Assembly: GCA_963813075.1 (NCBI GenBank) | Contig: CAWEXU010000010.1 | Span: 67,648 to 131,647 of the forward strand | Origin: Methanotrichaceae archaeon | Lineage (GTDB): Archaea; Halobacteriota; Methanosarcinia; Methanotrichales; Methanotrichaceae | DNA: 64,000 nucleotides | Direction: 5' to 3' | In this document: positions 1-64,000 of the stretch, one piece after another | Numbering within the stretch: position 1 is the stretch's first letter | How the letters are laid out: every line of letters starts with the position of its first letter | Translations under genes and position numbers: made by a program | The notes under the pieces: generated by a model | What the model was told of the DNA's origin: nothing | Seen by the model: the letters and a program-made list of their open reading frames with translations, nothing else | Database searches by the model: none

Positions 1-7
1 CTACTGA

Positions 8-1402
8 TTATGATAAGCTGATCCTCTCAAGATTCCTATCTGCATTCTTCCTCTTCATCCTGGCCAGCTTCACGATATCCTCAATTCTTGCCTCTTTCCG
101 CTTGAGCGGCAGTCCTTCCATTAGCCGCTTGCCCTTTTCGGATCTGATGATCACTGTTGAATATCCTTCCGGGCTTCCAACTGAGCCTATGGAAATATCG
201 GCCAGCCTTGAGACCAGATCTTGGCAAAATCGGCAGCCTTCGCGGATATCATTCTCCAGCTCTCGCACGCTGCAAGAGTGCTCCATATCCCCGAGAGTTG
301 CAGTGTATTTTCCTTTTGCGATTTGAATCCGTTCTGCTTTCTCGATATCCACACCTAAAAGCTCTTTTAAATGAACTCTTAATTTTCTATAGTCGAAGCT
401 CTCAAAGCAGAACAGGCCAATGAGAAATATCTCCGCGTCTGGAAATTCATCCTCAAAGTAGCCCGATTGCTCCATCTTTCTGATCACCCTTATTTGACAG
501 GGCGTGCCAACCACGGCAATTCTTCTCTTTCCCTCTCTCAAAGAATCTAAAAGCGGCTCTATGGCTGAGACCCGCACATACTTGGTCCCCTTGGCCTTCA
601 CCACTCCCTCTACATCATCCACCGCTGCCGCCTTTCCCCCATATGTCTCCCTTTCGTATACTACCACTGCAGCATCAATTAGATCCTTCTCCATGGCTCT
701 GGCTAATAGGGCGGTGACAACTCCCCCATCCTGGCCCTTGATATCGGTCCTGGCAGCGAGGATGTCGCTGTAGACTCCCAGGTCATTGTCCCTATTACCG
801 TTCAGGTGCTCCTCTTCGATCTTTTGGCAGTCCTCGGGACTCAGGGGGAAGATGTTTCTCTGGTCGGATATGGCACTGGTGGGGCAGACCAAAAAACAGG
901 CACCGCAGGCAATGCAGTCCTCTGACAGCTCTCCGTAAGGCGCATCCACATCCCTCTCAGTGCCACGATTCTGGAAATTGATGGCAAATACGCCCACAAG
1001 CTCTGCACAGACCCGGCAGCACAGGCCGCAGAGAATGCATTTCTCATTCTCGGTCCTGAACCTGGGCTCAGAGATACCATACTCTTTTGCCAGGTTTTGT
1101 ATCCTCTTTTCCCCGGGGCACCTGGCAAAGAAAAGCTCTATTATCATCCGCCTGATGTCCAGCACGGCAGGGGTTGCCGTCCTTACCACCAGCCCGTCTT
1201 CTGTCGGATAGTTGCAGGCGGTAACGAACCTCTTTCGGCCAGCCTTTTCTATCTCCACAGTGCAGAGCCTGCAAGAGCCAAAGGGCTCAAGTGCAGGGTG
1301 ATGGCACAGAGTGGGAATCCGGATTCCGATAGATAGGGCCGCCTCAAGAATAGTGCTGGAAGTCTCGGTTTCTATCTGCTGATCATCGATCCAGAATTTC
1401 AA
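8..1402 (-). CDS. Fusion of NuoG/HydA-like N-terminal Fe-S domain with coenzyme F420 hydrogenase/dehydrogenase beta-subunit (FrhB/FdhB) domain
   Basis: N-terminal IPTLCHH...GSCRLC...TACN 2Fe-2S motif and two CxxCxxC ferredoxin motifs; C-terminal GQDGGVVT, GTKY, VVGTPCQ, IGLFCFESF and ADISIGSVGS motifs of the FrhB family. Confidence 0.88.
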   Translation of the reverse strand: MKFWIDDQQIETETSSTILEAALSIGIRIPTLCHHPALEPFGSCRLCTVEIEKAGRKRFVTACNYPTEDGLVVRTATPAVLDIRRMIIELFFARCPGEKRIQNLAKEYGISEPRFRTENEKCILCGLCCRVCAELVGVFAINFQNRGTERDVDAPYGELSEDCIACGACFLVCPTSAISDQRNIFPLSPEDCQKIEEEHLNGNRDNDLGVYSDILAARTDIKGQDGGVVTALLARAMEKDLIDAAVVVYERETYGGKAAAVDDVEGVVKAKGTKYVRVSAIEPLLDSLREGKRRIAVVGTPCQIRVIRKMEQSGYFEDEFPDAEIFLIGLFCFESFDYRKLRVHLKELLGVDIEKAERIQIAKGKYTATLGDMEHSCSVRELENDIREGCRFCQDLVSRLADISIGSVGSPEGYSTVIIRSEKGKRLMEGLPLKRKEARIEDIVKLARMKRKNADRNLERISLS

Positions 1403-3273
1403 CTTCTCCCCCTTGACTCTTTTACAACCGCTCTGACCTTTTTGGGGCAGACCTCAAAGCATATCCCGCATCGCATACATTTTGACTGATCGATAACCGA
1501 GAATCCTCTTCTATCCGCATCGATTGCCCCCTGAGGGCAGTTCTCCCGGCACAAGTCGCAGCCGATGCAAGTTCTGTGGTCTATGGTGTAAGATACAAGG
1601 GACTTGCAGGAGAGAGCGGGACATCTTTTCTCTTTGATATGGGCATCGTATTCCTCTCTGAAATAGCGAATGGTGCTCAGGACCGGGTTGACTGCCGTTC
1701 GTCCCAGGGCGCAGAGAGATGCTGTTCTCATCAGTTCTGCGATCTCCTGCAGATTCTCGATATCCGACTCCGTGCCCCGGCCGGATTCTATGGCATCGAG
1801 TATCTCTCGCATTTGCTTGAGCCCCTCCCGGCAGGGAAGGCATTTGCCGCAGGACTCGCTGCAGAGAAAGTCCACAAAGTAGCGGGCCAGGTCGACGGCA
1901 CAGGTATCCTCGTCGATGACGATAATGCTCCCCGAGCCCATCATGGAGCCCAGACGGGTCAGCTCGTCGAAGTCCACCGGTGTTCCCAGAAACCTGGCCG
2001 GGATAATTCCTCCTGATGGCCCACCGGTCTGCACCCCTTTGAGCTTCTTGTTCTCGGGAATTCCTCCCCCAATCTTGTAGATTATATCGGCCAGGGTCAT
2101 TCCCATGGGGACCTCCACCAGACCGGTGTTGTTCACCTTGCCCACCAGGGAGAAGATCTTGGTCCCTTTGCTCTTCTCTGTGCCGATGGAGTTGAACCAT
2201 TCTGCGCCATGTTTTATGATCAAAGGCACATTGGCAAAGGTCTCGACGTTGTTCAGGGCGCTGGGCCGGCCCCAGAGCCCCATCTCGGAGGTGTGGACGT
2301 ACTTCGGCCTGGGTTCGCCCACCTTTCCCTCCAGAGCGTTCATCAGAGCGGTCGACTCTCCGGAGACAAAGGAGCCGGCACCCCGATGAATGGACACATC
2401 AAAATCAAAGCCTGTGCCCAGGATATTCTCGCCCAGCAGGCCATACTCCCGTGCCTGTTGCAGGGCAATAGTCGCGTTCTGGACCGCCAGTGGGTACTCC
2501 ATACGCACATAGATGAAGCCGCTATGCGATCCCATGGCGTAGGCGGCGATGATCAGCCCTTCCAGGACGCTATGGGGATTGCCCTCCATCAGTGCCCGGT
2601 CCATGAAGGCGCCCGGGTCTCCCTCATCGCAGTTGACGATCACATATTTGGGCTCGCCCGGAGCATTTCGGGTCGATTCCCATTTCCGCCCGGTGGGAAA
2701 TCCGCCTCCTCCTCTTCCCCGGAGATTGGATCTCTTCACCTCATCGATCACCTCTTCCGGGGTCATCTTATAGAGAGCTCTGGCCAGGGCACTGTAGCCA
2801 CCCAGCACTATATAATCTTCTATATTTTTAGGATTTATTTTTATGTTATTTTTTATTAGATGCCTCATCTGATGCTTATAAAAGGGAATCTCGCTCTCGA
2901 TGACGGCATTCTCACCCGTTTCGGGATCTTTATAGAGGAGGCGGTCAACCAGATTGCCTTTTAGTATTGTCTCCTCAACTATCTCGGGCACATCACCCGG
3001 CTGGACACCGATATAGTAGACCCCTCTGGGGTAGATCACCATCAGGGTTCCTTTTTCGCAAAATCCAGGGCATCCGGTCTCTTTGATCTCTACCTCCTTT
3101 TCCAGGCCTTTTTGGAGGAGGTATTCATGGAAAGCTTTAACCACCGATCTGGCCCCGAGGGTCAGGCAGCCTGTTCCGGCACAGATTGCGATCAGGGGCT
3201 TTGCAGGATCTCTTCTGGAAAGAATTTCCGATCTGAGCCGTTCGAGCTCTTCAATTGATCTCAGCCTCACCAT
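1399..3273 (-). CDS. nuoF: NuoF/HylB-like NADH-binding flavoprotein subunit with N-terminal thioredoxin-like 2Fe-2S and C-terminal 4Fe-4S domains
   Basis: LRGRGGGGFPTG, NCDEGDPGAFMDR, NNVET, ESCGKCLPCREG and SLCALG motifs; two C-terminal CxxCxxCxxxCP. Confidence 0.93.
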   Translation of the reverse strand: MVRLRSIEELERLRSEILSRRDPAKPLIAICAGTGCLTLGARSVVKAFHEYLLQKGLEKEVEIKETGCPGFCEKGTLMVIYPRGVYYIGVQPGDVPEIVEETILKGNLVDRLLYKDPETGENAVIESEIPFYKHQMRHLIKNNIKINPKNIEDYIVLGGYSALARALYKMTPEEVIDEVKRSNLRGRGGGGFPTGRKWESTRNAPGEPKYVIVNCDEGDPGAFMDRALMEGNPHSVLEGLIIAAYAMGSHSGFIYVRMEYPLAVQNATIALQQAREYGLLGENILGTGFDFDVSIHRGAGSFVSGESTALMNALEGKVGEPRPKYVHTSEMGLWGRPSALNNVETFANVPLIIKHGAEWFNSIGTEKSKGTKIFSLVGKVNNTGLVEVPMGMTLADIIYKIGGGIPENKKLKGVQTGGPSGGIIPARFLGTPVDFDELTRLGSMMGSGSIIVIDEDTCAVDLARYFVDFLCSESCGKCLPCREGLKQMREILDAIESGRGTESDIENLQEIAELMRTASLCALGRTAVNPVLSTIRYFREEYDAHIKEKRCPALSCKSLVSYTIDHRTCIGCDLCRENCPQGAIDADRRGFSVIDQSKCMRCGICFEVCPKKVRAVVKESRGRS

Positions 3274-3412
3274 CCTTCTACACGCCCTGATTCTCGTTGC
3301 ATGCTGTCATTTCCGTTGAGTGCCATGGTTATTTGCTGTGGTCCTGCCAGAATGCGGTGATAGCTAGCAAAGTCCTCGATTCTCACTGTGCCTCATGCTG
3401 ATATTCAACGAT

Positions 3413-3907
3413 TCAGTCGTACTTTTTTAGTATCCTTTCCACTCTGTCCGATGTCACCCGGCCAATGTAATCATCATCCACTACTATTACCGGGCCTATG
3501 GCGCAGCATCCCATGCAGTTGACCCGTTTCAGGGTGAATTTCATGTCCGGGGTTGTCCCGCCCTGTTTTATCTTCAGCTTCGATTCGGTTCTGTCCAGTA
3601 TCGTCTGAGATCCCCGCACCTGGCAGGCAGTGCCCATGCATACGCTTATTTTATGTTTTCCAATGGGCTTCAGGCTTATGGCCTCATAGAAGCTGGCTAT
3701 CCGGTATATCCGGCTTCGGGGAATCTTCAGTCTCTCGGATATCTCTCGGAGGGCATCTTTTGAGATCCAGTTGAACTCGCTTTGCAGGTCTAAAAGAAGC
3801 TGAATTAAAGATCCATCCTGGCCGTTATATCTATCGATTATCTCCTCCAGCCTCTTATGCTCGTTATCCTGCATTTCAACTTCCTCTCTGCCTGAATCTG
3901 CCTTCAT
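3413..3907 (-). CDS. nuoE: NuoE/HylC-like 2Fe-2S subunit
   Basis: ASFY, VCMGTACQVRG and NCMGCCAIGP motifs; directly upstream of the nuoF-like gene. Confidence 0.92.
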   Translation of the reverse strand: MKADSGREEVEMQDNEHKRLEEIIDRYNGQDGSLIQLLLDLQSEFNWISKDALREISERLKIPRSRIYRIASFYEAISLKPIGKHKISVCMGTACQVRGSQTILDRTESKLKIKQGGTTPDMKFTLKRVNCMGCCAIGPVIVVDDDYIGRVTSDRVERILKKYD

Positions 3908-4034
3908 CCCTTCGCCGATATGTCATCACTAAGCATGAATATATACGTTTGCTCGACGGAGCCAAGAGCTATTTCAGATACTAACATCAAAAAATTGAAA
4001 TAATTAGGTGGTTTGGATTTTCTCTTTCAAATGA

Positions 4035-4400
4035 TCATATCGATGAGTCAATTTCATTCATTTTTGTTTCGATATACTCCTTCAATGCCACCGCATTATT
4101 GTGCTGTTCATCTTTAGCTGCATATAGAAAGACCAGATCACTCTCCCTCGCTTTTACGATGAGCTGATCCACGAGCTCGGCCTTCCCGTCAAGCTCTTTG
4201 AAAAATCTCTTTTTGAACTCCTCCCATTTGCCTGGATCATGGCCGAACCATTTCCTCAACTCATCGCTGGGACCTATCTCCTTTTGCCAGAGGTCTACTT
4301 TAGCCGCCTCTTTGGTCATGCCCCTGGGCCAGAGCCTATCCACCAGTATTCTAAAGCCGCTGCCTGGTGCAGCATTATAAATCCTCTCAGTCTTTATCAT
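4035..4400 (-). CDS. DUF488/YeaO family protein
   Basis: RILVDRLWPRG, PSDELRKWFGH and HNNAVAL motifs. Confidence 0.92.
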   Translation of the reverse strand: MIKTERIYNAAPGSGFRILVDRLWPRGMTKEAAKVDLWQKEIGPSDELRKWFGHDPGKWEEFKKRFFKELDGKAELVDQLIVKARESDLVFLYAAKDEQHNNAVALKEYIETKMNEIDSSI

Positions 4401-4489
4401 TGCAGACTCTCATCCGTCATCCATTATCAAGCATCTCCGAGAGCTTTCCGCTTATGTCTTTGCCATACGGGCCCGTACATAGATGCGAT

Positions 4490-4569
4490 CAACTGCCAGA
4501 CATCAGAATAAAATTTCGTAGCGCGCTCAGGCTGGTCTGCATTATCTCGAAGCGTATCACTCTCGGCAT
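4490..4569 (-). pseudogene. 5' remnant of a VOC/glyoxalase family gene
   Basis: Manual translation with frameshifts gives MPRVIRFEI-ADQPERATKFYSDV-WQL, the typical VOC N-terminus; the rest is absent. Confidence 0.55.
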
Positions 4570-4939
4570 TTCGTCACCATTAAATGGTTAGAATAGGCTT
4601 TAGTTGATATATAATTTTCCTGAGCTGAAGTTGCAGAAATCACGGTTCTAAATTTAAATGAAATCTATACTACGAAGATTATTTCTATCGGGCAATATGA
4701 TCAACCAAAAACATATTAACTGATCAATTGAGTATAATATATCAGTTTATCTGCGTTGGGTGCAATTTCGCTGGATTCAATTACAGATGGTGTCTTCGAA
4801 AATAAAATCATGTTGTGAAGCGTGAGGCCAATGAATAAGAAAGGATTCCGGGGCAGTGATGGCTGGGATTAGTCGGACCGCTGATAGCCGCATAAATCCA
4901 CGCCACATTTCAGAATTTATATTTCTGGGGCCATAAAGC

Positions 4940-7900
4940 ATGGATTATATTGATCTCTCTATAAGGGTTCAAGATGACGCAGATGTACTGGCATCATCGG
5001 ATTTGGGTGAATCATATGGCCGGCTCAATCTCAATCCAGATGAAATCCGTCCGATGTTAGATGCCATTGACAAGGATGATACCGATGGAGAGCTCCTCAA
5101 GAAGCTGGGCAAAATCCTGTTTGATGCACTCTTCGACAAGAGTATCTCCAATCATTTAGCTGCTGTTTTGGCCGAAGGGGAAAGCACCGGACGAGGCGTC
5201 CGCTTGCGACTGATCTTTGAAAAGCCCCAGATAGCTGCTATTCCCTGGGAGTTTCTCTATGATGAGAGCACCAATACATTCCTGGCCAATGATCCCAAGA
5301 CGGCACTCTCAAGGTATATCGATGTTCCCTTAAAAAAACAGGATATCAGGCCTGCCAGCATTCCTTTGAAGATGCTCCTGGTCATCTCCAGTCCCAAAAA
5401 CCTTGACCCTCTGGACTCTCTGGGAGAGGAACGGCTAATCAAACAGGCTCTGGAAAAGCACATTAGCTCGGGCCTGATTGAGATCGATGTAATTTCCAAA
5501 GCCACCATTGATGCCGTCTATCAGAGGCTCAGTGACCGGGAGTATAATGTTTTTCATTTCATAGGGCACGGGGTTTTCGAGAATAACAAGGGCCATATTG
5601 CCCTGGTGGACGAGAATGATCGTGCCAAATTATTGGATGATGAGGCCTTTGCAAACCTGTTCCTTGGAAAGAGAGGGCTGGGTTTAGTGATACTGAATTC
5701 CTGTGAAGGAGCCACAACATCATCCGGCCAGGCTTTTAGAGGCATGGCCCCCCGCCTGGTGCAAAGGGGAATACCGGCAGTAATAGCTATGCAGTATACC
5801 ATCCTGGACAGCACCGCCAAGACCTTTGCCGAGGAGTTCTATCGCAGTCTGGCCCGCGGCAATCCGGTTGACCGGGCAGTGCAATCAGCACGAAACCTCA
5901 TTTCCATCAAAGCCAAGCTGGATAATAGAGACTTTGCCACTCCCGTTCTTTTCATGAGGGCCAAGGATGGGGTGATTCTGGATCTCCAAGCCACGCGACC
6001 TGCAGTCTCTCCTCCGCCTGAAAAACTACCGGATATGAAGATATCTGAGAAGGTCTCCGAGGTGGTTTCTGAGAAGGTGCCTGAGAAGGAGACAACGGTG
6101 CCTGAGAAGGATGTGAAGGTATCTACGAAGGTGGCCGAAAAGGGGACAAAGATGGCCGGTAAGGAGACAAAAGACGCCAAAACCCCAATTTACATTCTGG
6201 CTGCTTCGCTAATTATTGTAATCGCTGCCGCTTTATTTTATTTCTTATCTCCTGATTATGTCCAGATCTCCGGGACGGTGAAGGACTGGAATGGCAATCC
6301 TGTAAAAAATGCTGATGTAATGGCACTGCCTTCTGGCATATCGATCCGGACCGATTCCAATGGCTACTTCATTTTATCCGATATACCGGCGAACGGTGTG
6401 GATAAACTGCGAATAAGAAACTATCGCATAGGTTAGTGATGGTGGCAGGGCATATTTAATCACATAGTTTATATACTATGAGATACATATGCCCTGTGTT
6501 CCCCACCATGACAGCAATAGCTACTAATTTCTTAAACCTTCCGTTTGCCCATCAGCTAGTGGATGCATTTAAAGAATACTCAAATGAGTATGAATTCACA
6601 GCGGAAGGTGTATTTCGCAGGATAATACCTCCTGCTTGCTCGCAATGTGGAAAACAGATGTGCCATAATGGCTCAAACAAGTATCAAATTTTAGGTTTGG
6701 CAACTATAAAATTAGGTAGATATCATTGCAGCAAATGCGGCCTGAATCTGCAAGAGGAAAATATATTTTTGGACAATATGAAATTTGAAATCAGCAGAAT
6801 TTTTGCAGGCTTGTATCAAGTGTTGAGAAATCACGATGTCTCGTACGAAGGCATATCGGATGTGATGGATTATCTGATTCCGCAAAGCAGTGACACTATC
6901 TGCAGAAGATTCTCCGACTCTGTTGCCAGCGTTCAGTTGCCTGAAACTTCGCCGATTCAAGTTATCCACTACGATGAGCAGCATCCCAAAGCAGGAAGAT
7001 GCCAGAAGTATCGTTTGACTCTGTTGAACGGAGTGACTCATGAAGTGATTGCGGAAGAGGTTTCAGATAACAAGTCTCAAAAGGCCATTAAACCATTTTT
7101 TGAGAATAATTTAAAAGATGTTATAGAAAAGTTCAACACCAGTATTCATCGTAACCGATCAAGGCAAAGGATATGCAGAGCTGATTGCTGATGTATTCAA
7201 TGGCAACGCAATCCACCAATACTGCATCTTTCATCTGAATCAGAATATAGCAAAAGAATTCTCCAGAAGATGTCAAAATGAAAGACGAGCTTGTAAAATA
7301 CAAATTATTTAATATATTTTATAATCGAGAGGAAGAGCTGAATTATTTGAAGGATCTCTGTGAAGAAGAAGCATCAATTAGCTTTAAAGACAGGAACGAA
7401 GAACATGAATGGCTCAAGAAGGCAAAGATCAGATTTTACGACTTTTTGCATGAACAGGAATTGTCGCGAAGGCGCGCGCACAAGAATTTAGGACTTAGAA
7501 CATATTATGAATCATATGTAATAATGAATGAGTTATTAAATAATGCTCAATTCATTCAGCCCGATTGTTCAGAGACGACTTGATAAGATCCAAAAGGATT
7601 GGAACCATTTCACCGCCTTTCAGCGAGTTGATGATGCACCTGCCACCAATAATGCTATCGAAAACTACTATTCCACCAGCTTGAAAGGCCAAAGCAAGAA
7701 ACAGCTTAGGACCGATCGCGGCATCAATCTCCACATGAAGCTCTCATCGATGAAGCGTTTTGATATGATAGGCAAACCAAAAATCACTTTTCTTGAAGAT
7801 GTGACCAATGAGTTCATTGAGATGCATATCTCTGATGAAAAAAAGAAAGATAAATCGATACTATTCGATAACATTGTATTTCAGCCCACCTCGATAAGAC

Positions 7901-8442
7901 TGTATGGCGACATTCGAGATTATGCCGGCGATCCTACCGGAGCAGCAGCGAGGATAACCATAAAATCAGGAATTAATTATTTAGTGAATTTGACTGACAT
8001 TGAGTTCGGCAGGTATGAAACCAATATATACAGCAACGCCACCGCCATCACCGCATATGACACAGACGGGAAAATAATCTATACGTCACCACTCCGATTT
8101 ACCGATCATGAAATAGAGGTCCGAGAGAAGAAGCTCCCAATAAAATTTCCATCAAAGACAGAAATTGATATTATTGGAAAAGTTTTTAACATATCTGATA
8201 ATAAGGCTCTGGCCAATACAACGGTGAAGATTGGACCCACTTCAGATAGAACAAATGATTCAGGTTATTATAATCTGTATGGCGTGCCCAGGAGCAGTCA
8301 ATACTATCAGGTCTCAAAAGAAGACCAAATAATTGTGAAGAAAAATCTCTCTGATCGGTATATAGACTGGACGCAGCCCAACTGGATCTACTATCAGAAT
8401 GCATCACTCCTCATACCGATAGCACCGGATGATGAGGGATGA
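4940..8442 (+). pseudogene. CHAT (caspase-like) domain membrane protein with C-terminal carboxypeptidase-regulatory-like domains, interrupted by an IS fragment
   Basis: IPWEFLYD, FHFIGHG, ILNSCEG and VIAMQY CHAT motifs; TM helix IYILAASLIIVIAAALFYFL; ISGTVKDWNGNPV domain; the frame resumes after the transposase at ~7795 (EDVTNEF...TNDSGYYNLYGVP). Confidence 0.8.
6416..7794 (+). mobile_element. Truncated, frameshifted IS transposase of a Methanosarcinales ISNCY-like type (CDS from 6478)
   Basis: CSQCG and CSKCG Zn motifs, IHYDEQHPK, HQYCIFHL and APATNNAIENYYSTSLK across three frameshifts; lower GC than the flanks; boundaries inferred from the host reading frame. Confidence 0.78.
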
Positions 8443-8560
8443 TCTCTTTCCTTTGGAGAAGAGATTGTCTCATCTCTAGATATCCAGATTCCTGCAAGCG
8501 TAAACTTAATAATTGATGTAAACCTATTCTCAATAAGAAGGTGAATATAGAGGGTAGATT

Positions 8561-8975
8561 ATGTTCACAAGGTCTAAAGATTGCATTTTGGTTGCAGCGA
8601 TCCTCATAACCATGGCTTTAGCAGAGGGAGAGCAATACACGGTGGATATATCCCCGGAAGGGTATTTGACTACCAGCGATAAAATGACCTTATATTATTC
8701 CCTTAATGATGCTCCTGGCAATGGCATCAGCAATTGCATGGGCGAATGCTCTTCGTTATGGCCTCCATTCTATGCCGATCAAATTCTGGTGCCCTCCGCA
8801 CTTAGCACCACCGACTTCACAACCATATCCAGGACCGATGGCAAGATGCAGACGGCATACAGGGGATGGCCTCTATACAGGTATATCGAAGACAAAAAGC
8901 CTAAAGATGCCAATGGGGATAAAGTAAACTCTATCTGGTTTGTTATTTATCCAACAAAATTCCCTCCTGGCGTAA
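8561..8975 (+). CDS. Secreted repeat protein (COG4315/Lipoprotein_15-like); the ORF track read-through to 9208 probably reflects one extra G near 8970
   Basis: Signal peptide; MTLYY...[14 protein letters not shown]...QTAYRGWPLYRY motif; removing one G gives KFPPA-stop, matching the paralog's KFPPA. Confidence 0.75.
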
Positions 8976-9098
8976 TTCTGCAGGCTCAAGATGCAGGCTC
9001 AAGATGCAGGCTCAAGAGGTCTATACGAATAGATCGCCTGGGCTTGCATGCAAAAATTTATAATCAATCAGCTTTATCTTTAAGTGGAAGGCAGGCCT

Positions 9099-9590
9099 AT
9101 GTGGACAAGGAACGGACTTTGCATCCTGGTTGCATTGATCACCACAGTGATCATCACTTCTATCGCCTTTGCATCAGAAGAGGATTATACTGTAAAGCTC
9201 TCCTCTGAAAGATATATGACTGATGAGGATGGAATGACTTTATATTATTCTCTTAATGATGCTCCTGGTAATGGTATTAGCAATTGTATGGGCGATTGTT
9301 CTTCATTATGGCCTCCGTTCTACACAGATCTGATTCGAGTGCCATCAGTGCTCAGCACATCCAGCTTCGATACTACATCCAGAATCGATGGCAGTTACCA
9401 GACGGCATATAAGGGGTGGCCGCTATATCGCTGCAGCAAAGACGAAAAGCCTGGTGATACCAATGGCGACGGTGAAAAAGGCATCTGGTTTGTGGTGGAC
9501 CCAATAAAATTCCCTCCGGCTTATGGCGGATCATATGGCTCAAATACCTGGCTATTTTACATCAGGTCCATCCTGAATAAATTTGATTAA
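9099..9590 (+). CDS. Secreted repeat protein (COG4315/Lipoprotein_15-like), tandem paralog
   Basis: Same [20 protein letters not shown] and GWPLY motifs; signal peptide. Confidence 0.82.
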
Positions 9591-9610
9591 GGGCCATTCT
9601 GGTTCATATC

Positions 9611-9838
9611 AAAAATGCTTTTCGGGCGGTAGAACGGATAGATGCAGGCATCACCTATGTCAATGCTCCCACCATTAGTGCGGAGATCCACCTGCCGTTC
9701 GGCGGGACCAAAGCCAGCGGAAACGGGACTGGAGGCCGGGACCATAGCCATAGATGAGTTCACCGATCTGAAGACCATCTACTTCGATTACGCGACCGGC
9801 TGCAAAAGGCGCAGATAGACACCCAGGTGGTGGAATGA
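9611..9838 (+). pseudogene. 3' remnant of an aldehyde dehydrogenase gene
   Basis: Manual translation: [39 protein letters not shown]...[20 protein letters not shown]...LQKAQIDT, with frameshifts. Confidence 0.8.
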
Positions 9839-9925
9839 GAAAATAGGCAAAGAATGGCATTGCAGTGCATCTAATACATCTATTATAAATTCCAGGGCAG
9901 CGAATATTATGCTGGTGATTTTCCC

Positions 9926-10627
9926 ATGGTGGCGACGGTAATTGAGGATCCCAGCCTCAGGAATAGATGCGGCGTCTTTCAGGATCGGCATGAAGCAGGA
10001 GAGCTTCTGGCCAGAGCCCTGGAGAGCTTCAGAGGAAAAGATGCCATCGTCCTTGCCATACCCTCAGGTGGCGTTCCCATCGGCCTGGCCATAGCCACTC
10101 ATCTGGATCTGCCTTTCGACCTATTCATCGTAAGAAAGCTTCCCATTCCTGGCAATCCCGAAGCCGGCTTCGGAGCGATAAGCCTGGAAGGGGACGTAGT
10201 CCTCAATCATGCGATGGTCAGGATGCTGGGCCTGAGCGATACGGAGATCGAAGAGCAGGCAGATTCGGTTAGAGTTGAATTGAGGGCCAGAGAGCGCATA
10301 TTTCGAGGGAAGAGGCCCCCTCTGGACTTGCGGGGAAGGACGGTCATACTGACCGACGACGGACTGGCATCCGGTTACACTATGATGGCCGCTGTCCGCA
10401 TGGTCCGAAGACAGAAGCCCCACGAGATCGTCCTCGCCGTACCCACAGCATCCCTAAGTACAATCGATCTGCTGGCCAGGGAGGTGGACAGGATCATCTG
10501 TCTCAATGTTCGAACGGGCAGCTATTTTGCGGTGGCCGAAGCCTACAGGAACTGGCATGACCTTTCCCGAGAAGAGGTTGTGGATCTATTAAGAGCGCAT
10601 AAGTTTTTGGCCGATGACCTGGAATGA
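9926..10627 (+). CDS. Phosphoribosyltransferase family protein
   Basis: FQDRHEAG, LAIPSGGVP and VILTDDGLASGYT (PRPP loop) motifs. Confidence 0.92.
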   Translation: MVATVIEDPSLRNRCGVFQDRHEAGELLARALESFRGKDAIVLAIPSGGVPIGLAIATHLDLPFDLFIVRKLPIPGNPEAGFGAISLEGDVVLNHAMVRMLGLSDTEIEEQADSVRVELRARERIFRGKRPPLDLRGRTVILTDDGLASGYTMMAAVRMVRRQKPHEIVLAVPTASLSTIDLLAREVDRIICLNVRTGSYFAVAEAYRNWHDLSREEVVDLLRAHKFLADDLE

Positions 10628-10784
10628 GGCCGATGACCTGGAATGCGTCGAATGAGAGGGCTAATCCCGGGAAAAAGGTCGAACTTTTTTTCAGCCGGGA
10701 TATAAGAGGCTCTATACGGGATTTCTATTTTCCTATGCAGGCCTGGAAAGTAATGGCAAGCAATAAAATATTACCGGAGCCAGA

Positions 10785-11069
10785 TCAGCTCTCAAGACGC
10801 CTCTCGGCTAAATATGCCCTGGCTTTCATGGGATCACAAGCCAGCTCATCAATCCGGTTCTCGGACATCTGCCAGAGGATATCGTCCGCCTCGGCCACTT
10901 CATCTCTCTCCTGCCACCAGGAGAGGCAGGCTTCAGCAGCCAGCCTGCAGGCGTCTTCATCCGTCAAATGCAGCGATGCACAGTACGCCTCGCCCACGCA
11001 TGCACTCGCAAGGGCCCTGGTACAAAGGTCACAGGTCATTTTGACACCTTTTTTGGTAATGGCATTCAT
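10785..11069 (-). CDS. Hypothetical small Cys-rich protein
   Basis: ATG-initiated ORF co-directional with the upstream gene; CDLC and further Cys residues. Confidence 0.5.
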   Translation of the reverse strand: MNAITKKGVKMTCDLCTRALASACVGEAYCASLHLTDEDACRLAAEACLSWWQERDEVAEADDILWQMSENRIDELACDPMKARAYLAERRLES

Positions 11070-11092
11070 GGATCATAATTAGCCTCAGCTGT

Positions 11093-11566
11093 CTATAGAT
11101 CTTCAGCCGCAATTGAGCATCGTTGTTTGGCGCTGAATAGATCGCACAGTATTTGGTAATCGCTCACAGGAAAGCGGATGGATATGGATAATGTAAATCC
11201 GCATGCTTGTGAGGGGTTCAATTCTACAGTACCCGACTCCTGGTCAATGTATTCTCTCACATCGTGAGGATGGCCGGTATATTGCCAGCCTCCATTTAAA
11301 CCCATAATTCTGGGGTACAGCCAGTTATGGGCTCCAGGGTTGTTAATGGGATCAAAACCCGACACTATGCCTGCTAAAAATGCTTCTGCATCTTCGGCAG
11401 CGAGAAACTCGATCCATATGATGCCCGGCTTATTTTCTTGACAGGAATTGCAGGTGATGATACCGCAGCTCCAGATGGCTTCCAGCAGGGGTGCTATCCT
11501 TTCGTCCACCTCGATCATCGTGTTCGATCTAGGGTCGTGAATTGCGGTTTGCTTGTGCTCAGTCAA
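11093..11566 (-). CDS. Hypothetical protein
   Basis: 157-aa ORF with VDERIAPLLEAIW..GIITCNSCQ motif; purine-rich RBS-like sequence upstream. Confidence 0.65.
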   Translation of the reverse strand: MTEHKQTAIHDPRSNTMIEVDERIAPLLEAIWSCGIITCNSCQENKPGIIWIEFLAAEDAEAFLAGIVSGFDPINNPGAHNWLYPRIMGLNGGWQYTGHPHDVREYIDQESGTVELNPSQACGFTLSISIRFPVSDYQILCDLFSAKQRCSIAAEDL

Positions 11567-11812
11567 AATCCTTTAGCTCCTTTCATGAAAGCCTCTTTTC
11601 TTTGCACTATTATTAATCATCATAAATTAACATCATAATTACCATCTTAAATCCATCTCCCCTGCAGATGCATAAGTTTAGCTTATGCAGAGGTAACAGC
11701 TGCTAACTGCCAAAGCTGCAAATTGCCAAAAAGTTTAAAATCTGAAGGGCAGGTTGACGCCCCACCTGGCCGATTTATAGACGCAATTTCGGCCAGAACA
11801 GATATATCTAGT

Positions 11813-12016
11813 TCAGTACCTTCCAGAAGACCTGGCAGGTCTGTGCTTCTGGTAGCAATCGCTGCAATAAACGGGTCGTGATCCATCCGGCTTGAATGGA
11901 ACCTGGGTTTGCTTGCCGCATTCTGAGCAAGTTACGTCTGTCATTTCTCTCGGGCCACTGTTGTAGCCACCGCGACTGCCGGAGCTACCGCTGTTTTCGT
12001 ATTTTCTCTCAAACAT
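11813..12016 (-). CDS. CxxC-x17-CxxC zinc-ribbon protein
   Basis: PREMTDVTCSECGKQTQVPFKPDGSRPVYCSDCY. Confidence 0.92.
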   Translation of the reverse strand: MFERKYENSGSSGSRGGYNSGPREMTDVTCSECGKQTQVPFKPDGSRPVYCSDCYQKHRPARSSGRY

Positions 12017-12282
12017 TTTATTTCACGTACCTTTTGGATCGACTCAAAAGAATCGAACTCGCTACAAAAGACATCTCAACAAATCTCTTCGAATCGATGA
12101 AAATGTAACATCCCTTATAAGATCAATCAGGATGATATACCTGTCGGTAGAATTATGAAATCAGCGGAGGAAATTATGATACATTGAATTGATATACTCG
12201 AAGATATGTGGTGAGGAAATATCTGAAATACGGGGTCTGCTTTGGCAACTGAGGTAATTTCCCCGGCGAGAAGGATTAAAGC

Positions 12283-14691
12283 ATGAACGATCTGGATGGA
12301 CTCTCATACGCCGAAGCGGCGGAGCGGCAAAAGCAATACGGCCCCAATGCATTGCCCGAGACTAAAAATCGTTTTTTGCGGCTCATTCTGCGCCAGTTTT
12401 CCGGAATCTTCAATCTGCTCCTCTTAGGTGCAGCGGCGGTAACCTTTGCATTGGGCGAGGTTATTGACGGGACATTTATCCTATTTTTTGTGTTCCTTGG
12501 AACTGCACTGAATGTGTATCAGGAGTACAAATCAAATGCTGCAGCGGACAAGCTGAAATCCTATTTTGTTCGCTCGATTACCGTTCGGCGGGATGGCAAA
12601 GATCAAGAGGTCCCTGTGGCCGAGATCGTCCCGGGAGATATCCTGAACCTGGAATCCGGTGATATCGTCCCTGCGGATGCCATTGTTCGAAGGGCGCACA
12701 ATTTGCTGGTCGACGAGACGACCTTTACCGGCGAGAGTATTCCTGTATCCAAACTGGCTGCCGATTCGTCAATAAAGGAAGAGGACGATGATCACCGCCT
12801 CATGCAGGGTGTGGTGATTGTGCGCGGCAATGCCCTGGCCGAGGTCACTGCTACCGGCGAGAAAACCCGGTTTGCGGCAATTGCCAGGACCGCTTCCGAG
12901 GTTCAGGCGGAAAGCGAGCTCACAAAGGGCATCGACCGTATCAGCACCTTTATTCTGCGAACCACTATCATCACCCTGCTGTTTGTCGTCCTGGCAAATG
13001 TGCTGATCGAGGGCAAGGGCACGGATATTCCCCAGCTTCTAGTCTTCGCTATCGCCCTTGCGGTATCGGTCATTCCCGAGGCCCTGCCCCTGGTCCTGAC
13101 ATTTTCCCTCTCTCGCGGCGCCCTGCAGCTGGCCAAGAGGGATGTGATCGTCAAACGTCTCTCCTCTGTGCAGGACCTGGGATCAGTGAACCTCTTGTGC
13201 ACTGACAAGACCGGCACCATTACCGAGAACCGTCTGGTCCATAAGGGAGATTACATGGACCCGGACTCCCGCTACCATCCGCTGCTTTTAGCCCGCCTGG
13301 CAGCTCACGGCCTTATAGAGAGCAATCCGGAGCCATTTGACCGGGCCACTGACGAGGCCCTCACCCCTGAGCAGAAAAAAGAGCTGGAAGACTTCCAGAT
13401 CCTGCAAGAAGAGGCATTCGATCCCAGTCTACGCAGCAATGGATCGATATTGAGGCTGAAAGACGGCTCACAGCTTCACATCCGCCGGGGCAGCCCGGAG
13501 TACTTCTTCGAGCAGGGATTGATCGACAGGGAGCATCTTGGACCCTGGCTGGAGGACGAGGAGAGGCATGGCAGGAGGGTTTTGGGCGTCAGCTATGATG
13601 ATGGCCGCGGACCTAAATTCGCCGGTTTTGTCTCTTTTGTCGATAGCCTGAAGGCCACGACAATCGAGACCATCGAGCTGGCCAGACAGCTGAATGTGGC
13701 CATCACGATCATCACCGGCGATGCCCTGAAGGTGGCGGAAGCAGTGGGCTGGGAGGCCGGGCTGGTAGCAAGCAGCGATGAGGTCATGAGGGCGCAGGAT
13801 TTTTTGGCTCTCCCCACTCAGGAGAGGCACAAACTCATTGGCAAAATTCGTGTCTTCGCCCGCACCACTCCCGAGCAGAAGCTGGAGCTGATAGAGCTGC
13901 TCAAAGAGCAGTATACAGTCGGCTTTCTGGGAGAGGGGATTAACGATGCTCCCGCTCTAAAGGCGGCGCATGTCTCGATGGTGGTTCAATCGGCTGCAGA
14001 CGTGGCCAGGGAGACGGCAGACATCGTGCTGGTAAAAAACGACCTGAGGGTCATAGTCGATGGCATTCGTTTCGGGCGGGAGACACACGCCAACACCCTG
14101 AAATACATCCGGGCGACGCTTGTCTCCAACTTCGGCAACTTCTATGCCGTGGCCATAGGATCGCTATTAATCACCTTTTTGCCTATGCTGCCAAAGCAGC
14201 TGTTGCTACTCAATCTCCTATCGGATTTTCCGATGATGGCAATCGCCTTTGACCGGGTATCCGCACAGGAGGTGTCCCGGGCGCAAAGCTATGATTTCCG
14301 ATCGCTGTACATCACCTTTGTCACCTTGGGTTTGATCAGCACAGTCTTCGATTTCATATACTTCGGCCTGTTCTATCGCATTTCGCCGCAGGTCCTGCAG
14401 ACCAACTGGTTCATCGCCAGCGTGATCACCGAACTGCTGCTTATGGTATCTATTCGGTCTATGCTGCCAATCGAGAAGGCTGGCTGGCCGGCGCCGATGG
14501 TTGTGCTCATATCAGCAGCGGCCTTTGTAATCACCCTGGCACTTCCAATGATACCATGGACTGCCAGTCTCTTTGAGTTCACCAGGCCCACCTCAGCCCA
14601 TTTGGCTATCATTATGGGCCTGGCTGTGCTCTACCTCATCACAACTGAGATTGCAAAAAGGCCGATTGCCCGTTTCTTGAACAAGAGCTGA
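12283..14691 (+). CDS. Cation-transporting P-type ATPase (MgtA-like)
   Basis: TGES, IPEALP, DKTGT, ITGD and GEGINDAPAL motifs; multiple TM helices. Confidence 0.92.
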   Translation: MNDLDGLSYAEAAERQKQYGPNALPETKNRFLRLILRQFSGIFNLLLLGAAAVTFALGEVIDGTFILFFVFLGTALNVYQEYKSNAAADKLKSYFVRSITVRRDGKDQEVPVAEIVPGDILNLESGDIVPADAIVRRAHNLLVDETTFTGESIPVSKLAADSSIKEEDDDHRLMQGVVIVRGNALAEVTATGEKTRFAAIARTASEVQAESELTKGIDRISTFILRTTIITLLFVVLANVLIEGKGTDIPQLLVFAIALAVSVIPEALPLVLTFSLSRGALQLAKRDVIVKRLSSVQDLGSVNLLCTDKTGTITENRLVHKGDYMDPDSRYHPLLLARLAAHGLIESNPEPFDRATDEALTPEQKKELEDFQILQEEAFDPSLRSNGSILRLKDGSQLHIRRGSPEYFFEQGLIDREHLGPWLEDEERHGRRVLGVSYDDGRGPKFAGFVSFVDSLKATTIETIELARQLNVAITIITGDALKVAEAVGWEAGLVASSDEVMRAQDFLALPTQERHKLIGKIRVFARTTPEQKLELIELLKEQYTVGFLGEGINDAPALKAAHVSMVVQSAADVARETADIVLVKNDLRVIVDGIRFGRETHANTLKYIRATLVSNFGNFYAVAIGSLLITFLPMLPKQLLLLNLLSDFPMMAIAFDRVSAQEVSRAQSYDFRSLYITFVTLGLISTVFDFIYFGLFYRISPQVLQTNWFIASVITELLLMVSIRSMLPIEKAGWPAPMVVLISAAAFVITLALPMIPWTASLFEFTRPTSAHLAIIMGLAVLYLITTEIAKRPIARFLNKS

Positions 14692-14793
14692 GCGACGGGG
14701 CCAGCCGGCTCAGCTCAGCTGGCCTTGGACCATAGACCTCTGCTCTTTTCAGCTCTTTTGGGGCTGGCAGAGGTCCTTTACCCCATTTCCATT

Positions 14794-15219
14794 TCACTCC
14801 CCCATTATCTGCACTACCACCTTCCGGTGACGATTGCGATTATCCAGCTCCAGGAAGACGATCTGCTGCCAGGTGCCCAGCATAAGCTTCCGACCGCTGA
14901 AGGGCACCACCAGGCTGGGCCCGAGGAGCGAGGCGCGGATATGGGAGTGGCCGTTTCCATCATGCCAGCGCAGGTTATGGGCATAGTCCAGATCCTGGGG
15001 GGCAATTCTTTGCAGGGCATATCCCAGGTCTGCCACCAGACCATCCTCATACTCGATGGTGGTAACCGCTCCCGTCGCTCCGGGAACGAAGATCACCACC
15101 ACTCCTGCGTTCAGGGAAGTGCTATCCAGATTGTTCTGCACCTTTGCGGTTATGTCCACTATCTCGCCGCTATGGGTCTCAAAATCGATGTACTTTGTCT
15201 CGATCATGCTCGCTTCCAC
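14794..15219 (-). CDS. yjbQ: YjbQ/UPF0047 family protein
   Basis: GATGAVTTIE, DGNGHSHIRASLLG and LGTWQQIVFLELD motifs. Confidence 0.92.
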   Translation of the reverse strand: MEASMIETKYIDFETHSGEIVDITAKVQNNLDSTSLNAGVVVIFVPGATGAVTTIEYEDGLVADLGYALQRIAPQDLDYAHNLRWHDGNGHSHIRASLLGPSLVVPFSGRKLMLGTWQQIVFLELDNRNRHRKVVVQIMGE

Positions 15220-15291
15220 CAGATGGTGACCTGATTGGGGTCAAGATAATTGATAAAAGAATGGTATAAATGATATGAAAGGGATAAAAGG

Positions 15292-16155
15292 TTAAAAGGA
15301 GGATGCAGAGCTGGATGATGAGCTCATGGATCCTCCACCAGACATCATGCTGGTTGATTCTTTTGTGCTTATTCTTCCTTTTAGCCCTTGAGGCGCAGAG
15401 AGCTGAACAGGAGTGGAGGGGGTTGAGCTTCCAGCTGCATTTCCTGTGGCATATGCGCTTGATTCCTCTTTGGCATCTGCTGGCGGCTGCCTGAATATAT
15501 TCGAGGAGACGGAAAATGTGACCTCTCCGGACCGGCTGGATCCGTCTGCCATATAGGCGGTAAAGATGCCTGTTGAGAGAGAGGATAGGGATAGATTGAG
15601 CCGGTAAAGGTCCAGGACTCCCACGGGCATCACAATCAAGCTCAGCTTATCTCCTGATACCGAGCCGCTGACTGTGGCGGTTTTTGTTTCATTTCCTCTG
15701 GTTATCGCACCCTGGCCCATGACCATCTCATCATTCTGAACCAAATTCAGTATCATCTGCTCTTGAGGAGTGCCGCCCAGTTCGATTGACCATGTGCCGG
15801 TCACATTCACATTGTCGATAGAATTAACCGCATCCGTTTCTGTTACAGGCCCGGCTGAAAAGGATGGTTGTTGGCGGTCAGGTTTGCTGATAGGATTGGA
15901 CCCGGTTGTCACCCCTGCTCTCTCTGCAGCTAAAATAAGCTCTGGGGAAAGGGGCATGGACATCGATTCCCCCAGCTGGCCCGGATCGAGCGGGTCAGAT
16001 GCCCCGGCTTGAGCCTGCACCAGCAAAAAGACTACCGTCATCATCCCAATCAACAGCATATGGCCTTTAGTATTGGCAAATCCAAATTCTGAACCATATT
16101 TTTTATGGTCAGAACACTCTATTTCCTTTGCACCACACATATTCTCAGAACCCAA
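15292..16155 (-). CDS. Hypothetical secreted protein (true start probably downstream of 16155)
   Basis: Signal-like hydrophobic segment; NVTGTWSIEL beta-domain; Ser-rich tail. Confidence 0.65.
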   Translation of the reverse strand: MGSENMCGAKEIECSDHKKYGSEFGFANTKGHMLLIGMMTVVFLLVQAQAGASDPLDPGQLGESMSMPLSPELILAAERAGVTTGSNPISKPDRQQPSFSAGPVTETDAVNSIDNVNVTGTWSIELGGTPQEQMILNLVQNDEMVMGQGAITRGNETKTATVSGSVSGDKLSLIVMPVGVLDLYRLNLSLSSLSTGIFTAYMADGSSRSGEVTFSVSSNIFRQPPADAKEESSAYATGNAAGSSTPSTPVQLSAPQGLKGRISTKESTSMMSGGGSMSSSSSSASSF

Positions 16156-16375
16156 ACCCAGGATTCTGCTATTACTATATGACGATTTTGGTATAGCAAA
16201 ATGTCGAAGATACTATCCCACCGCCGGCCGCTGCAAGTCTTCTAAAGGCTTGCGGGATCCGGACAGGCGACAAGCCGAAAACTCAGGAGGGCACTGGGCC
16301 GCTAAAAACACCCTGGAAGATCCTCCTCACATCTCCTCAGAACATTTCTATACCTTGCAGCATAGCATCATTGTC

Positions 16376-16675
16376 ATGATAGTAGCCGAATTCTCCATGG
16401 TCCCCATGGGATCGGGAACCAGTGCCGGAGATTACATCAAAGCCGTACACGACATCCTGAAAGAGACTGGGGTTACGTTTATTCCCGGGCCGATGTCCAC
16501 GGCAGTGCAGGCCAATAGCCTCCAGGAGCTCTTCGCGCTGGTGGAAAAGGCCAATCACAGGCTTGTGCAGATGGGCGTCCAGAGGATAATCACCTCCATA
16601 AGAATAGACATGCGTTTGGACAGGGAGATCTCTCTGGAGTCCAAGCTGTCCCGACTTGAGGCTGGCCAACAATAG
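16376..16675 (+). CDS. MTH1187/YkoF-like thiamine-binding protein
   Basis: MIVAEFSMVPMG...GPMST...RIITSIRIDMR. Confidence 0.88.
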   Translation: MIVAEFSMVPMGSGTSAGDYIKAVHDILKETGVTFIPGPMSTAVQANSLQELFALVEKANHRLVQMGVQRIITSIRIDMRLDREISLESKLSRLEAGQQ

Positions 16676-16904
16676 TCCCATGCCATTCGCGAAGATAGTT
16701 TTATCTTTGAATAGATATTAAGACACTGATGCCGATTTAGCCATGTGCTCAACCAACTTTTTAAAATTATTTTTAATCAAATATATTTCCCAATGGAAAA
16801 CTTTTTAATATTTCAGAGAGCAATGAGATGCAACAGTCTCCTCTGCCACTTGATTATCCTGATAGGTGAGATCAAAATTATGCATTGAATGAGGCAAAAT
16901 TATT

Positions 16905-19433
16905 ATGAAACCATTGCTGCAAAACCGGACCCCGACGATGGAATTCCATACAGATGCCGATCAGGCAACTGAGCCCTTATCTTCAAATGAGCTGGATTGT
17001 GCCTATCGCTTAATCATCGAGTCCATGGATGAGGGAGCAGTCATACTTTCCGCGGAGGGGAATATTCTCTACTCCAACTGCCGCTTTGCGCAGATGGTGA
17101 AATCACCCCCTGAAGAATTGAACGGCTGCTATATCTTTAGCTTCATCTCGCCCATAAGCCGGGCAGAGATTCAAAGACATGTGAACGGAGAGGATTCCGG
17201 ATGGTGTGAGCTGTCTCTCCAGGCTCTTGACGGCAGCGTTCTCCCCGTCCTGACAGTCATTCTTTCCCTATCAATCGGCAAACCAGATGCCCCCATGGTT
17301 GCCATTTTTAGGGATTTAACCTATCAGATGCAGACTGCTTGCCTGGCCGCAGCCGAAAGGCTGGCCCGTTCCATCATAGAGCAGGCAACAGAGGCCATTG
17401 TGGTCTGCGATGACGGGGGAAAAATCGTCAGAGCGAGCGATGTCGCCGCTCTGATCTGTGGGCGGGACCCGGATGGGCTCTGCTTTGAGGAATCTTTCGA
17501 TCTGCGCCAATCGAACGGAGAGCTCATCTCTCCAGTCAAGATCGCCCTTGAGGGAAGGATCATGCTCAAGTCCGAGGCCAGATTGCGTTGCTGCAATGGC
17601 AAGCTCTTTCAGTTGCTCGTGAGCGCCGGGCCACTGAGGGACTCCAGGGAAGAGGTCATTGGGTGCGTAATCACCCTCTTTGACATCACTGAGCAGAAGG
17701 TGATGGAAGACGAGCTGCGACGGGCGCGGGACGAGCTGGAAACGAGGGTCGGGGAGAGGACGGCCGCCCTGTCACAGGCTAAAGAGGAGCTGGAACGCAC
17801 AAATGAGGATCTGCTCATTGAGATCGAGGAGCATAAAGAGACGGAGCGCGCCCTGATCAGAGCGAAAGAGGCGGCGGAAGCGGCTGCCCAGGCCAAGTCC
17901 GACTTCATGGCCAATATGAGCCACGAGATTCGAACCCCCATGAATGCGATCATCGGGATGACCTCTATCCTGATCGATGATGAGGATCTCAACTCTGAGC
18001 AGAGGGATTTTATAGAGACCATCCGGGTCAATGGTGATGCTCTGATGGTGATCATCAATGATATCCTGGACTTTTCCAAGATGGAGAGCGAAAAGGCGGT
18101 CCTGGAGGAGCAGCCCTTCGAGCTGCGAGGCAATCTCGAAGAGGCTTTCGGCCTCGTCTCGGCCAGAGCCAGGGATAAGGACCTGAAGCTGAGCTATGTG
18201 ATAAGCGAGAATGTGCCTGAGCATATCATCGCCGACCCCAACAGGCTGCGCCAGATCCTGGGAAACCTGCTTCATAATGCCATCAAATTCACTGAACAGG
18301 GCGAGGTAAAGCTATCCGTGTGGGCAGAGGAGGCTTTTGAATCAGGCTCAGCATCTGGATCATATGAGGTCCATTTTTCGGTCCAGGATACGGGAATAGG
18401 CATCCGAGAGGATCAAATGAACCTCCTCTTTCAGCCATTTTCCCAGGTCGATGCCACAGTCACCCGCGAGTATGGAGGAACGGGCCTGGGACTGGCCATC
18501 AGCAAGAAGCTGGTGGAGATGATGGGGGGAGAGATCTGGGTGGAAAGCCAGATCGGCAGGGGTTCGACCTTTCACTTCTCCATCCGGGCGGATGCCGCCC
18601 AGGAAGGTCAGAGCTCATTGATCGGGGTCCAGCCCCACCTGGCAGGAAAGAGCGTTCTGATCGTGGAGGATAACCGGGCCTGTCGCCATATACTGGGAGG
18701 TTATGCCTACTCCTGGGGAATGTCGCCTCTGATTGCCGCTTCGGCTAAGGATGCGCTCCGGTGGATTCAAAGAGGGGACCGATTTGATGTCGCCATCCTG
18801 GATTTCAACATGCCACAGATGGATGGAATGACGGTGGCAAACGAGATCCGGAAATACGATAAGTCCATTCCACTGATCATGTTGACCTCCATGGGCCAGC
18901 AATTAAGCTCAGGCATCTTCGATGCCCACCTGTTCAAGCCCATAAAGCCGTCTCAATTGCATAAGATCCTGACCCAAATCTTCGTAATCCGGGAGAGCCA
19001 AAAGCCGGCCAGGCCTCACCGGGGGGATGAGGAGGAAAAGGTCCAGATCAAACACCTCAAGATACTGCTGGCTGAGGACAATGTATCCAGCCAGAAGGTG
19101 GCGCTTCAGATGCTCAAGCACCTGGGCTACCGGGCAGATGTGGCGGCAAATGGCATTGAGGTGCTGCAGGCACTTGAACGCCAGCCTTATGATCTGGTGT
19201 TCATGGATGTCAGGATGCCGGAGATGAACGGCCTGGAGGCCACCAGCATCATCCGCCAGCGCTGGCCGGATAGCGGCCCCTCAATAATCGCAATTACCGC
19301 TTATGCTCTGGAAGGAGATCGGGAGAAGTGCCTCGATGCGGGCATGGACGGATATATCAAAAAGCCCATCAGAATAGAGGATCTGCTAGAGCAACTGAGC
19401 GGCATAGAGCCCAGGTGTTGTGACAGTGATTGA
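16905..19433 (+). CDS. PAS-domain hybrid sensor histidine kinase with two receiver domains
   Basis: [15 protein letters not shown]-box, NAIKFT, DTGIG and GGTGLGL; two REC domains (ILDFNMP, FMDVRMP). Confidence 0.95.
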
Positions 19434-19487
19434 TGACAGTGATAATTGAGAGAAAATGATACATACCTCCGGCGCAAACCTGGGATT

Positions 19488-19967
19488 ATGATGAATTCGG
19501 CTCGAACGATCTATATGACTACATCGATTCTCATTCTCCTGGCCTGTGCAGCCGCTTCCGCCATCTCTTCAACAGATCCAGTATGCCCAAATGAAACAAC
19601 TCAGTGCAATGGAAGCTGCATTAATGAGACCATTCCCTGCAATCAGACCTGTCCGGATGGCGCAATTCTGTGCAATGGAACATGTGTCGATACATCAACA
19701 GAAGCTCAGAACTGCGGAGAATGCGGAAATGTATGCTCTTTGGGCACGTTCTGCATCAAGGGAAATTGCAGCTGCATGGCGGGTCTGGTCCTGTGCAATA
19801 AGACCTGCACGGACACGAGCATCGATCCACGGAACTGTGGTGAATGCGGAAACGTCTGTCCGGGATTTGCGATCTGCAATCAGGGAGCCTGTTCGAATGC
19901 GCCCCCCGAGATATGCATCGATGGCGATTGTTCTTATCCGATCATTGTCCAGCACCGGAGGCTATGA
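19488..19967 (+). CDS. Secreted Cys-rich repeat protein (Stig1-like CxDxxxxxxNCGxCGxxC repeats)
   Basis: Signal peptide; two NCGECGNVC repeats. Confidence 0.75.
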   Translation: MMNSARTIYMTTSILILLACAAASAISSTDPVCPNETTQCNGSCINETIPCNQTCPDGAILCNGTCVDTSTEAQNCGECGNVCSLGTFCIKGNCSCMAGLVLCNKTCTDTSIDPRNCGECGNVCPGFAICNQGACSNAPPEICIDGDCSYPIIVQHRRL

Positions 19968-19991
19968 AGCTGATAGTTCATGTTACAATCG

Positions 19992-20525
19992 CTATGGCTC
20001 AGCATCTTCAAAGCTCTGATCAATGTCAAAACCAGTCCCCATCTCTCTTATAAACGAGTTGAGCTTTAAGATGGGGACGATCGGGACGCATTCATAGGAT
20101 TTGACCTCCTCCTCGATCAGGGTAACCACAACTGCATGAGCCTCCGTTCCGGTCAGCATCCGGTAGAATTCGCATCGCTCCTTATGCTGTTTTATCGCTC
20201 GTTTCAATGCCGATAATCGGGGTCGATGGGCTCCCCATTTCTTGCACTCCACCAGAATCGTTCGGTCATTGTTCCGGGCAATGACATCATATTGCCTGCG
20301 CTTTCTTTTCAGGGTTTTCACTTTATTTATCTCCACTGAAAAGTCGTTCTCTTCAAAGATGTAGGCAGCAAGTCTTTCAAAGTTCTGCCAGATGACAATA
20401 AATGAAGCCCTCTCCAGATCGGCAATGGATTTTATCTGGGCAAAATCGGAGATCTCCTTCTCCTCTTTCTGCTCTCCTTTCCAGCTGGCGACAAATGGGA
20501 TTGAGCTCAGTATTTTGGGCTCCAT
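19992..20525 (-). CDS. PD-(D/E)xK restriction-endonuclease-like (Mrr/NERD-like) protein
   Basis: WQNFERL...QYDVIA...LVECKKW. Confidence 0.8.
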   Translation of the reverse strand: MEPKILSSIPFVASWKGEQKEEKEISDFAQIKSIADLERASFIVIWQNFERLAAYIFEENDFSVEINKVKTLKRKRRQYDVIARNNDRTILVECKKWGAHRPRLSALKRAIKQHKERCEFYRMLTGTEAHAVVVTLIEEEVKSYECVPIVPILKLNSFIREMGTGFDIDQSFEDAEP

Positions 20526-20721
20526 AATAAGAGCTAGGGGTCCTGCGATATATAGAAGTCGATATTTAAAGTCTTAAGTGTGTTGTCTTCGTTGTGCAGT
20601 CTTCAGTGTGTAGCATTCAGCAATATTCATATATCAGATGGCCGGAACATATATGCTGGCAGGTGCAGTAGATGGTGAATATGGTTTGCGAGATTGCGGG
20701 CCAGGATGGAGGGCGTTGGTC

Positions 20722-22767
20722 ATGTCGTCAAAGCTGATTGCATCCCTCTGCCCCTATTGTGCGGTGGGCTGCGGCCTTTTCATTCGGGTCGATAAGGGAA
20801 GAGCCACTGGTATCGAATATATGACAGACCACCCAACCAGTGCCGGAGCCCTCTGCCCCAAAGGAAACTCCGTCCTGGAGCTCTTGGACAACCAGGAACG
20901 CCTCAAGCATCCTATGAAGAGGTCTGGGAGCGATTTCGTTCCCATCAGCTGGGACGAGGCCCTGGACCTGGTGGCTCAGGGTCTATCGAGGAACCTTGAC
21001 CGCTACGGTCCAGAATCTTTAGGCTTTCTCGCCTCCTCCCGCACCAACAACGAGGAGAACTACCTGATGCAGAAGATGGCCCGGCTTTTGGGATCGCCCA
21101 ATGTGGATAACTGCGCCCGGCTATGCCATTCTCCCACGGTGATGGGTCTGGGGGCTACCTTTGGCGCCGGTGCCATGACCAACAACCTTCCCGACCTGGA
21201 AAACTCCAAATGCATCTTCGCCATCGGCACAAACTTCACCGAGGCTCATCCGGTCGTATCTCGCTGGGTGCAGAGGGCAAAGGACAATGGAGCGGTGGTT
21301 ATAGTAGCCGATCCCAGGATCACATCCACCACCTGGATGGCGGACATCCACCTCCGCCTGAAACCTGGGTCCGATATCGACCTGCTCCGGGCGATGATGA
21401 AGGTCATCGTGGATGAAAAGCTGGAAGATGCTGACTTTATCGGCTCCCGCACCACCGGTTATGAGAAGCTCAAAGAGGGCCTGTCGGACTTCTCTATGAA
21501 AGAGGCAGCAGAAAAGACGGGCCTTTCCATCGAGCAGATCACAAAGGCGGCCAGAACTTATGCAAAGTCCTCCTGCTCGGCACTGCTGTACTCCATGGGC
21601 ATCACCCAGCATGTCTCCGGTACGGACAACGTCATGACCTGCGCCACCCTCGCCCTCATATGCGGCCAGATAGCAAGGCCTGGAGCCGGGGTCTGGCCTA
21701 TGCGCGGCCAGAACAATGTCCAGGGGAACTGCGATGTGGGAGGAATGCCGGAGTTTTATCCCGGATACAAGAAATCAGTGGATCCCGAGACGGTTGAATT
21801 CTTCAAAGCGGCCTGGAATGCCATTGATCTCCCCTCAGGTCCCGGCCTGACCTCGACCGAGATGAACGATGCGGCAATGGAGGGAAGGCTAAAGGCCCTT
21901 TACATCACTGGCGAAGATCCCATTGTATGCGACGCCAATGTCACGAAGACCCGCCGCGCTCTGGAGAGCCTGGATTTCCTGGTGGTACAGGAGATATTCA
22001 TGACTCCCACCGCTAAAATGGCAGACGTCGTCTTGCCTGCTGCCGCCTGGGCGGAGAAGAGCGGCAGCTACACCTCTATGGAAAGGAGAGTGCAATGGAT
22101 TGACCGGGCCATAGAGCCGCCCGGGGAGGCGAAAGAAGGCATCTGGATCATCTGCCAGATCGCCAGGAGGCTGGGACTGGGCGAGCAGATGGCCTATGAT
22201 AATGCCTCCCAGGTGTTAGAGGAGATACGTCGTCTGGTGCCTCAATACGGGGGGATGAGCAAAGAGAGGATCTCCAGGGTAGGTGGGGTCCTATGGCCCT
22301 GCCCGGATGAGCTGCATCCCGGAACGGATATCCTGCACACCCAGAGGTTCTCGACCCCCGACGGCAGGGCGAGGATCTTCGATCTGGAAAACACTCCACC
22401 GGGAGAGGTCACAAACTCAGAGTATCCCATTCTGCTGAGCACGGGCAGGATTGTGCTGCAGTATAACAGCGGCTCCATGACCATGCGCAGTCAGTCGCTA
22501 AAGGAGCGCGAGCCAGAACTCTATGTGCAGATCAATCCTCTGGATGCAACAAAGCTCCTGATCGCTGAAGGCGATAGGGTGGCAGTGATAACCCGGCGGG
22601 GAGAGGCTGAGGCTCATGCCAGGATCACAGATGGGGTAATGCCCGGGATGGCCTTCATGCCTTTCCATTATCACGGGACCAACCTCCTTACATCCGACGC
22701 CCTTGACCCCGTATCCAGGATCCCGGAGTACAAGATGGCTGCTTGCCGGATAGAGTCAAGGGCCTGA
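20722..22767 (+). CDS. fdhF: Formate dehydrogenase alpha subunit (Mo/W-bisPGD, Cys ligand)
   Basis: CPYCAVGC, LCPKG, DNCARLCHSP, RGQNNVQG and PEYK motifs. Confidence 0.94.
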   Translation: MSSKLIASLCPYCAVGCGLFIRVDKGRATGIEYMTDHPTSAGALCPKGNSVLELLDNQERLKHPMKRSGSDFVPISWDEALDLVAQGLSRNLDRYGPESLGFLASSRTNNEENYLMQKMARLLGSPNVDNCARLCHSPTVMGLGATFGAGAMTNNLPDLENSKCIFAIGTNFTEAHPVVSRWVQRAKDNGAVVIVADPRITSTTWMADIHLRLKPGSDIDLLRAMMKVIVDEKLEDADFIGSRTTGYEKLKEGLSDFSMKEAAEKTGLSIEQITKAARTYAKSSCSALLYSMGITQHVSGTDNVMTCATLALICGQIARPGAGVWPMRGQNNVQGNCDVGGMPEFYPGYKKSVDPETVEFFKAAWNAIDLPSGPGLTSTEMNDAAMEGRLKALYITGEDPIVCDANVTKTRRALESLDFLVVQEIFMTPTAKMADVVLPAAAWAEKSGSYTSMERRVQWIDRAIEPPGEAKEGIWIICQIARRLGLGEQMAYDNASQVLEEIRRLVPQYGGMSKERISRVGGVLWPCPDELHPGTDILHTQRFSTPDGRARIFDLENTPPGEVTNSEYPILLSTGRIVLQYNSGSMTMRSQSLKEREPELYVQINPLDATKLLIAEGDRVAVITRRGEAEAHARITDGVMPGMAFMPFHYHGTNLLTSDALDPVSRIPEYKMAACRIESRA

Positions 22768-22826
22768 ATCGGACTGTCCGGCAGGAAAGCTCTTCTCTCC
22801 TATTTTTGACTTGAATACCTCCCGCC

Positions 22827-25574
22827 TCAAGCCGCGATCTTCTCGATCTTAATCGCGCAGGCCTTGTACTCCGGCGTCTTGGCCTGGGGATCGAGAGCGG
22901 CGTTGGTCAGAAGGTTGGTCAGGACATCCTGGTAATGGAAGGACATGAAGGCCACACCGCGAGATGATTTGTCTGTAACCTTAGCCTTTGTCTTGACCGA
23001 GCCCCTTCTCGAGCTGACCAAGACCATCTCTCCGTCCTCGATCCCAAGCTCCCTGGCATCGGCAGGGCTTATCTCTATTGACTCCTCCGGCCATACCCAC
23101 ATGATACCTCTGGACCTGCGGGTCATGGATCCGCAGTTGTAGTGCTCCCGTCTCCTGCCGGTGGTGAGAATTATAGGATATTCAGCATCCGTCTTTTCTG
23201 CCGGTGGCCTGTGCTCCACGGCATTGAACCTTCCCAGGCCGCAGCTGAACTGTCCAACATGCATCGTCTCTGTGCCCGGGCTATCAATGGTGGGACAGGG
23301 CCACTGCAGCCCGCCGTCATCCAGCCGGTCAAACCTCACTCCTGCGAACATGGGAGCTAATGCGGCGATCTCATCCATGATCTCTGAGGGATGATCGTAT
23401 TCCATCTGGTAGCCCATCCTCTGAGCGATCTGGCAGATCGTCTGCCAGTTCTCCTGGCCACAGAGGGCAGGGATCGCTTTGCGCACCCTTTGAATACGTC
23501 GCTCGCCATTGGTGAATGTCCCGTCGCACTCAGCGAAGCTGGCCGCGGGCAGTATCACGTCCGCATATCCGGTGGTCTCGGTGGGGAATATCTCCTGGAT
23601 GACCACAAACTCCATCTCCTCCAGGGCTTCACGCACCCGGTTGGTATCTGGATCGGTATGAGCAGGATCCTCTCCCAGGATGTAGATTCCTTTTATTCCG
23701 CTCCCTGGCTCGATCATATTGGTGGAGGTCTTGCCGATGTTTGCAGGTAGCTTAACCTTCCAGGCCTCCTCGAACTTTGACCGCACGCCGGTGTCCACTA
23801 CCTGCTGATAGCCTACAATGGCATTGGGAAGAGCTCCCATATCGCAGGCTCCCTGAACATTGTTCTGGCCGCGCAGGGGCATGACGCCAGTGGCAGGCCG
23901 GCCTACGTTGCCGGTGAGCATTGCCAGGTTGCCTAAGGACATCACATTTTGCGTTCCAGTGATGTGTTCGGTCATCCCCAGGCTGTAGATGATCATCGCT
24001 TTATCGACTGAGGCATAGAGCCTGGCCGCCTCAATTATGTCCTCTGCGGGAACGCCGGTTATCTCTGCTGCGCGCTCAGGCGGATAGGCGGCCACGACCT
24101 TCTCCAGCTTTTCGAAACCATCTGTGCGGCTTGAGATGAAGTCCTCGTCCTGCAGGCCTTCCCTGATTATCACATTCATCATCCCGTTCAGCAGAGCGAT
24201 ATTGGTCCCGGGCTTCAGGTTGAGCCAGACCGAGGCCAGGCCGACCAGCTCTATCTTCCTGGGGTCGGCGACTATTATCTTAGCTCCCTTTCTGGCTGCT
24301 TTGATGATCTTCAGGCTGACTATGGGATGGGCTTCAGTGGTGTTGGAGCCGATGATGAAAAGGACATTGGCATCTTCGATCTGGTCGAAGGAGTTGGTAG
24401 CTGCACCGCTGCCAAAGCAAGCGGCAAGGCCGGTCACCGAAGGGGCATGACAGACCCGGGCGCAGTTGTCCACGTTGTTGGTGCCGAAGACTGCTCGGGC
24501 GAGCTTTTGGACCAGGTAGTTCTCCTCATTGGTGCAGCGAGAGGAGGAGAGCGCTCCCAGGGAATCGGGGCCGTATTTGTCTTTGATCTCGCTGAACCTG
24601 CGGGTGACCAGGTCCAGGGCCTCGTCCCAGGAAGCCGGCTCGAATTGGCCGTTCCGCTTTATCAGGGGGGTGGTTATGCGGTCGGGATGGTGGACGATCT
24701 CCTCCAGGCCATAGTGGCCTTTAACGCAGAGCTGTCCCCGGTTTACCGGGCTGTTTTTATCTGGATGGACGGATATGATCTTATCTTCAGATATTCGGAG
24801 TTCCAGGCTGCAGCCCACCCCGCAGTAGGGGCAGATGGTGACCACGGTATTGTCCGGCCGGACCCATTTCTCCGAGCGGTCGAAGAGAGCGCCGGTGGGG
24901 CAGGCATCCACGCATGCGCCGCAGAACTTGCAGTCTGCCTCTTGCAGGGATTCGGGGCCGATCCAGTGGTTGCGGTGAAAGTCCGGATTGGTGGATAAGA
25001 TGCCCAGACCGCGCACCTCTTCGCACATTCTTATGCACCGGCCGCACATGATGCAGAGGTTGTAGTTGCGGTCGAAGAATGGCTCTCTTAAGACCGGCAT
25101 GTCCCGAAAAGAGGTGTGGTATCTGATTTTGTCCAGGCCGACGAATGTGACGGCCTCTTGCAGCTCGCATTGATTGTCGTTAGGGCAGTATTTGCAGCCT
25201 ACTGTTACCGGAAACTTTCGCATGCACTCCCGCAGGTCGGTGCATTCGTCTTTTCTCTCGCAGAACAGGCAGGAGGTGGGGTGGTTGGTGAGGGCGAGGA
25301 GCATCTCCAGGGTGTTTCGCCTCATCTCCTGCAGCTCCTCGGTGCGGGTCCTGACCACCATTCCCTCTGCTGCAGGAGTGTTGCAGGATGTGGGATAGTA
25401 ATCCAGCCCCTCCACAGAGACGATGCACAGCTTGCATGAGCCTATAGGCAACAAGTCCGGGTGGTGGCAAAGAGACGGCACATAAGAGCCCGCAATGCGG
25501 GCAGCATCGAGGATGGTGGACCCCTGGGGGACGGACACCTCTCGATCATCGATAGTGATTTTGATTTCTGACAT
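22827..25574 (-). CDS. fdhF: Formate dehydrogenase alpha subunit with N-terminal NuoG-like Fe-S extension
   Basis: VPSLCHH/GSCKLC, CIMCGRC, CPYCGVGC, DNCARVCHAP, RGQNNVQG and PEYK motifs. Confidence 0.94.
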   Translation of the reverse strand: MSEIKITIDDREVSVPQGSTILDAARIAGSYVPSLCHHPDLLPIGSCKLCIVSVEGLDYYPTSCNTPAAEGMVVRTRTEELQEMRRNTLEMLLALTNHPTSCLFCERKDECTDLRECMRKFPVTVGCKYCPNDNQCELQEAVTFVGLDKIRYHTSFRDMPVLREPFFDRNYNLCIMCGRCIRMCEEVRGLGILSTNPDFHRNHWIGPESLQEADCKFCGACVDACPTGALFDRSEKWVRPDNTVVTICPYCGVGCSLELRISEDKIISVHPDKNSPVNRGQLCVKGHYGLEEIVHHPDRITTPLIKRNGQFEPASWDEALDLVTRRFSEIKDKYGPDSLGALSSSRCTNEENYLVQKLARAVFGTNNVDNCARVCHAPSVTGLAACFGSGAATNSFDQIEDANVLFIIGSNTTEAHPIVSLKIIKAARKGAKIIVADPRKIELVGLASVWLNLKPGTNIALLNGMMNVIIREGLQDEDFISSRTDGFEKLEKVVAAYPPERAAEITGVPAEDIIEAARLYASVDKAMIIYSLGMTEHITGTQNVMSLGNLAMLTGNVGRPATGVMPLRGQNNVQGACDMGALPNAIVGYQQVVDTGVRSKFEEAWKVKLPANIGKTSTNMIEPGSGIKGIYILGEDPAHTDPDTNRVREALEEMEFVVIQEIFPTETTGYADVILPAASFAECDGTFTNGERRIQRVRKAIPALCGQENWQTICQIAQRMGYQMEYDHPSEIMDEIAALAPMFAGVRFDRLDDGGLQWPCPTIDSPGTETMHVGQFSCGLGRFNAVEHRPPAEKTDAEYPIILTTGRRREHYNCGSMTRRSRGIMWVWPEESIEISPADARELGIEDGEMVLVSSRRGSVKTKAKVTDKSSRGVAFMSFHYQDVLTNLLTNAALDPQAKTPEYKACAIKIEKIAA

Positions 25575-25680
25575 GTTCCCAACCGCGCCGGAGTTTGGTA
25601 AGGATCTATTGTATTTGTAGGTTGCTCTGAACACATATTGAACATCTGTGGAGATTGGAATGGTGAGTATATCTGGCAGT

Positions 25681-26033
25681 CTACCAGTTGTCGCTGTTAT
25701 TTTTATCGGCCCGCTTCGGAAAAGTAGATTCGACTTTTTCGGGCGTCCTGTCAGTTTCTATTAGCTTTTCCTCTTCTTCAATTTTTACATCGATCAATCG
25801 AAGGAAAAACCTTTCGGAGAAGCCAGAAATAAAAGCAGCCAGCAGAATTGCACCAAGATTATTTAAATCTATTCCTGAAATAATTTTATATGAAATGAAT
25901 ACGTATATCAGCAATGCAGCAAATGCACCGACTATGGGCTTTAGCTGTGTTCTGATTAAACTCTCTCGATACTTTGAAAGATTGGTTGTGGATCCTCGAC
26001 TTCTGTGGTTTGATTGGATTACAGATAACGGAT
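25681..26033 (-). pseudogene. 5'-truncated membrane protein gene
   Basis: The open frame LSVIQS...LKPIVGAFAALLIYVF...AFISGFSERFF has no start upstream of its TM helices; AT-rich. Confidence 0.55.
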
Positions 26034-26100
26034 TTTAACCACAAAGAGCACAAAGATCACAAAGGCCTCGCAAAGGTTAATCCAGTTCTTGATAGTGGCT

Positions 26101-26370
26101 TTGAGGGCCACCTTTGCCTGCATCCTGAAGGGCCGACTCGCGGCGTCCACTGAAAAGCAGCTCGTGTTAATGGATCGAACTCCCTCAGAATCTGGCCTGA
26201 AAGAAAATGACCGCAAAAGTCATCTCATCGGAGCATCGGCGGCCACGCAGCCAAGAGTGGTCGAGGGGCCAGGTGGTGGATGTGACGCTGTCAGAAGGCG
26301 ATAATAGTGCCATCATACGAGCGGGCAGGCAGATGCACGAATCCTGGCCTGTCTGGAGAATATTAATCAT
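26101..26370 (+). repeat. Copy 1 (partial, rearranged) of the island direct repeat
   Basis: GAAGGGCCGACTCGCGGCGT (26127-26146) is identical to 29164-29183; CCAGGTGGTGGATGTGACGCTG (26269-26290) is identical to 31388-31409. Confidence 0.85.
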
Positions 26371-26539
26371 TTTATAGCCCGCTGGGGCCAGGCTGCAATT
26401 CTGCTGCTCACCACCAGGGCAGTGCGGCGCAAATTGCGAGAGCGCTGGAATGCCCTAATTTATTGTCTTCCCATTCATCGGATCTCGTATTTGCTGCCAG
26501 CCGGACATAACGGCAGACGATCAGTGGCTTTCAGGCTAT

Positions 26540-26712
26540 TCAATAAGAAAAGAAAACTGATTGCGGGATATGAGCAAGGATGCAGACCGAGATCGTTCAT
26601 CCCATGCATAATGATCATAGATCTTGGTCCAAATGATGGCATAGCTATGGTGAGAATTGAATTTATAAGTGTTCATAGGGAGCACTTGGACCGGAAATTT
26701 ATTATAGAAAGA
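26540..26712 (+). pseudogene. cas2: Probable cas2 remnant (type I-G/I-U-like C-terminus)
   Basis: TEIVH...IMIIDLGPNDGIAMVRIEFISVHREHLDRKFII resembles the Cas2 C-terminus; lies directly upstream of the leader; N-terminal YDI motif absent. Confidence 0.45.
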
Positions 26713-26799
26713 TCGCTGATAAAAGGCAACGTGGTTCCAGGAGGTCCTTTGGGTCTGAAGCGCCCAGTAATACGAAAACTCCTGTGAAGACATACGCAC

Positions 26800-26960
26800 A
26801 ATTATTAAAACTATAAAGAGTATCGACGATCCGCGCTAAATCAGCGCATAGCGATATTAGATTAATAAAATCTCTTGAATCTGAGAAATATTTGGCAGTC
26901 AGGTCGATCCGCGAATAACGGCGTTATTTCGACAGCTGCAACAGCCCTAAAATGGCTGCC
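26800..26960 (+). promoter_or_regulatory. CRISPR leader
   Basis: AT-rich non-coding stretch abutting repeat 1; the repeat's ATTGAAAC 3' end implies + strand transcription. Confidence 0.65.
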
Positions 26961-27351
26961 CTATCCATTTCTGAGAAGAAGTGGCCCCATTGAAACGCAA
27001 CTTGAGATGTTCACACATTCCTTCTGCCTCTATCCATTTCTGAGAAGAAGTGGCCCCATTGAAACAATGGGTTGATTAATATCTACCCTTATCTATGCGG
27101 TCCTATCCATTTCTGAGAAGAAGTGGCCCCATTGAAACTATCGTTCTTATTTCCTGGGGCTGCCGATGTGACAACCCTATCCATTTCTGAGAAGTGGCCC
27201 CATTGAAACAAGAGTTCATTTCAGTTTGCATTTATCTCACCTTCACTATCCATTTCTGAGAAGAAGTGGCCCCATTGAAACGCCCATGAGCCCAGGCAGG
27301 GGCTCACACGTGACGGATGGAAAACCAGATATTTTAATCCGTCCATGTTAA

Positions 27352-27502
27352 GTCTGATATGGGCAGTGAAGGCTGACAAGTTTATGGGACACTTGATCCC
27401 GCGATTGAAACCAGCCAATACCCCTCGAATACGGGACTGCGTCTTAGAACGCGTATGGGAAATTATCCCCAATAAGGGAATGATCATCTGCCCATATCAG
27501 GC
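27352..27502 (+). ncRNA. Candidate IS110 bridge RNA in the left non-coding end
   Basis: 13-bp perfect closing stem CTGATATGGGCAG/CTGCCCATATCAG enclosing stem-internal-loop-hairpin units; position upstream of the IS110 recombinase. Confidence 0.65.
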
Positions 27503-27512
27503 AGAGACATAT

Positions 27513-28832
27513 ATGAAAAAACGAAGAGAAAGAGTTTGCGGTGCAGATGTCCATAAAGATCTGATCGTTGCCACAATAGCAGGCGACGAAGTGCCGCCGA
27601 TTCGAGAGAATTTTGGGACAACAAAATCCGAACTTGATAGATTTAGAAGCTGGCTTGCAGCTAACAAATGCGAACAGGTTGCATTCGAAGCTACTGGAGT
27701 CTATTGGATCCCGATTTATGATGCTCTGAGCCGAACCATAGATACCATTGTTGCCAATCCTCTGCAGATAAAGTCCATTCCAAATGACAAATCAGATTCA
27801 AAAGATTCAAAGCATATTGCAACTCTGTGTTTGAATAATCAAATCAAGAGATCTCGGGTTTTTTGCGATGAAGACCGAGAACTCAGGAACCTAACGCGAG
27901 CCAGAGCAGGATATGTCAAGACGCGAACTCAGTTCAAGAATCGGATACACAAATATCTCTCATCAAATGGCGTTAAACTCAGCTCTTCTATGGACGATAT
28001 ATTCTGCAAATCTGGAAATCATATCATAAGAGGTCTGGCTGAAGACAACCCTACCGAAGAGATCCTAAAAGGCATACCCTGCGGAAAGATCAGGAAAAAA
28101 CAAGACGAGATCAGATCAGCACTTGCCAATGAACTGAGTGATACAAATAGAATGCTGATAAGGGATGCTCTCGAAATCATGGACAATGTCGAATCCAAAA
28201 TAGAGAAGACAAGTTTTGAGGTTCTGAAAAAGATTCAAAAGAAGAGCACGGATTTGGCTATTGTTATGTCCATCCCTGGAATCGCATTTATCTCAGGTTC
28301 AGTCATTCTGTCAGAGATCGGAGACTACAGAGATTTTCAGACCCCTGACCAACTGGCGAAATGGTGTGGCCTCAATCCCGGTGAAAATGAATCTGCCGGC
28401 AAAAAGAGGAAATGCGGAATCACAAAACGCGGTTCCAAGTATATCCGAGTTGTACTTGTCGAGGCTGCCCAGACCATAGCTAATATGAAAAATACAACGC
28501 TGTCCAGATTCTACAAGAGGCTGAGCAAAAAGAAGGAGCATAATGTGGCAATAGTTGCCGTGGCCAGGAAGCTCATCTGTCTCATTTATCATCTTCTGAT
28601 CAACCAGGAGTTCTACCAAGAGGTTGGTTGCAGAAAGAGGAGAACGGGTCGAAATGAGTCCTGCCATGAACCTTCTTTGAAGGTGGAGCATCTGACAGAT
28701 AAGGTAGCTGCAATTGTGGATGCCTTTTATGGAATGAGCGAAAGTAACCGGAAGAAGGCCCTCATGCGAGTGCTTGAAGATATTTCTGTGAATAAGCCCG
28801 ACCGGAAAAGGTCATCTGATGGAGGTGGATAA
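27513..28832 (+). CDS. IS110-family DEDD recombinase/transposase
   Basis: GADVHK, FEATG and KSDSKDS (DEDD); SIPGI, ENESAGK (catalytic Ser region), RGSKYIR and AVARKL; intact ORF. Confidence 0.96.
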   Translation: MKKRRERVCGADVHKDLIVATIAGDEVPPIRENFGTTKSELDRFRSWLAANKCEQVAFEATGVYWIPIYDALSRTIDTIVANPLQIKSIPNDKSDSKDSKHIATLCLNNQIKRSRVFCDEDRELRNLTRARAGYVKTRTQFKNRIHKYLSSNGVKLSSSMDDIFCKSGNHIIRGLAEDNPTEEILKGIPCGKIRKKQDEIRSALANELSDTNRMLIRDALEIMDNVESKIEKTSFEVLKKIQKKSTDLAIVMSIPGIAFISGSVILSEIGDYRDFQTPDQLAKWCGLNPGENESAGKKRKCGITKRGSKYIRVVLVEAAQTIANMKNTTLSRFYKRLSKKKEHNVAIVAVARKLICLIYHLLINQEFYQEVGCRKRRTGRNESCHEPSLKVEHLTDKVAAIVDAFYGMSESNRKKALMRVLEDISVNKPDRKRSSDGGG

Positions 28833-29088
28833 CTCGTCTCTTGTATTTGATTTTTTTGGTTTTCCATGGGAAACTCTGTCAGGTTACTCGGATACTGGTT
28901 CTCTATCCATTTCTGAGAAGAAGTGGCCCCATTGAAACTATCCATTTCTGAGAAGAAGTGGCCCCGTGCCCGCCGGGAGAATACTATTCTAATTATTTAA
29001 AGCATGATCCAGTTATCTTTATCCGTCTATCTCATGTTCTCGTCTCATCCTACATACTGAAAATATTTGTTTTATTATTTCTCAAATC

Positions 29089-29195
29089 CAGCAACGGCTA
29101 TGCCACGATCGTATCCAAGCCTCCCCGGCGTTGAGGGGACCAGGGCATTAGCGCGGGAGGCCCGAAGGGCCGACTCGCGGCGTGCACTAAAAAAA
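29089..29195 (+). repeat. Copy 2 of the island direct repeat (structured core)
   Basis: GTATCCAAGCCTCCCCGGCGTTGAGGGGACCAGGGCATTAGCGCGGGAGGCCCGAAGGGCCGACTCGCGGCG. Confidence 0.9.
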
Positions 29196-29393
29196 TAGTC
29201 TGTGTAGATCGATTTTAGCCCTTATAACAGCCTGTAATTGAGAACTTAATTATGCTGAAATTCGAGATTTTTCGATCCCCACTCAAAGAAGTTCAGACTT
29301 TTCATCCACACCCGCCTGGAGAATCTTTCCTTTAATATATCACAATCCAAAACCATCGACGAAGCGAATACAGCCCTCAAAAAAAATACCGGA

Positions 29394-31272
29394 TCATTCC
29401 GCTAAAGTTCTCATCACCTTCGCCTCCGCCTTCACCGGCACGGGATAGAGCATCTGGGACCCTATCCTCTCCATGATCTCCTTAAGCCTTGCTGCATACT
29501 CCTCCGCTCGATCCTCCGGAACCTCCAGGATGATCTCATCGTGGATGGAGCCTATCATCCTCGCTTCCTCATCCAACAGCTTCTCATAGACCTCGGCCAT
29601 CACCAGCTTGATCAGGTCTGCGCCCGTCCCCTGGCAGGGGGTATTGTACATCTGGAACTTGCTGGCGGTGATCCCTGATCCAAAGCGCGGCCAGATCCGC
29701 CTTCTCCCGAGGACCGTTCTGGTGGCTGTCAGCGGCAGGGAGAAGAACCCCCGCACGCAGTTATGGAAGTGATGCTGTGCAGTGTAGCTCATCTGGGATA
29801 GCTGCATCTTCTGCCACTCTCTTATTCCCGGATAGCTGCAGAAGAACTTCTCCATGCGCTCTTCCGCCTCATCCAGGCAGATGAACTCGCCATAGTCGGA
29901 TAGGATGCGCCACTGCAGGGTCCTGGCCGATCCTCCGTAGATGAGCAGGAAGTTCATGGCCTTGGCCGCCTGCCTCTGCGAATCTGTCACCTCTTCCAGG
30001 GGAGTTCCGCTGATCCGGGAAGCAGTCAGGCGGTGCAGGTCGACGCCGTTTATAAAGGCCTGCTGCATCGCCTCATCCCCGGAAAGACGGGCCATTATGC
30101 GCAGCTCTATATTGGAGAAGTCGGCCTTGACATACCTCTTTCCTTCCGCCGGGCGAAACAGCCCCCTTATGGCTGGGGCATCCTCTCCCCGGCGGGGGAT
30201 CTGCTGAGCATTGGGATGACGGGAGCTGATTCGTCCGGTTGAGGCGGGAATCTGGAAGTACTGAGGATGGACCCTGCCGTCCAGAGGATGAACCCTCTCC
30301 AGCCATTTGTTCAGAAACAGCAGATTGTAGGAGAGGTGCCTGTAGCGCATAAGAGCCTCGGCGAAGGCGCAGCCTGCAGCGGCAAGGCTCCTCAAGACCT
30401 CGGCTTTGGTGCTGGCCGGTCTGTAGCCCCTCTTCTGCCAGAAATGCCATGACATCCTCCTGCCGGTCGGGATTCAGGTAATAGCAGAGCCTTTTGCCGT
30501 CATAGGAGACGGTGACAAATCCTTTCCTCTCTGCCTCATCCTGCATCCTCCCCACCAGGTCGAAGACTTCATCCTCCTCCTGGGCAAGGAGCTCCTTTGC
30601 TCCAAGGGAGTCCAGACCAATCCCCGATATCTCCATCTCCGCCAGGGCAACGGCAGCCCGAAACTCCAGGTCTGCTATCTTCTGCAGATCGTTTTTGGCT
30701 ATTAGCTCCGCCAGAATATCATGAAGTGGCAAAAGTACCATCGCATCGATGGCAGGGCCTGAATCCTTATCCAGAATGATTCCGAGATGCCTTTCCGCCA
30801 GTGAGGCCAGGCTGTGATCGACAAGCCTTTTCGTCCAGGGATTTTTTGGATTGCCGGATGGGGTCAGATAGTAGTACCCGGACCAGCACATATGGGAGGC
30901 GAGCATGAGGTCGAAGGTGCGGCAGGAGTTCAGCTTTCGACCGGCAATTGCCCTGATGAATGAGAGCACGGATTTCGAGTCGTACAGAACCTTCGTGATC
31001 CTCCCGTTCTCCAGCAGCCCGGCCAGGTCGCTGAGGACTCTCTCCATAATCACAGGTCGGTCGGCAATATCGGCTATATAAACTGAACTGTTGCTGGGAT
31101 GATTGGGAAGAGCGAGAATGATTCTCTGGATCTTGTGGCTCAGAGGATCGGGGCCGGTGGCAACGAAATTCAGGCCAAAGTATCCAGCCCGTTCTATCTC
31201 TTCTAATATGGATTCCCATTCGGGCAGAGACTGAACTGTTGTGACGGAATGGGGCGTGAGGCGATCTATCAT
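29394..31272 (-). CDS. polA: Family A DNA polymerase (degenerate 3'-5' exo domain plus polymerase domain), with one +1 frameshift at ~30438
   Basis: STGRISS..PNAQQIPR, ADFSNIELR (motif A), RQAAKAMNFLLIYG (motif B) and IHDEII (motif C); removing one base joins DVMAFL to QKRGY. Confidence 0.9.
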
Positions 31273-31377
31273 ATAAACCTATAATTGTGATGAAGCACTT
31301 CTAAAAACTTTCTGAAGATCTCCAAGTAGAACTCTTTACCCCAAGGACGGTGTTGATGACCTAGCACAGCCAGTACT

Positions 31378-31668
31378 GGCAGGTGGACCAGGTGGTGGAT
31401 GTGACGCTGCCTATGGAGAAGTAGTGGCAAAATACAGCTCGATTTGCTGGGCAAACTTGCAATTCGACCGGGCCCGCCTGGAGAATACTAGCTCCAGTAT
31501 ATCACAACCCATCAACGGCCAGCTTCGATTGTATCCAAGCCTCCCCAGCGCTGAGGGGGCCCAGGGCATTAGCGCGGGAGGACAAAAGGGCCGACTCGCG
31601 GCGCCCAATGAAAAGCAGCTCGCATGAATAGATCAAATTCCCTCTGAATCAGCCCTGAAAAAATGATT
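31378..31668 (+). repeat. Copy 3 (longest) of the island direct repeat
   Basis: Aligns with 32790-33012, 29089-29195 and 26101-26370. Confidence 0.9.
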
Positions 31669-31780
31669 GCACCATCATCTACTCCCTCGCTGTCTTCTTG
31701 ACTCCATCCTTGAAGGCACATTTCAAAAAATCCCAGCGAAAGATAGTTATCCTGAGCGATTAGGATTACCATAGAGTTGA

Positions 31781-32197
31781 ATGAATCGAGAAGCATTCCA
31801 GGAATTAGCCTTGATAAGGCGGAAGGAATCAGAAGCTCTGCTCGAAGAGGGATGCTGGGATGGAGCATATTATCTCTGCGGATATGCAATAGAATGTGCG
31901 CTCAAGGCATGTATATCAAAAAAGACGAAAGAGAATGACTTTCCCCCGCCCAGATCAACTATCGAAAAATACTATACCCATAATCTAAAGCTCCTAATGG
32001 AATCTGCTGGGCTAATTGTTCAGTTAAAACAGGATATGAAGAGCGACAGAGAGTTGGAAATTAACTGGCTTACGATAGCGGCATGGAATGAGTCGTGCCG
32101 ATATGAGAAACATGGCAAAAGCGAAGCCAAAGACCTTCATTTGGCGGTAACAGATCCCAACCATGGTGTCCTGAGATGGCTAAAACAGCATTGGTAG
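31781..32197 (+). CDS. HEPN-like domain protein
   Basis: GAYYLCGYAIECALKA, THNL and WNESCRY motifs. Confidence 0.75.
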   Translation: MNREAFQELALIRRKESEALLEEGCWDGAYYLCGYAIECALKACISKKTKENDFPPPRSTIEKYYTHNLKLLMESAGLIVQLKQDMKSDRELEINWLTIAAWNESCRYEKHGKSEAKDLHLAVTDPNHGVLRWLKQHW

Positions 32198-32550
32198 ATA
32201 AGTATATAAATGACGGAAGATTGCTGATATCCGCTCTTGATAAAGAAGGCTTTCTGATAGACACAGCCATGTGGTTTTATTCTGAAGAGCTGGATGATTG
32301 GCAGCTTGTTGTCGCCACCCAGCTAGTTGATCAGATCGGTCTGCGAGAAACCCTGAGAAGAGCGCAATCGGTCCTGAGAGAGATGAGCGCAACTTCATTA
32401 TCACTATCCGATATATCTATCTTGAGCCCTCAGAGCAGTCTGATTAATGCTATAAAGAGCACTGTTCGACGGTCAAAGAATGTGGTTCTCAAAGGAACCG
32501 TTGCAGACGGCATTCTTGTCAACGATGCCTACGTGTATTGCGCAGCTTGA
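32176..32550 (+). CDS. Hypothetical protein, overlapping partner of the HEPN-like gene
   Basis: Start overlaps the upstream gene's end; AMWFYSEELDDWQLVVAT...DAYVY. Confidence 0.7.
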   Translation: MAKTALVDKYINDGRLLISALDKEGFLIDTAMWFYSEELDDWQLVVATQLVDQIGLRETLRRAQSVLREMSATSLSLSDISILSPQSSLINAIKSTVRRSKNVVLKGTVADGILVNDAYVYCAA

Positions 32551-32789
32551 AATGGAAAGCCAGCGGGTGCTCGCATTTTAATATTTTTTGAATCTGTTGT
32601 CTGCACTCTCAGAACCCTGCTTCCTCTGCCCGACATCCCCCCGGGGCTCGCTGGTGGATCGTGCATGGGTGCCATCTGGCGATACGGCATGGCATCGCAC
32701 CTATTACATGCCTCCCCCGCCGCTGCCATCGCCTTTTACGATCCGCATCTCGGGGCGGTGGTGGGGCCACGCACAGCCGGGAGTGGGGG

Positions 32790-33012
32790 GCGGGGCAGGT
32801 AGCAGATGTGACCCTGCCGTTAGAGAAATATGGCGAAGCATCTTGATTTGCCGGGCAACTGGCAGTTCAAACGGGCCACCGCTTGTAGAATATTAGCGCC
32901 TATATATCGCTACCCATCGACGGCTCGCCCCGACTGTATCCAAGCCACCCCGGCGTTGAGGGGACCAGGGCACTACCGCGTTTAGCCGCGGCGCCCACTG
33001 AAAAACAGCCTT
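32790..33012 (+). repeat. Copy 4 of the island direct repeat
   Basis: GTATCCAAGCCACCCCGGCGTTGAGGGGACCAGGGCACTACCGCGTTTAGCCGCGGCGCCCACTGAAAA. Confidence 0.9.
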
Positions 33013-33350
33013 CATGGATTACTATTAGCCTTAATCCAGTCCATATCCATTAAATTGACAAAAGAAATGTCTGGAGGCCGTCAGAACCAATGCCCCCTCA
33101 CATGTATATGGGAACTTCCCATTTGCTCTGCAAATCCCTTGGCGCCTTCTTCTTTGACCATGCCGGATAGACCAAAATATTGCCCTGTTCATCCTCTTCA
33201 TGGACCATCTGCCCTTTTTGTTCATTTTCGTCTTCATCTGCCATTTCCCATCCCTCGGATCTTGACAGCCGATCGATGATCTATTCCTCGACCAAGCATT
33301 TATTAGTTTTGAGGATAAAGATAGATCAATTAAATTCTCTGGTGAATCAT

Positions 33351-34079
33351 ATGAAATTTGTCTCCCGGGTATTACAGGTCATAAAGAGGACCAATAGCGT
33401 AAAGTCCATTCGCTTTGAAAAGCCGGAACACTTCAGCTATCTTCCCGGCCAGTGGACCTTCCTGGTCTTCGGCGAAAAGTCCGATCGGCTTATGAAACCC
33501 TTATCCTTCTCAAGCAGCCCCACAGAAGACTATCTGGAGGTCACAAAGAAGCTGACCGGCCTGAGGTTCTCTGAGCTCATAGACGATATAAAGGTCGGAG
33601 ACACCCTTTCGCTGGACGGCCCCTATGGGAACTTCTCATTTCTGGGCGAGCATGATAAGGTCTGCATGCTATCAGGAGGGATAGGAATCACCCCTTTGAT
33701 TAGCATGATCAAGTTCTGCACCGATAAGAAAATGAGCACAGACATAACCCTGCTCTACTCCAACCGCAATGAGGATGAAGTCGCCTTCGAGGATGAACTG
33801 GTTGAGATGCAGAGAGCCAATCCCCGCCTGGCGGTCAATATGACCATCACCAACCCCAGCCCGGAATGGAAAGGCCTCTCGGGCCGGGTGAACGCAGAGA
33901 TGATAAAGAGCACCGTGCCCCAATGGGCGGACAGGGTCTACTATGTCAGCGGCCCCCAGCCAATGGTCGAATCGATGACCGCCCTCTTAAAGGAGATGGG
34001 ACTTGACCAGAGTCAAATCAAACACGAATACTTTACCGGATACAAGGGACCGAACACAGGAGAAGAGCTGGTGGGGTAA
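33351..34079 (+). CDS. Ferredoxin-NADP reductase-like FAD/NAD(P)-binding oxidoreductase
   Basis: PGQW, PLSFSSSP, GPYGNF, SGGIGITP and YVSGP motifs. Confidence 0.9.
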   Translation: MKFVSRVLQVIKRTNSVKSIRFEKPEHFSYLPGQWTFLVFGEKSDRLMKPLSFSSSPTEDYLEVTKKLTGLRFSELIDDIKVGDTLSLDGPYGNFSFLGEHDKVCMLSGGIGITPLISMIKFCTDKKMSTDITLLYSNRNEDEVAFEDELVEMQRANPRLAVNMTITNPSPEWKGLSGRVNAEMIKSTVPQWADRVYYVSGPQPMVESMTALLKEMGLDQSQIKHEYFTGYKGPNTGEELVG

Positions 34080-34108
34080 AATCTTTCGATAGAATCCTTC
34101 ATCCCTTT

Positions 34109-35023
34109 TCACTTTTCCCTTCCACTTATTTCCCTTTCACTACTTTCCCCTTCCTTCTCCCTGATCCGGGCATTGATCACCCGGTCCGACCTCTGCAGGG
34201 CCTCATGGGTCCCACCGTAATGAAGGGCCGCATCCCTCATCATCTGCTTGAAGCCCTCCATATCCCCAGCATCCGCTTTTTCGCACAGCCGCATGCACTC
34301 GGACACAAAAGCCTGCCGGGCAGCAGTCGCTTTGGGATTCATCTGAATGGAGGCATAAAGCTCCGGATTCTGGTCCAGGATCCGGCCCACAAAGTCGATC
34401 ATGATCTCATAGACCGGAGACATGAACCGGTGCGACCTTTGCACATCAAAGTCCAGGGCCTTCAGGGCCGCACCGATACTGATATAGGCGAAATGGGTGA
34501 GCGCCTGCACCACCGCCATGATCTGGTCATGCTCTTCCGCCTCCAGGATTTCGATTTTAGCACCGTCTGACTGGAAGAGGGACCTGATCACCTCAAGCCA
34601 CTTTCCCGTCTTCCCCTCCACCGGGGTGAAGATGATCGTCTGGCCGGATAGAGAGGGCATGGTGGGCCCGAACATGGGATGGGTGCCCAGCACCTCCACC
34701 CCCTTGGGAGCATAGGTCTTCATCGCCCTCACCGGCCCGGACTTGACCGAGGTCACATCCATGATCAGGCTGCCGGAATGCATGCGAGGGGCAACCTGGC
34801 GGATCACCTCCACCGTCTTCTCAATGAGAACGCTCACTAAGACCACATCGCTCTCTTCCACCTCAGCCATCATATCATGGGCATAGCGCACTCCCAGACG
34901 TTCGGCTACCTCCACCCGCCCGCTCGGCCCCCAGATCGCCACCTCCCATCCCTTTGATTTGAAATAGCGGGCAAACCAGGAACCCGTCTCCCCAGTCCCG
35001 CCCAGAATCAGTATGCGCACCAT
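34109..35023 (-). CDS. tyrA: Prephenate dehydrogenase
   Basis: ILGGTG, DVTSVK, THPMFGP and EHDQIMAVVQALTH motifs. Confidence 0.94.
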   Translation of the reverse strand: MVRILILGGTGETGSWFARYFKSKGWEVAIWGPSGRVEVAERLGVRYAHDMMAEVEESDVVLVSVLIEKTVEVIRQVAPRMHSGSLIMDVTSVKSGPVRAMKTYAPKGVEVLGTHPMFGPTMPSLSGQTIIFTPVEGKTGKWLEVIRSLFQSDGAKIEILEAEEHDQIMAVVQALTHFAYISIGAALKALDFDVQRSHRFMSPVYEIMIDFVGRILDQNPELYASIQMNPKATAARQAFVSECMRLCEKADAGDMEGFKQMMRDAALHYGGTHEALQRSDRVINARIREKEGESSEREISGREK

Positions 35024-35051
35024 CTTCCCGCCCCCGTTCTCGTCTCCCATA

Positions 35052-35909
35052 TCATCCCCTGCTTTCCCTCTGCCTCCGCTCCTCCAGGCTCTCCCTGACC
35101 GCCCTCTCCATCACATCCACCGGAGCCTTCCTGCCCGTCCAGATCTCAAAGGCTGCTGCACCCTGATAGACCAGCATCATCACTCCATCGATGGCCAACG
35201 CCCCAGCGGACCGAGCATCCCTGAGAAGCTCCGTCTCCCGGTTGTAGACGATATCAAAGACGACTTGATGGCTCTTCAAAAGATGGCCGTCGATTATCCT
35301 CCCGTCTCCCTCTCTCATCCCCACCGAGGTGGCATTGATGATCACATCCGCCTGGCCGACCAGCCGGTCCAGATCGCACAGGCAATAGCCCATAGCTCCC
35401 AACGAGGCAGCCAGCTCATGAGCCCTCTTTAGGTTCCGGTTGGCAATGGAGATCTCCGCCCCCTCCCGGTCAAGAGCATAAGCCACCGCCCTTGCTGCCC
35501 CTCCCGCGCCTATCAATAAAACCCGGCTGCCTTTAACCCTGACTCCGGCATCCTGCAGAGCCAACAGAGCCCCCCGGCCATCGGTATTATGGCCCAGGAT
35601 CCTGTTTTTAGCCCCCTCATCCCCTGCCACCCCGGAGAAGGATACGGTGTTCACCGCTCCAATGGCTCGGGCCAGATCATCTGCCTCCAGAAATTCCAGG
35701 TTCAAAGCCTCCTCTTTAAGAGGAATGGTCAGATTCAACCCGGCAAATCCCATAGCATCAGCGCCAATAATGGCATCAATAAGCCTATTCCGGCCCACGC
35801 GAAAGGCATGGTAGCAGCCATCCATGCCCAGAGCCCGAAAGGCGGCATTATGCATGGCAGGAGAGAGGCTATGCTCAATTGGATCGCCGAATATTCCGTA
35901 GATCTTCAT
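35052..35909 (-). CDS. aroE: Shikimate dehydrogenase
   Basis: HSLSPAMHN, NLTIPLKE, GAVNT, NTDG and GAGGAA motifs. Confidence 0.96.
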   Translation of the reverse strand: MKIYGIFGDPIEHSLSPAMHNAAFRALGMDGCYHAFRVGRNRLIDAIIGADAMGFAGLNLTIPLKEEALNLEFLEADDLARAIGAVNTVSFSGVAGDEGAKNRILGHNTDGRGALLALQDAGVRVKGSRVLLIGAGGAARAVAYALDREGAEISIANRNLKRAHELAASLGAMGYCLCDLDRLVGQADVIINATSVGMREGDGRIIDGHLLKSHQVVFDIVYNRETELLRDARSAGALAIDGVMMLVYQGAAAFEIWTGRKAPVDVMERAVRESLEERRQRESRG

Positions 35910-35993
35910 GTTTTCAGGTGCTCCATTGATTCAGATTCCCGGCCTGAATTATTAAGGATGACTTCAGATGCTCTACAGGATACTACAGATGCT

Positions 35994-37208
35994 CTACAGA
36001 ATGCCCCATACATGCAGGATATACCAGAGAACTCCCCCTGCCACGGCCCCAAAAGCGGTAGCTACCAGGTTCACCCCGTTATTGCTCAGGGTGCCCCGAC
36101 TCTGAAGGGTCGCCCCCAGGAGGCTATCGAAATTGGTTCCAAGGAGCCCTGCTGCCGCCCCAATAGCGATTCCAATTGATCCTGTCATCCCGGTGATCGC
36201 GGCCAGGATGCCGATGATCAGAGCGCCAATCAGGGACGCAGCCTCGCCAAGAAGCGTCACCCCACCATCCACACCGGGCTCAGTCTCCTTTAATGTGGTA
36301 ATCATCCTTGGCCTGGAACTGCTGGTCTCCCCGATCTCGCTGGCCAGAGTATCGCCATTGGCCGTGGCCACAGAGCCGACGAAGGCGTAAACGAATATGT
36401 CATTGCCGTAGACGCCATAGAATACCGCCATGGCCAGCGGCACCAGGCTGTTGCTGAAGACATTCTTGTAGCCTCGCGCTCCCCCATGAGACTGAGCTAT
36501 CCCCAGCTTCTCCTTTTTGGCATATCCGTAACGAGTGAACCCGCCACCCATCAGATAGAAGACCAAAAGGAGCAGAAACCAGTTCATGCCGGCGAAGATT
36601 ATCACCAGGAATCCAACGATGGTTTCGCTGATCACGGCATTTGTGTCTGCCGCTTTGGCCCAGTAGGCGCCCACCCCGAGGAGGAGGGCGAAAAGGCATA
36701 TCAGTATGATGGTATGCAGCTCAGGAAATGGATAGCGGAAGGAGAAGAGCCACATCACCATCGCCGTGCCAAAGGGAACGGCAAAGTCCCTCATCCTGGA
36801 TGCGTGATTGAGAAATGTGCCGGAAAGCCCCCCCAGGACCGCCAGGAACATGGCGCTCTCTTTGGGAATGGTGCCCGCTGAGATCCAGATCGCGAGGGGA
36901 TAGCCCAGAGCCACAGTGATGAGTAGATGGACCAGGCTCCCTGTCAGGGATTCGAACCTCCGGAAGGCCAGAGAGGCAAAGGTGGAGGCCACAAATGAGA
37001 TAGCTATAACATATAAAGGAAGATCGATATTCACAATGGAGAGGATATATCTGGTTGCAAGAAGCAATCCAAGGGTCGCAGCAAGCAGACGGATGCTCTT
37101 TTCCAGAAGGAATACCGCCGCCAGAGGAATTAGAGTGAACGCCCCGGCATAAGGGAGAAGCAGTGCCATCAATCCTGTGGCCAGCCGGGCAGCGTCCTCG
37201 CGGTGCAT
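35994..37208 (-). CDS. DUF92/TIGR00297 membrane protein
   Basis: RGYKNVFSN, DTLASEIG, PGVDGGVT and DSLLGATLQ motifs. Confidence 0.9.
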   Translation of the reverse strand: MHREDAARLATGLMALLLPYAGAFTLIPLAAVFLLEKSIRLLAATLGLLLATRYILSIVNIDLPLYVIAISFVASTFASLAFRRFESLTGSLVHLLITVALGYPLAIWISAGTIPKESAMFLAVLGGLSGTFLNHASRMRDFAVPFGTAMVMWLFSFRYPFPELHTIILICLFALLLGVGAYWAKAADTNAVISETIVGFLVIIFAGMNWFLLLLVFYLMGGGFTRYGYAKKEKLGIAQSHGGARGYKNVFSNSLVPLAMAVFYGVYGNDIFVYAFVGSVATANGDTLASEIGETSSSRPRMITTLKETEPGVDGGVTLLGEAASLIGALIIGILAAITGMTGSIGIAIGAAAGLLGTNFDSLLGATLQSRGTLSNNGVNLVATAFGAVAGGVLWYILHVWGIL

Positions 37209-37271
37209 GAACTACAAACCAATTTCATCGCAAAAATACTTTGCCTATGGAAAACCAGTGGATGAATTGAT

Positions 37272-37884
37272 ATGATTCGCCGCCTTTATGAAAAGGGCCT
37301 GGAGATGGGCATATCCAAGGGCAGTCTCCCCGGCTGCATAGCCGTCGTCCTCAGCTCAGGCGATCTATCTGAAGAGGGCCTGGATAGGCTGAAGGAGATA
37401 ATCGAATGGAGCACGTCGATAGGTCTTGCCTCTTTGGTCCTTTATATCAATGATACGGAGCCCTCCCTCTGCCACAAGATCGCCGCCTCTTTGCGAAGCT
37501 CTCCAGCCCAAATCTCGTTGCACACCGCAGATGCAGATCTCTTCACAGGCTCCGGTGGGAAGATTGAAGGTAGCAGTCTCCTTGGGCTACGGGGGAAAGA
37601 GAGAGGTAACAGAAGCATTTCGAGATCTGCTCCATGAGGTGGAGGAGGGAAGGATGAATCCCGATGAGATCGATGAAAAGGCGATAGAATCTCGACTCCG
37701 CTTCAGCCAAAAGCCGGATCTGGTGATAAGGGCAGGAGGAAAGCAGCTGAGCGATTTCATGATCTGGCAGGCGGCCTATTCGGAGCTTTATTTCACCGAT
37801 GTCAACTGGCCCAGGCTGCGCAAGATAGATTTTCTCCGTGCGATCAGAGACTATCAGGGGCGGGAGAGGCGCTTCGGCCGCTGA
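37272..37884 (+). CDS. cis-prenyltransferase (undecaprenyl diphosphate synthase) family protein, frameshift at ~37560
   Basis: SLGYGGKRE, PDLVIRAGG, LSDFMIWQAAYSELYFTDVNW and RERRFGR motifs split over two frames. Confidence 0.85.
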
Positions 37885-38532
37885 TCAATCCCTATTTGGC
37901 CGGGGGATGTCCTTTGAGGAGAGAATGCAGAGAAACTGGGCGGGAACCTTCTCCGATATGACGATGTCATCGTTTACAGTCATCATCTTCACTCCGGCAT
38001 CTCTCGCCGGTGCAGCGTCCACCTGGATCACCCTGGGATTTCCAGTGCGATAGCCTGCCACCTCCCAGGCCTTCTCCGGGGTGGTGGAGAGGTGGACATA
38101 CCTCTGGGATGCGGACTTGAGTCCGATCTCCAGGATTCGGTCTGCCTCCTCCTCGCTCGCTCCGTAGTAAAGCCGTTCATGGCCGCTTTCCGGATGATCC
38201 AGCTCGATATCTATTGAATGGCCGTATCTGGCCCTGATTTTATGGTTTGAGATCTCATATCTCTGCTTGGGATCGGATTGGACAAGGGCGACCACCAGAT
38301 CTTTGTTGGCCCATCCATGCCTGTTTCCCACCACCTCTCCCAGCTTTGATAGGTCTACCCAGCCCTGGGAGTCCATTTCCAGCCCCAGATCGCGGGGAAA
38401 ATGTCTGAGGCCTCCCGCTACCAGTCTGCCCAGCTGTTCCGTCTTGGCCTCATCCAGAATAAGCTGACCGGCAAGGCCGCACTCACAATGCTCACCTCTG
38501 AAAAATCCATGCTGAGGGCAACGCTTGATCAT
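37885..38532 (-). CDS. kptA: RNA 2'-phosphotransferase (Tpt1/KptA)
   Basis: LRHFP, KQRYE, IRARYGHS and RYVHLS motifs. Confidence 0.94.
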   Translation of the reverse strand: MIKRCPQHGFFRGEHCECGLAGQLILDEAKTEQLGRLVAGGLRHFPRDLGLEMDSQGWVDLSKLGEVVGNRHGWANKDLVVALVQSDPKQRYEISNHKIRARYGHSIDIELDHPESGHERLYYGASEEEADRILEIGLKSASQRYVHLSTTPEKAWEVAGYRTGNPRVIQVDAAPARDAGVKMMTVNDDIVISEKVPAQFLCILSSKDIPRPNRD

Positions 38533-38646
38533 CAGTAGACCTCCTCTGCCATCATGAAAAGCCTTTCGCTAGATATAGCTGACTCTTTTGCAGTTGAAGA
38601 TGATAGAGAAGAAAGCCTCAAATATATCCGACTCGAATAAACCATT

Positions 38647-38877
38647 ATGGCCGGTTCGAAGGATGTCGAGAAGAGAATATGCCGGATGCTCGATATGGAT
38701 GAGGAGGAGCTGATGGCCGAGCTGGAAAGGTCTTTTATTTTGTCCGATGGCTGCGACGAGAGGATCTCAAGCAGCCTGGAAGATATGATGCAAGAGGTGG
38801 ACAGGCTACTCTTAAAGCTGGATGAGCTGGAAGAGAATGAGCCCGATACCGGTGACATGGAGTCAAATCAGGGGTAA
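38647..38877 (+). CDS. Small acidic hypothetical protein
   Basis: ATG-initiated ORF abutting mptA. Confidence 0.55.
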   Translation: MAGSKDVEKRICRMLDMDEEELMAELERSFILSDGCDERISSSLEDMMQEVDRLLLKLDELEENEPDTGDMESNQG

Positions 38878-39825
38878 ATGCAAATGGATTCTCTTCCCGA
38901 TATTCAGGCCTGCGAGCCAGACTATCCCTTCAATCTGACCAGAGTGGGCGTAACAGGGGTCAAGAAGCTGATTAAGGTCGAGCGGGGAAGCGAAGAGAGG
39001 CCTGTGGTCCTCATATCCAATTTCGAGGTTTTCGTCGACCTCCCTTCGGACCGCAAAGGCGCCAACCTCTCCCGGAACTTCGAGGCCATAGACGAGGTCT
39101 TGGAGGACGCCATAAACCGTCCGGTCTATGTGATCGAGGAGCTGTGCGGAGAGATCGCCAAAAGGCTCCTTGCCCGGCATGAGTATGCATCCCGAGCAGA
39201 GGTGAAGATGAAGAGCGAGTATATCGTTCGCAGACAGACCCCCTTCACCAAGGTCACCTGCCAGGAGGTAGTGGACATATTCGCTGAGGCGGTGGCAAGA
39301 GCTGGCCCCACCGGCTACCTGAGAAAGACGGTGGGGGCAGAGGTCATGGGAATGACTGCCTGCCCCTGTGCTCAGGAGATCATGAAGGATCAGGCTAAAG
39401 GTGAGTTGATCAAGGCGGGCCTCTCTGAGGATGTGGCTCTGGATGTTTTGAGCCGGTTGCCTGTGGCCACCCATAACCAGCGGGGCAGAGGCAGCATCTC
39501 GGTCGAGGTGCGCGATCGGCGATGCGTCTCCATCGACAGGATCATCAAGATCATCGAGGAGTCCATGAGCTCCAAGGTTTACGGCCTGCTTAAGAGGCCG
39601 GATGAGGCATTGGTGGTTAGCCGGGCGCACAACAATCCCAAGTTCGTGGAGGACTGCGTCAGGACCATGGCCCAGAAGACGGTCGAAGCCTTCAGCGATC
39701 TGCCTGATGATGCTGCAGTAACGCTCAAGCAGATCAATGAGGAGAGCATCCACCAGCATAATGCTTTCGCTGAGAGAACCGCCACCATGGGCGAGCTGCG
39801 AGCGGAGCTGGCCTGCCTGAAGTGA
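38878..39825 (+). CDS. mptA: GTP cyclohydrolase MptA
   Basis: [34 protein letters not shown] and ESIHQH motifs. Confidence 0.95.
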
Positions 39826-40586
39826 TTATTATGGAAATTGACAAGATTGCCGGTCCCCTCCGCAAGGTGCTGCGGGAGAGGGAGATCATTGCCCGGTGCG
39901 AGCTCTTGCTCCGCACCTATGATATCGTCAGGGCAGCGGATTTGAGCGAAGAGGAGCGAGAGGATCTGCACAAAATCGTGGGCAAGAAGATAGCTCCAGG
40001 AATCTTCGCCAGCATCATGAGCAAAGAGCCAGCTTTTTTCGATCTGCCCAGGCTTGATACATTCACCCAGATGGATGGGCGGATATTTCACTTCCTGCAC
40101 ACAAAAAAGTATAGCAAGCAGGACTTCGCCGAGGCCAACCGCAAATTTCTCAATTCGATCCCGGAGCTAAAGACGATTATGCGCCAGAGTCTGACCAGCC
40201 TCCTGGTGGAGTTCATGACCGAAGCTGGATACAGCCTGACCTCAGAGAAACCTGAGGAGCTGCTCTTCAGCGCGCGGGATAGGAAGGTCAGGGCCTTTGT
40301 GGCCACCAGCGTCAATTCCCTGGATCTCGATAAATGCTGGGGTGAAGAGGGCGAGGACGTGGTGGTCCTGGTTCCCAGCGGAGAGAACCTTGAGCCTTTT
40401 GTGCAGTTCTACCGGCAGAATGGCCGGACGGCTGAGGATAAAGAGATTCAGATCTGGGTGACGAACATGGAGAAGGGCAGCATAGATCCCTTTGTGGGCT
40501 ACACCACGGACCTTGACATTTACAATCTGTTTGAAAATCCGCGCCTGGCGGAGATGGTGAGAAACAACTGGAGCCGAAGGGAGTAG
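39822..40586 (+). CDS. Conserved hypothetical protein
   Basis: 254-aa ORF overlapping the mptA stop; host-like codon usage. Confidence 0.75.
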
Positions 40587-40815
40587 AAAAAAGCCTGCAA
40601 GGTGCTGATAACCACTTTACAGAGGAGCCTGGAGGATGCAAAGCGTCAATCGCACAACCCTCTCCAATTCCGATTTTTCCTGTCGAACCTGATGACAGAA
40701 TATTATTATTATAAACTAGATGACTTCCAGATACCAGTTCCAAAGCAAGTATTAAATAGATTGAACGCATTAAATCTAGATCGACAGATTTAAAGTTGAT
40801 TGGGAGTGGGGTATA

Positions 40816-42491
40816 ATGAAGCGCAAAATAAAGTATTATCTATCTGCATTAGCAGTGTTCCTGATTATCACGAGCACTGCCACAGCTCTGGTCGGAGATG
40901 TGGGCGATCTTGACCTAAACACTCAGCCGGACCGGAGCCAGTCAGGCACAGCCTCGGAGAATAGCGTTGATCGGCTATCGGATATTGAAGGGACCGGCCA
41001 GGTGGAAGCTTATATTCCTTACCAGGGGAGTCATCATCATTAAATCAAGCACCCTCGATCGGCGGCCCGGTCAAGGATCGGTTGACTGCCGATGCAATCG
41101 GCCTCTCTATTCCCCAGGCGGAGAGCTATACTCCTGATGAGAGCCTGAACTTCGTCTCATATCCAATTCAGGAGAAGACTGCGCCCTCTGCCTACGGCCA
41201 GGGGGATTCTGCACTGCCAGACTTTGAGGCCGGCTATGTCCCCAGCAGAACCACCGGCCAGGACCCCGACCTGGCCACAGGCTCAGCAGCTAACTGGTAC
41301 TATCCCGGCCTGGTCCGTTCCTCAAACCGGTTCTATGTCCAGACCGCCTCTGGCCTTGACACCGTGGCAGGATGCAGCTACAAGGGCTATCTACCCCTCT
41401 GGGCGGACATCAAATCAAAGGGCAACTTCTTCGTCTATGAGTGGTATCCTGGCGAATCGGCTCCTCTGGTAAGGTCCTGGGGCTGGGCTGGAGAGGGCTA
41501 TAAGAAGGGCTGGTTTACTGGTGATGTTCCCGGCTGGCATATAATCTGCTACCACTGTGGTGCCTGGTCCAACTACATCTACATCTACGTCTATCCCTCC
41601 ATGCATCCTTCTGTCCCGTCTTCCTCATCATCCGGCTACCTGGCGGGAGATGGTGCCCCTATCCAGCCATCTGTTCAGCCCACAATTCAGCCTTCCATTC
41701 AACCTTCTATTCAGCCCACATTCAGCCTTCTCATTCAGCCTTCTATTCAGCCTTCTATTCAGCCCTCTATTCAGCCTTCTATTCAGCCAACTCTGCCTGC
41801 AGGCGCACCAACACCGCCTGACATCTATTCCGAACCGCTTGCACTCACACTTCCTGATTATAATATGTACCAGCCAGCAGCCGGCCAGGCGGGAAGAGCA
41901 GGCTACATTGGAAGCTCTTCTCCAGGGAGCCCGACTCCCGCCGCAGTCGCGATGTACCCCGCCCAGGGATATGTTAAAGGAGGGGATGGAAAACCCTCCA
42001 CCGCCAGGACGACCACCACCTGCACCACATCCACTATGATCGCTGAAGGGGTCTATGCCAGCTGCCCCTATCTGGATGAGAGCGGCTGCTGCCCGGATGA
42101 GGAGATCTCAGAGGTTATTGATGCCCCGAACAAATACAAATCCAAGCACAGCAAGGCAGTATATCCAAAGCCGTCCACCTGCAAGTGCAACGAGTACTAT
42201 GTCTTATCCTGCCAGGGGGATATCGATACCGTGGCAGGCGTGTATTGCGATGAGTGGATCCCGCTCTGGTCAAAGATAAGCCGCTCCGGAGAGTACTGGT
42301 CTTACGAATGGAAGGTCTGCCACAGCACGAGTGGTAAGGGCTGCAATCCCGAGGTCAGAGATTTCGGCTACAAGAAAGCAGGCTGGTATCAGACCTGGTT
42401 TAAGGGAAGCGAGCCTGGCTGGCACATCCTGAGCTACCACTGCAACGATTGGTCCAACTACGTCTATGTCTATGTCTGGCCGGCCAATTAG
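40816..42491 (+). CDS. Secreted protein with two Trp/Tyr/Cys-rich domains and a QPSI-repeat linker; frameshift between ~40990 and 41040
   Basis: Signal peptide in 40816-41043; duplicated DTVAG...PLW...YEW...PGWHI..YHC..WSNY.Y.YV domain. Confidence 0.7.
41661..41790 (+). repeat. 12-bp coding tandem repeat (CAGCCTTCTATT, QPSI), about 10 copies
   Basis: Directly visible in the sequence. Confidence 0.9.
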
Positions 42492-42516
42492 GTCATCCTG
42501 GCGATCTGGAGCGGAA

Positions 42517-42711
42517 ATGAAGATCAATATGCCGGATGGAAGCAAGATAGAACTGGCAGGGAAAAGTGGTCGCATCGAGGATATACTTAATGAGCTTGAG
42601 ATCAACTCTGAGGAGGTAATAGTGGCCAAGAACGGGCGAATAGTGGCGGAAGAGGAGACGGCTGGCGGCTCAGATGAGTTGAAGATAGTGCGAATAGTTC
42701 ATGGCGGCTAG
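42517..42711 (+). CDS. ThiS/MoaD-like ubiquitin-fold sulfur carrier (SAMP-like)
   Basis: VIVAKNG motif; C-terminal VHGG. Confidence 0.85.
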   Translation: MKINMPDGSKIELAGKSGRIEDILNELEINSEEVIVAKNGRIVAEEETAGGSDELKIVRIVHGG

Positions 42712-42738
42712 ATCGATCCTCTGGAGAATCCTTTTTCT

Positions 42739-43464
42739 ATGCTGAGCGATGCCGAGAGGGAGAGATACTCCCGCCAGATCCTCCTCTTTTCTGAGGATGG
42801 CCAGGAGAGGCTTAAGAAAACAAGGGTATTCATAGCAGGAGCGGGTGGCCTGGGATCGGTCATATCTCTATACATGGCCGCTGCGGGCTTTGGCAGGATT
42901 CGCATAGCGGACTGCGACTCCGTTGATACGAGCAATCTCAACCGGCAGATCCTGCACAAAAGCCATGACCTGAACCGGAGCAAGGCCGAGTCTGCGCTGG
43001 AGGCCCTGAGCGCTATCAACCCGGAGGTGGAAGTCGAGGCCCTGGAAGAGACGATCTCCATCGAGAGCATCGAGGACCTGTTGCAGGGCTGCGACATGAT
43101 CATGGATGCTATGGACAACTTCCCGATCCGGTATCTGCTGAACCGCGCCGCTCAGGCAAGAAATATCCCCATGTTTCACGGCGCTATCCGCGGCTTTCTG
43201 GGCCAGGCAACGACCATAGTGCCAGGAAGGACAGCCTGCCTGCGCTGCATCTTTCCCCGTGCTCCGCCGGCGGAGAAGTCTCCTGCCCTGGGCCCGACCT
43301 GCGGGGTTATAGGCTCCATTCAGGTGAACGAGGCCATCAAGTTCGCCCTGGGCAAGGGTGAGCTGCTGGAAAACCGCCTCCTGCTCTGGGACGGTCTTTT
43401 TTCCACTCTGGAGGAGATCTCATGCCAGAGGAATATGTCCTGCCCTGACTGCAACTTTTTCTGA
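42739..43464 (+). CDS. ThiF/MoeB/HesA (E1-like) adenylyltransferase
   Basis: RYSRQI, GAGGLG, SNLNRQ, CLRC and CPDC motifs. Confidence 0.94.
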   Translation: MLSDAERERYSRQILLFSEDGQERLKKTRVFIAGAGGLGSVISLYMAAAGFGRIRIADCDSVDTSNLNRQILHKSHDLNRSKAESALEALSAINPEVEVEALEETISIESIEDLLQGCDMIMDAMDNFPIRYLLNRAAQARNIPMFHGAIRGFLGQATTIVPGRTACLRCIFPRAPPAEKSPALGPTCGVIGSIQVNEAIKFALGKGELLENRLLLWDGLFSTLEEISCQRNMSCPDCNFF

Positions 43465-43614
43465 GGGAATTGAAGAGGGTTGAAGAGATTGATTAAAGAT
43501 TTACTGAAAGTATATTGAGAGCCGGATTCTGGAGCATAGAGTAATCTATTAAGCCTGATCGGTTATATCTGAATCAAATCTGGACTGATAACATCATGAC
43601 TATGAGATGAGCAT

Positions 43615-44064
43615 ATGACAAAGGGCAAGAAGGCGCTGTTGGTGATGGGCTGCCCGGAAGTGCCGGTGCAGATCAGCATTGTAATCTATCTGGCCCATAA
43701 GCTGGAAAAAGCGGGCTGGGATGTGACTGTTGCGGGAACGAATTCCCCGATAAAGCTGCTAAAAGCCGCCGACCCGGAGAGCTATTATGTTAAAAAGACT
43801 GCAGATCTGGACTGGATGATTCAGGAGATCGTGGAGAAGAGGATGGACTTTGACGCATGCTTTGCCTTCATGCATAGCGATGCCGGCATGGCCTATGGGG
43901 CCACTTTTGCTGCGATCTCTCATGCTAGGCATTATGCGGTGGTCTTTGGCAAGAATGCCGAGGCCCTGGGGGAGAGCATAGACTACCCGGCAGAGAAGAT
44001 CGTGGCCAAGGCGACCCATAATCCAGGACCCTTGAAGAGCAAGATAGACAGGGTGGTTATTTGA
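43615..44064 (+). CDS. DUF1890 family protein
   Basis: LLVMGCPEVPVQ, FMHSDAG and THNP motifs. Confidence 0.85.
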   Translation: MTKGKKALLVMGCPEVPVQISIVIYLAHKLEKAGWDVTVAGTNSPIKLLKAADPESYYVKKTADLDWMIQEIVEKRMDFDACFAFMHSDAGMAYGATFAAISHARHYAVVFGKNAEALGESIDYPAEKIVAKATHNPGPLKSKIDRVVI

Positions 44065-44405
44065 GCTGTATTGAGCAGTTGAAGTACAGGCTGTACCTGG
44101 AGAGGACCTCATTCAAAGAGGCCCGCGAATATATAGAGAACAACTCAGAGGAGGTCTACTATGTCGATCCGGGATACAAGATCTTCAAGGACTACTATCT
44201 AATCGGCGTACCCCCGGTGGCTATGGGAGTGCGGGGAAATGAGATTCTCTTCACCTATGTCAAACCCTGCCACGGCACATTCGTTATGGGCATAGACTCC
44301 CCTGAGGAGATCGCCCGGCTGAGGCAGAAAGAAGAGAATAAGATCAAGAAGACGATGAAAGAGGGTCAGAAGAAAGGGCCGGCAAAGGACAAGAGCAGAG
44401 GCTGA
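44061..44405 (+). CDS. DUF1894 family protein
   Basis: SCIE...SFKEAREYI...YVKPCHGTFV. Confidence 0.85.
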   Translation: MSCIEQLKYRLYLERTSFKEAREYIENNSEEVYYVDPGYKIFKDYYLIGVPPVAMGVRGNEILFTYVKPCHGTFVMGIDSPEEIARLRQKEENKIKKTMKEGQKKGPAKDKSRG

Positions 44406-44458
44406 GGCACCCATTACCAGCTTTGGCGATCTGTATAAAAAATAGAGTAAAGGCGATA

Positions 44459-44740
44459 ATGATGATGGTGAGGATCAGGGCATTTTCTGTCTTTCGGGAG
44501 ATCCTGGGAAAGGAGAGAGAGATGATTATCCCTGAAGGCTCGACGGTCATCTCCCTCCTGGAGGAGATTGCATTGTCCTCACCAACATTCAGGGAGCAGG
44601 CCTTTGACCGCTCTGGCGGGCTGAATGACTATGTCCTGCTCATGATCAATAAAAAAATGATCGATCCATTGCATGATCTTTCCATTCCTCTGAACGAGGG
44701 CGATGAGCTGGCAATATTTCCGCCGGTCGCAGGAGGCTGA
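44459..44740 (+). CDS. moaD: MoaD family sulfur carrier
   Basis: GDELAIFPPVAGG C-terminus; upstream of moaE. Confidence 0.9.
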   Translation: MMMVRIRAFSVFREILGKEREMIIPEGSTVISLLEEIALSSPTFREQAFDRSGGLNDYVLLMINKKMIDPLHDLSIPLNEGDELAIFPPVAGG

Positions 44741-44745
44741 AGTCC

Positions 44746-45180
44746 TTGATCAAGGTCACCTCAGACGAGATCAATCTGGAGGAGATGGTCCAGAAAGCGA
44801 AGAGAGATGATTCCGGTGCCATTGTCACATTCCTGGGAACGGTCAGGGACGAGGGCATCCAGATGATGGAGGTGGAGGCATTCATTGAGGCGGCAGAGAC
44901 CGAGCTGGAGCAAATCCGCCTTGAAGCGATTGAACGATTCGGCCTCAAATCGGTGCATATCGCCCACCGAACCGGCCGGCTAGGGGTAGGGGAGAGCATC
45001 GTGGCCATAGTCTGCTCTGCCCCTCATAGAAGTGAGGCCTTCGAAGGGTGCAGATACATCATCGATGAGCTGAAAAAAAGAGCCCCCATCTGGAAGAAGG
45101 AGATTGGAGATGATGGCGCGCGATGGGTGGGAGGAGAAGGAGCGAGAACCGGAAGGGACAAGGAATCAAGCGATGAATAG
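44746..45180 (+). CDS. moaE: Molybdopterin synthase catalytic subunit
   Basis: GAIVTFLGTVR, HRTGRL, PHRSEAF and APIWKKE motifs. Confidence 0.94.
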   Translation: MIKVTSDEINLEEMVQKAKRDDSGAIVTFLGTVRDEGIQMMEVEAFIEAAETELEQIRLEAIERFGLKSVHIAHRTGRLGVGESIVAIVCSAPHRSEAFEGCRYIIDELKKRAPIWKKEIGDDGARWVGGEGARTGRDKESSDE

Positions 45181-45517
45181 AGAGAATCAAGGAGAGAATC
45201 AAGAGAGGAATAACCATAGAATTGTGCTCTGCACTGCCTCTCCCGAGAATGGCGAAAGAATAGCAAAATCACTGGTAGAAGAGCACCTGGCCGCATGCGT
45301 GAATATCTCAAATGTCAATTCCTGCTATTTATGGAATGGTTTGCTCAATTTGGACCATGAAGCCCTCCTGATTATAAAGACCGAGCAGCGAAAGGTTATG
45401 GAGATGATATCGAGGATCAGAGAGCTGCACAGCTATGAGCTTCCCGAGATCATCGTCCTGCCGATAATCGACGGCTATCAACCATATCTTGACTGGATAT
45501 CGCAATCATTAGGGTAG
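45173..45517 (+). CDS. cutA: Divalent-cation tolerance protein CutA
   Basis: LAACVN, YLWNG and HSYELPEI motifs. Confidence 0.93.
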   Translation: MNRENQGENQERNNHRIVLCTASPENGERIAKSLVEEHLAACVNISNVNSCYLWNGLLNLDHEALLIIKTEQRKVMEMISRIRELHSYELPEIIVLPIIDGYQPYLDWISQSLG

Positions 45518-45583
45518 CTATGAATATGATAATGATATTCTCGATAGGATAACGATATATTTTTGCAGTGCATTAGGCTCTCC

Positions 45584-45931
45584 ATGGCCCGAGATCTGAA
45601 CGAGCGCGATATAGAGATTCTGAGAAAGCTGGCACCGGAGATTGCGGAGATGGAGAAGCATGGCTACCAGATCGAGTACATGAACATCCTTCCTCCGGTG
45701 GCGAACCATCACTCCCGAGGGCTTGCTGACTTCGAGCAGCGGCTGAAAAAGCTGTCTGTCGACGATATGCAATACCTCGCGGATATGATCTTCCAGGGAA
45801 ATGAGGGACTGAGCTGTCTGGAGCCCGATTATGCCGAGGTCTTCTCCACCATTGCCGGCCAGAGGCTATCTGTCGATGTGGCAGACAGGATTCGGGAGGT
45901 CTATGAATCCGGAGAAGGATGCGGCGCGTAA
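45584..45931 (+). CDS. Hypothetical protein
   Basis: ATG-initiated ORF in an operon-like arrangement; ILPPVANHHS. Confidence 0.7.
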   Translation: MARDLNERDIEILRKLAPEIAEMEKHGYQIEYMNILPPVANHHSRGLADFEQRLKKLSVDDMQYLADMIFQGNEGLSCLEPDYAEVFSTIAGQRLSVDVADRIREVYESGEGCGA

Positions 45932-45964
45932 ATCAGCATGTCTGGATCTGTGAGAGTGACTTGA

Positions 45965-46759
45965 ATGGCCCATAATCCCGGGGCGAACAACGCCAGGATC
46001 AACGTTGACGACGGCGGAAGAGGGGGATTGCCAGTGGTATTTGTCCATTCCCTCGCCGGAAATGCATCCCAGTGGTCCATGCAGCTCGATCACCTCCGGA
46101 AGGATCGACGTGCGGTGGCCTTTGACCTGCGGGGGCATGGCCAGTCCGATCTGCCTTCCGATGGCGACTACTGGGTGGAGTCTCTGGCAAAGGACATCGA
46201 TATTGTAGCCCGGTCCCTGGATCTGAAGCAGTTCGTCCTGGTGGGGCACAGCCTGGGAGCTTCGATCTCTATTGCCTATGCGGGAGAGAACCCCCATAGA
46301 GTCAGAGGTCTATTGCTTGCCGATCCATCCGGGGATGGTAGGGCATTGCCGGATGAGATAATAGAGCCGTTTCTGGCCGCGCTGCAGTCCGATGACTATC
46401 AGCGTACCATCAGTGATTACTGGCAGACGTTGCTGGTTGGGTCCGGCCAGGTGGTTGTAGAGAGGGTTATGAAGGATCTATTTGCCACCCCGAAAGACGT
46501 GGTAGCAGGTGCCTTCAGGGATAGCCTCCTATTCGATCCGGTCACCATGCTCCAGCGTTATCCAGGGCCAAAGCTCTCTGTTATAAGCCACCTGAATAAT
46601 GCTCCCTACAGCCTTCATAATCTGGTTTCTGATCTTCCTTTCACAAAGATATCAGGCACCGGGCACTGGCTGCAGATGGACCGGCCGGACGAATTCAACC
46701 GGATTCTTGATCAGTTCCTCCTCTCTGTAGAAGGCAGGGGGAAAATGGCAGGAGGATAG
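45965..46759 (+). CDS. Alpha/beta hydrolase
   Basis: DLRGHG, GHSLG and TGHWLQ motifs. Confidence 0.92.
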   Translation: MAHNPGANNARINVDDGGRGGLPVVFVHSLAGNASQWSMQLDHLRKDRRAVAFDLRGHGQSDLPSDGDYWVESLAKDIDIVARSLDLKQFVLVGHSLGASISIAYAGENPHRVRGLLLADPSGDGRALPDEIIEPFLAALQSDDYQRTISDYWQTLLVGSGQVVVERVMKDLFATPKDVVAGAFRDSLLFDPVTMLQRYPGPKLSVISHLNNAPYSLHNLVSDLPFTKISGTGHWLQMDRPDEFNRILDQFLLSVEGRGKMAGG

Positions 46760-46771
46760 CGGTGGATAACG

Positions 46772-47623
46772 ATGGATACGCAGTGGATAGCAGTGGATAT
46801 GCAGAATATGACCACATACGGCATTATCGGCACCGGCCACCTGGGAAGCATGCTGGCAGAGGAATTTATTCGCAGGGGAGCGATCAAAAGAGATGAGCTC
46901 TGGGTGAGCAATCGCAGTCCGAGGAAGGCCCAGGAGCTGGCAGAGGAGCTGGGGGTGCGGGCTGCAGACAACCTGCAGGTGGCGGAAAAGGCGGATGTCC
47001 TGTTTTTGTGCGTGCGACCTATTGATCTCAAGGGAGTGATAGCGGAGCTTTATGACCTGCTCACCCCGGATAAATTGATCGTCTCGGTGGCAGTGGACTT
47101 CTCCCTCCGGCAGCTGCAGAATCTATGCCATGCCAGGGCGGCCCGGGCCATTCCCAGCATCGCCAGCGGTAAGGGGCAGGGGGTCACCCTTCTCGTCCTG
47201 GGCAATGATGCCTCAGAGGATGATAGATCTCTGCTCATTCGGCTCTTCCGGTCTATTGGCTGGCCGGTAGAGGTGGAAGAGGATCAGCTGGAGGTGCTGG
47301 CTGACCTCACCAGCAGCGGGCCCGCATATATCTCTGCCATCCTCAGGGAGTTCGCGCTGGAGGCCTCTATGCAGGGGGCAAAGGTGGAAAAAGATCTGGC
47401 CGAGCAGCTGATCAAAAAGAGCCTGATCGGGACAGCCAGTCTTTTGGAGGATATGAGCTTTGATGATCTGATTGCCATGGTGGCGACAAAGGGAGGGATA
47501 ACTGAGGAGGGGGTTAAGGTGATCGAAGCGGGATCGCCGGAGATGTTCCGCCAGCTCTTTTCGGCGACGTCCGCCAGGCACCGGCTGGTAAAAGAGAGGA
47601 TAAAAGATCTGGATAATAGATGA
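46772..47623 (+). CDS. proC: Pyrroline-5-carboxylate reductase family protein
   Basis: GIIGTGHLG, TSSGPAY and VATKGGIT motifs. Confidence 0.85.
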   Translation: MDTQWIAVDMQNMTTYGIIGTGHLGSMLAEEFIRRGAIKRDELWVSNRSPRKAQELAEELGVRAADNLQVAEKADVLFLCVRPIDLKGVIAELYDLLTPDKLIVSVAVDFSLRQLQNLCHARAARAIPSIASGKGQGVTLLVLGNDASEDDRSLLIRLFRSIGWPVEVEEDQLEVLADLTSSGPAYISAILREFALEASMQGAKVEKDLAEQLIKKSLIGTASLLEDMSFDDLIAMVATKGGITEEGVKVIEAGSPEMFRQLFSATSARHRLVKERIKDLDNR

Positions 47624-48097
47624 TCTGGATGATAGGCGATCTGAAAAGTAGCTGATGCGCTTGATTGCAGTGATTGCATTGCCCTCGGCTACCCATCATC
47701 CTATCCTCGCGGTGAAGCGGCATCACGGTCTTTGTGCAGCAGGTCGCTTTGGCTTCAATGATATCGATATTATGGATGAAGCGGCCAGTATTTGCCATTC
47801 ACCTAATATTCACTCCGTCGGGCAGTGGATGACCGGACCGCACAAAGCCGCAAAGTTTAAATAGATATTTGTACACTAACTAGAAGTTAGTAATATCAGG
47901 TATTAAGAATGATGATCAGAGAAATGATGTGGCCCAGGAATGCGGGCCTCAAAGGACGAACGGATGGTATTGCCCCTGAGGAGATCAACCTTAGCAGAGG
48001 AATGAACACCACACATGAATCTGAATAGCGGTAAAGATAAAAATCATTCAGGTGACGATAAAGCGATTAAAGACGAACTAAGTACCGGAGGATTCTG

Positions 48098-50269
48098 ATG
48101 GCAGGAGATATCACGCTTAAGGTTATTGAAGCCCGCCCCACTGATGTTGGAAGAGGCATCGCCCGAGTTGACCCGCAGGTATTGAACGACATGGGCTGGC
48201 AGGCAGGAGACGTAGTCAGCATTCAGGGTAAGAAGAAGACTGCCGCTTTGGTCTGGCCAGGATACCCTGAGGACACCGGCCTTGGCGTCGTGCGCCTGGA
48301 CGGGAACACCCGCCGAAATGCCGGAGTGAGCATAGACGACCGGGTTCCACTGAAGATCACCCAGGCCGCACCTGCCGATTCAGTGCTTTTCGCTCCCACG
48401 GTCCCCCTTCGCATCACCGGCGGAGAGGAGTACCTGAAGAGGTACATGGAAGGGCGGGTCATCACCAGGGGCGACATAATTGAGATCTCGGTGATGGGCA
48501 GAAAGATCGAGCTCATGGCCACCCGGGTCTCACCCTCCAAGGAAGGTACGGTGATCGGCGAGCGGACAAAGATCGACATCACCGATAAGCCAGCCAAGGA
48601 GGAGAAGGCCGGACCGCGTATCACCTACGAGGACATCGGCGGCCTATCCGCAGAGATCAAGAAGGTCAGGGAGATGATTGAGCTTCCCATGAAGCACCCA
48701 GAGCTCTTCGAGCGGCTGGGGGTTGAGGCTCCCAAGGGAGTCTTGCTCTACGGTCCGCCGGGCACCGGCAAGACGCTGCTGGCCAAGGCTCTGGCCTCGG
48801 AGACCAATGCCCACTTCGAGACTCTGAGCGGCCCGGAGATCATGTCCAAGTACTATGGCGAGTCGGAGGAGAAGCTCCGCCAGCTGTTCAAGACCGCAGA
48901 GGAGCAGGCACCTTCCATCATCCTGATCGATGAGATCGACTCCATCGCCCCCAAGAGAGAAGAGGTGACGGGAGAAGTGGAGCGCCGGGTGGTAGCTCAG
49001 CTCCTGGCTCTGATGGACGGCATGGAGACCCGCGGAAAAGTGGTGGTCATCGCTGCTACCAACCGTCCGGACTCCATTGATCCGGCCCTGCGCCGGCCGG
49101 GAAGGTTCGACCGGGAGATTGAGATCGGGGTTCCCAACAGGCAGTCGCGCCTGGAGGTCCTGCAGATCCACACCAGAGGAATGCCCCTGGCCAAGGACGT
49201 GAACCAGGAGAAGTTCGCTGATGTGACCCACGGCTTCGTGGGAGCGGATCTCGCTGCCCTGGCCAGAGAGGCGGCCATGCGCGCCATTCGCCGGGTGCTG
49301 CCGGAGATCGACCTGGAGGTCGAGTCCATACCGGTGGAGACCCTCAATAAGATCGAGGTCAACAACGAGGACTTCCTGGCAGCTCTGCGGGAGATGGAGC
49401 CTTCGGCCATGCGTGAAGTGATGGTCGAGTCTCCCAATGTGCACTGGGATGAGATCGGCGGGCTGGCAGAGGTCAAGCAGCAGCTGATAGAATCTGTGGA
49501 GTGGCCCCTGACCTATGCCCGGCTCTTCGAGCATATGGACGCCAAGCCGCCCAGAGGAATTCTGCTCTACGGCCCGCCGGGCACGGGCAAGACCATGCTC
49601 GCCAAGGCGGTGGCCACGGAGAGCCAGGCCAACTTCATCAGCATCAAAGGCCCGGAGTTCCTGAGCAAGTGGGTGGGCGAGTCGGAGAAGGCAGTGAGAG
49701 AGACCTTCCGCAAGGCCAGGCAGGCTGCTCCGTCAGTGGTCTTCCTGGATGAGATCGACTCCATCGCTCCATCCCGAGGAGGGATGAGCAGCGACTCGCA
49801 TGTCACCGAGAGGGTGATCTCTCAGATCCTGACCGAGCTGGATGGACTGGAGTCTCTGAACGACGTGATGGTGATCGCGGCCACCAACCGGCCGGATATC
49901 ATCGATGCCGCTCTCCTCCGTCCCGGAAGGTTCGACCGGCTGATTGAGATCGGTCTGCCGGATGAGGAGGCCAGAAAGGAGATCCTGAAGATCCATACTG
50001 CCAAAAAGCCCATGGCTGAGGACGTGGATATCGAGGACATGGCCAGGAGGACGGACAAGTTCTCCGGTGCAGATCTTGGTGCAGCGGTCAATGAGGCGGT
50101 TATGCTCGCCATCCGGGAGTACGTCCTGAGCGGCCAGTGCAAGATAGACGAGGAGATCTGCGAGTACAAGGTCTCCAAGAAGCACTTCGAAGAGGCCTTA
50201 AAGAAGGTCAGGCCCACGGCGACTGAGATGGACCTGTACAAGAGGTTCGCATCCGGCCAGGGGGCATAA
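48098..50269 (+). CDS. cdc48: CDC48/VAT family AAA+ ATPase
   Basis: Two GPPGTGKT Walker A, DEIDS Walker B and RPGRFDR motifs; N-domain DVGRGIAR. Confidence 0.97.
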
Positions 50270-50295
50270 AGCGCGGGAAATAGAAGAGAAAGTGA

Positions 50296-50334
50296 GGCCG
50301 GAGAGAGGTCCGGCCTTACCATTTAATTTTTTTT
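50296..50334 (+). terminator. Hairpin plus T-tract after cdc48
   Basis: GGCCGGA..TCCGGCC followed by a T-run. Confidence 0.5.
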
Positions 50335-50489
50335 GCTTCATTTATCGGATCATCACATTGCCCAAAGTGACCACAAAAAGGGTCATTATGAGGGCACTTC
50401 TGCTCGTCTTTGACACTAAATTGTTTCACATCCCCCTATGCACTCTCCGCCCTTTGTCACCGAATATCCGGCCATCTTGGGCGCTCTGA

Positions 50490-50879
50490 TCATCCTATCG
50501 TCTGTATTTGTATCAGGTTGCCGCAGGTGTCCTCGAAGACGGCAATGGTAACATTCTCCATTACTTCTGACGGCTGCATTGTGAACTTCACCCCGAGCTT
50601 CTTCAATCGTTCATAGTCTGCGTGTACATCAGAGACACCGAAGTTTATTGCTGGAATGCTCTGCTCGAAAATTGCTTTCTGGTATGTTTTTGCTGCAGGA
50701 TTATCGTTCAGTTCAAGTATGAGCTCGGTGCCGGTTTGATCCTCAGGCGAGACAACGGTCAGCCACCTGTAATCCCCCGCGATGATGTCGCTTTTCTTCA
50801 CAAAGCCCAGGATTTGGGTGTAAAACTTCAGGGCTTTATCCTGATCGTTAACGAATACTTTGGTGTAGATGATTTTCAT
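50490..50879 (-). CDS. VOC/glyoxalase family protein
   Basis: VNDQDKALKFYT, RWLTVVSP and FEDTCGNLIQ motifs. Confidence 0.92.
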   Translation of the reverse strand: MKIIYTKVFVNDQDKALKFYTQILGFVKKSDIIAGDYRWLTVVSPEDQTGTELILELNDNPAAKTYQKAIFEQSIPAINFGVSDVHADYERLKKLGVKFTMQPSEVMENVTIAVFEDTCGNLIQIQTIG

Positions 50880-50902
50880 AATTAACCATACTATTATCTA
50901 TG

Positions 50903-51290
50903 TTATTTAACTTGCGGCACCTCATTTCTCTGTACAATAAAATAGATTGCCGGCCTCCGCAGCTCAGCCAGGCACTGCCCTTCTCCAAAGGTCCTCCCCA
51001 AATCCACATCCACAGAGCGGACCTCAACTGGCACGCCCAACGCCGCCTGCAAATAGATATTCTTCCATTCCAGGGTCTCGAACTCGTCCCGCCTCAGGCG
51101 CGAATAGGCCGCTTTTGCCAGCTTCTGGGCATATTCGGGCGCATCCATCTTGTGCTCCGCTATTGCAAGCAAGACAATGAAACCGGTATGAAAAGCTGGA
51201 GCTTTGCAGGTGAAGAACTGAAGATACTATCAATCTCTGAGTTCGAGGTGCATCCAGTTGCGAAAGCTTCCGACTGCTAGTGGCGAGCAA
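50903..51290 (-). pseudogene. Fragment of a larger unidentified gene
   Basis: Protein-like 3' segment (LRRDEFETLEWKNIYLQAALGVP...) without a convincing start. Confidence 0.35.
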
Positions 51291-51368
51291 CTATATAATC
51301 AAGGTTCCTTGCAAATTAGGATATGAGATAATTCAGCAAAAAGGAAGCGATGTCCGACGGGGTAAACT

Positions 51369-51903
51369 TTAAAAATCTATATCAATTGGAAGACCCACTC
51401 TCATGAAAAACCGTGCAAAAGCCTGGGACAAATGTTCTCTATATGGTGGCATCAGCCTTAATCTCTTTTGATTACGTTTGGATAATTTAATCAAAAAATC
51501 CAGAGGGATACCATAAATCGTTCCTGAAATCGACAACATGAAAATCTGCAACGAATCCCTCCAAATCGCATCGGTTTAGGAGATGGTATCCAGGAAGGTT
51601 TCCCTGGCGCAGCGATTCTTTTCCTTTTCGGCTTTTGAAGAAATCATTTTCAGATTCCATTTCGCTAATCGGCCAAATGGGACTTACCAGGACGTTATCC
51701 AGCTTGTGATGAATGAGATCGCAGGATTGGCTCATGACAATCACATCATATTCAATTATTTCCGCAGATATCCTTCCTACCCCGATTGAAGAAGATGGGA
51801 CGATGACAGGACATGAGCTTATGAAATCGCCTTGCATTAGGGCTTCGCCCGCGTCAACGATATCATACCATGGATAGTCTCTCATGAAAACAAGAACATT
51901 CAC
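51369..51903 (-). CDS. Hypothetical protein (SQSCDL...REHLSQAFARFFMRVGLP family), +1 frameshift at ~51522
   Basis: Two ORFs join as VVDFR-TIYGIP by removing one base. Confidence 0.7.
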
Positions 51904-52115
51904 TGGACTGCTTCAGGCAAGACAACCTTCGGCTTTGCCTTGATGATTCCGCTTACATCTATCTCTAAGAAGTACCTTTTCTTGGGCGGCATGCGAACTA
52001 TTACGTCATATTCTATTAAATTATCAAGATCGGTTTTATTAGCAAATGCTTCCTTTGAATCAACCTTCTCTTTGCACTCCGATTGTGGATATGATTTGGG
52101 TTGGCTGACGGACAT
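51900..52115 (-). CDS. Small hypothetical protein overlapping the downstream gene's start
   Basis: 4-bp overlap; EYDVIVRMPPKKRY. Confidence 0.55.
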   Translation of the reverse strand: MSVSQPKSYPQSECKEKVDSKEAFANKTDLDNLIEYDVIVRMPPKKRYFLEIDVSGIIKAKPKVVLPEAVQ

Positions 52116-52494
52116 GAGAGGCCTCTTTATGGATTGTATGTTTCTTCTTAGAATATATCCCTTTGCCAGGAATGTATTACTCCATTTTGAAGAAAATCAG
52201 TTGCATCACCGGCAGCCAATCGAACGCTCTTTCTGTCGTTGCCCCGGCCTGTGCTCATGCCCATCACCTGTGGGCTGGGCCATCAGGCCTGTTATGCTGT
52301 GTCGTCAGTGCGGGCTTGATTGCCCGGCAAGCGTTCGTTTGAGTGGAGAGGAGCGATGGTCGAGCCATCTTATCAGGTGAGGCTGGAACCGAGCTTAGGG
52401 ATTTCTCAATAGCTGGAGTTTTTAGAAAGATATGTCCTCGCAGTGTAACTCACTAAATCGAAGCATTTATTCCTTTTAACGGCAATAGTAAATT

Positions 52495-52785
52495 ATGCAT
52501 ATTGAGGATCTTCGGAATAATAAGAGAGAGGAGATTCTGAAGATTGCTGCAAAGCATGGTGCTCATAATGTCAGGATCTTCGGTTCCGTTGCCAGAGGAG
52601 AGGCAGATTCAAAGAGCGATCTGGATATTCTGGTGGAGTCTCTTCCAGGCTCAACCTTGCTTAGCCACTCCGCCCAGATCCGAGAGCTTGAATCACTCCT
52701 GAAAATCAAGGTCGATATAGTAAGCGACCGTGGACTGCGAGAGAGAATTCGAGATCGAGTTTTAAATGAGGCGGTTCCTCTTTGA
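52495..52785 (+). CDS. Minimal nucleotidyltransferase (MntA-type antitoxin)
   Basis: FGSVARGE...SDLDILV and VDIV motifs. Confidence 0.92.
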   Translation: MHIEDLRNNKREEILKIAAKHGAHNVRIFGSVARGEADSKSDLDILVESLPGSTLLSHSAQIRELESLLKIKVDIVSDRGLRERIRDRVLNEAVPL

Positions 52786-52937
52786 GGGATGATCGAGAGC
52801 GTCTTCTGGATAATTGATCGTCTTCAGCTCATCGGCGAAGCTTCGAATCATTTCTCGGATGAGTTGATAAAGCAAAATCAGGACATCCCCTGTGCCGACA
52901 TCGTGGGCTTAAGAAACATCCTCGTGCACCATTTAGG
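52782..52937 (+). pseudogene. DUF86/HepT HEPN toxin remnant with internal deletion
   Basis: MRDDRERLLD / RLQLIGEASNHFSDE...DIVGLRNILVH (Rx4H). Confidence 0.8.
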
Positions 52938-53171
52938 GAGCTCCTGCAAAAGATGAATGATGTATAGCGACCTTGTGAGGCACAGCTGCTAAGGTTCCTG
53001 CTGCGCTCTTGCCTTCCATCTGTGGTCCAGGCTGGGCCGAAGGCTCGATTTATTTGAATTATGGATTATATGAGTCCTGACTCTTTTGCCCACATTGCCC
53101 ACCCATCTGGCTCCGGCCACAGGCGAGGAGCATTTTGATATATAATATGAGGATTTGAATAGCGCTAACTA

Positions 53172-54020
53172 TTGGAGGAGTCAATCATAAGCGAGAAGAA
53201 GGGCAACGATTATGCCAGGATAGTACCATGCCTGGACATCAAGGTGGTGGACGGCCAGGCCTCTGTGGTGAAGGGCGTAAAGTTCGTGGACCTGAAAAGG
53301 CAGGGCGACCCGGTCCAGTTCGCCCGGCGCTATCAGGACCAGGGTGCAGATGAACTGGTCTTCCTGGATATCACCGCCTCTCATGAGGGCAGAAAGACCA
53401 TGGTCGACGTGGCCAGAAAGGTGGCAGATGTCGTGGACATCCCCTTTGCCGTGGGCGGCGGCATATCAAGCCAGGAGGGCATCAAGCAGATTCTGGATGC
53501 CGGAGCGGACAAGGTGGGAATCAATACCGCAGCAGTCAAGAATCCCGATTTTGTAAAGGAGGCCTCCGCCGCTTTTGGATCAGACAGAATCACTGTGGCA
53601 GTGGACGCCCGCCGCAATACGAACATCATTCCGGGGGTCAATGTCTATGAACTGGAGGACGGCACCAAAGCCTGGTTCGAGCTGGTGATATACGGCGGCA
53701 GAGAGCCTGTAGGAGTCGATGCCATTGATTGGTGCCGGAAGATGGAGAGCTTGGGCGCGGGCGAGCTTTTGCCCACCAGCATGGACCGGGACGGGACGAA
53801 TATCGGATATGACCTGCCCCTGACAAAAGCCATCTGCGAGGCAGTCTCAATCCCGGTTACTGCCAGCGGCGGGGCCTCCACCCCCCAGCATATCCTGGAA
53901 GCCTTCACCGTGGCAAGAGCGGAGAAGGCCCTGGCCGCAGGGATGTTCCACCGGGGAGAGTACACTGTGGGCCAGGTCAAGGACTATCTGGAAAGCAAGG
54001 GAATCCGGGTAAAAAGGTGA
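53172..54020 (+). CDS. hisF: Imidazole glycerol phosphate synthase cyclase subunit
   Basis: RIVPCLD, VVKGV, DELVFLDITAS, TSMDRDGT and ASGG motifs. Confidence 0.97.
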   Translation: MEESIISEKKGNDYARIVPCLDIKVVDGQASVVKGVKFVDLKRQGDPVQFARRYQDQGADELVFLDITASHEGRKTMVDVARKVADVVDIPFAVGGGISSQEGIKQILDAGADKVGINTAAVKNPDFVKEASAAFGSDRITVAVDARRNTNIIPGVNVYELEDGTKAWFELVIYGGREPVGVDAIDWCRKMESLGAGELLPTSMDRDGTNIGYDLPLTKAICEAVSIPVTASGGASTPQHILEAFTVARAEKALAAGMFHRGEYTVGQVKDYLESKGIRVKR

Positions 54021-54062
54021 ATTGATAAAGCCGACGAACCTGGGCGGTGAGAAAGAAGGATA

Positions 54063-54096
54063 AGAAGGGGATGAGCCTGATCTATGCCTCCCCTTC
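54063..54096. terminator. Inverted repeat between convergent hisF and S-layer-domain genes
   Basis: GAAGGGGA..TCCCCTTC. Confidence 0.4.
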
Positions 54097-54105
54097 CATC
54101 AAAAT

Positions 54106-55690
54106 TCACTGCGTGATGCTGTCTATTGTGGCCAGGTTATGTTCTCTACCTCGGAAAGAGTTCTTGAAGTGAACTTTTATTTCTTGAGATGTTTCCGGGC
54201 TGGAGTAAATGAAGGTATCATCAACCTCGTTCTCTGCAGTGATCACCTGGGAATCAACCACCATCCCGTCTTTGTAGAGCTCCAGGTACGCTTTATTTCC
54301 ATCGATGTCTATGGACTGGATCGCTAGCTCGTATCCTTCCTCCAATATCAAAGGCGTCCCAGAAGTCACTGTCTGGGATCGGGGGTCGTCAATCAATATT
54401 TGACCGGGATTTACCTCTGAAGTCTGCCGGAGACCGTCTACTGTAGCCAGGTTCTGATCTGCACCTCTGAAAGCGTTCTTGAAGTGAACCCTTATTTCTT
54501 GCGATGTTCCCGGACGGGAGTAGATGAAGGTATCATCAACTTCTTTCGCTGGTATGATAACCTGAGAATCGATCATTATCCCGTCTTTGTAGAGCTCCAG
54601 GTACACTTTATTTCCATCGATGTCTATGGACTGGATCCCTAATCTCATATCCTTCCTCCAATATTAAGGGCAGTCCTTGAAGCCACTGTCCGGGATTGGG
54701 TGTCGTTTACCAGTATACGATCAGGATTGGCCTCTGAAGTCTGCCACAGGCCGTCTATCTGTAGCCAGGTTCTGATCTGCACCTCGGAAAGCGTTCTTGA
54801 AGTGAACTCTTATTTCTTGCGGTGTTCCCGGACGAGAGTAGATGAAGGTATCATCAACTTCGTTCGCGGGCATGATCACCTGAGAATCAACTACTTCTCC
54901 GTCTTTGACAAGCTCCAGGTACACTTTATTTCCATCGATGTCTACGGACTGGATCGCCAACTCATATCCTTCTTCTAATGCGATAGGCATCCCTGAACTC
55001 ACTGTACGTGGATCGGGAGTCATCAATCAATATGCGACCGGGATTCGTCCTTCGAAGTCTGCCAGAGATCGGTCTATTGTGGCCAGATTCTGATCTGCAG
55101 CCTCGGAAAGCGTTTTTGAAGCGAACCTTTATTTCTTGAGATGTTCCCGCACGGGAATAGACGAAGATGTCATCAACATTCGTTCGCGCGGTATGATCAC
55201 CTCGGAATCAACCACTTCCCCGTCTTTGATGAGCTCCAGGTACACTTTATTTCCGTCGATGTCTATGGACCGGATCGCCAGCTCATATCCTTCCTCCAGT
55301 TCTAAGGGCGTCTTGTGAAGCTCAATGTCATTGATCTGAGAGTCGTTTATCAAAATGCGATCGGGATTGTCTTCTGAATTCTGCCAGATTCCGTCTATTG
55401 TGGCCAGATTCTGATCCGCAGCTTCTGAAAGAGTTTTTGAAGTGAACTCTTATTTCATGAGATCGTTCCCGGTCGGGAATAGACGAAGGCGTCATCAACC
55501 TCGTTCGCTGGTATGATCACCTCTGGAATCAATCAATTCCCCGTCTTTATATAGCTCCAGATAAACTTTATTTCCGTCAATGTCCACTGACTTGACCACT
55601 AGCTCGTATCCCTCCTCCAATTCTAAAGACGTCTGTCTATTGTGGCCAGGTTCTGAGCAGCACCTCTGAAAGAGTTCTGAGTGAATGACC
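54106..55690 (-). pseudogene. Methanosarcinales S-layer-domain repeat protein, about five ~300-bp repeats, heavily frameshifted and 5'-truncated
   Basis: Repeated LEEGYELAIQSIDIDGNKVYLEL.KDG...VHFKNAFRGADQNLATVDG. Confidence 0.8.
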
Positions 55691-55693
55691 CCC

Positions 55694-56416
55694 TCACGGT
55701 CCTCCTGCTGGCTCCACATCTCTATCCTGCAGGCCCCCGCCCCAGCCCATCACCTCATCTGCCCCTCCGGTGAGAGCGATCCTTCCCCTCTCCAGGAGGC
55801 AGGCCCGGTCGCCGATAGAGGCCACATCCCTCAGGTCATGGGTGACTATGATGCTCGGCACATGGCAGGCGTGAATCCTCTCCCTCAATTCCCTTCTCAT
55901 GGCAGCTTGCTTTCTAACGTCCAATGCAGATAGTGGCTCGTCCAGCAAGAGGATCTCCGGTTCGATGATCAATGCCCGCGCCAGCGCAACCCTCTGCCTC
56001 TGCCCTCCCGAGACCTCTGTCGCCCTGGCCTTCCTGATATCCCAGAGCCCGGCAGCCTTCAGGTGCTCTTGAACTCTGGCCTCAATAGCATTCCGGGAAA
56101 GCCTTCTCGTCCGCAGGCCGAAGGCCACATTGTCATAAACGCTCATGTGGGGAAAGAGGGCATAGCTCTGAAAGACATATCCGATATTCCTCTCTTCCGG
56201 GGCAACGCTAATCTTCCGGCCGGAATCGAATAGCGCCCTTCCATCCAGCGCTATCCTGCCCTCTTCCGGGTCCTGCAGCCCGGCCACTAAATTCAGCAGG
56301 CTGGTCTTCCCGCAGCCGTTGTCGCCCACCAGCATCAGGATCTCGCCTTCTTTGATCATTATCTGGACCTCAAGATCGAAATCCCGAAGCCTCTTCTTGA
56401 CATCAATTTCCAGCAT
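55694..56416 (-). CDS. modC: Molybdate ABC transporter ATP-binding subunit
   Basis: GDNGCGKT, SGGQRQR and LLLDEP motifs; downstream of modB. Confidence 0.88.
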   Translation of the reverse strand: MLEIDVKKRLRDFDLEVQIMIKEGEILMLVGDNGCGKTSLLNLVAGLQDPEEGRIALDGRALFDSGRKISVAPEERNIGYVFQSYALFPHMSVYDNVAFGLRTRRLSRNAIEARVQEHLKAAGLWDIRKARATEVSGGQRQRVALARALIIEPEILLLDEPLSALDVRKQAAMRRELRERIHACHVPSIIVTHDLRDVASIGDRACLLERGRIALTGGADEVMGWGGGLQDRDVEPAGGP

Positions 56417-57296
56417 TCTTGTACACCCGCCGGGTCAGGATTTTCACCAGGACGATGATCACAAATGATATGGCCACCAGTATTATGGCTATACACAGTG
56501 AGACATCCAGATCGCCCTGCATGGCGGTATAAATGGCCAGGGGCATGGTCTGGGTCCGGCCCTGAAAGTTGCCGGCAAACATGATGGTAGCTCCAAACTC
56601 CCCCAAAGAGCGGGCGAAGGCCATGATGGCTCCGGAGATCAGGCCGTTGATGGCTATGGGCAGGATGACATGAAAGAAGGTGTAGACCCGCGAGGCTCCC
56701 AGGGTCCGGGCGGCATTCTCGAACGCCAGATCCACGTCCTCAAAGCTCGTCCTGGCCTGGCGGATGTAAAATGGAGAGGAGACGAAGACCTGGGCCATGA
56801 TCACCGCCAGGGTGGTGAAGGCGATGCTTATTCCAAAGGCGTCCAGGTGCTGGCCCAGTATGCCCATCCGGCCAAAGGCCATGAGCAGGGCAATTCCGGC
56901 CACGGCAGGTGGCATGATCACAGGCAGGTCGATCAGGGAGTCGGCCAGTTCCTTGCCGAAATATCGAAATCGAGCGCTGACGTAGGCTATGGGAGTCCCC
57001 ATGAATACCACAATGACGGTGGTCACAGTAGAGGTCATCAGGCTGAGCCTGAGCGCATCCATTACTATGGGATCATAGAGAGATCGAAGAGTGGTGTCCA
57101 GTGGGCTCCGGAGGAATAGCGCCACCACAGGCAGAGCTATGAAGGTCATGGCAATTATCAGCAAGAGGGCCAGACCCGCTTTCAGAGCCACTTCCCGTGC
57201 CCTGGAAAGGATGCCGATGCTCTCATTCTGCCGATCTACCAGTTCAGCAATGCCCCTCTCGCCGAGACGATTGATATCCATCTGATTGGAAGCCAT
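56403..57296 (-). CDS. modB: Molybdate ABC transporter permease
   Basis: DLPVIMPPAVAG, AARTLGAS and ARSLGEFGAT motifs. Confidence 0.92.
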   Translation of the reverse strand: MASNQMDINRLGERGIAELVDRQNESIGILSRAREVALKAGLALLLIIAMTFIALPVVALFLRSPLDTTLRSLYDPIVMDALRLSLMTSTVTTVIVVFMGTPIAYVSARFRYFGKELADSLIDLPVIMPPAVAGIALLMAFGRMGILGQHLDAFGISIAFTTLAVIMAQVFVSSPFYIRQARTSFEDVDLAFENAARTLGASRVYTFFHVILPIAINGLISGAIMAFARSLGEFGATIMFAGNFQGRTQTMPLAIYTAMQGDLDVSLCIAIILVAISFVIIVLVKILTRRVYKNAGN

Positions 57297-57426
57297 TGGT
57301 CACCCGATCTTTTCTTTACCTATGGTGCGGTTTTCTCTCTATCCCTGGCCGGAAAGAAAGACCTTCCGGTTAAGCTGCTTTAAAGATCTGGGCTATCTGG
57401 CGATTGGGCGGATCGGGCAGAAATGG

Positions 57427-57852
57427 TCAGTTGAGGACCAGAGCTGAAAGCAAGCGAACGTCAGATCTGTGACCTAAGACCCTGATGGCAAAGACCGCCC
57501 AGTCCAGCTGCTTAATGGCCCCCCATAGGTCAAAGGACATCTTCATCAGGCCGTACTTGCGGTATAGCAGCTGGCTGATCTTGATCTCCAGATCTGCATC
57601 CACCCGCAGAGCCGTTCCCGCGATATTCACGCCATAGGCCTTTCCCAGAGCGTCGGAGGGAGCAACTCGGACCTGAGAGTTGTTGCGCATCCTTTTGACC
57701 TTGCCGCTATTGGCATAGGAGCGAACGTACAGCATACCGTCATCCACCACGAACCAGACAGGAGTGGCTACTGCCTGTCCGTTCTTCTTGAATGTCTCGA
57801 GCCGAATGTAATCCCGGTTCTGAAATTGCTCCAGCTTGCCGTTGTCGTTCAT
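57427..57852 (-). CDS. PPOX-class F420-dependent oxidoreductase
   Basis: LETFKKNGQAVATPVWF and SGKVKRMRNN motifs. Confidence 0.88.
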   Translation of the reverse strand: MNDNGKLEQFQNRDYIRLETFKKNGQAVATPVWFVVDDGMLYVRSYANSGKVKRMRNNSQVRVAPSDALGKAYGVNIAGTALRVDADLEIKISQLLYRKYGLMKMSFDLWGAIKQLDWAVFAIRVLGHRSDVRLLSALVLN

Positions 57853-59165
57853 AATATCACCTTTGAATTCTCATCCAGCAGAGCATTGGTGATGGCATCC
57901 GCAAGCCGGGCCGCTCCCTCGTACCCAACCAGGAGCTGGCGCGTCGCTCCAACTCGATCGTGGTTGGGAAGCCCCACCCGCACCAGCGGTATTCCCTCTT
58001 TTCTCGATATCTGGCGACCATTGGAGGTGCCCAGCATCAGATCGATTCTTGCCTTCTCTTATTTCGTCGTGAATCTGGCTGAAGTCAGCGCCCAGGAGAA
58101 TTCGGGCATCCTCAGACGCCGCCCTTACCTCCGCCTCAAAGCGGGAGCTGCATCGAGCCGGTGGCCACAACGGCCGGAATGGCTCCCGCTTCACAAAGGA
58201 ACCTTGTCAGTCCCAGAGCGAGATCGGAATCTCCATAGACCGCCACCCTCACTCCAGCCAGGTATTTGTGAACATCCGCCAGGGTATCCAGCAGCCTGCC
58301 CCTCTGTGCCTCATACTTCCCGGGAAGACCAATGCCGGTCAGCTCCTCCATCCTGGATACAAAGAGGTCGGTATCTTTAAGGCCGATGGGCAGGGGCAGA
58401 GCCGTCTGCGGCACCTCGAACACTCTCTCCAGGAGCTCTCCGGCCGAGCAGCTCTGGAAGCGTCCGCCTATGGTCAACGTATGGCGTGAGTTGGCAGTGT
58501 CAACCACATCCTCTAAAGGGGTGCCTCCTTCTGCGATCCTGGGCGGGTTTTCCACTCGGGGAGCATCAAGGGTCTCAGATATATCGGGAAGCAGGATGAA
58601 CTCGTCAGCAAATCCCCAGTCCGCCAGCATATCCTTGAGGTAGCGAACATCCGCCGGAGATATGACCGATCCGATCACCAGATTGGTCCTGCTGCCAGGC
58701 TCCGTTCTCCTGGCCAGGCTCTGAACCAGTGCCTGGAGCGCTCTGGCATATCCTTCCTCATGGGAGGCGGAGTAGCTGGGGGTGGACACCGGAATGATGG
58801 GGATAGTTCGATGCCTCCTCGACGCGGAATTCTTTTATGATCTGCACTATGTCATCCCCAATGGTCTCGGCAAGACAGGTCGTGGCTACCCCGATGGCCC
58901 TGGGGCTGTAGCCGGTGATGAGGTTCTTCAGACCCATCTTCAGGTTGGCAGAGCCTCCGTAGACCGTCCCCTTCTCGCTCAAGGCCGAGGAGGCGATATC
59001 CACGGGCTCCCGGAAGTGATGGGCCAGGTACAGGCGCATGTAGGTGGCACAGCCCTGCGAGCCGTGAAAGAGAGGCATGCAGCCTTCGATGCCCCGGAAC
59101 GCCAGGACCGAGCCCATGGGCATGCACATATTGCAGGGGTTTATTGTGGAATAGCTCTCAGACAT
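57849..59165 (-). CDS. nifN: Nitrogenase FeMo-cofactor scaffold NifN (frameshifts at ~58805, ~58140, ~58045)
   Basis: NPCNMCMPMG, HGSQGCATY, TTCLAETIGDD, PDISETLD and VGLPNHDR motifs across frames. Confidence 0.85.
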
Positions 59166-59221
59166 TGGCCTGTACACCTCCGTTTGCTACATTCTCGATA
59201 GCTTTCTCGATTTCTGAATCC

Positions 59222-60586
59222 TCAGGAACCTCGCAGAGGACTCGATCTATGCAGGGGCAGCCTCCAGACGGGACTGTTCAGGCTGACATCCAGCTCTCTG
59301 GCAAAGTTGACCAGGCCGTCATAGCCCTCAAAGCTCGTGGTTCGGTCGTGATTGAAGTCGCAAAAAGCGATTCCAAGCTTGTAGGCCAGGAACCTCTCTT
59401 TGACCCCTGCCACCAGCAGATCAGCCTTTTGCATTGCCAGCAGCTCTCTCAGCTCCAGAGGATTGGCATCGTCCACAATCACCGTTCCGTCCTTGACCAT
59501 GCAGCTTATCTTCTTGTAGTCGTCCCGGTCTCCGGTCTGGGTGCCTATGATCACCACCTCCATTCCCAGCTCCTCGAAGGCCCTGACCAGAGAGACGGCC
59601 TTGGCGGCACCTCCCATGTAGATGGCAGCCTTCTTTCCCTGGACCCGGGAGCGGTGGTACGCGATCCTGGGCATGACCCGGGCCGTCTCGCGCTCGATTA
59701 TCTCCTCTGCCTTCGCTGACATCCTCGTGTCTGCAAAGAACTCGGCAGCGCAGCGCAGGGCCGAGGCCATGTCTCCCAGGCCGAAGAAGCTGATGCGCCT
59801 GTAGGGAATGCCGTACCTCTCCTCCATCTTCTTGGCGAGGTAGGTCATGGAGCCGCTGCACTGGACCAGATTCAGCCGGGCGGTATGGGACCTTTGGATC
59901 TCTGCTACCCTGCCGTCTCCGGTAAAGGTGGCTACCACCTCGATGCCCATCTCTTCAAAGAGGGGCTTGATGGCCCAGAGGTCTCCGGCAACATTGTACT
60001 CCCCGAGCAGGTTTATGGTGTAGGGGCTGGCAGGCTCGTATTCCTTCATGCCGATCAGTTCGAATAGAGCATTGCAGGCGGCCTTGTAGCCCTCATTCTT
60101 GTTGCCGCGAAAGCCTTCCGACTGAACTGGTATGACGGGCAGGTCCAGCTCCTGGGCAGCGCTGCGGCAGACGGCTTTCAGATCGTCTCCGATGATCCCC
60201 ACGATGCAGGTGGAGTAGACGAATATGGCCGGCGGGTGAAACATGGCCGCCAGCTCACGAATGGCTCTTGCCAGCTTCTTCTCGCCTCCAAAGACGATAT
60301 CCAGCTCCGACATGTCTGTGGAGAAGCTATTCTTGTAGAGGTCCGGGCCGGAGGTCGAGCTGCCTCTGATGTCCCAGGTATAGCTGGCACAGCCTATGGG
60401 CCCGTGCACCAGATGAAGGGCATCGGTGAGGGGATTGAGCACCACCCGGGCTCCGGAGTAGACGCACGCCCTCTGGCTGACGGCGCCGGCCAGGCTCTCG
60501 TTGCTGCACGAGAGGGGCACGGATTCTGAGCCCTCTTTCTGGGCTATGTGCCCCTCTCTGCCTTCGAAGGTCTTGATCACGCTCAT
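59222..60586 (-). CDS. nifE: Nitrogenase FeMo-cofactor scaffold NifE
   Basis: SQRACVYSGA, HGPIGCASY, TCIVGIIGDD and VQCSGS motifs. Confidence 0.93.
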   Translation of the reverse strand: MSVIKTFEGREGHIAQKEGSESVPLSCSNESLAGAVSQRACVYSGARVVLNPLTDALHLVHGPIGCASYTWDIRGSSTSGPDLYKNSFSTDMSELDIVFGGEKKLARAIRELAAMFHPPAIFVYSTCIVGIIGDDLKAVCRSAAQELDLPVIPVQSEGFRGNKNEGYKAACNALFELIGMKEYEPASPYTINLLGEYNVAGDLWAIKPLFEEMGIEVVATFTGDGRVAEIQRSHTARLNLVQCSGSMTYLAKKMEERYGIPYRRISFFGLGDMASALRCAAEFFADTRMSAKAEEIIERETARVMPRIAYHRSRVQGKKAAIYMGGAAKAVSLVRAFEELGMEVVIIGTQTGDRDDYKKISCMVKDGTVIVDDANPLELRELLAMQKADLLVAGVKERFLAYKLGIAFCDFNHDRTTSFEGYDGLVNFARELDVSLNSPVWRLPLHRSSPLRGS

Positions 60587-60597
60587 GGTAGTTTTTC

Positions 60598-61957
60598 CTA
60601 CAGGATCATCTCGAAGTGAGTGTCGTCCGAGTCTCTGTCGCGTCTCTCCAGGAAGGCGTTGCCGATCATCTCCACCAGGCGGGCCGCTCCGGCATAGCCG
60701 ATGATGGGGAAGTAGTGCAGATTGGCCCGATCGGTGATGGGGAATCCCACCCGCACCAGCGGGATATCCTCGGCCCTGGCGATCAGCTTGCCATAGGTAT
60801 TGCCGATGAGCATATCCACCGGATTGTTCTTGATCTTCTGGTGCAGGAGGAAGGTGTCGCCTATCGTCGACTTCGCAGTCCGGGGCGACATTATGGACCT
60901 CCTCTTCGAACTTCTTGTCCGGTGTGCCCGTGAGCGCATATGCGGGGTTCATGCCCATCTCCACCGCCAGGCTGACCAGTCCTATGACCGTATCCGGATC
61001 TCCGAAGATGGCCACGCTCTTGCCGTGGAAGTGCGGATGGGCATCGGTCATCATGTCCACCAGCCTGCCTCTCTCGTACTCTATCTCCTGGGGGATGGGC
61101 ACATCCATGAGGCTGGAGACGTTCATCACAAAGGCATCGGTGTTGCGAATGCCGATGGGCATGGGGCCGATGACGGCGGGAATCTGGAACTTGCCCTTCA
61201 GGACCACGGCTCCCGAGGCTCCGGCAGTCCTTCCCAGAGCGATGGTAGCTCGGGAGTTGGCGGCGTCCACCAGATCCGGGATGGTTGTCCCGCCCGGCGG
61301 ATAGAGGCCGCCGGACTCGGGTGTCATGGGCGCGTCGAAGACGTCCGTGGTATCAGGGAATACGATATGGCGAACGCCCATGATGCCCAGTATCCTCTTG
61401 ATCTCACGGATGTCTCCCGGGTCCACGAATCCGGGTATGACATTCAGCTTGCCATTGGGCGATCCTTTGCGGGCAAAGCTCTGGACGATGGCTTTGACGG
61501 CATTGTCATAGCCGGTGATGTGCGAGCCCACGTAGCTCGGAGTGCTGGCAATAACGACGCGCACGTTGGGGTCGAAGAACTCCTCTTCTTTGATCTCTTC
61601 CATGAAGGAGGAGACATCGTCGCCTATGGTCTCTGAGGAGCAGGTGGTATTGATGGCCAGAACGTCGGGATGATAGATGTTCACCACGTTGTTGACCGCC
61701 TCCTTGAGGTTGTTTCTGCCTCCGAAGACCACTGAGTCCTCGGTGAAGGAGGAGGTGGCAGCGAGCGTGGGCTCGCGGTAGTGGCGGGCCAGCACCATGC
61801 GCAGGTAGGAGCTGCACCCCTGCGAGCCGTGGGTGATGGGCATGCAGTTGTGGATGCCTTTGTAGGCCAGGATGGCGCCGATGGGCTGGCAGATCTTGGC
61901 CGGGTTTATGACCAGGGTCTCCCTTTGAGCCATCTCTTTTGGTGTGTAGTCAAGCAT
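60598..61957 (-). CDS. nifK: Nitrogenase MoFe protein beta chain (frameshift at ~60865)
   Basis: NPAKICQPIG, HGSQGC and TTCSSETIGDD; VGFPITDR and the C-terminus are in a second frame. Confidence 0.92.
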
Positions 61958-63562
61958 TGCTAGTCTCCCTCCAGGGTGGGTTTATGAATTTCCAGGTGGG
62001 GCTGTTCACAGACATGTCGATGTCTTTGGCGAACTGAACGAAACCCTCAAAGCCGGTGTAGGGGCCGCTGTAGTCGTAAGAGTGCATCTGGCGGGAGGGG
62101 ATGTGCATCTTCTGGAAGACGTACTTGTCTTTTATTCCCGAGCAGAAGAGGTCCACTCCCAGTTCCCTTACCAGCCGCTCGCACTCGTGATGGCTGTAGT
62201 CGTCGATCATCACCTGGCCGTCTTTCATATGGGGCAGCAGGCCCTCGTAATCCATGAGCCTCGGAATCTTCTCCTTCTTCTTCTGGAGCGCTTCGTTGTC
62301 ATATGGCGAGACGACATTCGGGTCGCGTTCGTAGTGGATATCCTCCAGGACTTTGGAGCGTCCGGTGTGGACGATGCTGGAGAGGATCTTTCTGCCCTCG
62401 TAGTCGTCCCGGTGGGCGAACTCGTAGCCGGCCACGACCACGTCCATTCCCAGCGTCTCGAACATATTCCGGACGTGATGGGCTCGTGAGCCGCCGACCA
62501 GGATCATGACCCTCTTTCCCGGCCAGCCTCTTCCGGTACATGTCGATTACCGGCTGGATTTTGGCCATCTCCTCGGCGATTATGGCTTCTGTTCTCCTGG
62601 TGAGGTCCGGGTCGTCGAAGAACGCGGCCATATCGCGTAACGTTTTGACGGTATCCTCCACGCCCAGGTAGTTGACCTTCAGCCAGGGAATGCCGTACTT
62701 CTCCTCCATCATGCGGTTGGTGTAGTTGATGGAGCGGTGGCAGAGCAGGATGTTCAGCTTGGCCTTGTGGGCTTTGGCGATATCGTGGAACGAGGCGTCG
62801 CCTGTGAAGGGGCTGACGATGCGGTAGCCCACCCTCTCCAGCAGGTCTTTGACCACCCAGTAGTCTCCGCCGATGTTGTACTCGCCGAAGACGTTGACGT
62901 CGAAGGGTCCCGGGTTCTCCAGGTCCTCTGTGCCCACCAGGTGCTCCATCAGCGAGTTGGAGGCGATGTGGTGGCCGGCAGATTGAGAGACGCCCCGGTA
63001 GCCTTCGCAGCGCACAGGTATCACCTTGATCTGCAGGTCCTCCTCTGCTTTGCGGCAGACCGATTCGATATCGTCGCCGATGAGGCCGATGGGGCAGGTG
63101 CAGAAGACCGAGATGCATTCCGGCTTGAAGATGGAGTAAGCCTCCCGGATGGCCTGGGCCAGCTTCTTCTCCGCTCCGAAGACGATGTCGGTCTCCTTGA
63201 CGTCTGTGCTCAGGCAGTAGCCCGAGTAGCAGTCCCTGCCCTCTTCCTGGCTCATCAGATTGCGGCGCGTCCCCCAGGTGAAGTAGGCGCAGCCGATGGG
63301 GCCGTGGGTGATGTGCAGGATGTCTTTGATCGGCCCGAAGACCACTCCCTTTGGCTCCGGCATAGGCGCAGCCGCGGTTGGTCAGGATGCCGGCGATGCT
63401 GCGGTCGTTGGCCTCGATCTTCTGCTCGATCTCGCAGGAGTCCTTGACGACCACGTGCTTTTTTCTGATCTCGCCGGTCTTTTTGGGAAGGCCTTCCAGC
63501 ATTCCCTCGACCGTCTGACGGCTCCTGGCGATGGTTACTGGCTCTCTCTCGACTCCGCTCAT
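61950..63562 (-). CDS. nifD: Nitrogenase MoFe protein alpha chain (frameshifts at ~63348, ~62517)
   Basis: NRGCAYAG, HGPIGC, TCPIGLIGDD, QSAGHH, LCHRSINY, YEFAHRDDYEG and MHSYDY motifs. Confidence 0.93.
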
Positions 63563-63915
63563 GATATGGCCTCGTTGCCGCGTTCTCCTGTTCTTATTCG
63601 CACCGACTCCAGAACCGGGCAGACGAAGATGCGACCGTCGCCATAGTTTCCGGTTCGGTTTACTTTGGTGATCACTGCCACCACTGCCGGAACGAATTCG
63701 TCTTCCACCATGACTGAGATCATCCTCTTGGGGATGTACTTCATGCTCTTATTTTCCGCACCGGCAAGCTCTGAGGGGTGGGGGATCACCAGTCCCTTCT
63801 GCTTTCCCCGTCCCGAGACCTTGTAGGCGGTGATGCTGGGAATGCCGATGATGTCCAGTGCGTCTTTGGTCGCCTCCATCCTGTTCATCTGGATGATGGC
63901 CAGGACTTCTTTCAT
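63559..63915 (-). CDS. nifI2: P-II family nitrogenase regulator NifI2
   Basis: VSGRGKQKG and GDGRIFVCPV motifs; immediately upstream of nifD. Confidence 0.9.
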   Translation of the reverse strand: MKEVLAIIQMNRMEATKDALDIIGIPSITAYKVSGRGKQKGLVIPHPSELAGAENKSMKYIPKRMISVMVEDEFVPAVVAVITKVNRTGNYGDGRIFVCPVLESVRIRTGERGNEAIS

Positions 63916-63916
63916 T

Positions 63917-64000
63917 CTACAGCCCTCTCTGGCCGGTTCGGATGGTGTAGGCCTCGTCGACGGAGCTGACGAAGATCTTGCCGTCTCCGATGTTTCCTGT
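63917..64000 (-). CDS. nifI1: P-II family nitrogenase regulator NifI1 (3' end only)
   Basis: Manual translation: TGNIGDGKIFVSSVDEAYTIRTGQRGL-stop. Confidence 0.88.
   Translation of the reverse strand, partial: TGNIGDGKIFVSSVDEAYTIRTGQRGL

What the first reader, a model, noticed from the sequence alone, without database searches (positions are those of the whole stretch)
27246..28938. IS110 element that appears to target the CRISPR repeat end
Seen: an intact IS110 DEDD recombinase sits between repeats 5 and 6. The insert begins immediately after ...ATTGAAAC (27281), and its right end reads ...TTTTCCATGGGAAAC (28874), so GAAAC occurs at both junctions. Joining the ends into a circle gives CATGGG-AAACG-CCCATG, a short inverted repeat around the core. 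The left non-coding end contains ATTGAAAC (27404-27411), the exact last 8 nt of the CRISPR repeat; chance expectation in ~230 bp is roughly 230/65536. Established: IS110 elements use an RNA encoded in their non-coding end to select targets by base-pairing, and ATTGAAA(C/G) is the conserved 3' end of many type I/III repeats. Inference: the element is RNA-guided to CRISPR repeat/spacer junctions. That would give it a conserved multi-copy landing site, possibly disable arrays, and place it under the leader promoter. Caveat: this boundary leaves a 28-bp spacer, while the alternative boundary (CCATG duplicated at 27284-27288/28864-28868) gives 41 bp. Both lie outside the observed 33-38 bp range.
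Basis: partly seen in the sequence, partly recalled or inferred. Interest (0 to 1): 0.92.

Follow-up and report, generated by a model that had tools for sequence, protein, structure and literature searches.

The report
RNA-guided jumping gene targeting CRISPR repeats
A small jumping gene in a methane-producing archaeon carries an RNA guide that matches the last eight letters shared by many CRISPR repeats, so it and a miniature derivative land precisely at repeat-spacer junctions of the host's immune memory arrays.

Summary
A 1593-bp IS110-family element (27282-28874) sits between CRISPR repeats 5 and 6. It starts directly after the repeat's final ATTGAAAC.

- All 3 copies in this genome occupy repeat|spacer junctions with different spacers.
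- Of 35 distinct junctions in related Methanothrix-family genomes, 29 have exact ATTGAAAC and 18 lie in arrays.
- Of 66 distinct metagenome junctions, 57 have exact ATTGAAAC and 47 lie in arrays, across at least four unrelated repeat families.
- The ATTGAAAC at 27404-27411 lies in a conserved internal loop of a 143-nt structured RNA (27356-27498). In relatives this loop segment changes together with the left flank: 19 distinct guides, 7.2 of 8 identity against 4.4 when shuffled.
- A second loop segment co-varies with the element's right end.
- Metatranscriptome contigs cover exactly this RNA and end in sequencing adapter at both of its ends.

The array bias needs no extra recognition, because 93 of 119 ATTGAAAC sites in this genome are CRISPR repeats.

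Also found: an 84-bp miniature derivative, insertion into the element's own guide DNA, and a chimeric array. The self-insertion was noted earlier by this scan on other DNA.

Unexplained: the two identical copies here are followed by short spacers (28 and 29-30 nt).

The parts
26961..28965 (+). Orphan CRISPR array: six 36-nt repeats plus a truncated terminal copy. The AT-rich putative leader lies to the left. No cas gene was found among the 18 ORFs of 12283-42488 that were scanned.
   Evidence: repeat families D1-D3; Pfam of neighbouring ORFs: no Cas families
27246..27281 (+). Repeat 5. Its last 8 nt (27274-27281, ATTGAAAC) are the left half of the target plus the crossover region.
27282..28874 (+). 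IS110-family element, 1593 bp. The junction can be placed anywhere within the GAAAC shared by both junctions.
   Evidence: (three copies share exactly this stretch)
27282..27355 (+). Terminal part of the left end (right-donor side), with two hairpins. The first 44 nt are retained in the 84-bp miniature derivative.
   Evidence: (fold)
27330..27337 (+). TATA-like box TATTTTAA, about 22-28 nt upstream of the RNA 5' ends (inferred archaeal promoter).
   Evidence: sequence; adapter-bounded RNA contig ends at 27353-27361; promoter role is inference
27356..27498 (+). Bridge RNA (143 nt), closed by an outer stem (27356-68 with 27485-98) and holding the two guide loops.
   Evidence: 96.8% of cells paired against 22-47% when slid; RNA contigs cover it and end in adapter at both ends
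27376..27385 (+). 5' strand of the target loop, candidate right target guide. Its GUUU can pair with the top-strand AAAC.
   Evidence: in relative L004 this strand is the exact complement of 7 nt of the right flank; weak for this element
27404..27411 (+). Left target guide, ATTGAAAC, on the 3' strand of the target loop. The loop is closed by the stem 27371-75 / 27412-16.
   Evidence: guide and flank co-vary over 19 guides
27455..27462 (+). Left donor guide, ATGGGAAA, following the hairpin 27439-52. It has the same sequence as the element's right end.
   Evidence: co-varies with the right end in L029, L034, L004
27513..28832 (+). Recombinase gene (439 aa): DEDD RuvC-like domain plus Tnp domain.
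   Evidence: IS621 8wt6, E 1e-7; intact in 8 of 8 other copies
28864..28874 (+). Right end CCATGGGAAAC (left donor plus crossover region).
28875..28902 (+). Remainder of the interrupted spacer unit, 28 nt (short).

Best explanation
This is an active IS110-family element of Methanothrix-type archaea.

**The RNA (shown).** Its left non-coding end encodes a 143-nt bridge RNA (27356-27498).
- One internal loop carries ATTGAAAC (27404-11). [quoted passage not shown]
- A second loop carries ATGGGAAA (27455-62), which matches the element's own right end.

**The reaction (inferred).** The recombinase (27513-28832) would join the circularised element to any DNA reading ATTGAAAC followed by a pyrimidine. 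Strands would be exchanged inside the A-run of GAAAC, which is why GAAAC stands at both junctions.

**Why arrays.** ATTGAAAC is the conserved 3' end of many CRISPR repeats and makes up most copies of that 8-mer in these genomes. The element and an 84-bp miniature derivative therefore land mainly at repeat|spacer junctions, always co-oriented with the array, in unrelated repeat families.

**What is shown and what is inferred.**
- Shown: the boundaries, the target motif, guide/flank and guide/end covariation, the conserved RNA fold, and the presence of the RNA in RNA libraries.
- Inferred: base-pairing as in IS621, the circular intermediate, the AA core, the internal promoter, and that arrays are a selected safe harbour.
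For: **Copies and flanks**
- Three of 3 copies in this genome follow ATTGAAAC of a repeat and have different spacers on both sides.
- In related genomes, 29 of 35 distinct junctions are exact and the other 6 differ by one letter. Eighteen of the 35 lie in arrays.
- In metagenomes, 57 of 66 junctions are exact and 47 of 66 lie in arrays. One insertion lies in the element's own guide DNA.
- Repeat families hit: CTATCC...CCCCATTGAAAC and its variants; GTTGCAGCGAAC...GGGATTGAAAC; TCCGAGGGCGAG...AAGGATTGAAAC; ATTGCAGAGCC...GGGAATTGAAAC.

**Guide covariation**
- Across 19 distinct guides, mean identity to the own flank is 7.21 of 8, against 4.40 when shuffled. None of 10,000 shuffles reached the observed value.
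- Over the four variable positions alone, identity is 3.47 of 4 against 1.11.
- The donor guide follows the right end: ATGGGAAA, ATGTGAAA, ATGCGAAA, ATGTGAAG.

**Self-insertion.** Nested insertions sit exactly after the internal guide DNA.

**RNA fold and expression**
- Fold z-score is -4.5.
- In the alignment of 21 sequences, 96.8% of cells are paired, against 22-47% in slid controls.
- RNA contigs of 2 runs from one study cover 27350-27500 and end in adapter at 27353-61 and at 27498.

**Protein**
- Both IS110 Pfam domains are present.
- The protein is related to IS621.
- The ORF is intact in 8 of 8 further copies.

**Rule for the guide.** The left guide has the sequence of the top strand (PMC11208160 passages; PMC11208158 passages).
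Against: - No circle junction and no empty allele were seen. No recombination was assayed.
- The right-hand guides are unresolved. Beyond a pyrimidine at +1 (41 of 51), the right flanks show no conservation. Specificity of only 8-9 nt is less than in IS621.
- The guide segments sit on the opposite strands of their loops compared with IS621, so the IS621 geometry is an analogy.
- Stems vary little: only 3 pairs show compensatory change.
- The RNA evidence comes from contigs of one study. The tool warns that contig depth is a poor measure, and relatives may contribute.
- The array bias equals site availability, with 93 of 116 free sites in repeats. A selected preference for arrays is therefore not shown.
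- The two identical copies here leave spacers of 28 and 29-30 nt. Only 2 of the 86 spacers measured in IS-free positions are that short. Elsewhere the remainders are 35-39 nt.
Confidence: 0.9

Rival explanations
1. The mechanism is as above, but arrays are not a selected niche. The guide simply specifies an 8-9-nt word, and CRISPR repeats happen to hold most copies of it, so the association is a by-product.
For: - In this genome, 93 of 119 ATTGAAAC sites are repeats, 3 lie in the elements and 23 lie elsewhere. Three of 3 copies in arrays has probability about 0.5 under site availability alone.
- Non-CRISPR ATTGAAAC sites are used in 17 of 35 genome junctions and 18 of 66 metagenome junctions.
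- Sister elements target other words. One targets a non-CRISPR intergenic repeat.
Against: - The guide is invariant across the clade, at 79-100% element identity, while its neighbouring loop letters vary.
- Relatives also favour multi-copy words, which suggests that guides are selected for repeated, harmless sites.
- Assemblies break at arrays, so array insertions are probably under-counted.
Confidence: 0.4
2. The recombinase protein alone recognises ATTGAAAC. The matching 8-mer in the left end is a coincidence or a binding site.
For: The target is short, and the 8-mer also exists as DNA in the element.
Against: - The loop segment and the flank change together across 19 guides.
- A second segment tracks the right end.
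- Both segments sit in unpaired strands of a conserved RNA fold.
- The protein family is known to be RNA-guided (PMC11208160, passages).
Confidence: 0.03
3. The copies reached arrays by recombination or duplication between repeats, or as oversized spacers taken up by Cas1-Cas2, not by targeted transposition.
For: - Arrays recombine at repeats.
- One related locus is a chimera of two repeat families joined at the element.
Against: - Different spacers flank each copy on both sides.
- Four unrelated repeat families are hit, and many non-CRISPR sites have the same 8-mer.
- The element is followed by a spacer, not by a duplicated repeat, and it is not leader-proximal.
Confidence: 0.02

Closest known systems
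IS621 and other IS110-group bridge-RNA elements (Durrant et al. 2024, PMC11208160, passages read; Hiraizumi et al. 2024, PMC11208158, passages read)
   Same: - DEDD plus Tnp recombinase.
- The RNA is encoded in the left end, upstream of the gene.
- The RNA has two loops: one matches the target, the other matches the element's own ends.
- The left guides have top-strand sense.
- A short crossover sequence stands at both junctions.
- A short inverted repeat surrounds the joined ends.
   Different: - Archaeal.
- The protein is only distantly related (E 1e-7 over the Tnp domain) and is 439 aa rather than 328 aa.
- The left guides lie 3' of each loop's hairpin, whereas in IS621 they lie 5' of it.
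- The whole RNA is enclosed by a long outer stem.
- Natural target information is only about 8-9 nt.
- The target is the conserved end of CRISPR repeats.
- No Rfam family matched the region.
Tn7-like transposons that target CRISPR repeats in cyanobacteria (PMC11837452; abstract, passages and section 12 read)
   Same: - Minimal, cargo-free elements found repeatedly inside CRISPR arrays.
- Arrays are proposed as a harmless landing site.
   Different: - Those elements use a TnsD/TniQ protein to recognise the repeat and belong to another transposon superfamily.
- Here an RNA guide of the element itself matches the repeat end, so unrelated repeat families are hit.
REP-targeting IS110 elements such as ISPpu9/ISPpu10 (PMC12288879 and 10.64898/2026.03.19.712850; search listings and abstracts only)
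   Same: IS110 elements aimed at a multi-copy, non-coding host repeat.
   Different: The repeat here is part of the host's adaptive immune memory, and the insertion point is the exact repeat|spacer boundary.
ISC1229 of Saccharolobus, an IS110 element bound by the CRISPR-repeat-binding protein Cbp1 (PMC10883916, passages read)
   Same: An archaeal IS110 element that carries a motif matching the 3' part of CRISPR repeats, in its 3' flank and inside its ORF.
   Different: - The authors read the motif as a protein binding site.
- Whether it is a guide or a target remnant was not examined there or here. It is a lead only.

Membership tests
IS110 family (IS110 group, bridge-RNA elements) | Recombinase with an N-terminal DEDD RuvC-like domain and a C-terminal Tnp domain | tested here: met
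   PF01548 covers 1-151 of 155 profile positions (1e-21) and PF02371 covers 3-86 of 87 (2e-25). IS621 chain 8wt6_A matches at E 1e-7.
IS110 family (IS110 group, bridge-RNA elements) | Catalytic serine of the Tnp domain (S241-G242 in IS621) | tested here: inconclusive
   In the alignment, the query's E-S-A aligns with the chain's E-S-G. By my count that is S243-G244 of the chain, which I take to be the paper's S241-G242 with a 2-residue offset. The serine is kept, and the glycine is alanine.
IS110 family (IS110 group, bridge-RNA elements) | Long non-coding left end upstream of the gene that encodes a structured RNA | tested here: met
   The left end is 231 nt, with fold z -4.5. The fold is conserved in 21 sequences. 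RNA contigs cover 27350-27500.
IS110 family (IS110 group, bridge-RNA elements) | A loop segment co-varies with the target flank, and another co-varies with the element end | tested here: met
   19 guides; four end variants.
IS110 family (IS110 group, bridge-RNA elements) | The same short core stands at both junctions, with no target-site duplication beyond it | tested here: met
   GAAAC stands at both junctions in the copies read. The exact dinucleotide (AA) is inferred from relatives L004 and L030.
IS110 family (IS110 group, bridge-RNA elements) | Circular intermediate joining the right and left ends | not testable with these tools
   Only contigs were available, and no right-to-left joint was listed.
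IS621-type bridge RNA architecture | Order stem - left guide - stem-loop - right guide in both loops | tested here: not met
   Here the left guides follow the loop hairpins. In IS621 they precede them (PMC11208158). The element therefore works like IS621 but has a permuted RNA layout.

The most novel reading that the evidence does not exclude
A lineage of RNA-guided transposons has specialised on CRISPR arrays by matching its guide to the 8-nt word that encodes the crRNA 5' handle.
- **Host portability.** This gives the element a multi-copy, harmless landing pad that stays valid across unrelated repeat families.
- **Spread.** It proliferates there together with an 84-bp non-autonomous derivative.
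- **Array reshuffling.** It joins arrays of different families.
- **Tolerance by the host system (pure inference).** Every copy and the joined ends are preceded by GAAAC, that is, by repeat-handle sequence rather than a PAM. The pseudo-crRNA made from the upstream repeat plus the element's left end would therefore be read as self.
Probability: 0.4. Interest if true: 0.85.

Novelty: new variant of a known kind. Interest (0 to 1): 0.78.

Why it matters
**For bridge-RNA biology.** Bridge-RNA elements are known to pick their sites by base-pairing. What their natural guides are aimed at, and why, is little explored, especially in archaea.

**A different route into CRISPR arrays.** Here a natural guide is aimed at the one word shared by many type I/III CRISPR repeats. 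A transposon uses its own RNA to home into the host's RNA-guided immune memory. This differs from CRISPR-associated transposons, which borrow crRNAs, and from the cyanobacterial Tn7-like elements, which read the repeat with a protein.

**Testable questions it opens**
- Do such insertions silence the spacers downstream?
- Do they drive array recombination?
- Do the 8-9-nt specificity and the permuted loop layout define a usable archaeal bridge recombinase?

**Prior reports.** Four full-text searches and passages of six papers found no report of an IS110 or bridge-RNA element aimed at CRISPR repeats. Supplements, such as the target tables of PMC11208160, were not opened and could hold such cases.

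Tried and rejected
- **Empty allele.** An exact scan of metagenome contigs for the 28-nt spacer remainder found 0 stretches. Contigs of 4 runs showed neither this array without the element nor a right-end-to-left-end joint.
- **Cas6 5' end.** I considered that the RNA's 5' end is made by Cas6 cutting the upstream repeat. The RNA contigs gave no support. Little was laid on 27222-27308, and the adapter-bounded ends lie at 27353-61. Lack of cover proves nothing.
- **Other joints.** The joints 27285 to 29112 and 27376 to 27483 have sides of 21-24 letters and were not interpreted.
- **Right donor guide.** No convincing contiguous complement of the left-end terminus was found in the donor loop. RNAalifold instead pairs part of that strand with the left donor guide. 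I left this open.
- **Right target guide.** The 5' strand predicts TTGTC after AAAC. The 51 right flanks do not show this.
- **Rfam.** No family matched at E up to 1 in 25000-31000, except a chance sR53 hit outside the element.
- **Bacterial matches.** Bacterial hits of the 18-mer scan lacked the element's left end, apart from one short contig. I treated them as chance or mis-binning.
- **Earlier findings.** The searches by place and by sequence gave nothing.

Full report
**What is at the locus**

- The + strand carries a small CRISPR array of 36-nt repeats ending in ATTGAAAC. Repeats lie at 26961, 27030, 27103, 27177, 27246 and 28903, and a truncated copy lies at 28939-65.
- No cas gene was found among the 18 ORFs between 12283 and 42488 that I scanned.
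- Between repeats 5 and 6 lies a 1593-bp element.
- Its single 439-aa ORF (27513-28832) matches DEDD_Tnp_IS110 and Transposase_20. It is distantly related to the solved IS621 recombinase, E 1e-7.
- The ORF is intact in 8 of 8 further copies that I translated.

**Boundaries**

- A search of the whole genome (2.71 Mb, 31 contigs) found two more full copies on contig 7, at 100% and 97% identity.
- All three share exactly 27282-28874. The sequence diverges immediately outside.
- Each starts right after ...ATTGAAAC of a repeat, ends ...TTTTCCATGGGAAAC, and is followed by a different spacer.
- GAAAC is the sequence common to both junctions.

**Target choice across relatives**

Related genomes:
- A DNA search of 105 genomes of the family found matches in 67.
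- Same-genus relatives are labelled Methanothrix in public titles. I infer this from contig lengths that equal titled records.
- I read flanks in loci. There were 35 distinct left junctions of the element, its left-end fragments or its miniature form.
- Of these, 29 are exact ATTGAAAC and 6 differ by one letter.
- Eighteen lie in CRISPR repeats. Fifteen were called by recurrence of the flank within the locus. Three at contig ends were called by eye from repeat identity.

Metagenomes:
- An exact scan for the first 38 nt of the element, without any flank in the pattern, gave 104 stretches. Eighty loci were fetched, yielding 66 distinct left flanks.
- Of these, 57 are exact ATTGAAAC and 9 differ by one or two letters.
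- Forty-seven lie in CRISPR repeats: 44 by recurrence and 3 by eye.
- One lies in the element's own guide DNA, and 18 lie elsewhere.

Other points:
- At least four unrelated repeat families are hit. They share only the terminal 8-mer.
- Where the next repeat can be read, the spacer right of GAAAC is 35-39 nt. Insertion is therefore at the exact repeat|spacer boundary.

**The guide**

The fold:
- The 231-nt left end folds well, z -4.5.
- I aligned 21 left ends, from close copies to relatives of about 68% identity. They share an outer stem (27356-68 with 27485-98).
- They also share a loop closed by GGCNG/CNGCC containing a hairpin, a second invariant hairpin (27439-52) and a terminal hairpin.
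- In this structure, 96.8% of cells are paired, against 22-47% in slid controls.
- Only 3 pairs show compensatory change, because most stems never vary.

The target guide:
- ATTGAAAC (27404-11) is the unpaired 3' strand of the first loop.
- In relatives this segment reads CCCTAAAC, GCTAAAAC, TTTAAAAC, GCGGAAAC, CAAAAAAC, AAACAAAC, CACAAAGA and others. Their left flanks read the same.
- Over 19 distinct guides, identity to the own flank is 7.21 of 8, against 4.40 for shuffled pairings. None of 10,000 shuffles reached the observed value.
- Over the four variable positions alone, identity is 3.47 of 4 against 1.11.

The donor guide:
- The strand after the second hairpin, ATGGGAAA (27455-62), equals the right end.
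- It changes with the right end in L029, L034 and L004.

How this compares with IS621:
- This is the sense relation described for the left guides of IS621 (PMC11208160).
- The left guides here lie 3' of the loop hairpins. In IS621 they lie 5' of them (PMC11208158).

**Natural confirmation of short, left-sided specificity**

- One copy in a related genome, and one in a metagenome contig, are inserted exactly behind the internal ATTGAAAC of another copy.
- This scan had noted such a self-insertion before, on other DNA (e1-6412101).
- Right flanks (51 distinct) show C at the last letter of GAAAC in 44 and a pyrimidine at +1 in 41. Nothing is conserved beyond that.
- The 5' strand of the target loop could pair with AAAC.
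- In the second IS110 relative of this genome (L004), that strand is the perfect complement of 7 nt of the right flank.
- For the present element, the right guides remain unresolved.

**Expression**

- Four runs were laid as contigs.
- In two metatranscriptome runs of one study, contigs cover 27350-27500. They carry Illumina adapter directly before 27353-61 and behind 27498, which are the two ends of the outer stem.
- Their word depth is 1,700-5,300, against 25-130 for contigs on the ORF. The tool warns that contig depth is a poor measure and that other organisms' contigs are summed.
- No variant was listed in 27404-11 for these contigs.
- A TATA-like box lies at 27330-37. A promoter role is inference.
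- A DNA run also showed the right end followed by another 36-nt spacer and a repeat. It also showed the repeat plus the element behind another spacer. These are further independent array insertions.

**Is the array bias special?**

- In this genome, 119 ATTGAAAC sites exist: 93 in CRISPR repeats, 3 in the elements and 23 elsewhere.
- An 8-9-nt specificity alone therefore predicts about 80% array insertions.
- The mechanism needs no CRISPR-specific recognition. Whether the guide was selected for arrays is inference.
- The guide is invariant in the clade, and sister guides also aim at repeated words. One of them aims at a non-CRISPR intergenic repeat.

**Unexplained**

- The two identical copies here are followed by 28 and 29-30 nt.
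- Among the other 86 spacers of this repeat family in the genome, lengths are 28 (1), 29 (1) and 32-48.

**Literature**

- Searches, and passages read, gave no report of an IS110 or bridge-RNA element aimed at CRISPR repeats.
- The nearest idea is the Tn7-like, protein-guided family (PMC11837452).
- Supplements were not opened.

Noticed in passing
L046-L051 (related genomes) and L171, L172, L183, L193, L202, L205, L216, L224, L235 (metagenomes); degenerate remnants in this genome at L005 (G000:C31:103304-350) and L006 (G000:C13:45186-238): An 84-bp miniature element made of the first 44 nt of the left end, about 20 nt of filler and the last 20 nt of the right end. It is inserted at the same (A)TTGAAAC sites, including CRISPR repeats. 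It is presumably moved in trans by the full element's protein and RNA. How so small a circle could form is unclear.
   Followed up: partly
L010/L039 (G077:C12:108730-115789) and L174: Four copies lie in one array. One of them is truncated by another copy inserted exactly behind its internal guide DNA. The same kind of nesting occurs in a metagenome contig. The element cannot tell its guide gene from a target.
   Followed up: yes
L009 (G080:C5:11782-16375): Chimeric array. Twenty-one repeats of one family lie left of the element. To its right are a 35-nt spacer and the tail of an array of another repeat family. This suggests recombination between element copies sitting in different arrays.
   Followed up: partly
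L004 (G000:C8:9118-9341 and flanks): A second, distant IS110 relative in the same genome with another guide (CACAAAGA). Its guide matches its left flank. Its candidate right guide is the exact complement of 7 nt of its right flank.
   Followed up: partly
window 28875-28902; G000:C7 copy (L002): The two 100% identical copies are followed by unusually short spacers (28 and 29-30 nt). In L002 the next repeat lacks its first C. A small deletion linked to insertion is possible but not shown.
   Followed up: partly
window 28903-28965: Repeat 6 abuts a truncated terminal repeat with no spacer between them. Repeat 4 (27177-27209) has a 3-nt deletion. The truncated repeat and the sequence behind it recur at the end of another array (L002).
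   Followed up: no
window 26124-26365, 28964-29328, 31367-31490: Several short sequence families (23-43 nt, 70-91% alike) recur on both sides of the array. The array sits in a patch of dispersed repeats.
   Followed up: no
window 29394-31272 (-): A family A DNA polymerase (PF00476, 3.6e-78) is carried by a 353-aa ORF. It overlaps an upstream 399-aa ORF in another frame that has no Pfam match. This may be a frameshifted or split gene, and it is unusual next to an archaeal CRISPR array.
   Followed up: no
L019, L059, L072, L085, L095, L096, L120, L130: A sister element with guide GGCTAAAAC has at least 7 copies in one genome. Each lies behind the same intergenic motif of about 20 nt ending CTTCTGGGGCTAAAAC, which is not a CRISPR repeat.
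   Followed up: partly
literature: PMC10883916: The Saccharolobus IS110 element ISC1229 carries motifs matching the 3' part of CRISPR repeats, and these are bound by Cbp1. They might be guide DNA or target remnants of a similar kind.
   Followed up: no

Follow-up and report, generated by a model that had tools for sequence, protein, structure and literature searches.

No guides other than bridge RNAs and seekRNAs are known to define both recombination partners, and they are under engineering as genome-writing tools.

In IS621 the left guides come first in each loop, whose 5' side pairs to the bottom strand and whose 3' side pairs to the top strand (PMC11208160). In seekRNAs of the IS1111 type the top-strand complement is located 5' of the bottom-strand match, and the IS110-type ISEc21 shows the opposite order (Siddiquee et al. 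2024, PMC11187229). The IS1111 RNA comes from DNA downstream of the recombinase gene, although exceptions are named, ISMtsp17 among them (PMC11187229), and the donor-binding nucleotides of many IS1111 RNAs are found in a multiloop (Durrant et al. 2024, PMC11208160). CazIS110-1 of the bacterium Caloranaerobacter azorensis is described as having a target loop that, in the integrated element, pairs with the left-flank/left-end junction and a donor loop that does so with the right-end/right-flank junction (bioRxiv 10.1101/2025.10.25.684509). Furthermore, a 2026 preprint presents 86 bridge-RNA models of which many are unlike IS621, and the layout reported here may already be among them (10.64898/2026.10.21.760802).

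The window analyzed here is a stretch of 64,000 nucleotides from a Methanotrichaceae archaeon. Within it, the plus strand from 27353 to 27501 encodes a conserved structured RNA that is very probably the bridge or seek RNA of the IS110-family element at 27281-28873. The element is a variant of the known RNA-guided IS110 kind and not a new kind. An earlier note on the same DNA had proposed an archaeal bridge RNA with target- and donor-binding loops. The proposal as such is supported by our analysis, but a guide for the left end was not found and the two 5' hairpins lie outside the abundant RNA. The term archaeal is right for this family; however, the same layout was found in a plasmid relative from the Bacillota.

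The locus resembles IS621 and the IS110 group in several respects (PMC11208160, PMC11208158). The recombinase is of the DEDD and Tnp type, and its gene is preceded, within the left end and in the same orientation, by the sequence of the RNA. Both target strands are read by unpaired arms, which overlap on the core and run 5' to 3' towards it, and a segment equal to the right end plus the core would serve as left-donor guide. Since both target arms run 5' to 3' towards the core, the RNA-target geometry is that of IS621 with the target turned round.

However, the order in loop 1 is reversed when compared to IS621: here the 3' arm holds the long left-target guide and the 5' arm the right-target guide, so that the IS621 structure is not simply transferable. 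The units are nested in one closing stem of 13-16 bp, whereas IS621 is described with a 5' stem-loop followed by two loops in series. A multiloop contains the donor guide, which does come before its small hairpin; no right-donor guide was found, and the protein is only distantly related. The host has archaeal promoters, and the IS621 junction promoter, being of the sigma-70 type, can therefore not be carried over unchanged.

Other features are shared with the IS1111 type. These are the arm order, if 'top strand' in PMC11187229 is taken as the strand of the recombinase gene, the donor site in a multiloop, a subterminal inverted repeat (here CATGGG/CCCATG) and probably a short RNA that is more abundant than its precursor (PMC11187229). 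In contrast to IS1111, for which the same text places the RNA downstream of the gene in a long right end, the RNA is found upstream here, and the inverted repeat measures 5-7 bp compared to 7-17 or 11-13 bp; the likeness concerns the layout. The target loop of CazIS110-1, as described, resembles the 3' arm found here, which equals left flank + core + first base of the element. Like the IS110 group, the family has its RNA in the left end, and this is mixed with features reminiscent of IS1111, namely the arm order, the donor site in a multiloop and a subterminal inverted repeat of short length. In the Bacillota relative, located on a Peribacillus plasmid (35% identity), inspection by eye showed an arm CCGTTAG equal to the left flank and TCATGGTAG equal to the right end, so the layout is not confined to archaea. 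The covariance model described below, here named R1, scored this plasmid locus with only 11.6 bits.

The element, its boundaries and its recombinase

A small CRISPR array is present in the window, its repeats located at 26961, 27030, 27103, 27177, 27246 and 28903, with a truncated repeat at 28938. The array is interrupted by the 1593-bp insertion sequence (Table 1). The non-coding ends of the element comprise 232 nt on the left and 41 nt on the right. CATGGG of the right end is an inverted repeat of CCCATG at 27283-27288, which is 6 bp in size here and approximately TCATG family-wide.

The element boundaries are ambiguous within the GAAAC that is common to both junctions. The right junctions of the relatives L013, L023, L025 and L037 (locus numbers of our collection) read GGGAAA followed directly by T or G. 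We therefore assign the final C of the left junction to the element and place the core at AA (27279-80 and 28872-73, respectively). By analogy with IS621 and the IS1111-type seekRNAs, strand exchange would occur at this AA. According to the genomic copies and the junctions of relatives, insertion is sequence-specific, oriented and without target duplication beyond the core. For a related element of the L004 type, a single RNA-library contig (depth 5.9) joined both flanks with 2 nt replacing the element.

The recombinase matched the Pfam domains PF01548 (E = 1e-21) and PF02371 (E = 2.1e-25). Its nearest solved structure is the distant IS621 recombinase (E = 1e-7), and in the HMMER alignment FEATG, KSDSKDS and ENESAG fell on the corresponding IS621 stretches. 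A database protein with 78% identity carries the NCBI name 'IS110 family RNA-guided transposase [Methanothrix sp.]', and the closest loci among named genomes belonged to Methanothrix and Methanotrichaceae MAGs. Within the class, the recombinase was present in 137 of 392 genomes (E <= 1e-20). Plasmid relatives are generically annotated as 'IS110 family transposase', which gives no subgroup.

Table 1. Positions of the features of the element, its flanks and the predicted RNA within the window
Feature	Position	Strand	Remarks
CRISPR repeat directly left of the element	27246..27281	+	From the repeat list; the target is its last 8 nt
Target ATTGAAAC, 3' end of the repeat	27274-27281	+	Same word in front of all three genomic copies
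Putative crossover core AA	27279-27280	+	C27281 is common to the repeat and the element's first base
IS110-family insertion sequence, 1593 bp	27281..28873	+	3 copies, 98-100% identity
Terminal left-end hairpin, TGAGCCC 27287-27293 / GGGCTCA 27300-27306	27287..27306	+	Compensatory changes in relatives; outside the abundant RNA
Second hairpin, GACGGAT 27312-27318 / ATCCGTC 27337-27343	27312..27343	+	Overlaps the ATG(G/A)AAAAC box and A/T-rich 27328-27338
Core of the predicted bridge/seek RNA	27353..27501	+	Covariation, RNA contigs, covariance model
Outer stem, CTGATATGGGCAG / CTGCCCATATCAG	27354-27366 / 27488-27500	+	13 perfect pairs
Outer-stem extension, TGA/TCA	27367-69 / 27484-86	+	
Loop 1 closing stem, 5' strand GGCTG	27371..27375	+	Pairs with 27412-27416; helix 2: 90.7% paired, 4/5 pairs compensatory
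Loop 1 5' arm ACAAGTTTAT, predicted right-target guide	27376..27385	+	Reverse complement of A + core + right flank (AAACTTGT)
Loop 1 inner hairpin, GGGA/TCCC	27386..27400	+	Helix 3: 94.3% paired
Loop 1 3' arm GCGATTGAAAC, predicted left-target guide	27401..27411	+	Equals top strand of left flank + core + element's first base
Loop 1 closing stem, 3' strand CAGCC	27412..27416	+	
Two small multiloop hairpins, 27422-27435 and 27438-27453	27422..27453	+	Helix 4: 64.7% paired; helix 5: 100%
Predicted left-donor guide ATGGGAAA(T), unpaired in the multiloop	27455..27463	+	Equals top strand of right end + core (28866-28873)
Small hairpin following the left-donor guide, TCCC/GGGA	27466..27479	+	Helix 6: 80.4% paired, many gaps
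Recombinase gene, 439 aa	27513..28832	+	DEDD_Tnp_IS110 + Transposase_20
Right-end terminus CATGGGAAA	28865..28873	+	Left donor + core AA (28872-28873)
Right flank	28874..28938	+	C28874 (last base of the split repeat), spacer remainder, next repeat 28903-28938

Fold of the left-end RNA and covariation of its predicted guides

The hairpins TGAGCCC/GGGCTCA and GACGGAT/ATCCGTC, the 13-bp stem and the inner loop described in the earlier note were all recovered where it had placed them. The left end (229 nt) folded with -83.4 kcal/mol (z = -5.3), and none of 200 shuffles was as good. For the 149-nt core z was -4.6 and for its opposite strand -5.1; because the opposite strand folds equally well, folding energy alone cannot assign the strand. 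The outer stem encloses, in this order, the loop 1 unit, two hairpins, the unpaired TATGGGAAATTA, one hairpin and a short 3' stretch. The second of the two small multiloop hairpins (27438-27453) holds an invariant U.G pair. The ATG(G/A)AAAAC box upstream of the core was conserved across the left-end alignment, and for the terminal hairpin at 27287-27306 a role at the DNA level or in a precursor is a candidate.

The conservation of the fold among homologues, which had been suggested as a check, was analyzed with a structure of 38 pairs on 58 distinct homologous left ends. Standard pairs were present in 86.1% of the cells, compared to 30.7-42.8% when the partners were slid by 1-3 columns, and 28 of the 38 pairs showed compensatory changes on both sides. 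On four of five structure measures none of 500 shuffles equalled the observed value; the fifth, further pair types, was no better than the shuffles (275/500). G.U cells outnumbered A.C cells (170 versus 89), which favours the plus strand, that of the recombinase. The long non-coding left end of the element therefore holds a conserved structured RNA, as is characteristic of RNA-guided IS110 elements.

The covariance model R1 built from this alignment found exactly the 4 expected loci in the genome itself. Among 151 sampled genomes of the phylum it matched in 14, representing 10 of 63 genera with the own genome included. A search of 26500-29500 against Rfam gave no family at threshold, and three weak unrelated matches were far below the gathering score.

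For the comparison of loops and flanks, 60 further loci with 31-92% protein identity were fetched and added to the genomic copies and the earlier homologous loci. Eight loci with a truncated, deleted or masked left end were dropped (L014, L017, L030, L034, L043, L058, L064 and L069), giving 68 aligned left ends with 33-100% protein identity in about 30 guide classes. The invariant CATG of the left end, and not the guides, served as anchor for the left junctions, whereas the right ends were placed by means of the donor segment alone.

All three predicted guide segments covaried with their own flanks or ends. The 3' arm shared a same-strand string of at least 8 nt with its own left junction in 40 of 61 cognate pairs, compared to 26 of 3414 non-cognate pairs. 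The reverse complement of the 5' arm matched the own right junction over at least 8 nt in 10 of 53 cognate and 12 of 2612 non-cognate pairs (at least 6 nt: 19/53 and 186/2612, respectively). The donor segment had a match of at least 7 nt within the 330 nt 3' of the gene in 53 of 66 cognate and 588 of 3716 non-cognate pairs. In each case none of 2000 class-level shuffles attained the observed mean, and the wrong-strand controls were null, with 814 (3' arm) and 1401 (5' arm) of 2000 shuffles attaining it. The covariation of loops and flanks on which the earlier note had made its reading depend is thus borne out for the left-target, right-target and donor segments.

Single loci illustrate this. 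Matches of the 3' arm include CCCTAAAC (L025), GGCTAAAAC (L027), TTTATAAAAC (L033), CATAGAAAG (L045), CACAGAGTC (L056) and GTCAAAAAAC (L073), and those of the 5' arm AAAATATCA (L033), AAACGGCGG (L035), AAATTGCG (L037) and AAGTATTC (L054). Switches of a single base, each matching the own flank, distinguish L004 (CACAAAGA) from L052 (CGCAAAGA) and L035 (TAGTGAAAC) from L037 (TAGTCAAAC). Where the site is a CRISPR repeat, pairing of the right-target arm is restricted to AAAC(T), 4-5 nt in length; AGTTT in the 5' arm is indeed the complement of AAACT at the rebuilt junction, as noticed previously. Sites with a full match to the 5' arm were AAACTTG in L018 and AAACTTGC in L008.

In a position matrix the diagonal ran through 27404-27407 with the left flank, and 27409-27411 also agreed. 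Positions 27457-27459 agreed with the right end to 100% in weighted lineages despite varying bases. The last base of the 3' arm tracked the first base of the element, i.e. of the donor, and not the right flank (87% agreement, seen directly in L037 and L025), which is reminiscent of the handshake bases of IS621. The match was 6 nt or shorter in 15 of the 61 cognate left-junction pairs. Such poor matches were found at apparent off-target sites (L042, L044, L054), in rearranged loci and in four rows misaligned at the junction (L050, L055, L070, L074), which were left in the count of 61.

The RNA carries target arms for opposite strands that overlap at the core and covary with the insertion sites. 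We predict that the 3' arm of loop 1 (27403-27411) would act as left-target guide, the 5' arm (27376-27385) as right-target guide and 27455-27462 as guide for the right end of the element plus core. The last of these segments, ATGGGAAA, had been noticed as equal to the right end at 28866-28873, with a hairpin stem as the alternative; the identity holds, whereas the alternative does not, as the segment is unpaired and covaries.

Of the four guides in the IS621 scheme, one is therefore missing here or located elsewhere, as no segment covaries with the donor left end beyond its first base: a position matrix of the RNA columns against the first bases of the left end gave no covariation beyond position 1. 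The outer stem was considered as left-end guide because its ATGGGC is the reverse complement of GCCCAT at the left end, but it gave no matrix diagonal. By eye, outer stem and left end change together in L033 and L047/L048 and do not change together in L049, L054, L045, L042, L050 and L055. The 3' arm of the second unit (27480-27487) showed only partial matches of 4-6 nt by eye and no covariation, and was rejected as well. The terminal hairpin at 27287-27306 and the subterminal repeat are candidates through which the left donor half is perhaps read.

RNA contigs and other readings of the left end

Contigs from RNA libraries cover 27333-27515, and with it the stretch 27350-27500 for which the earlier note had asked for a transcript. 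All RNA evidence consists of assembled contigs, which cannot show ends, strand or level, and the following depths are to be read accordingly. In two metatranscriptome runs of a single study, here named X1 and X2, the summed contig depth over 27333-27393, 27394-27454 and 27455-27515 was 4665, 6798 and 1007 (X1) and 2367, 2507 and 1088 (X2). Over 27272-27332 it was 10 and 33, respectively, and across the remaining element 3-147. Two runs of other studies (X6 and X9) cover the region without enrichment over the RNA. The abundant contigs derive from a close relative of the present copy, since they carry T at 27421 as in L003 and L018.

Remnants of sequencing adapters abut the contigs directly before 27353-27361 and after 27498. 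This hints at a discrete RNA of about 140-147 nt that is bounded by the outer stem and lacks the two 5' hairpins. By its sequence, the A/T-rich stretch 27328-27338, which follows the ATG(G/A)AAAAC box about 25 nt upstream of the contig ends, could be an archaeal BRE/TATA element. For the L004-type element the depth in the RNA runs was uniform across the element, with no short abundant RNA. No joint of right end and left end, as expected for a circle, was seen in the RNA-library contigs. Two joints considered as circle junctions were rejected: 27283 to 28903 is a CRISPR repeat-spacer-repeat read, and 27376 to 27483 comes from diverged relatives with only the stem flanks in common.

The structure might be a mere 5' leader of the recombinase mRNA that acts on translation or stability, with the loop matches as by-products, e.g. 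carried target remnants. The RNA stops 12 nt before the ATG at 27513 with no terminator-like T run between, and some RNA contigs extend from 27440 or 27465 into the ORF, as a leader would. However, arms and flanks covary strand-specifically in about 30 guide classes, whereas a leader need not track insertion sites, and the contig depth of X1 and X2 over the core far exceeds that over the ORF. We consider a leader function of this kind very improbable.

Less probable again is that the matches work as DNA, the recombinase or host recombination using the left-end copies directly and without an RNA guide. Every guide segment is necessarily also DNA, and in L010 one copy has inserted within the ATTGAAAC arm of another copy, where the DNA of the arm itself was thus recognised as target. 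Against this, the segments lie in unpaired parts of a fold whose helices are maintained by compensatory changes and G.U pairs, which argues that selection acts on RNA. Moreover, the RNA is present in RNA libraries, and elsewhere the family has been shown experimentally to be RNA-guided (PMC11208160, PMC11187229).

Landing sites and the connection with CRISPR arrays

The genome holds three copies of the element (98-100% identity), and all three lie directly after a CRISPR repeat ending in ATTGAAAC. They all end in CATGGGAAAC and are followed by the unrelated spacers TCTGTC, TCCGCG and CCTACT. The repeat end at 27274-27281 recurs as ATTGAAAC within the 3' arm of loop 1, in agreement with the earlier observation. 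Relatives with the same loop word (76-92% protein identity) occupied 18 distinct (AT)TGAAAC sites (xTGAAAC; 20 rows, two of them duplicates), nine in arrays and nine outside. The arrays belonged to three unrelated repeat families, ending in GTGGCCCCATTGAAAC, ACAAGGATTGAAAC and GATAGGGATTGAAAC.

In total, 119 ATTGAAAC sites were counted in the genome: 93 in array repeats, three in the arms of the element itself and 23 at other places. Each of the three sites that are occupied was a repeat, which is expected from site number alone, as 93 of the 116 available sites are repeats. A special attraction to CRISPR beyond the 8-nt word, which we had considered, is not needed given that 93 of all 119 sites are repeats. 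The long guide has the sequence of an 8-nt 3' end that is conserved in many CRISPR repeats, which makes arrays the commonest landing site. That the left-end ATTGAAAC is a captured CRISPR-repeat fragment, and that arrays were entered by repeat-like recombination or Cas-dependent events, would fit the three of three copies in arrays and the 8 nt identical to the repeat end, but it is the least probable of the alternatives, since only 8-9 nt match, to three unrelated repeat families and nine non-CRISPR sites alike, in relatives the corresponding place holds different words, which are also the words at which these relatives are inserted, and three of three is what the 93 repeats among 116 sites outside the own copies predict.

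A full-text search of the literature returned no description of IS110 elements guided to CRISPR repeats. Tentatively, and with more doubt than confidence, the findings might be extended to a third and widespread architecture of bridge RNAs, located in the left end as in IS621, with the target order of IS1111, nested in a single closing stem and without a left-end guide. Such an RNA would be made as a discrete molecule of about 145 nt from integrated copies, via its own archaeal promoter or by read-through of the array. Its 8-nt address would be the end coding for the crRNA 5' handle, common to several repeat families, and the element would be a parasite of CRISPR arrays that splits them, switches off the spacer that follows and brings its left end to lie after an intact repeat, at which Cas6 would cleave.

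The family represents a natural reprogramming series in which target arms were switched base by base in Methanothrix, Methanosarcina and other archaea. The mixed IS110/IS1111 layout bears on the orientation of the synaptic complex and on the kinship of both groups. Furthermore, an 8-nt guide for a conserved repeat end suffices for the homing of a mobile element to CRISPR arrays, and such homing may be one way in which arrays are disrupted in the methanogens important for anaerobic digesters.

For the array itself we predict that the crRNA of the downstream spacer is lost, that the array is read through into the element and that Cas6 cuts before the left end. The orientation of the element was always the same as that of the repeat. 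As the first base of the element restores the C, the upstream repeat stays intact after insertion, and the spacer downstream of the element retains just GAAAC of its repeat.

An element copy within guide DNA and a possible rearrangement between arrays

Among the relatives we found one copy of the element (L010) that terminates with ...CATGGGAAAC and runs straight into AGGCCAAGATCCC..., which is the sequence located 3' of the ATTGAAAC arm (the 3' arm of loop 1) in a second element copy. This junction shows that the element has inserted into the guide-coding DNA of that second copy, a case of self-targeting. Mixed flanks were present in a further relative (L006). Its left flank is a repeat from one CRISPR family (..CCGATAGGGATTGAAAC), and the right flank leads into repeats from a different family (..AACAAGGATTGAAAC). 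Two element copies may here have mediated a rearrangement between two arrays.

Partial copies and an empty site

Contig C31 of the own genome carried a lone left-end fragment of 47 nt (89% identity) located directly 3' of CATAGAAAC. It has no recombinase gene and resembles either a remnant or the product of an incomplete insertion. In the relative L017 a natural deletion has taken out the hairpins and the donor guide, so that the ATTGAAAC arm is followed immediately by the outer-stem sequence ATCATCTGCCC; the recombinase match of this copy was likewise fragmentary.

The flanks of a related element on contig C8 of the own genome were joined in one RNA-library contig (depth 5.9), and the joint reads CCCACAA-GG-TCACAGAT. 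At the occupied site both junctions read AG, whereas GG was found in the flank-joining contig. The latter is an empty-site allele with a different first core base.

A conserved box upstream of the RNA and a possible link to Cbp1

The box ATG(G/A)AAAAC, which precedes the outer stem by 20-30 nt, was kept in the same alignment column in nearly all of 68 relatives. The Peribacillus plasmid copy carried it as well, as GAATGAAAATGG. The box may be a promoter element or a site for a protein.

According to PMC10883916, Cbp1, a Sulfolobus protein that binds CRISPR repeats, has binding sites within the IS110-family element ISC1229. If the guide RNA gene of ISC1229 contains a stretch of CRISPR repeat sequence, as that of the window element does, this would account for the binding.

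Irregularities of the array and neighbouring ORFs

The CRISPR array of the window shows irregularities. One repeat is 3 nt short, with GAGAAGTGG in place of GAGAAGAAGTGG, and the final, truncated repeat adjoins the preceding one without a spacer. Furthermore, the spacer remnant 3' of the element comprised 28 nt, compared to 33-38 nt for the other spacers.

Two overlapping ORFs of 353 and 399 aa were located nearby. Read together, they resemble a family-A DNA polymerase that includes a 3'-5' exonuclease part and is divided between two frames. Such a polymerase is unusual on a methanogen chromosome and may be of viral or plasmid origin.

Location of the described features
Feature	Sequence	Position	Strand
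Conserved box	window	27316-27327	
Short repeat	window	27177-27209	
Truncated final repeat	window	28938-28965	
Overlapping ORFs	window	29394-31272	minus
Left-end fragment	L005	1490-1550	
Copy end in second copy	L010	2814-2900	
Related element	L004	250-1937
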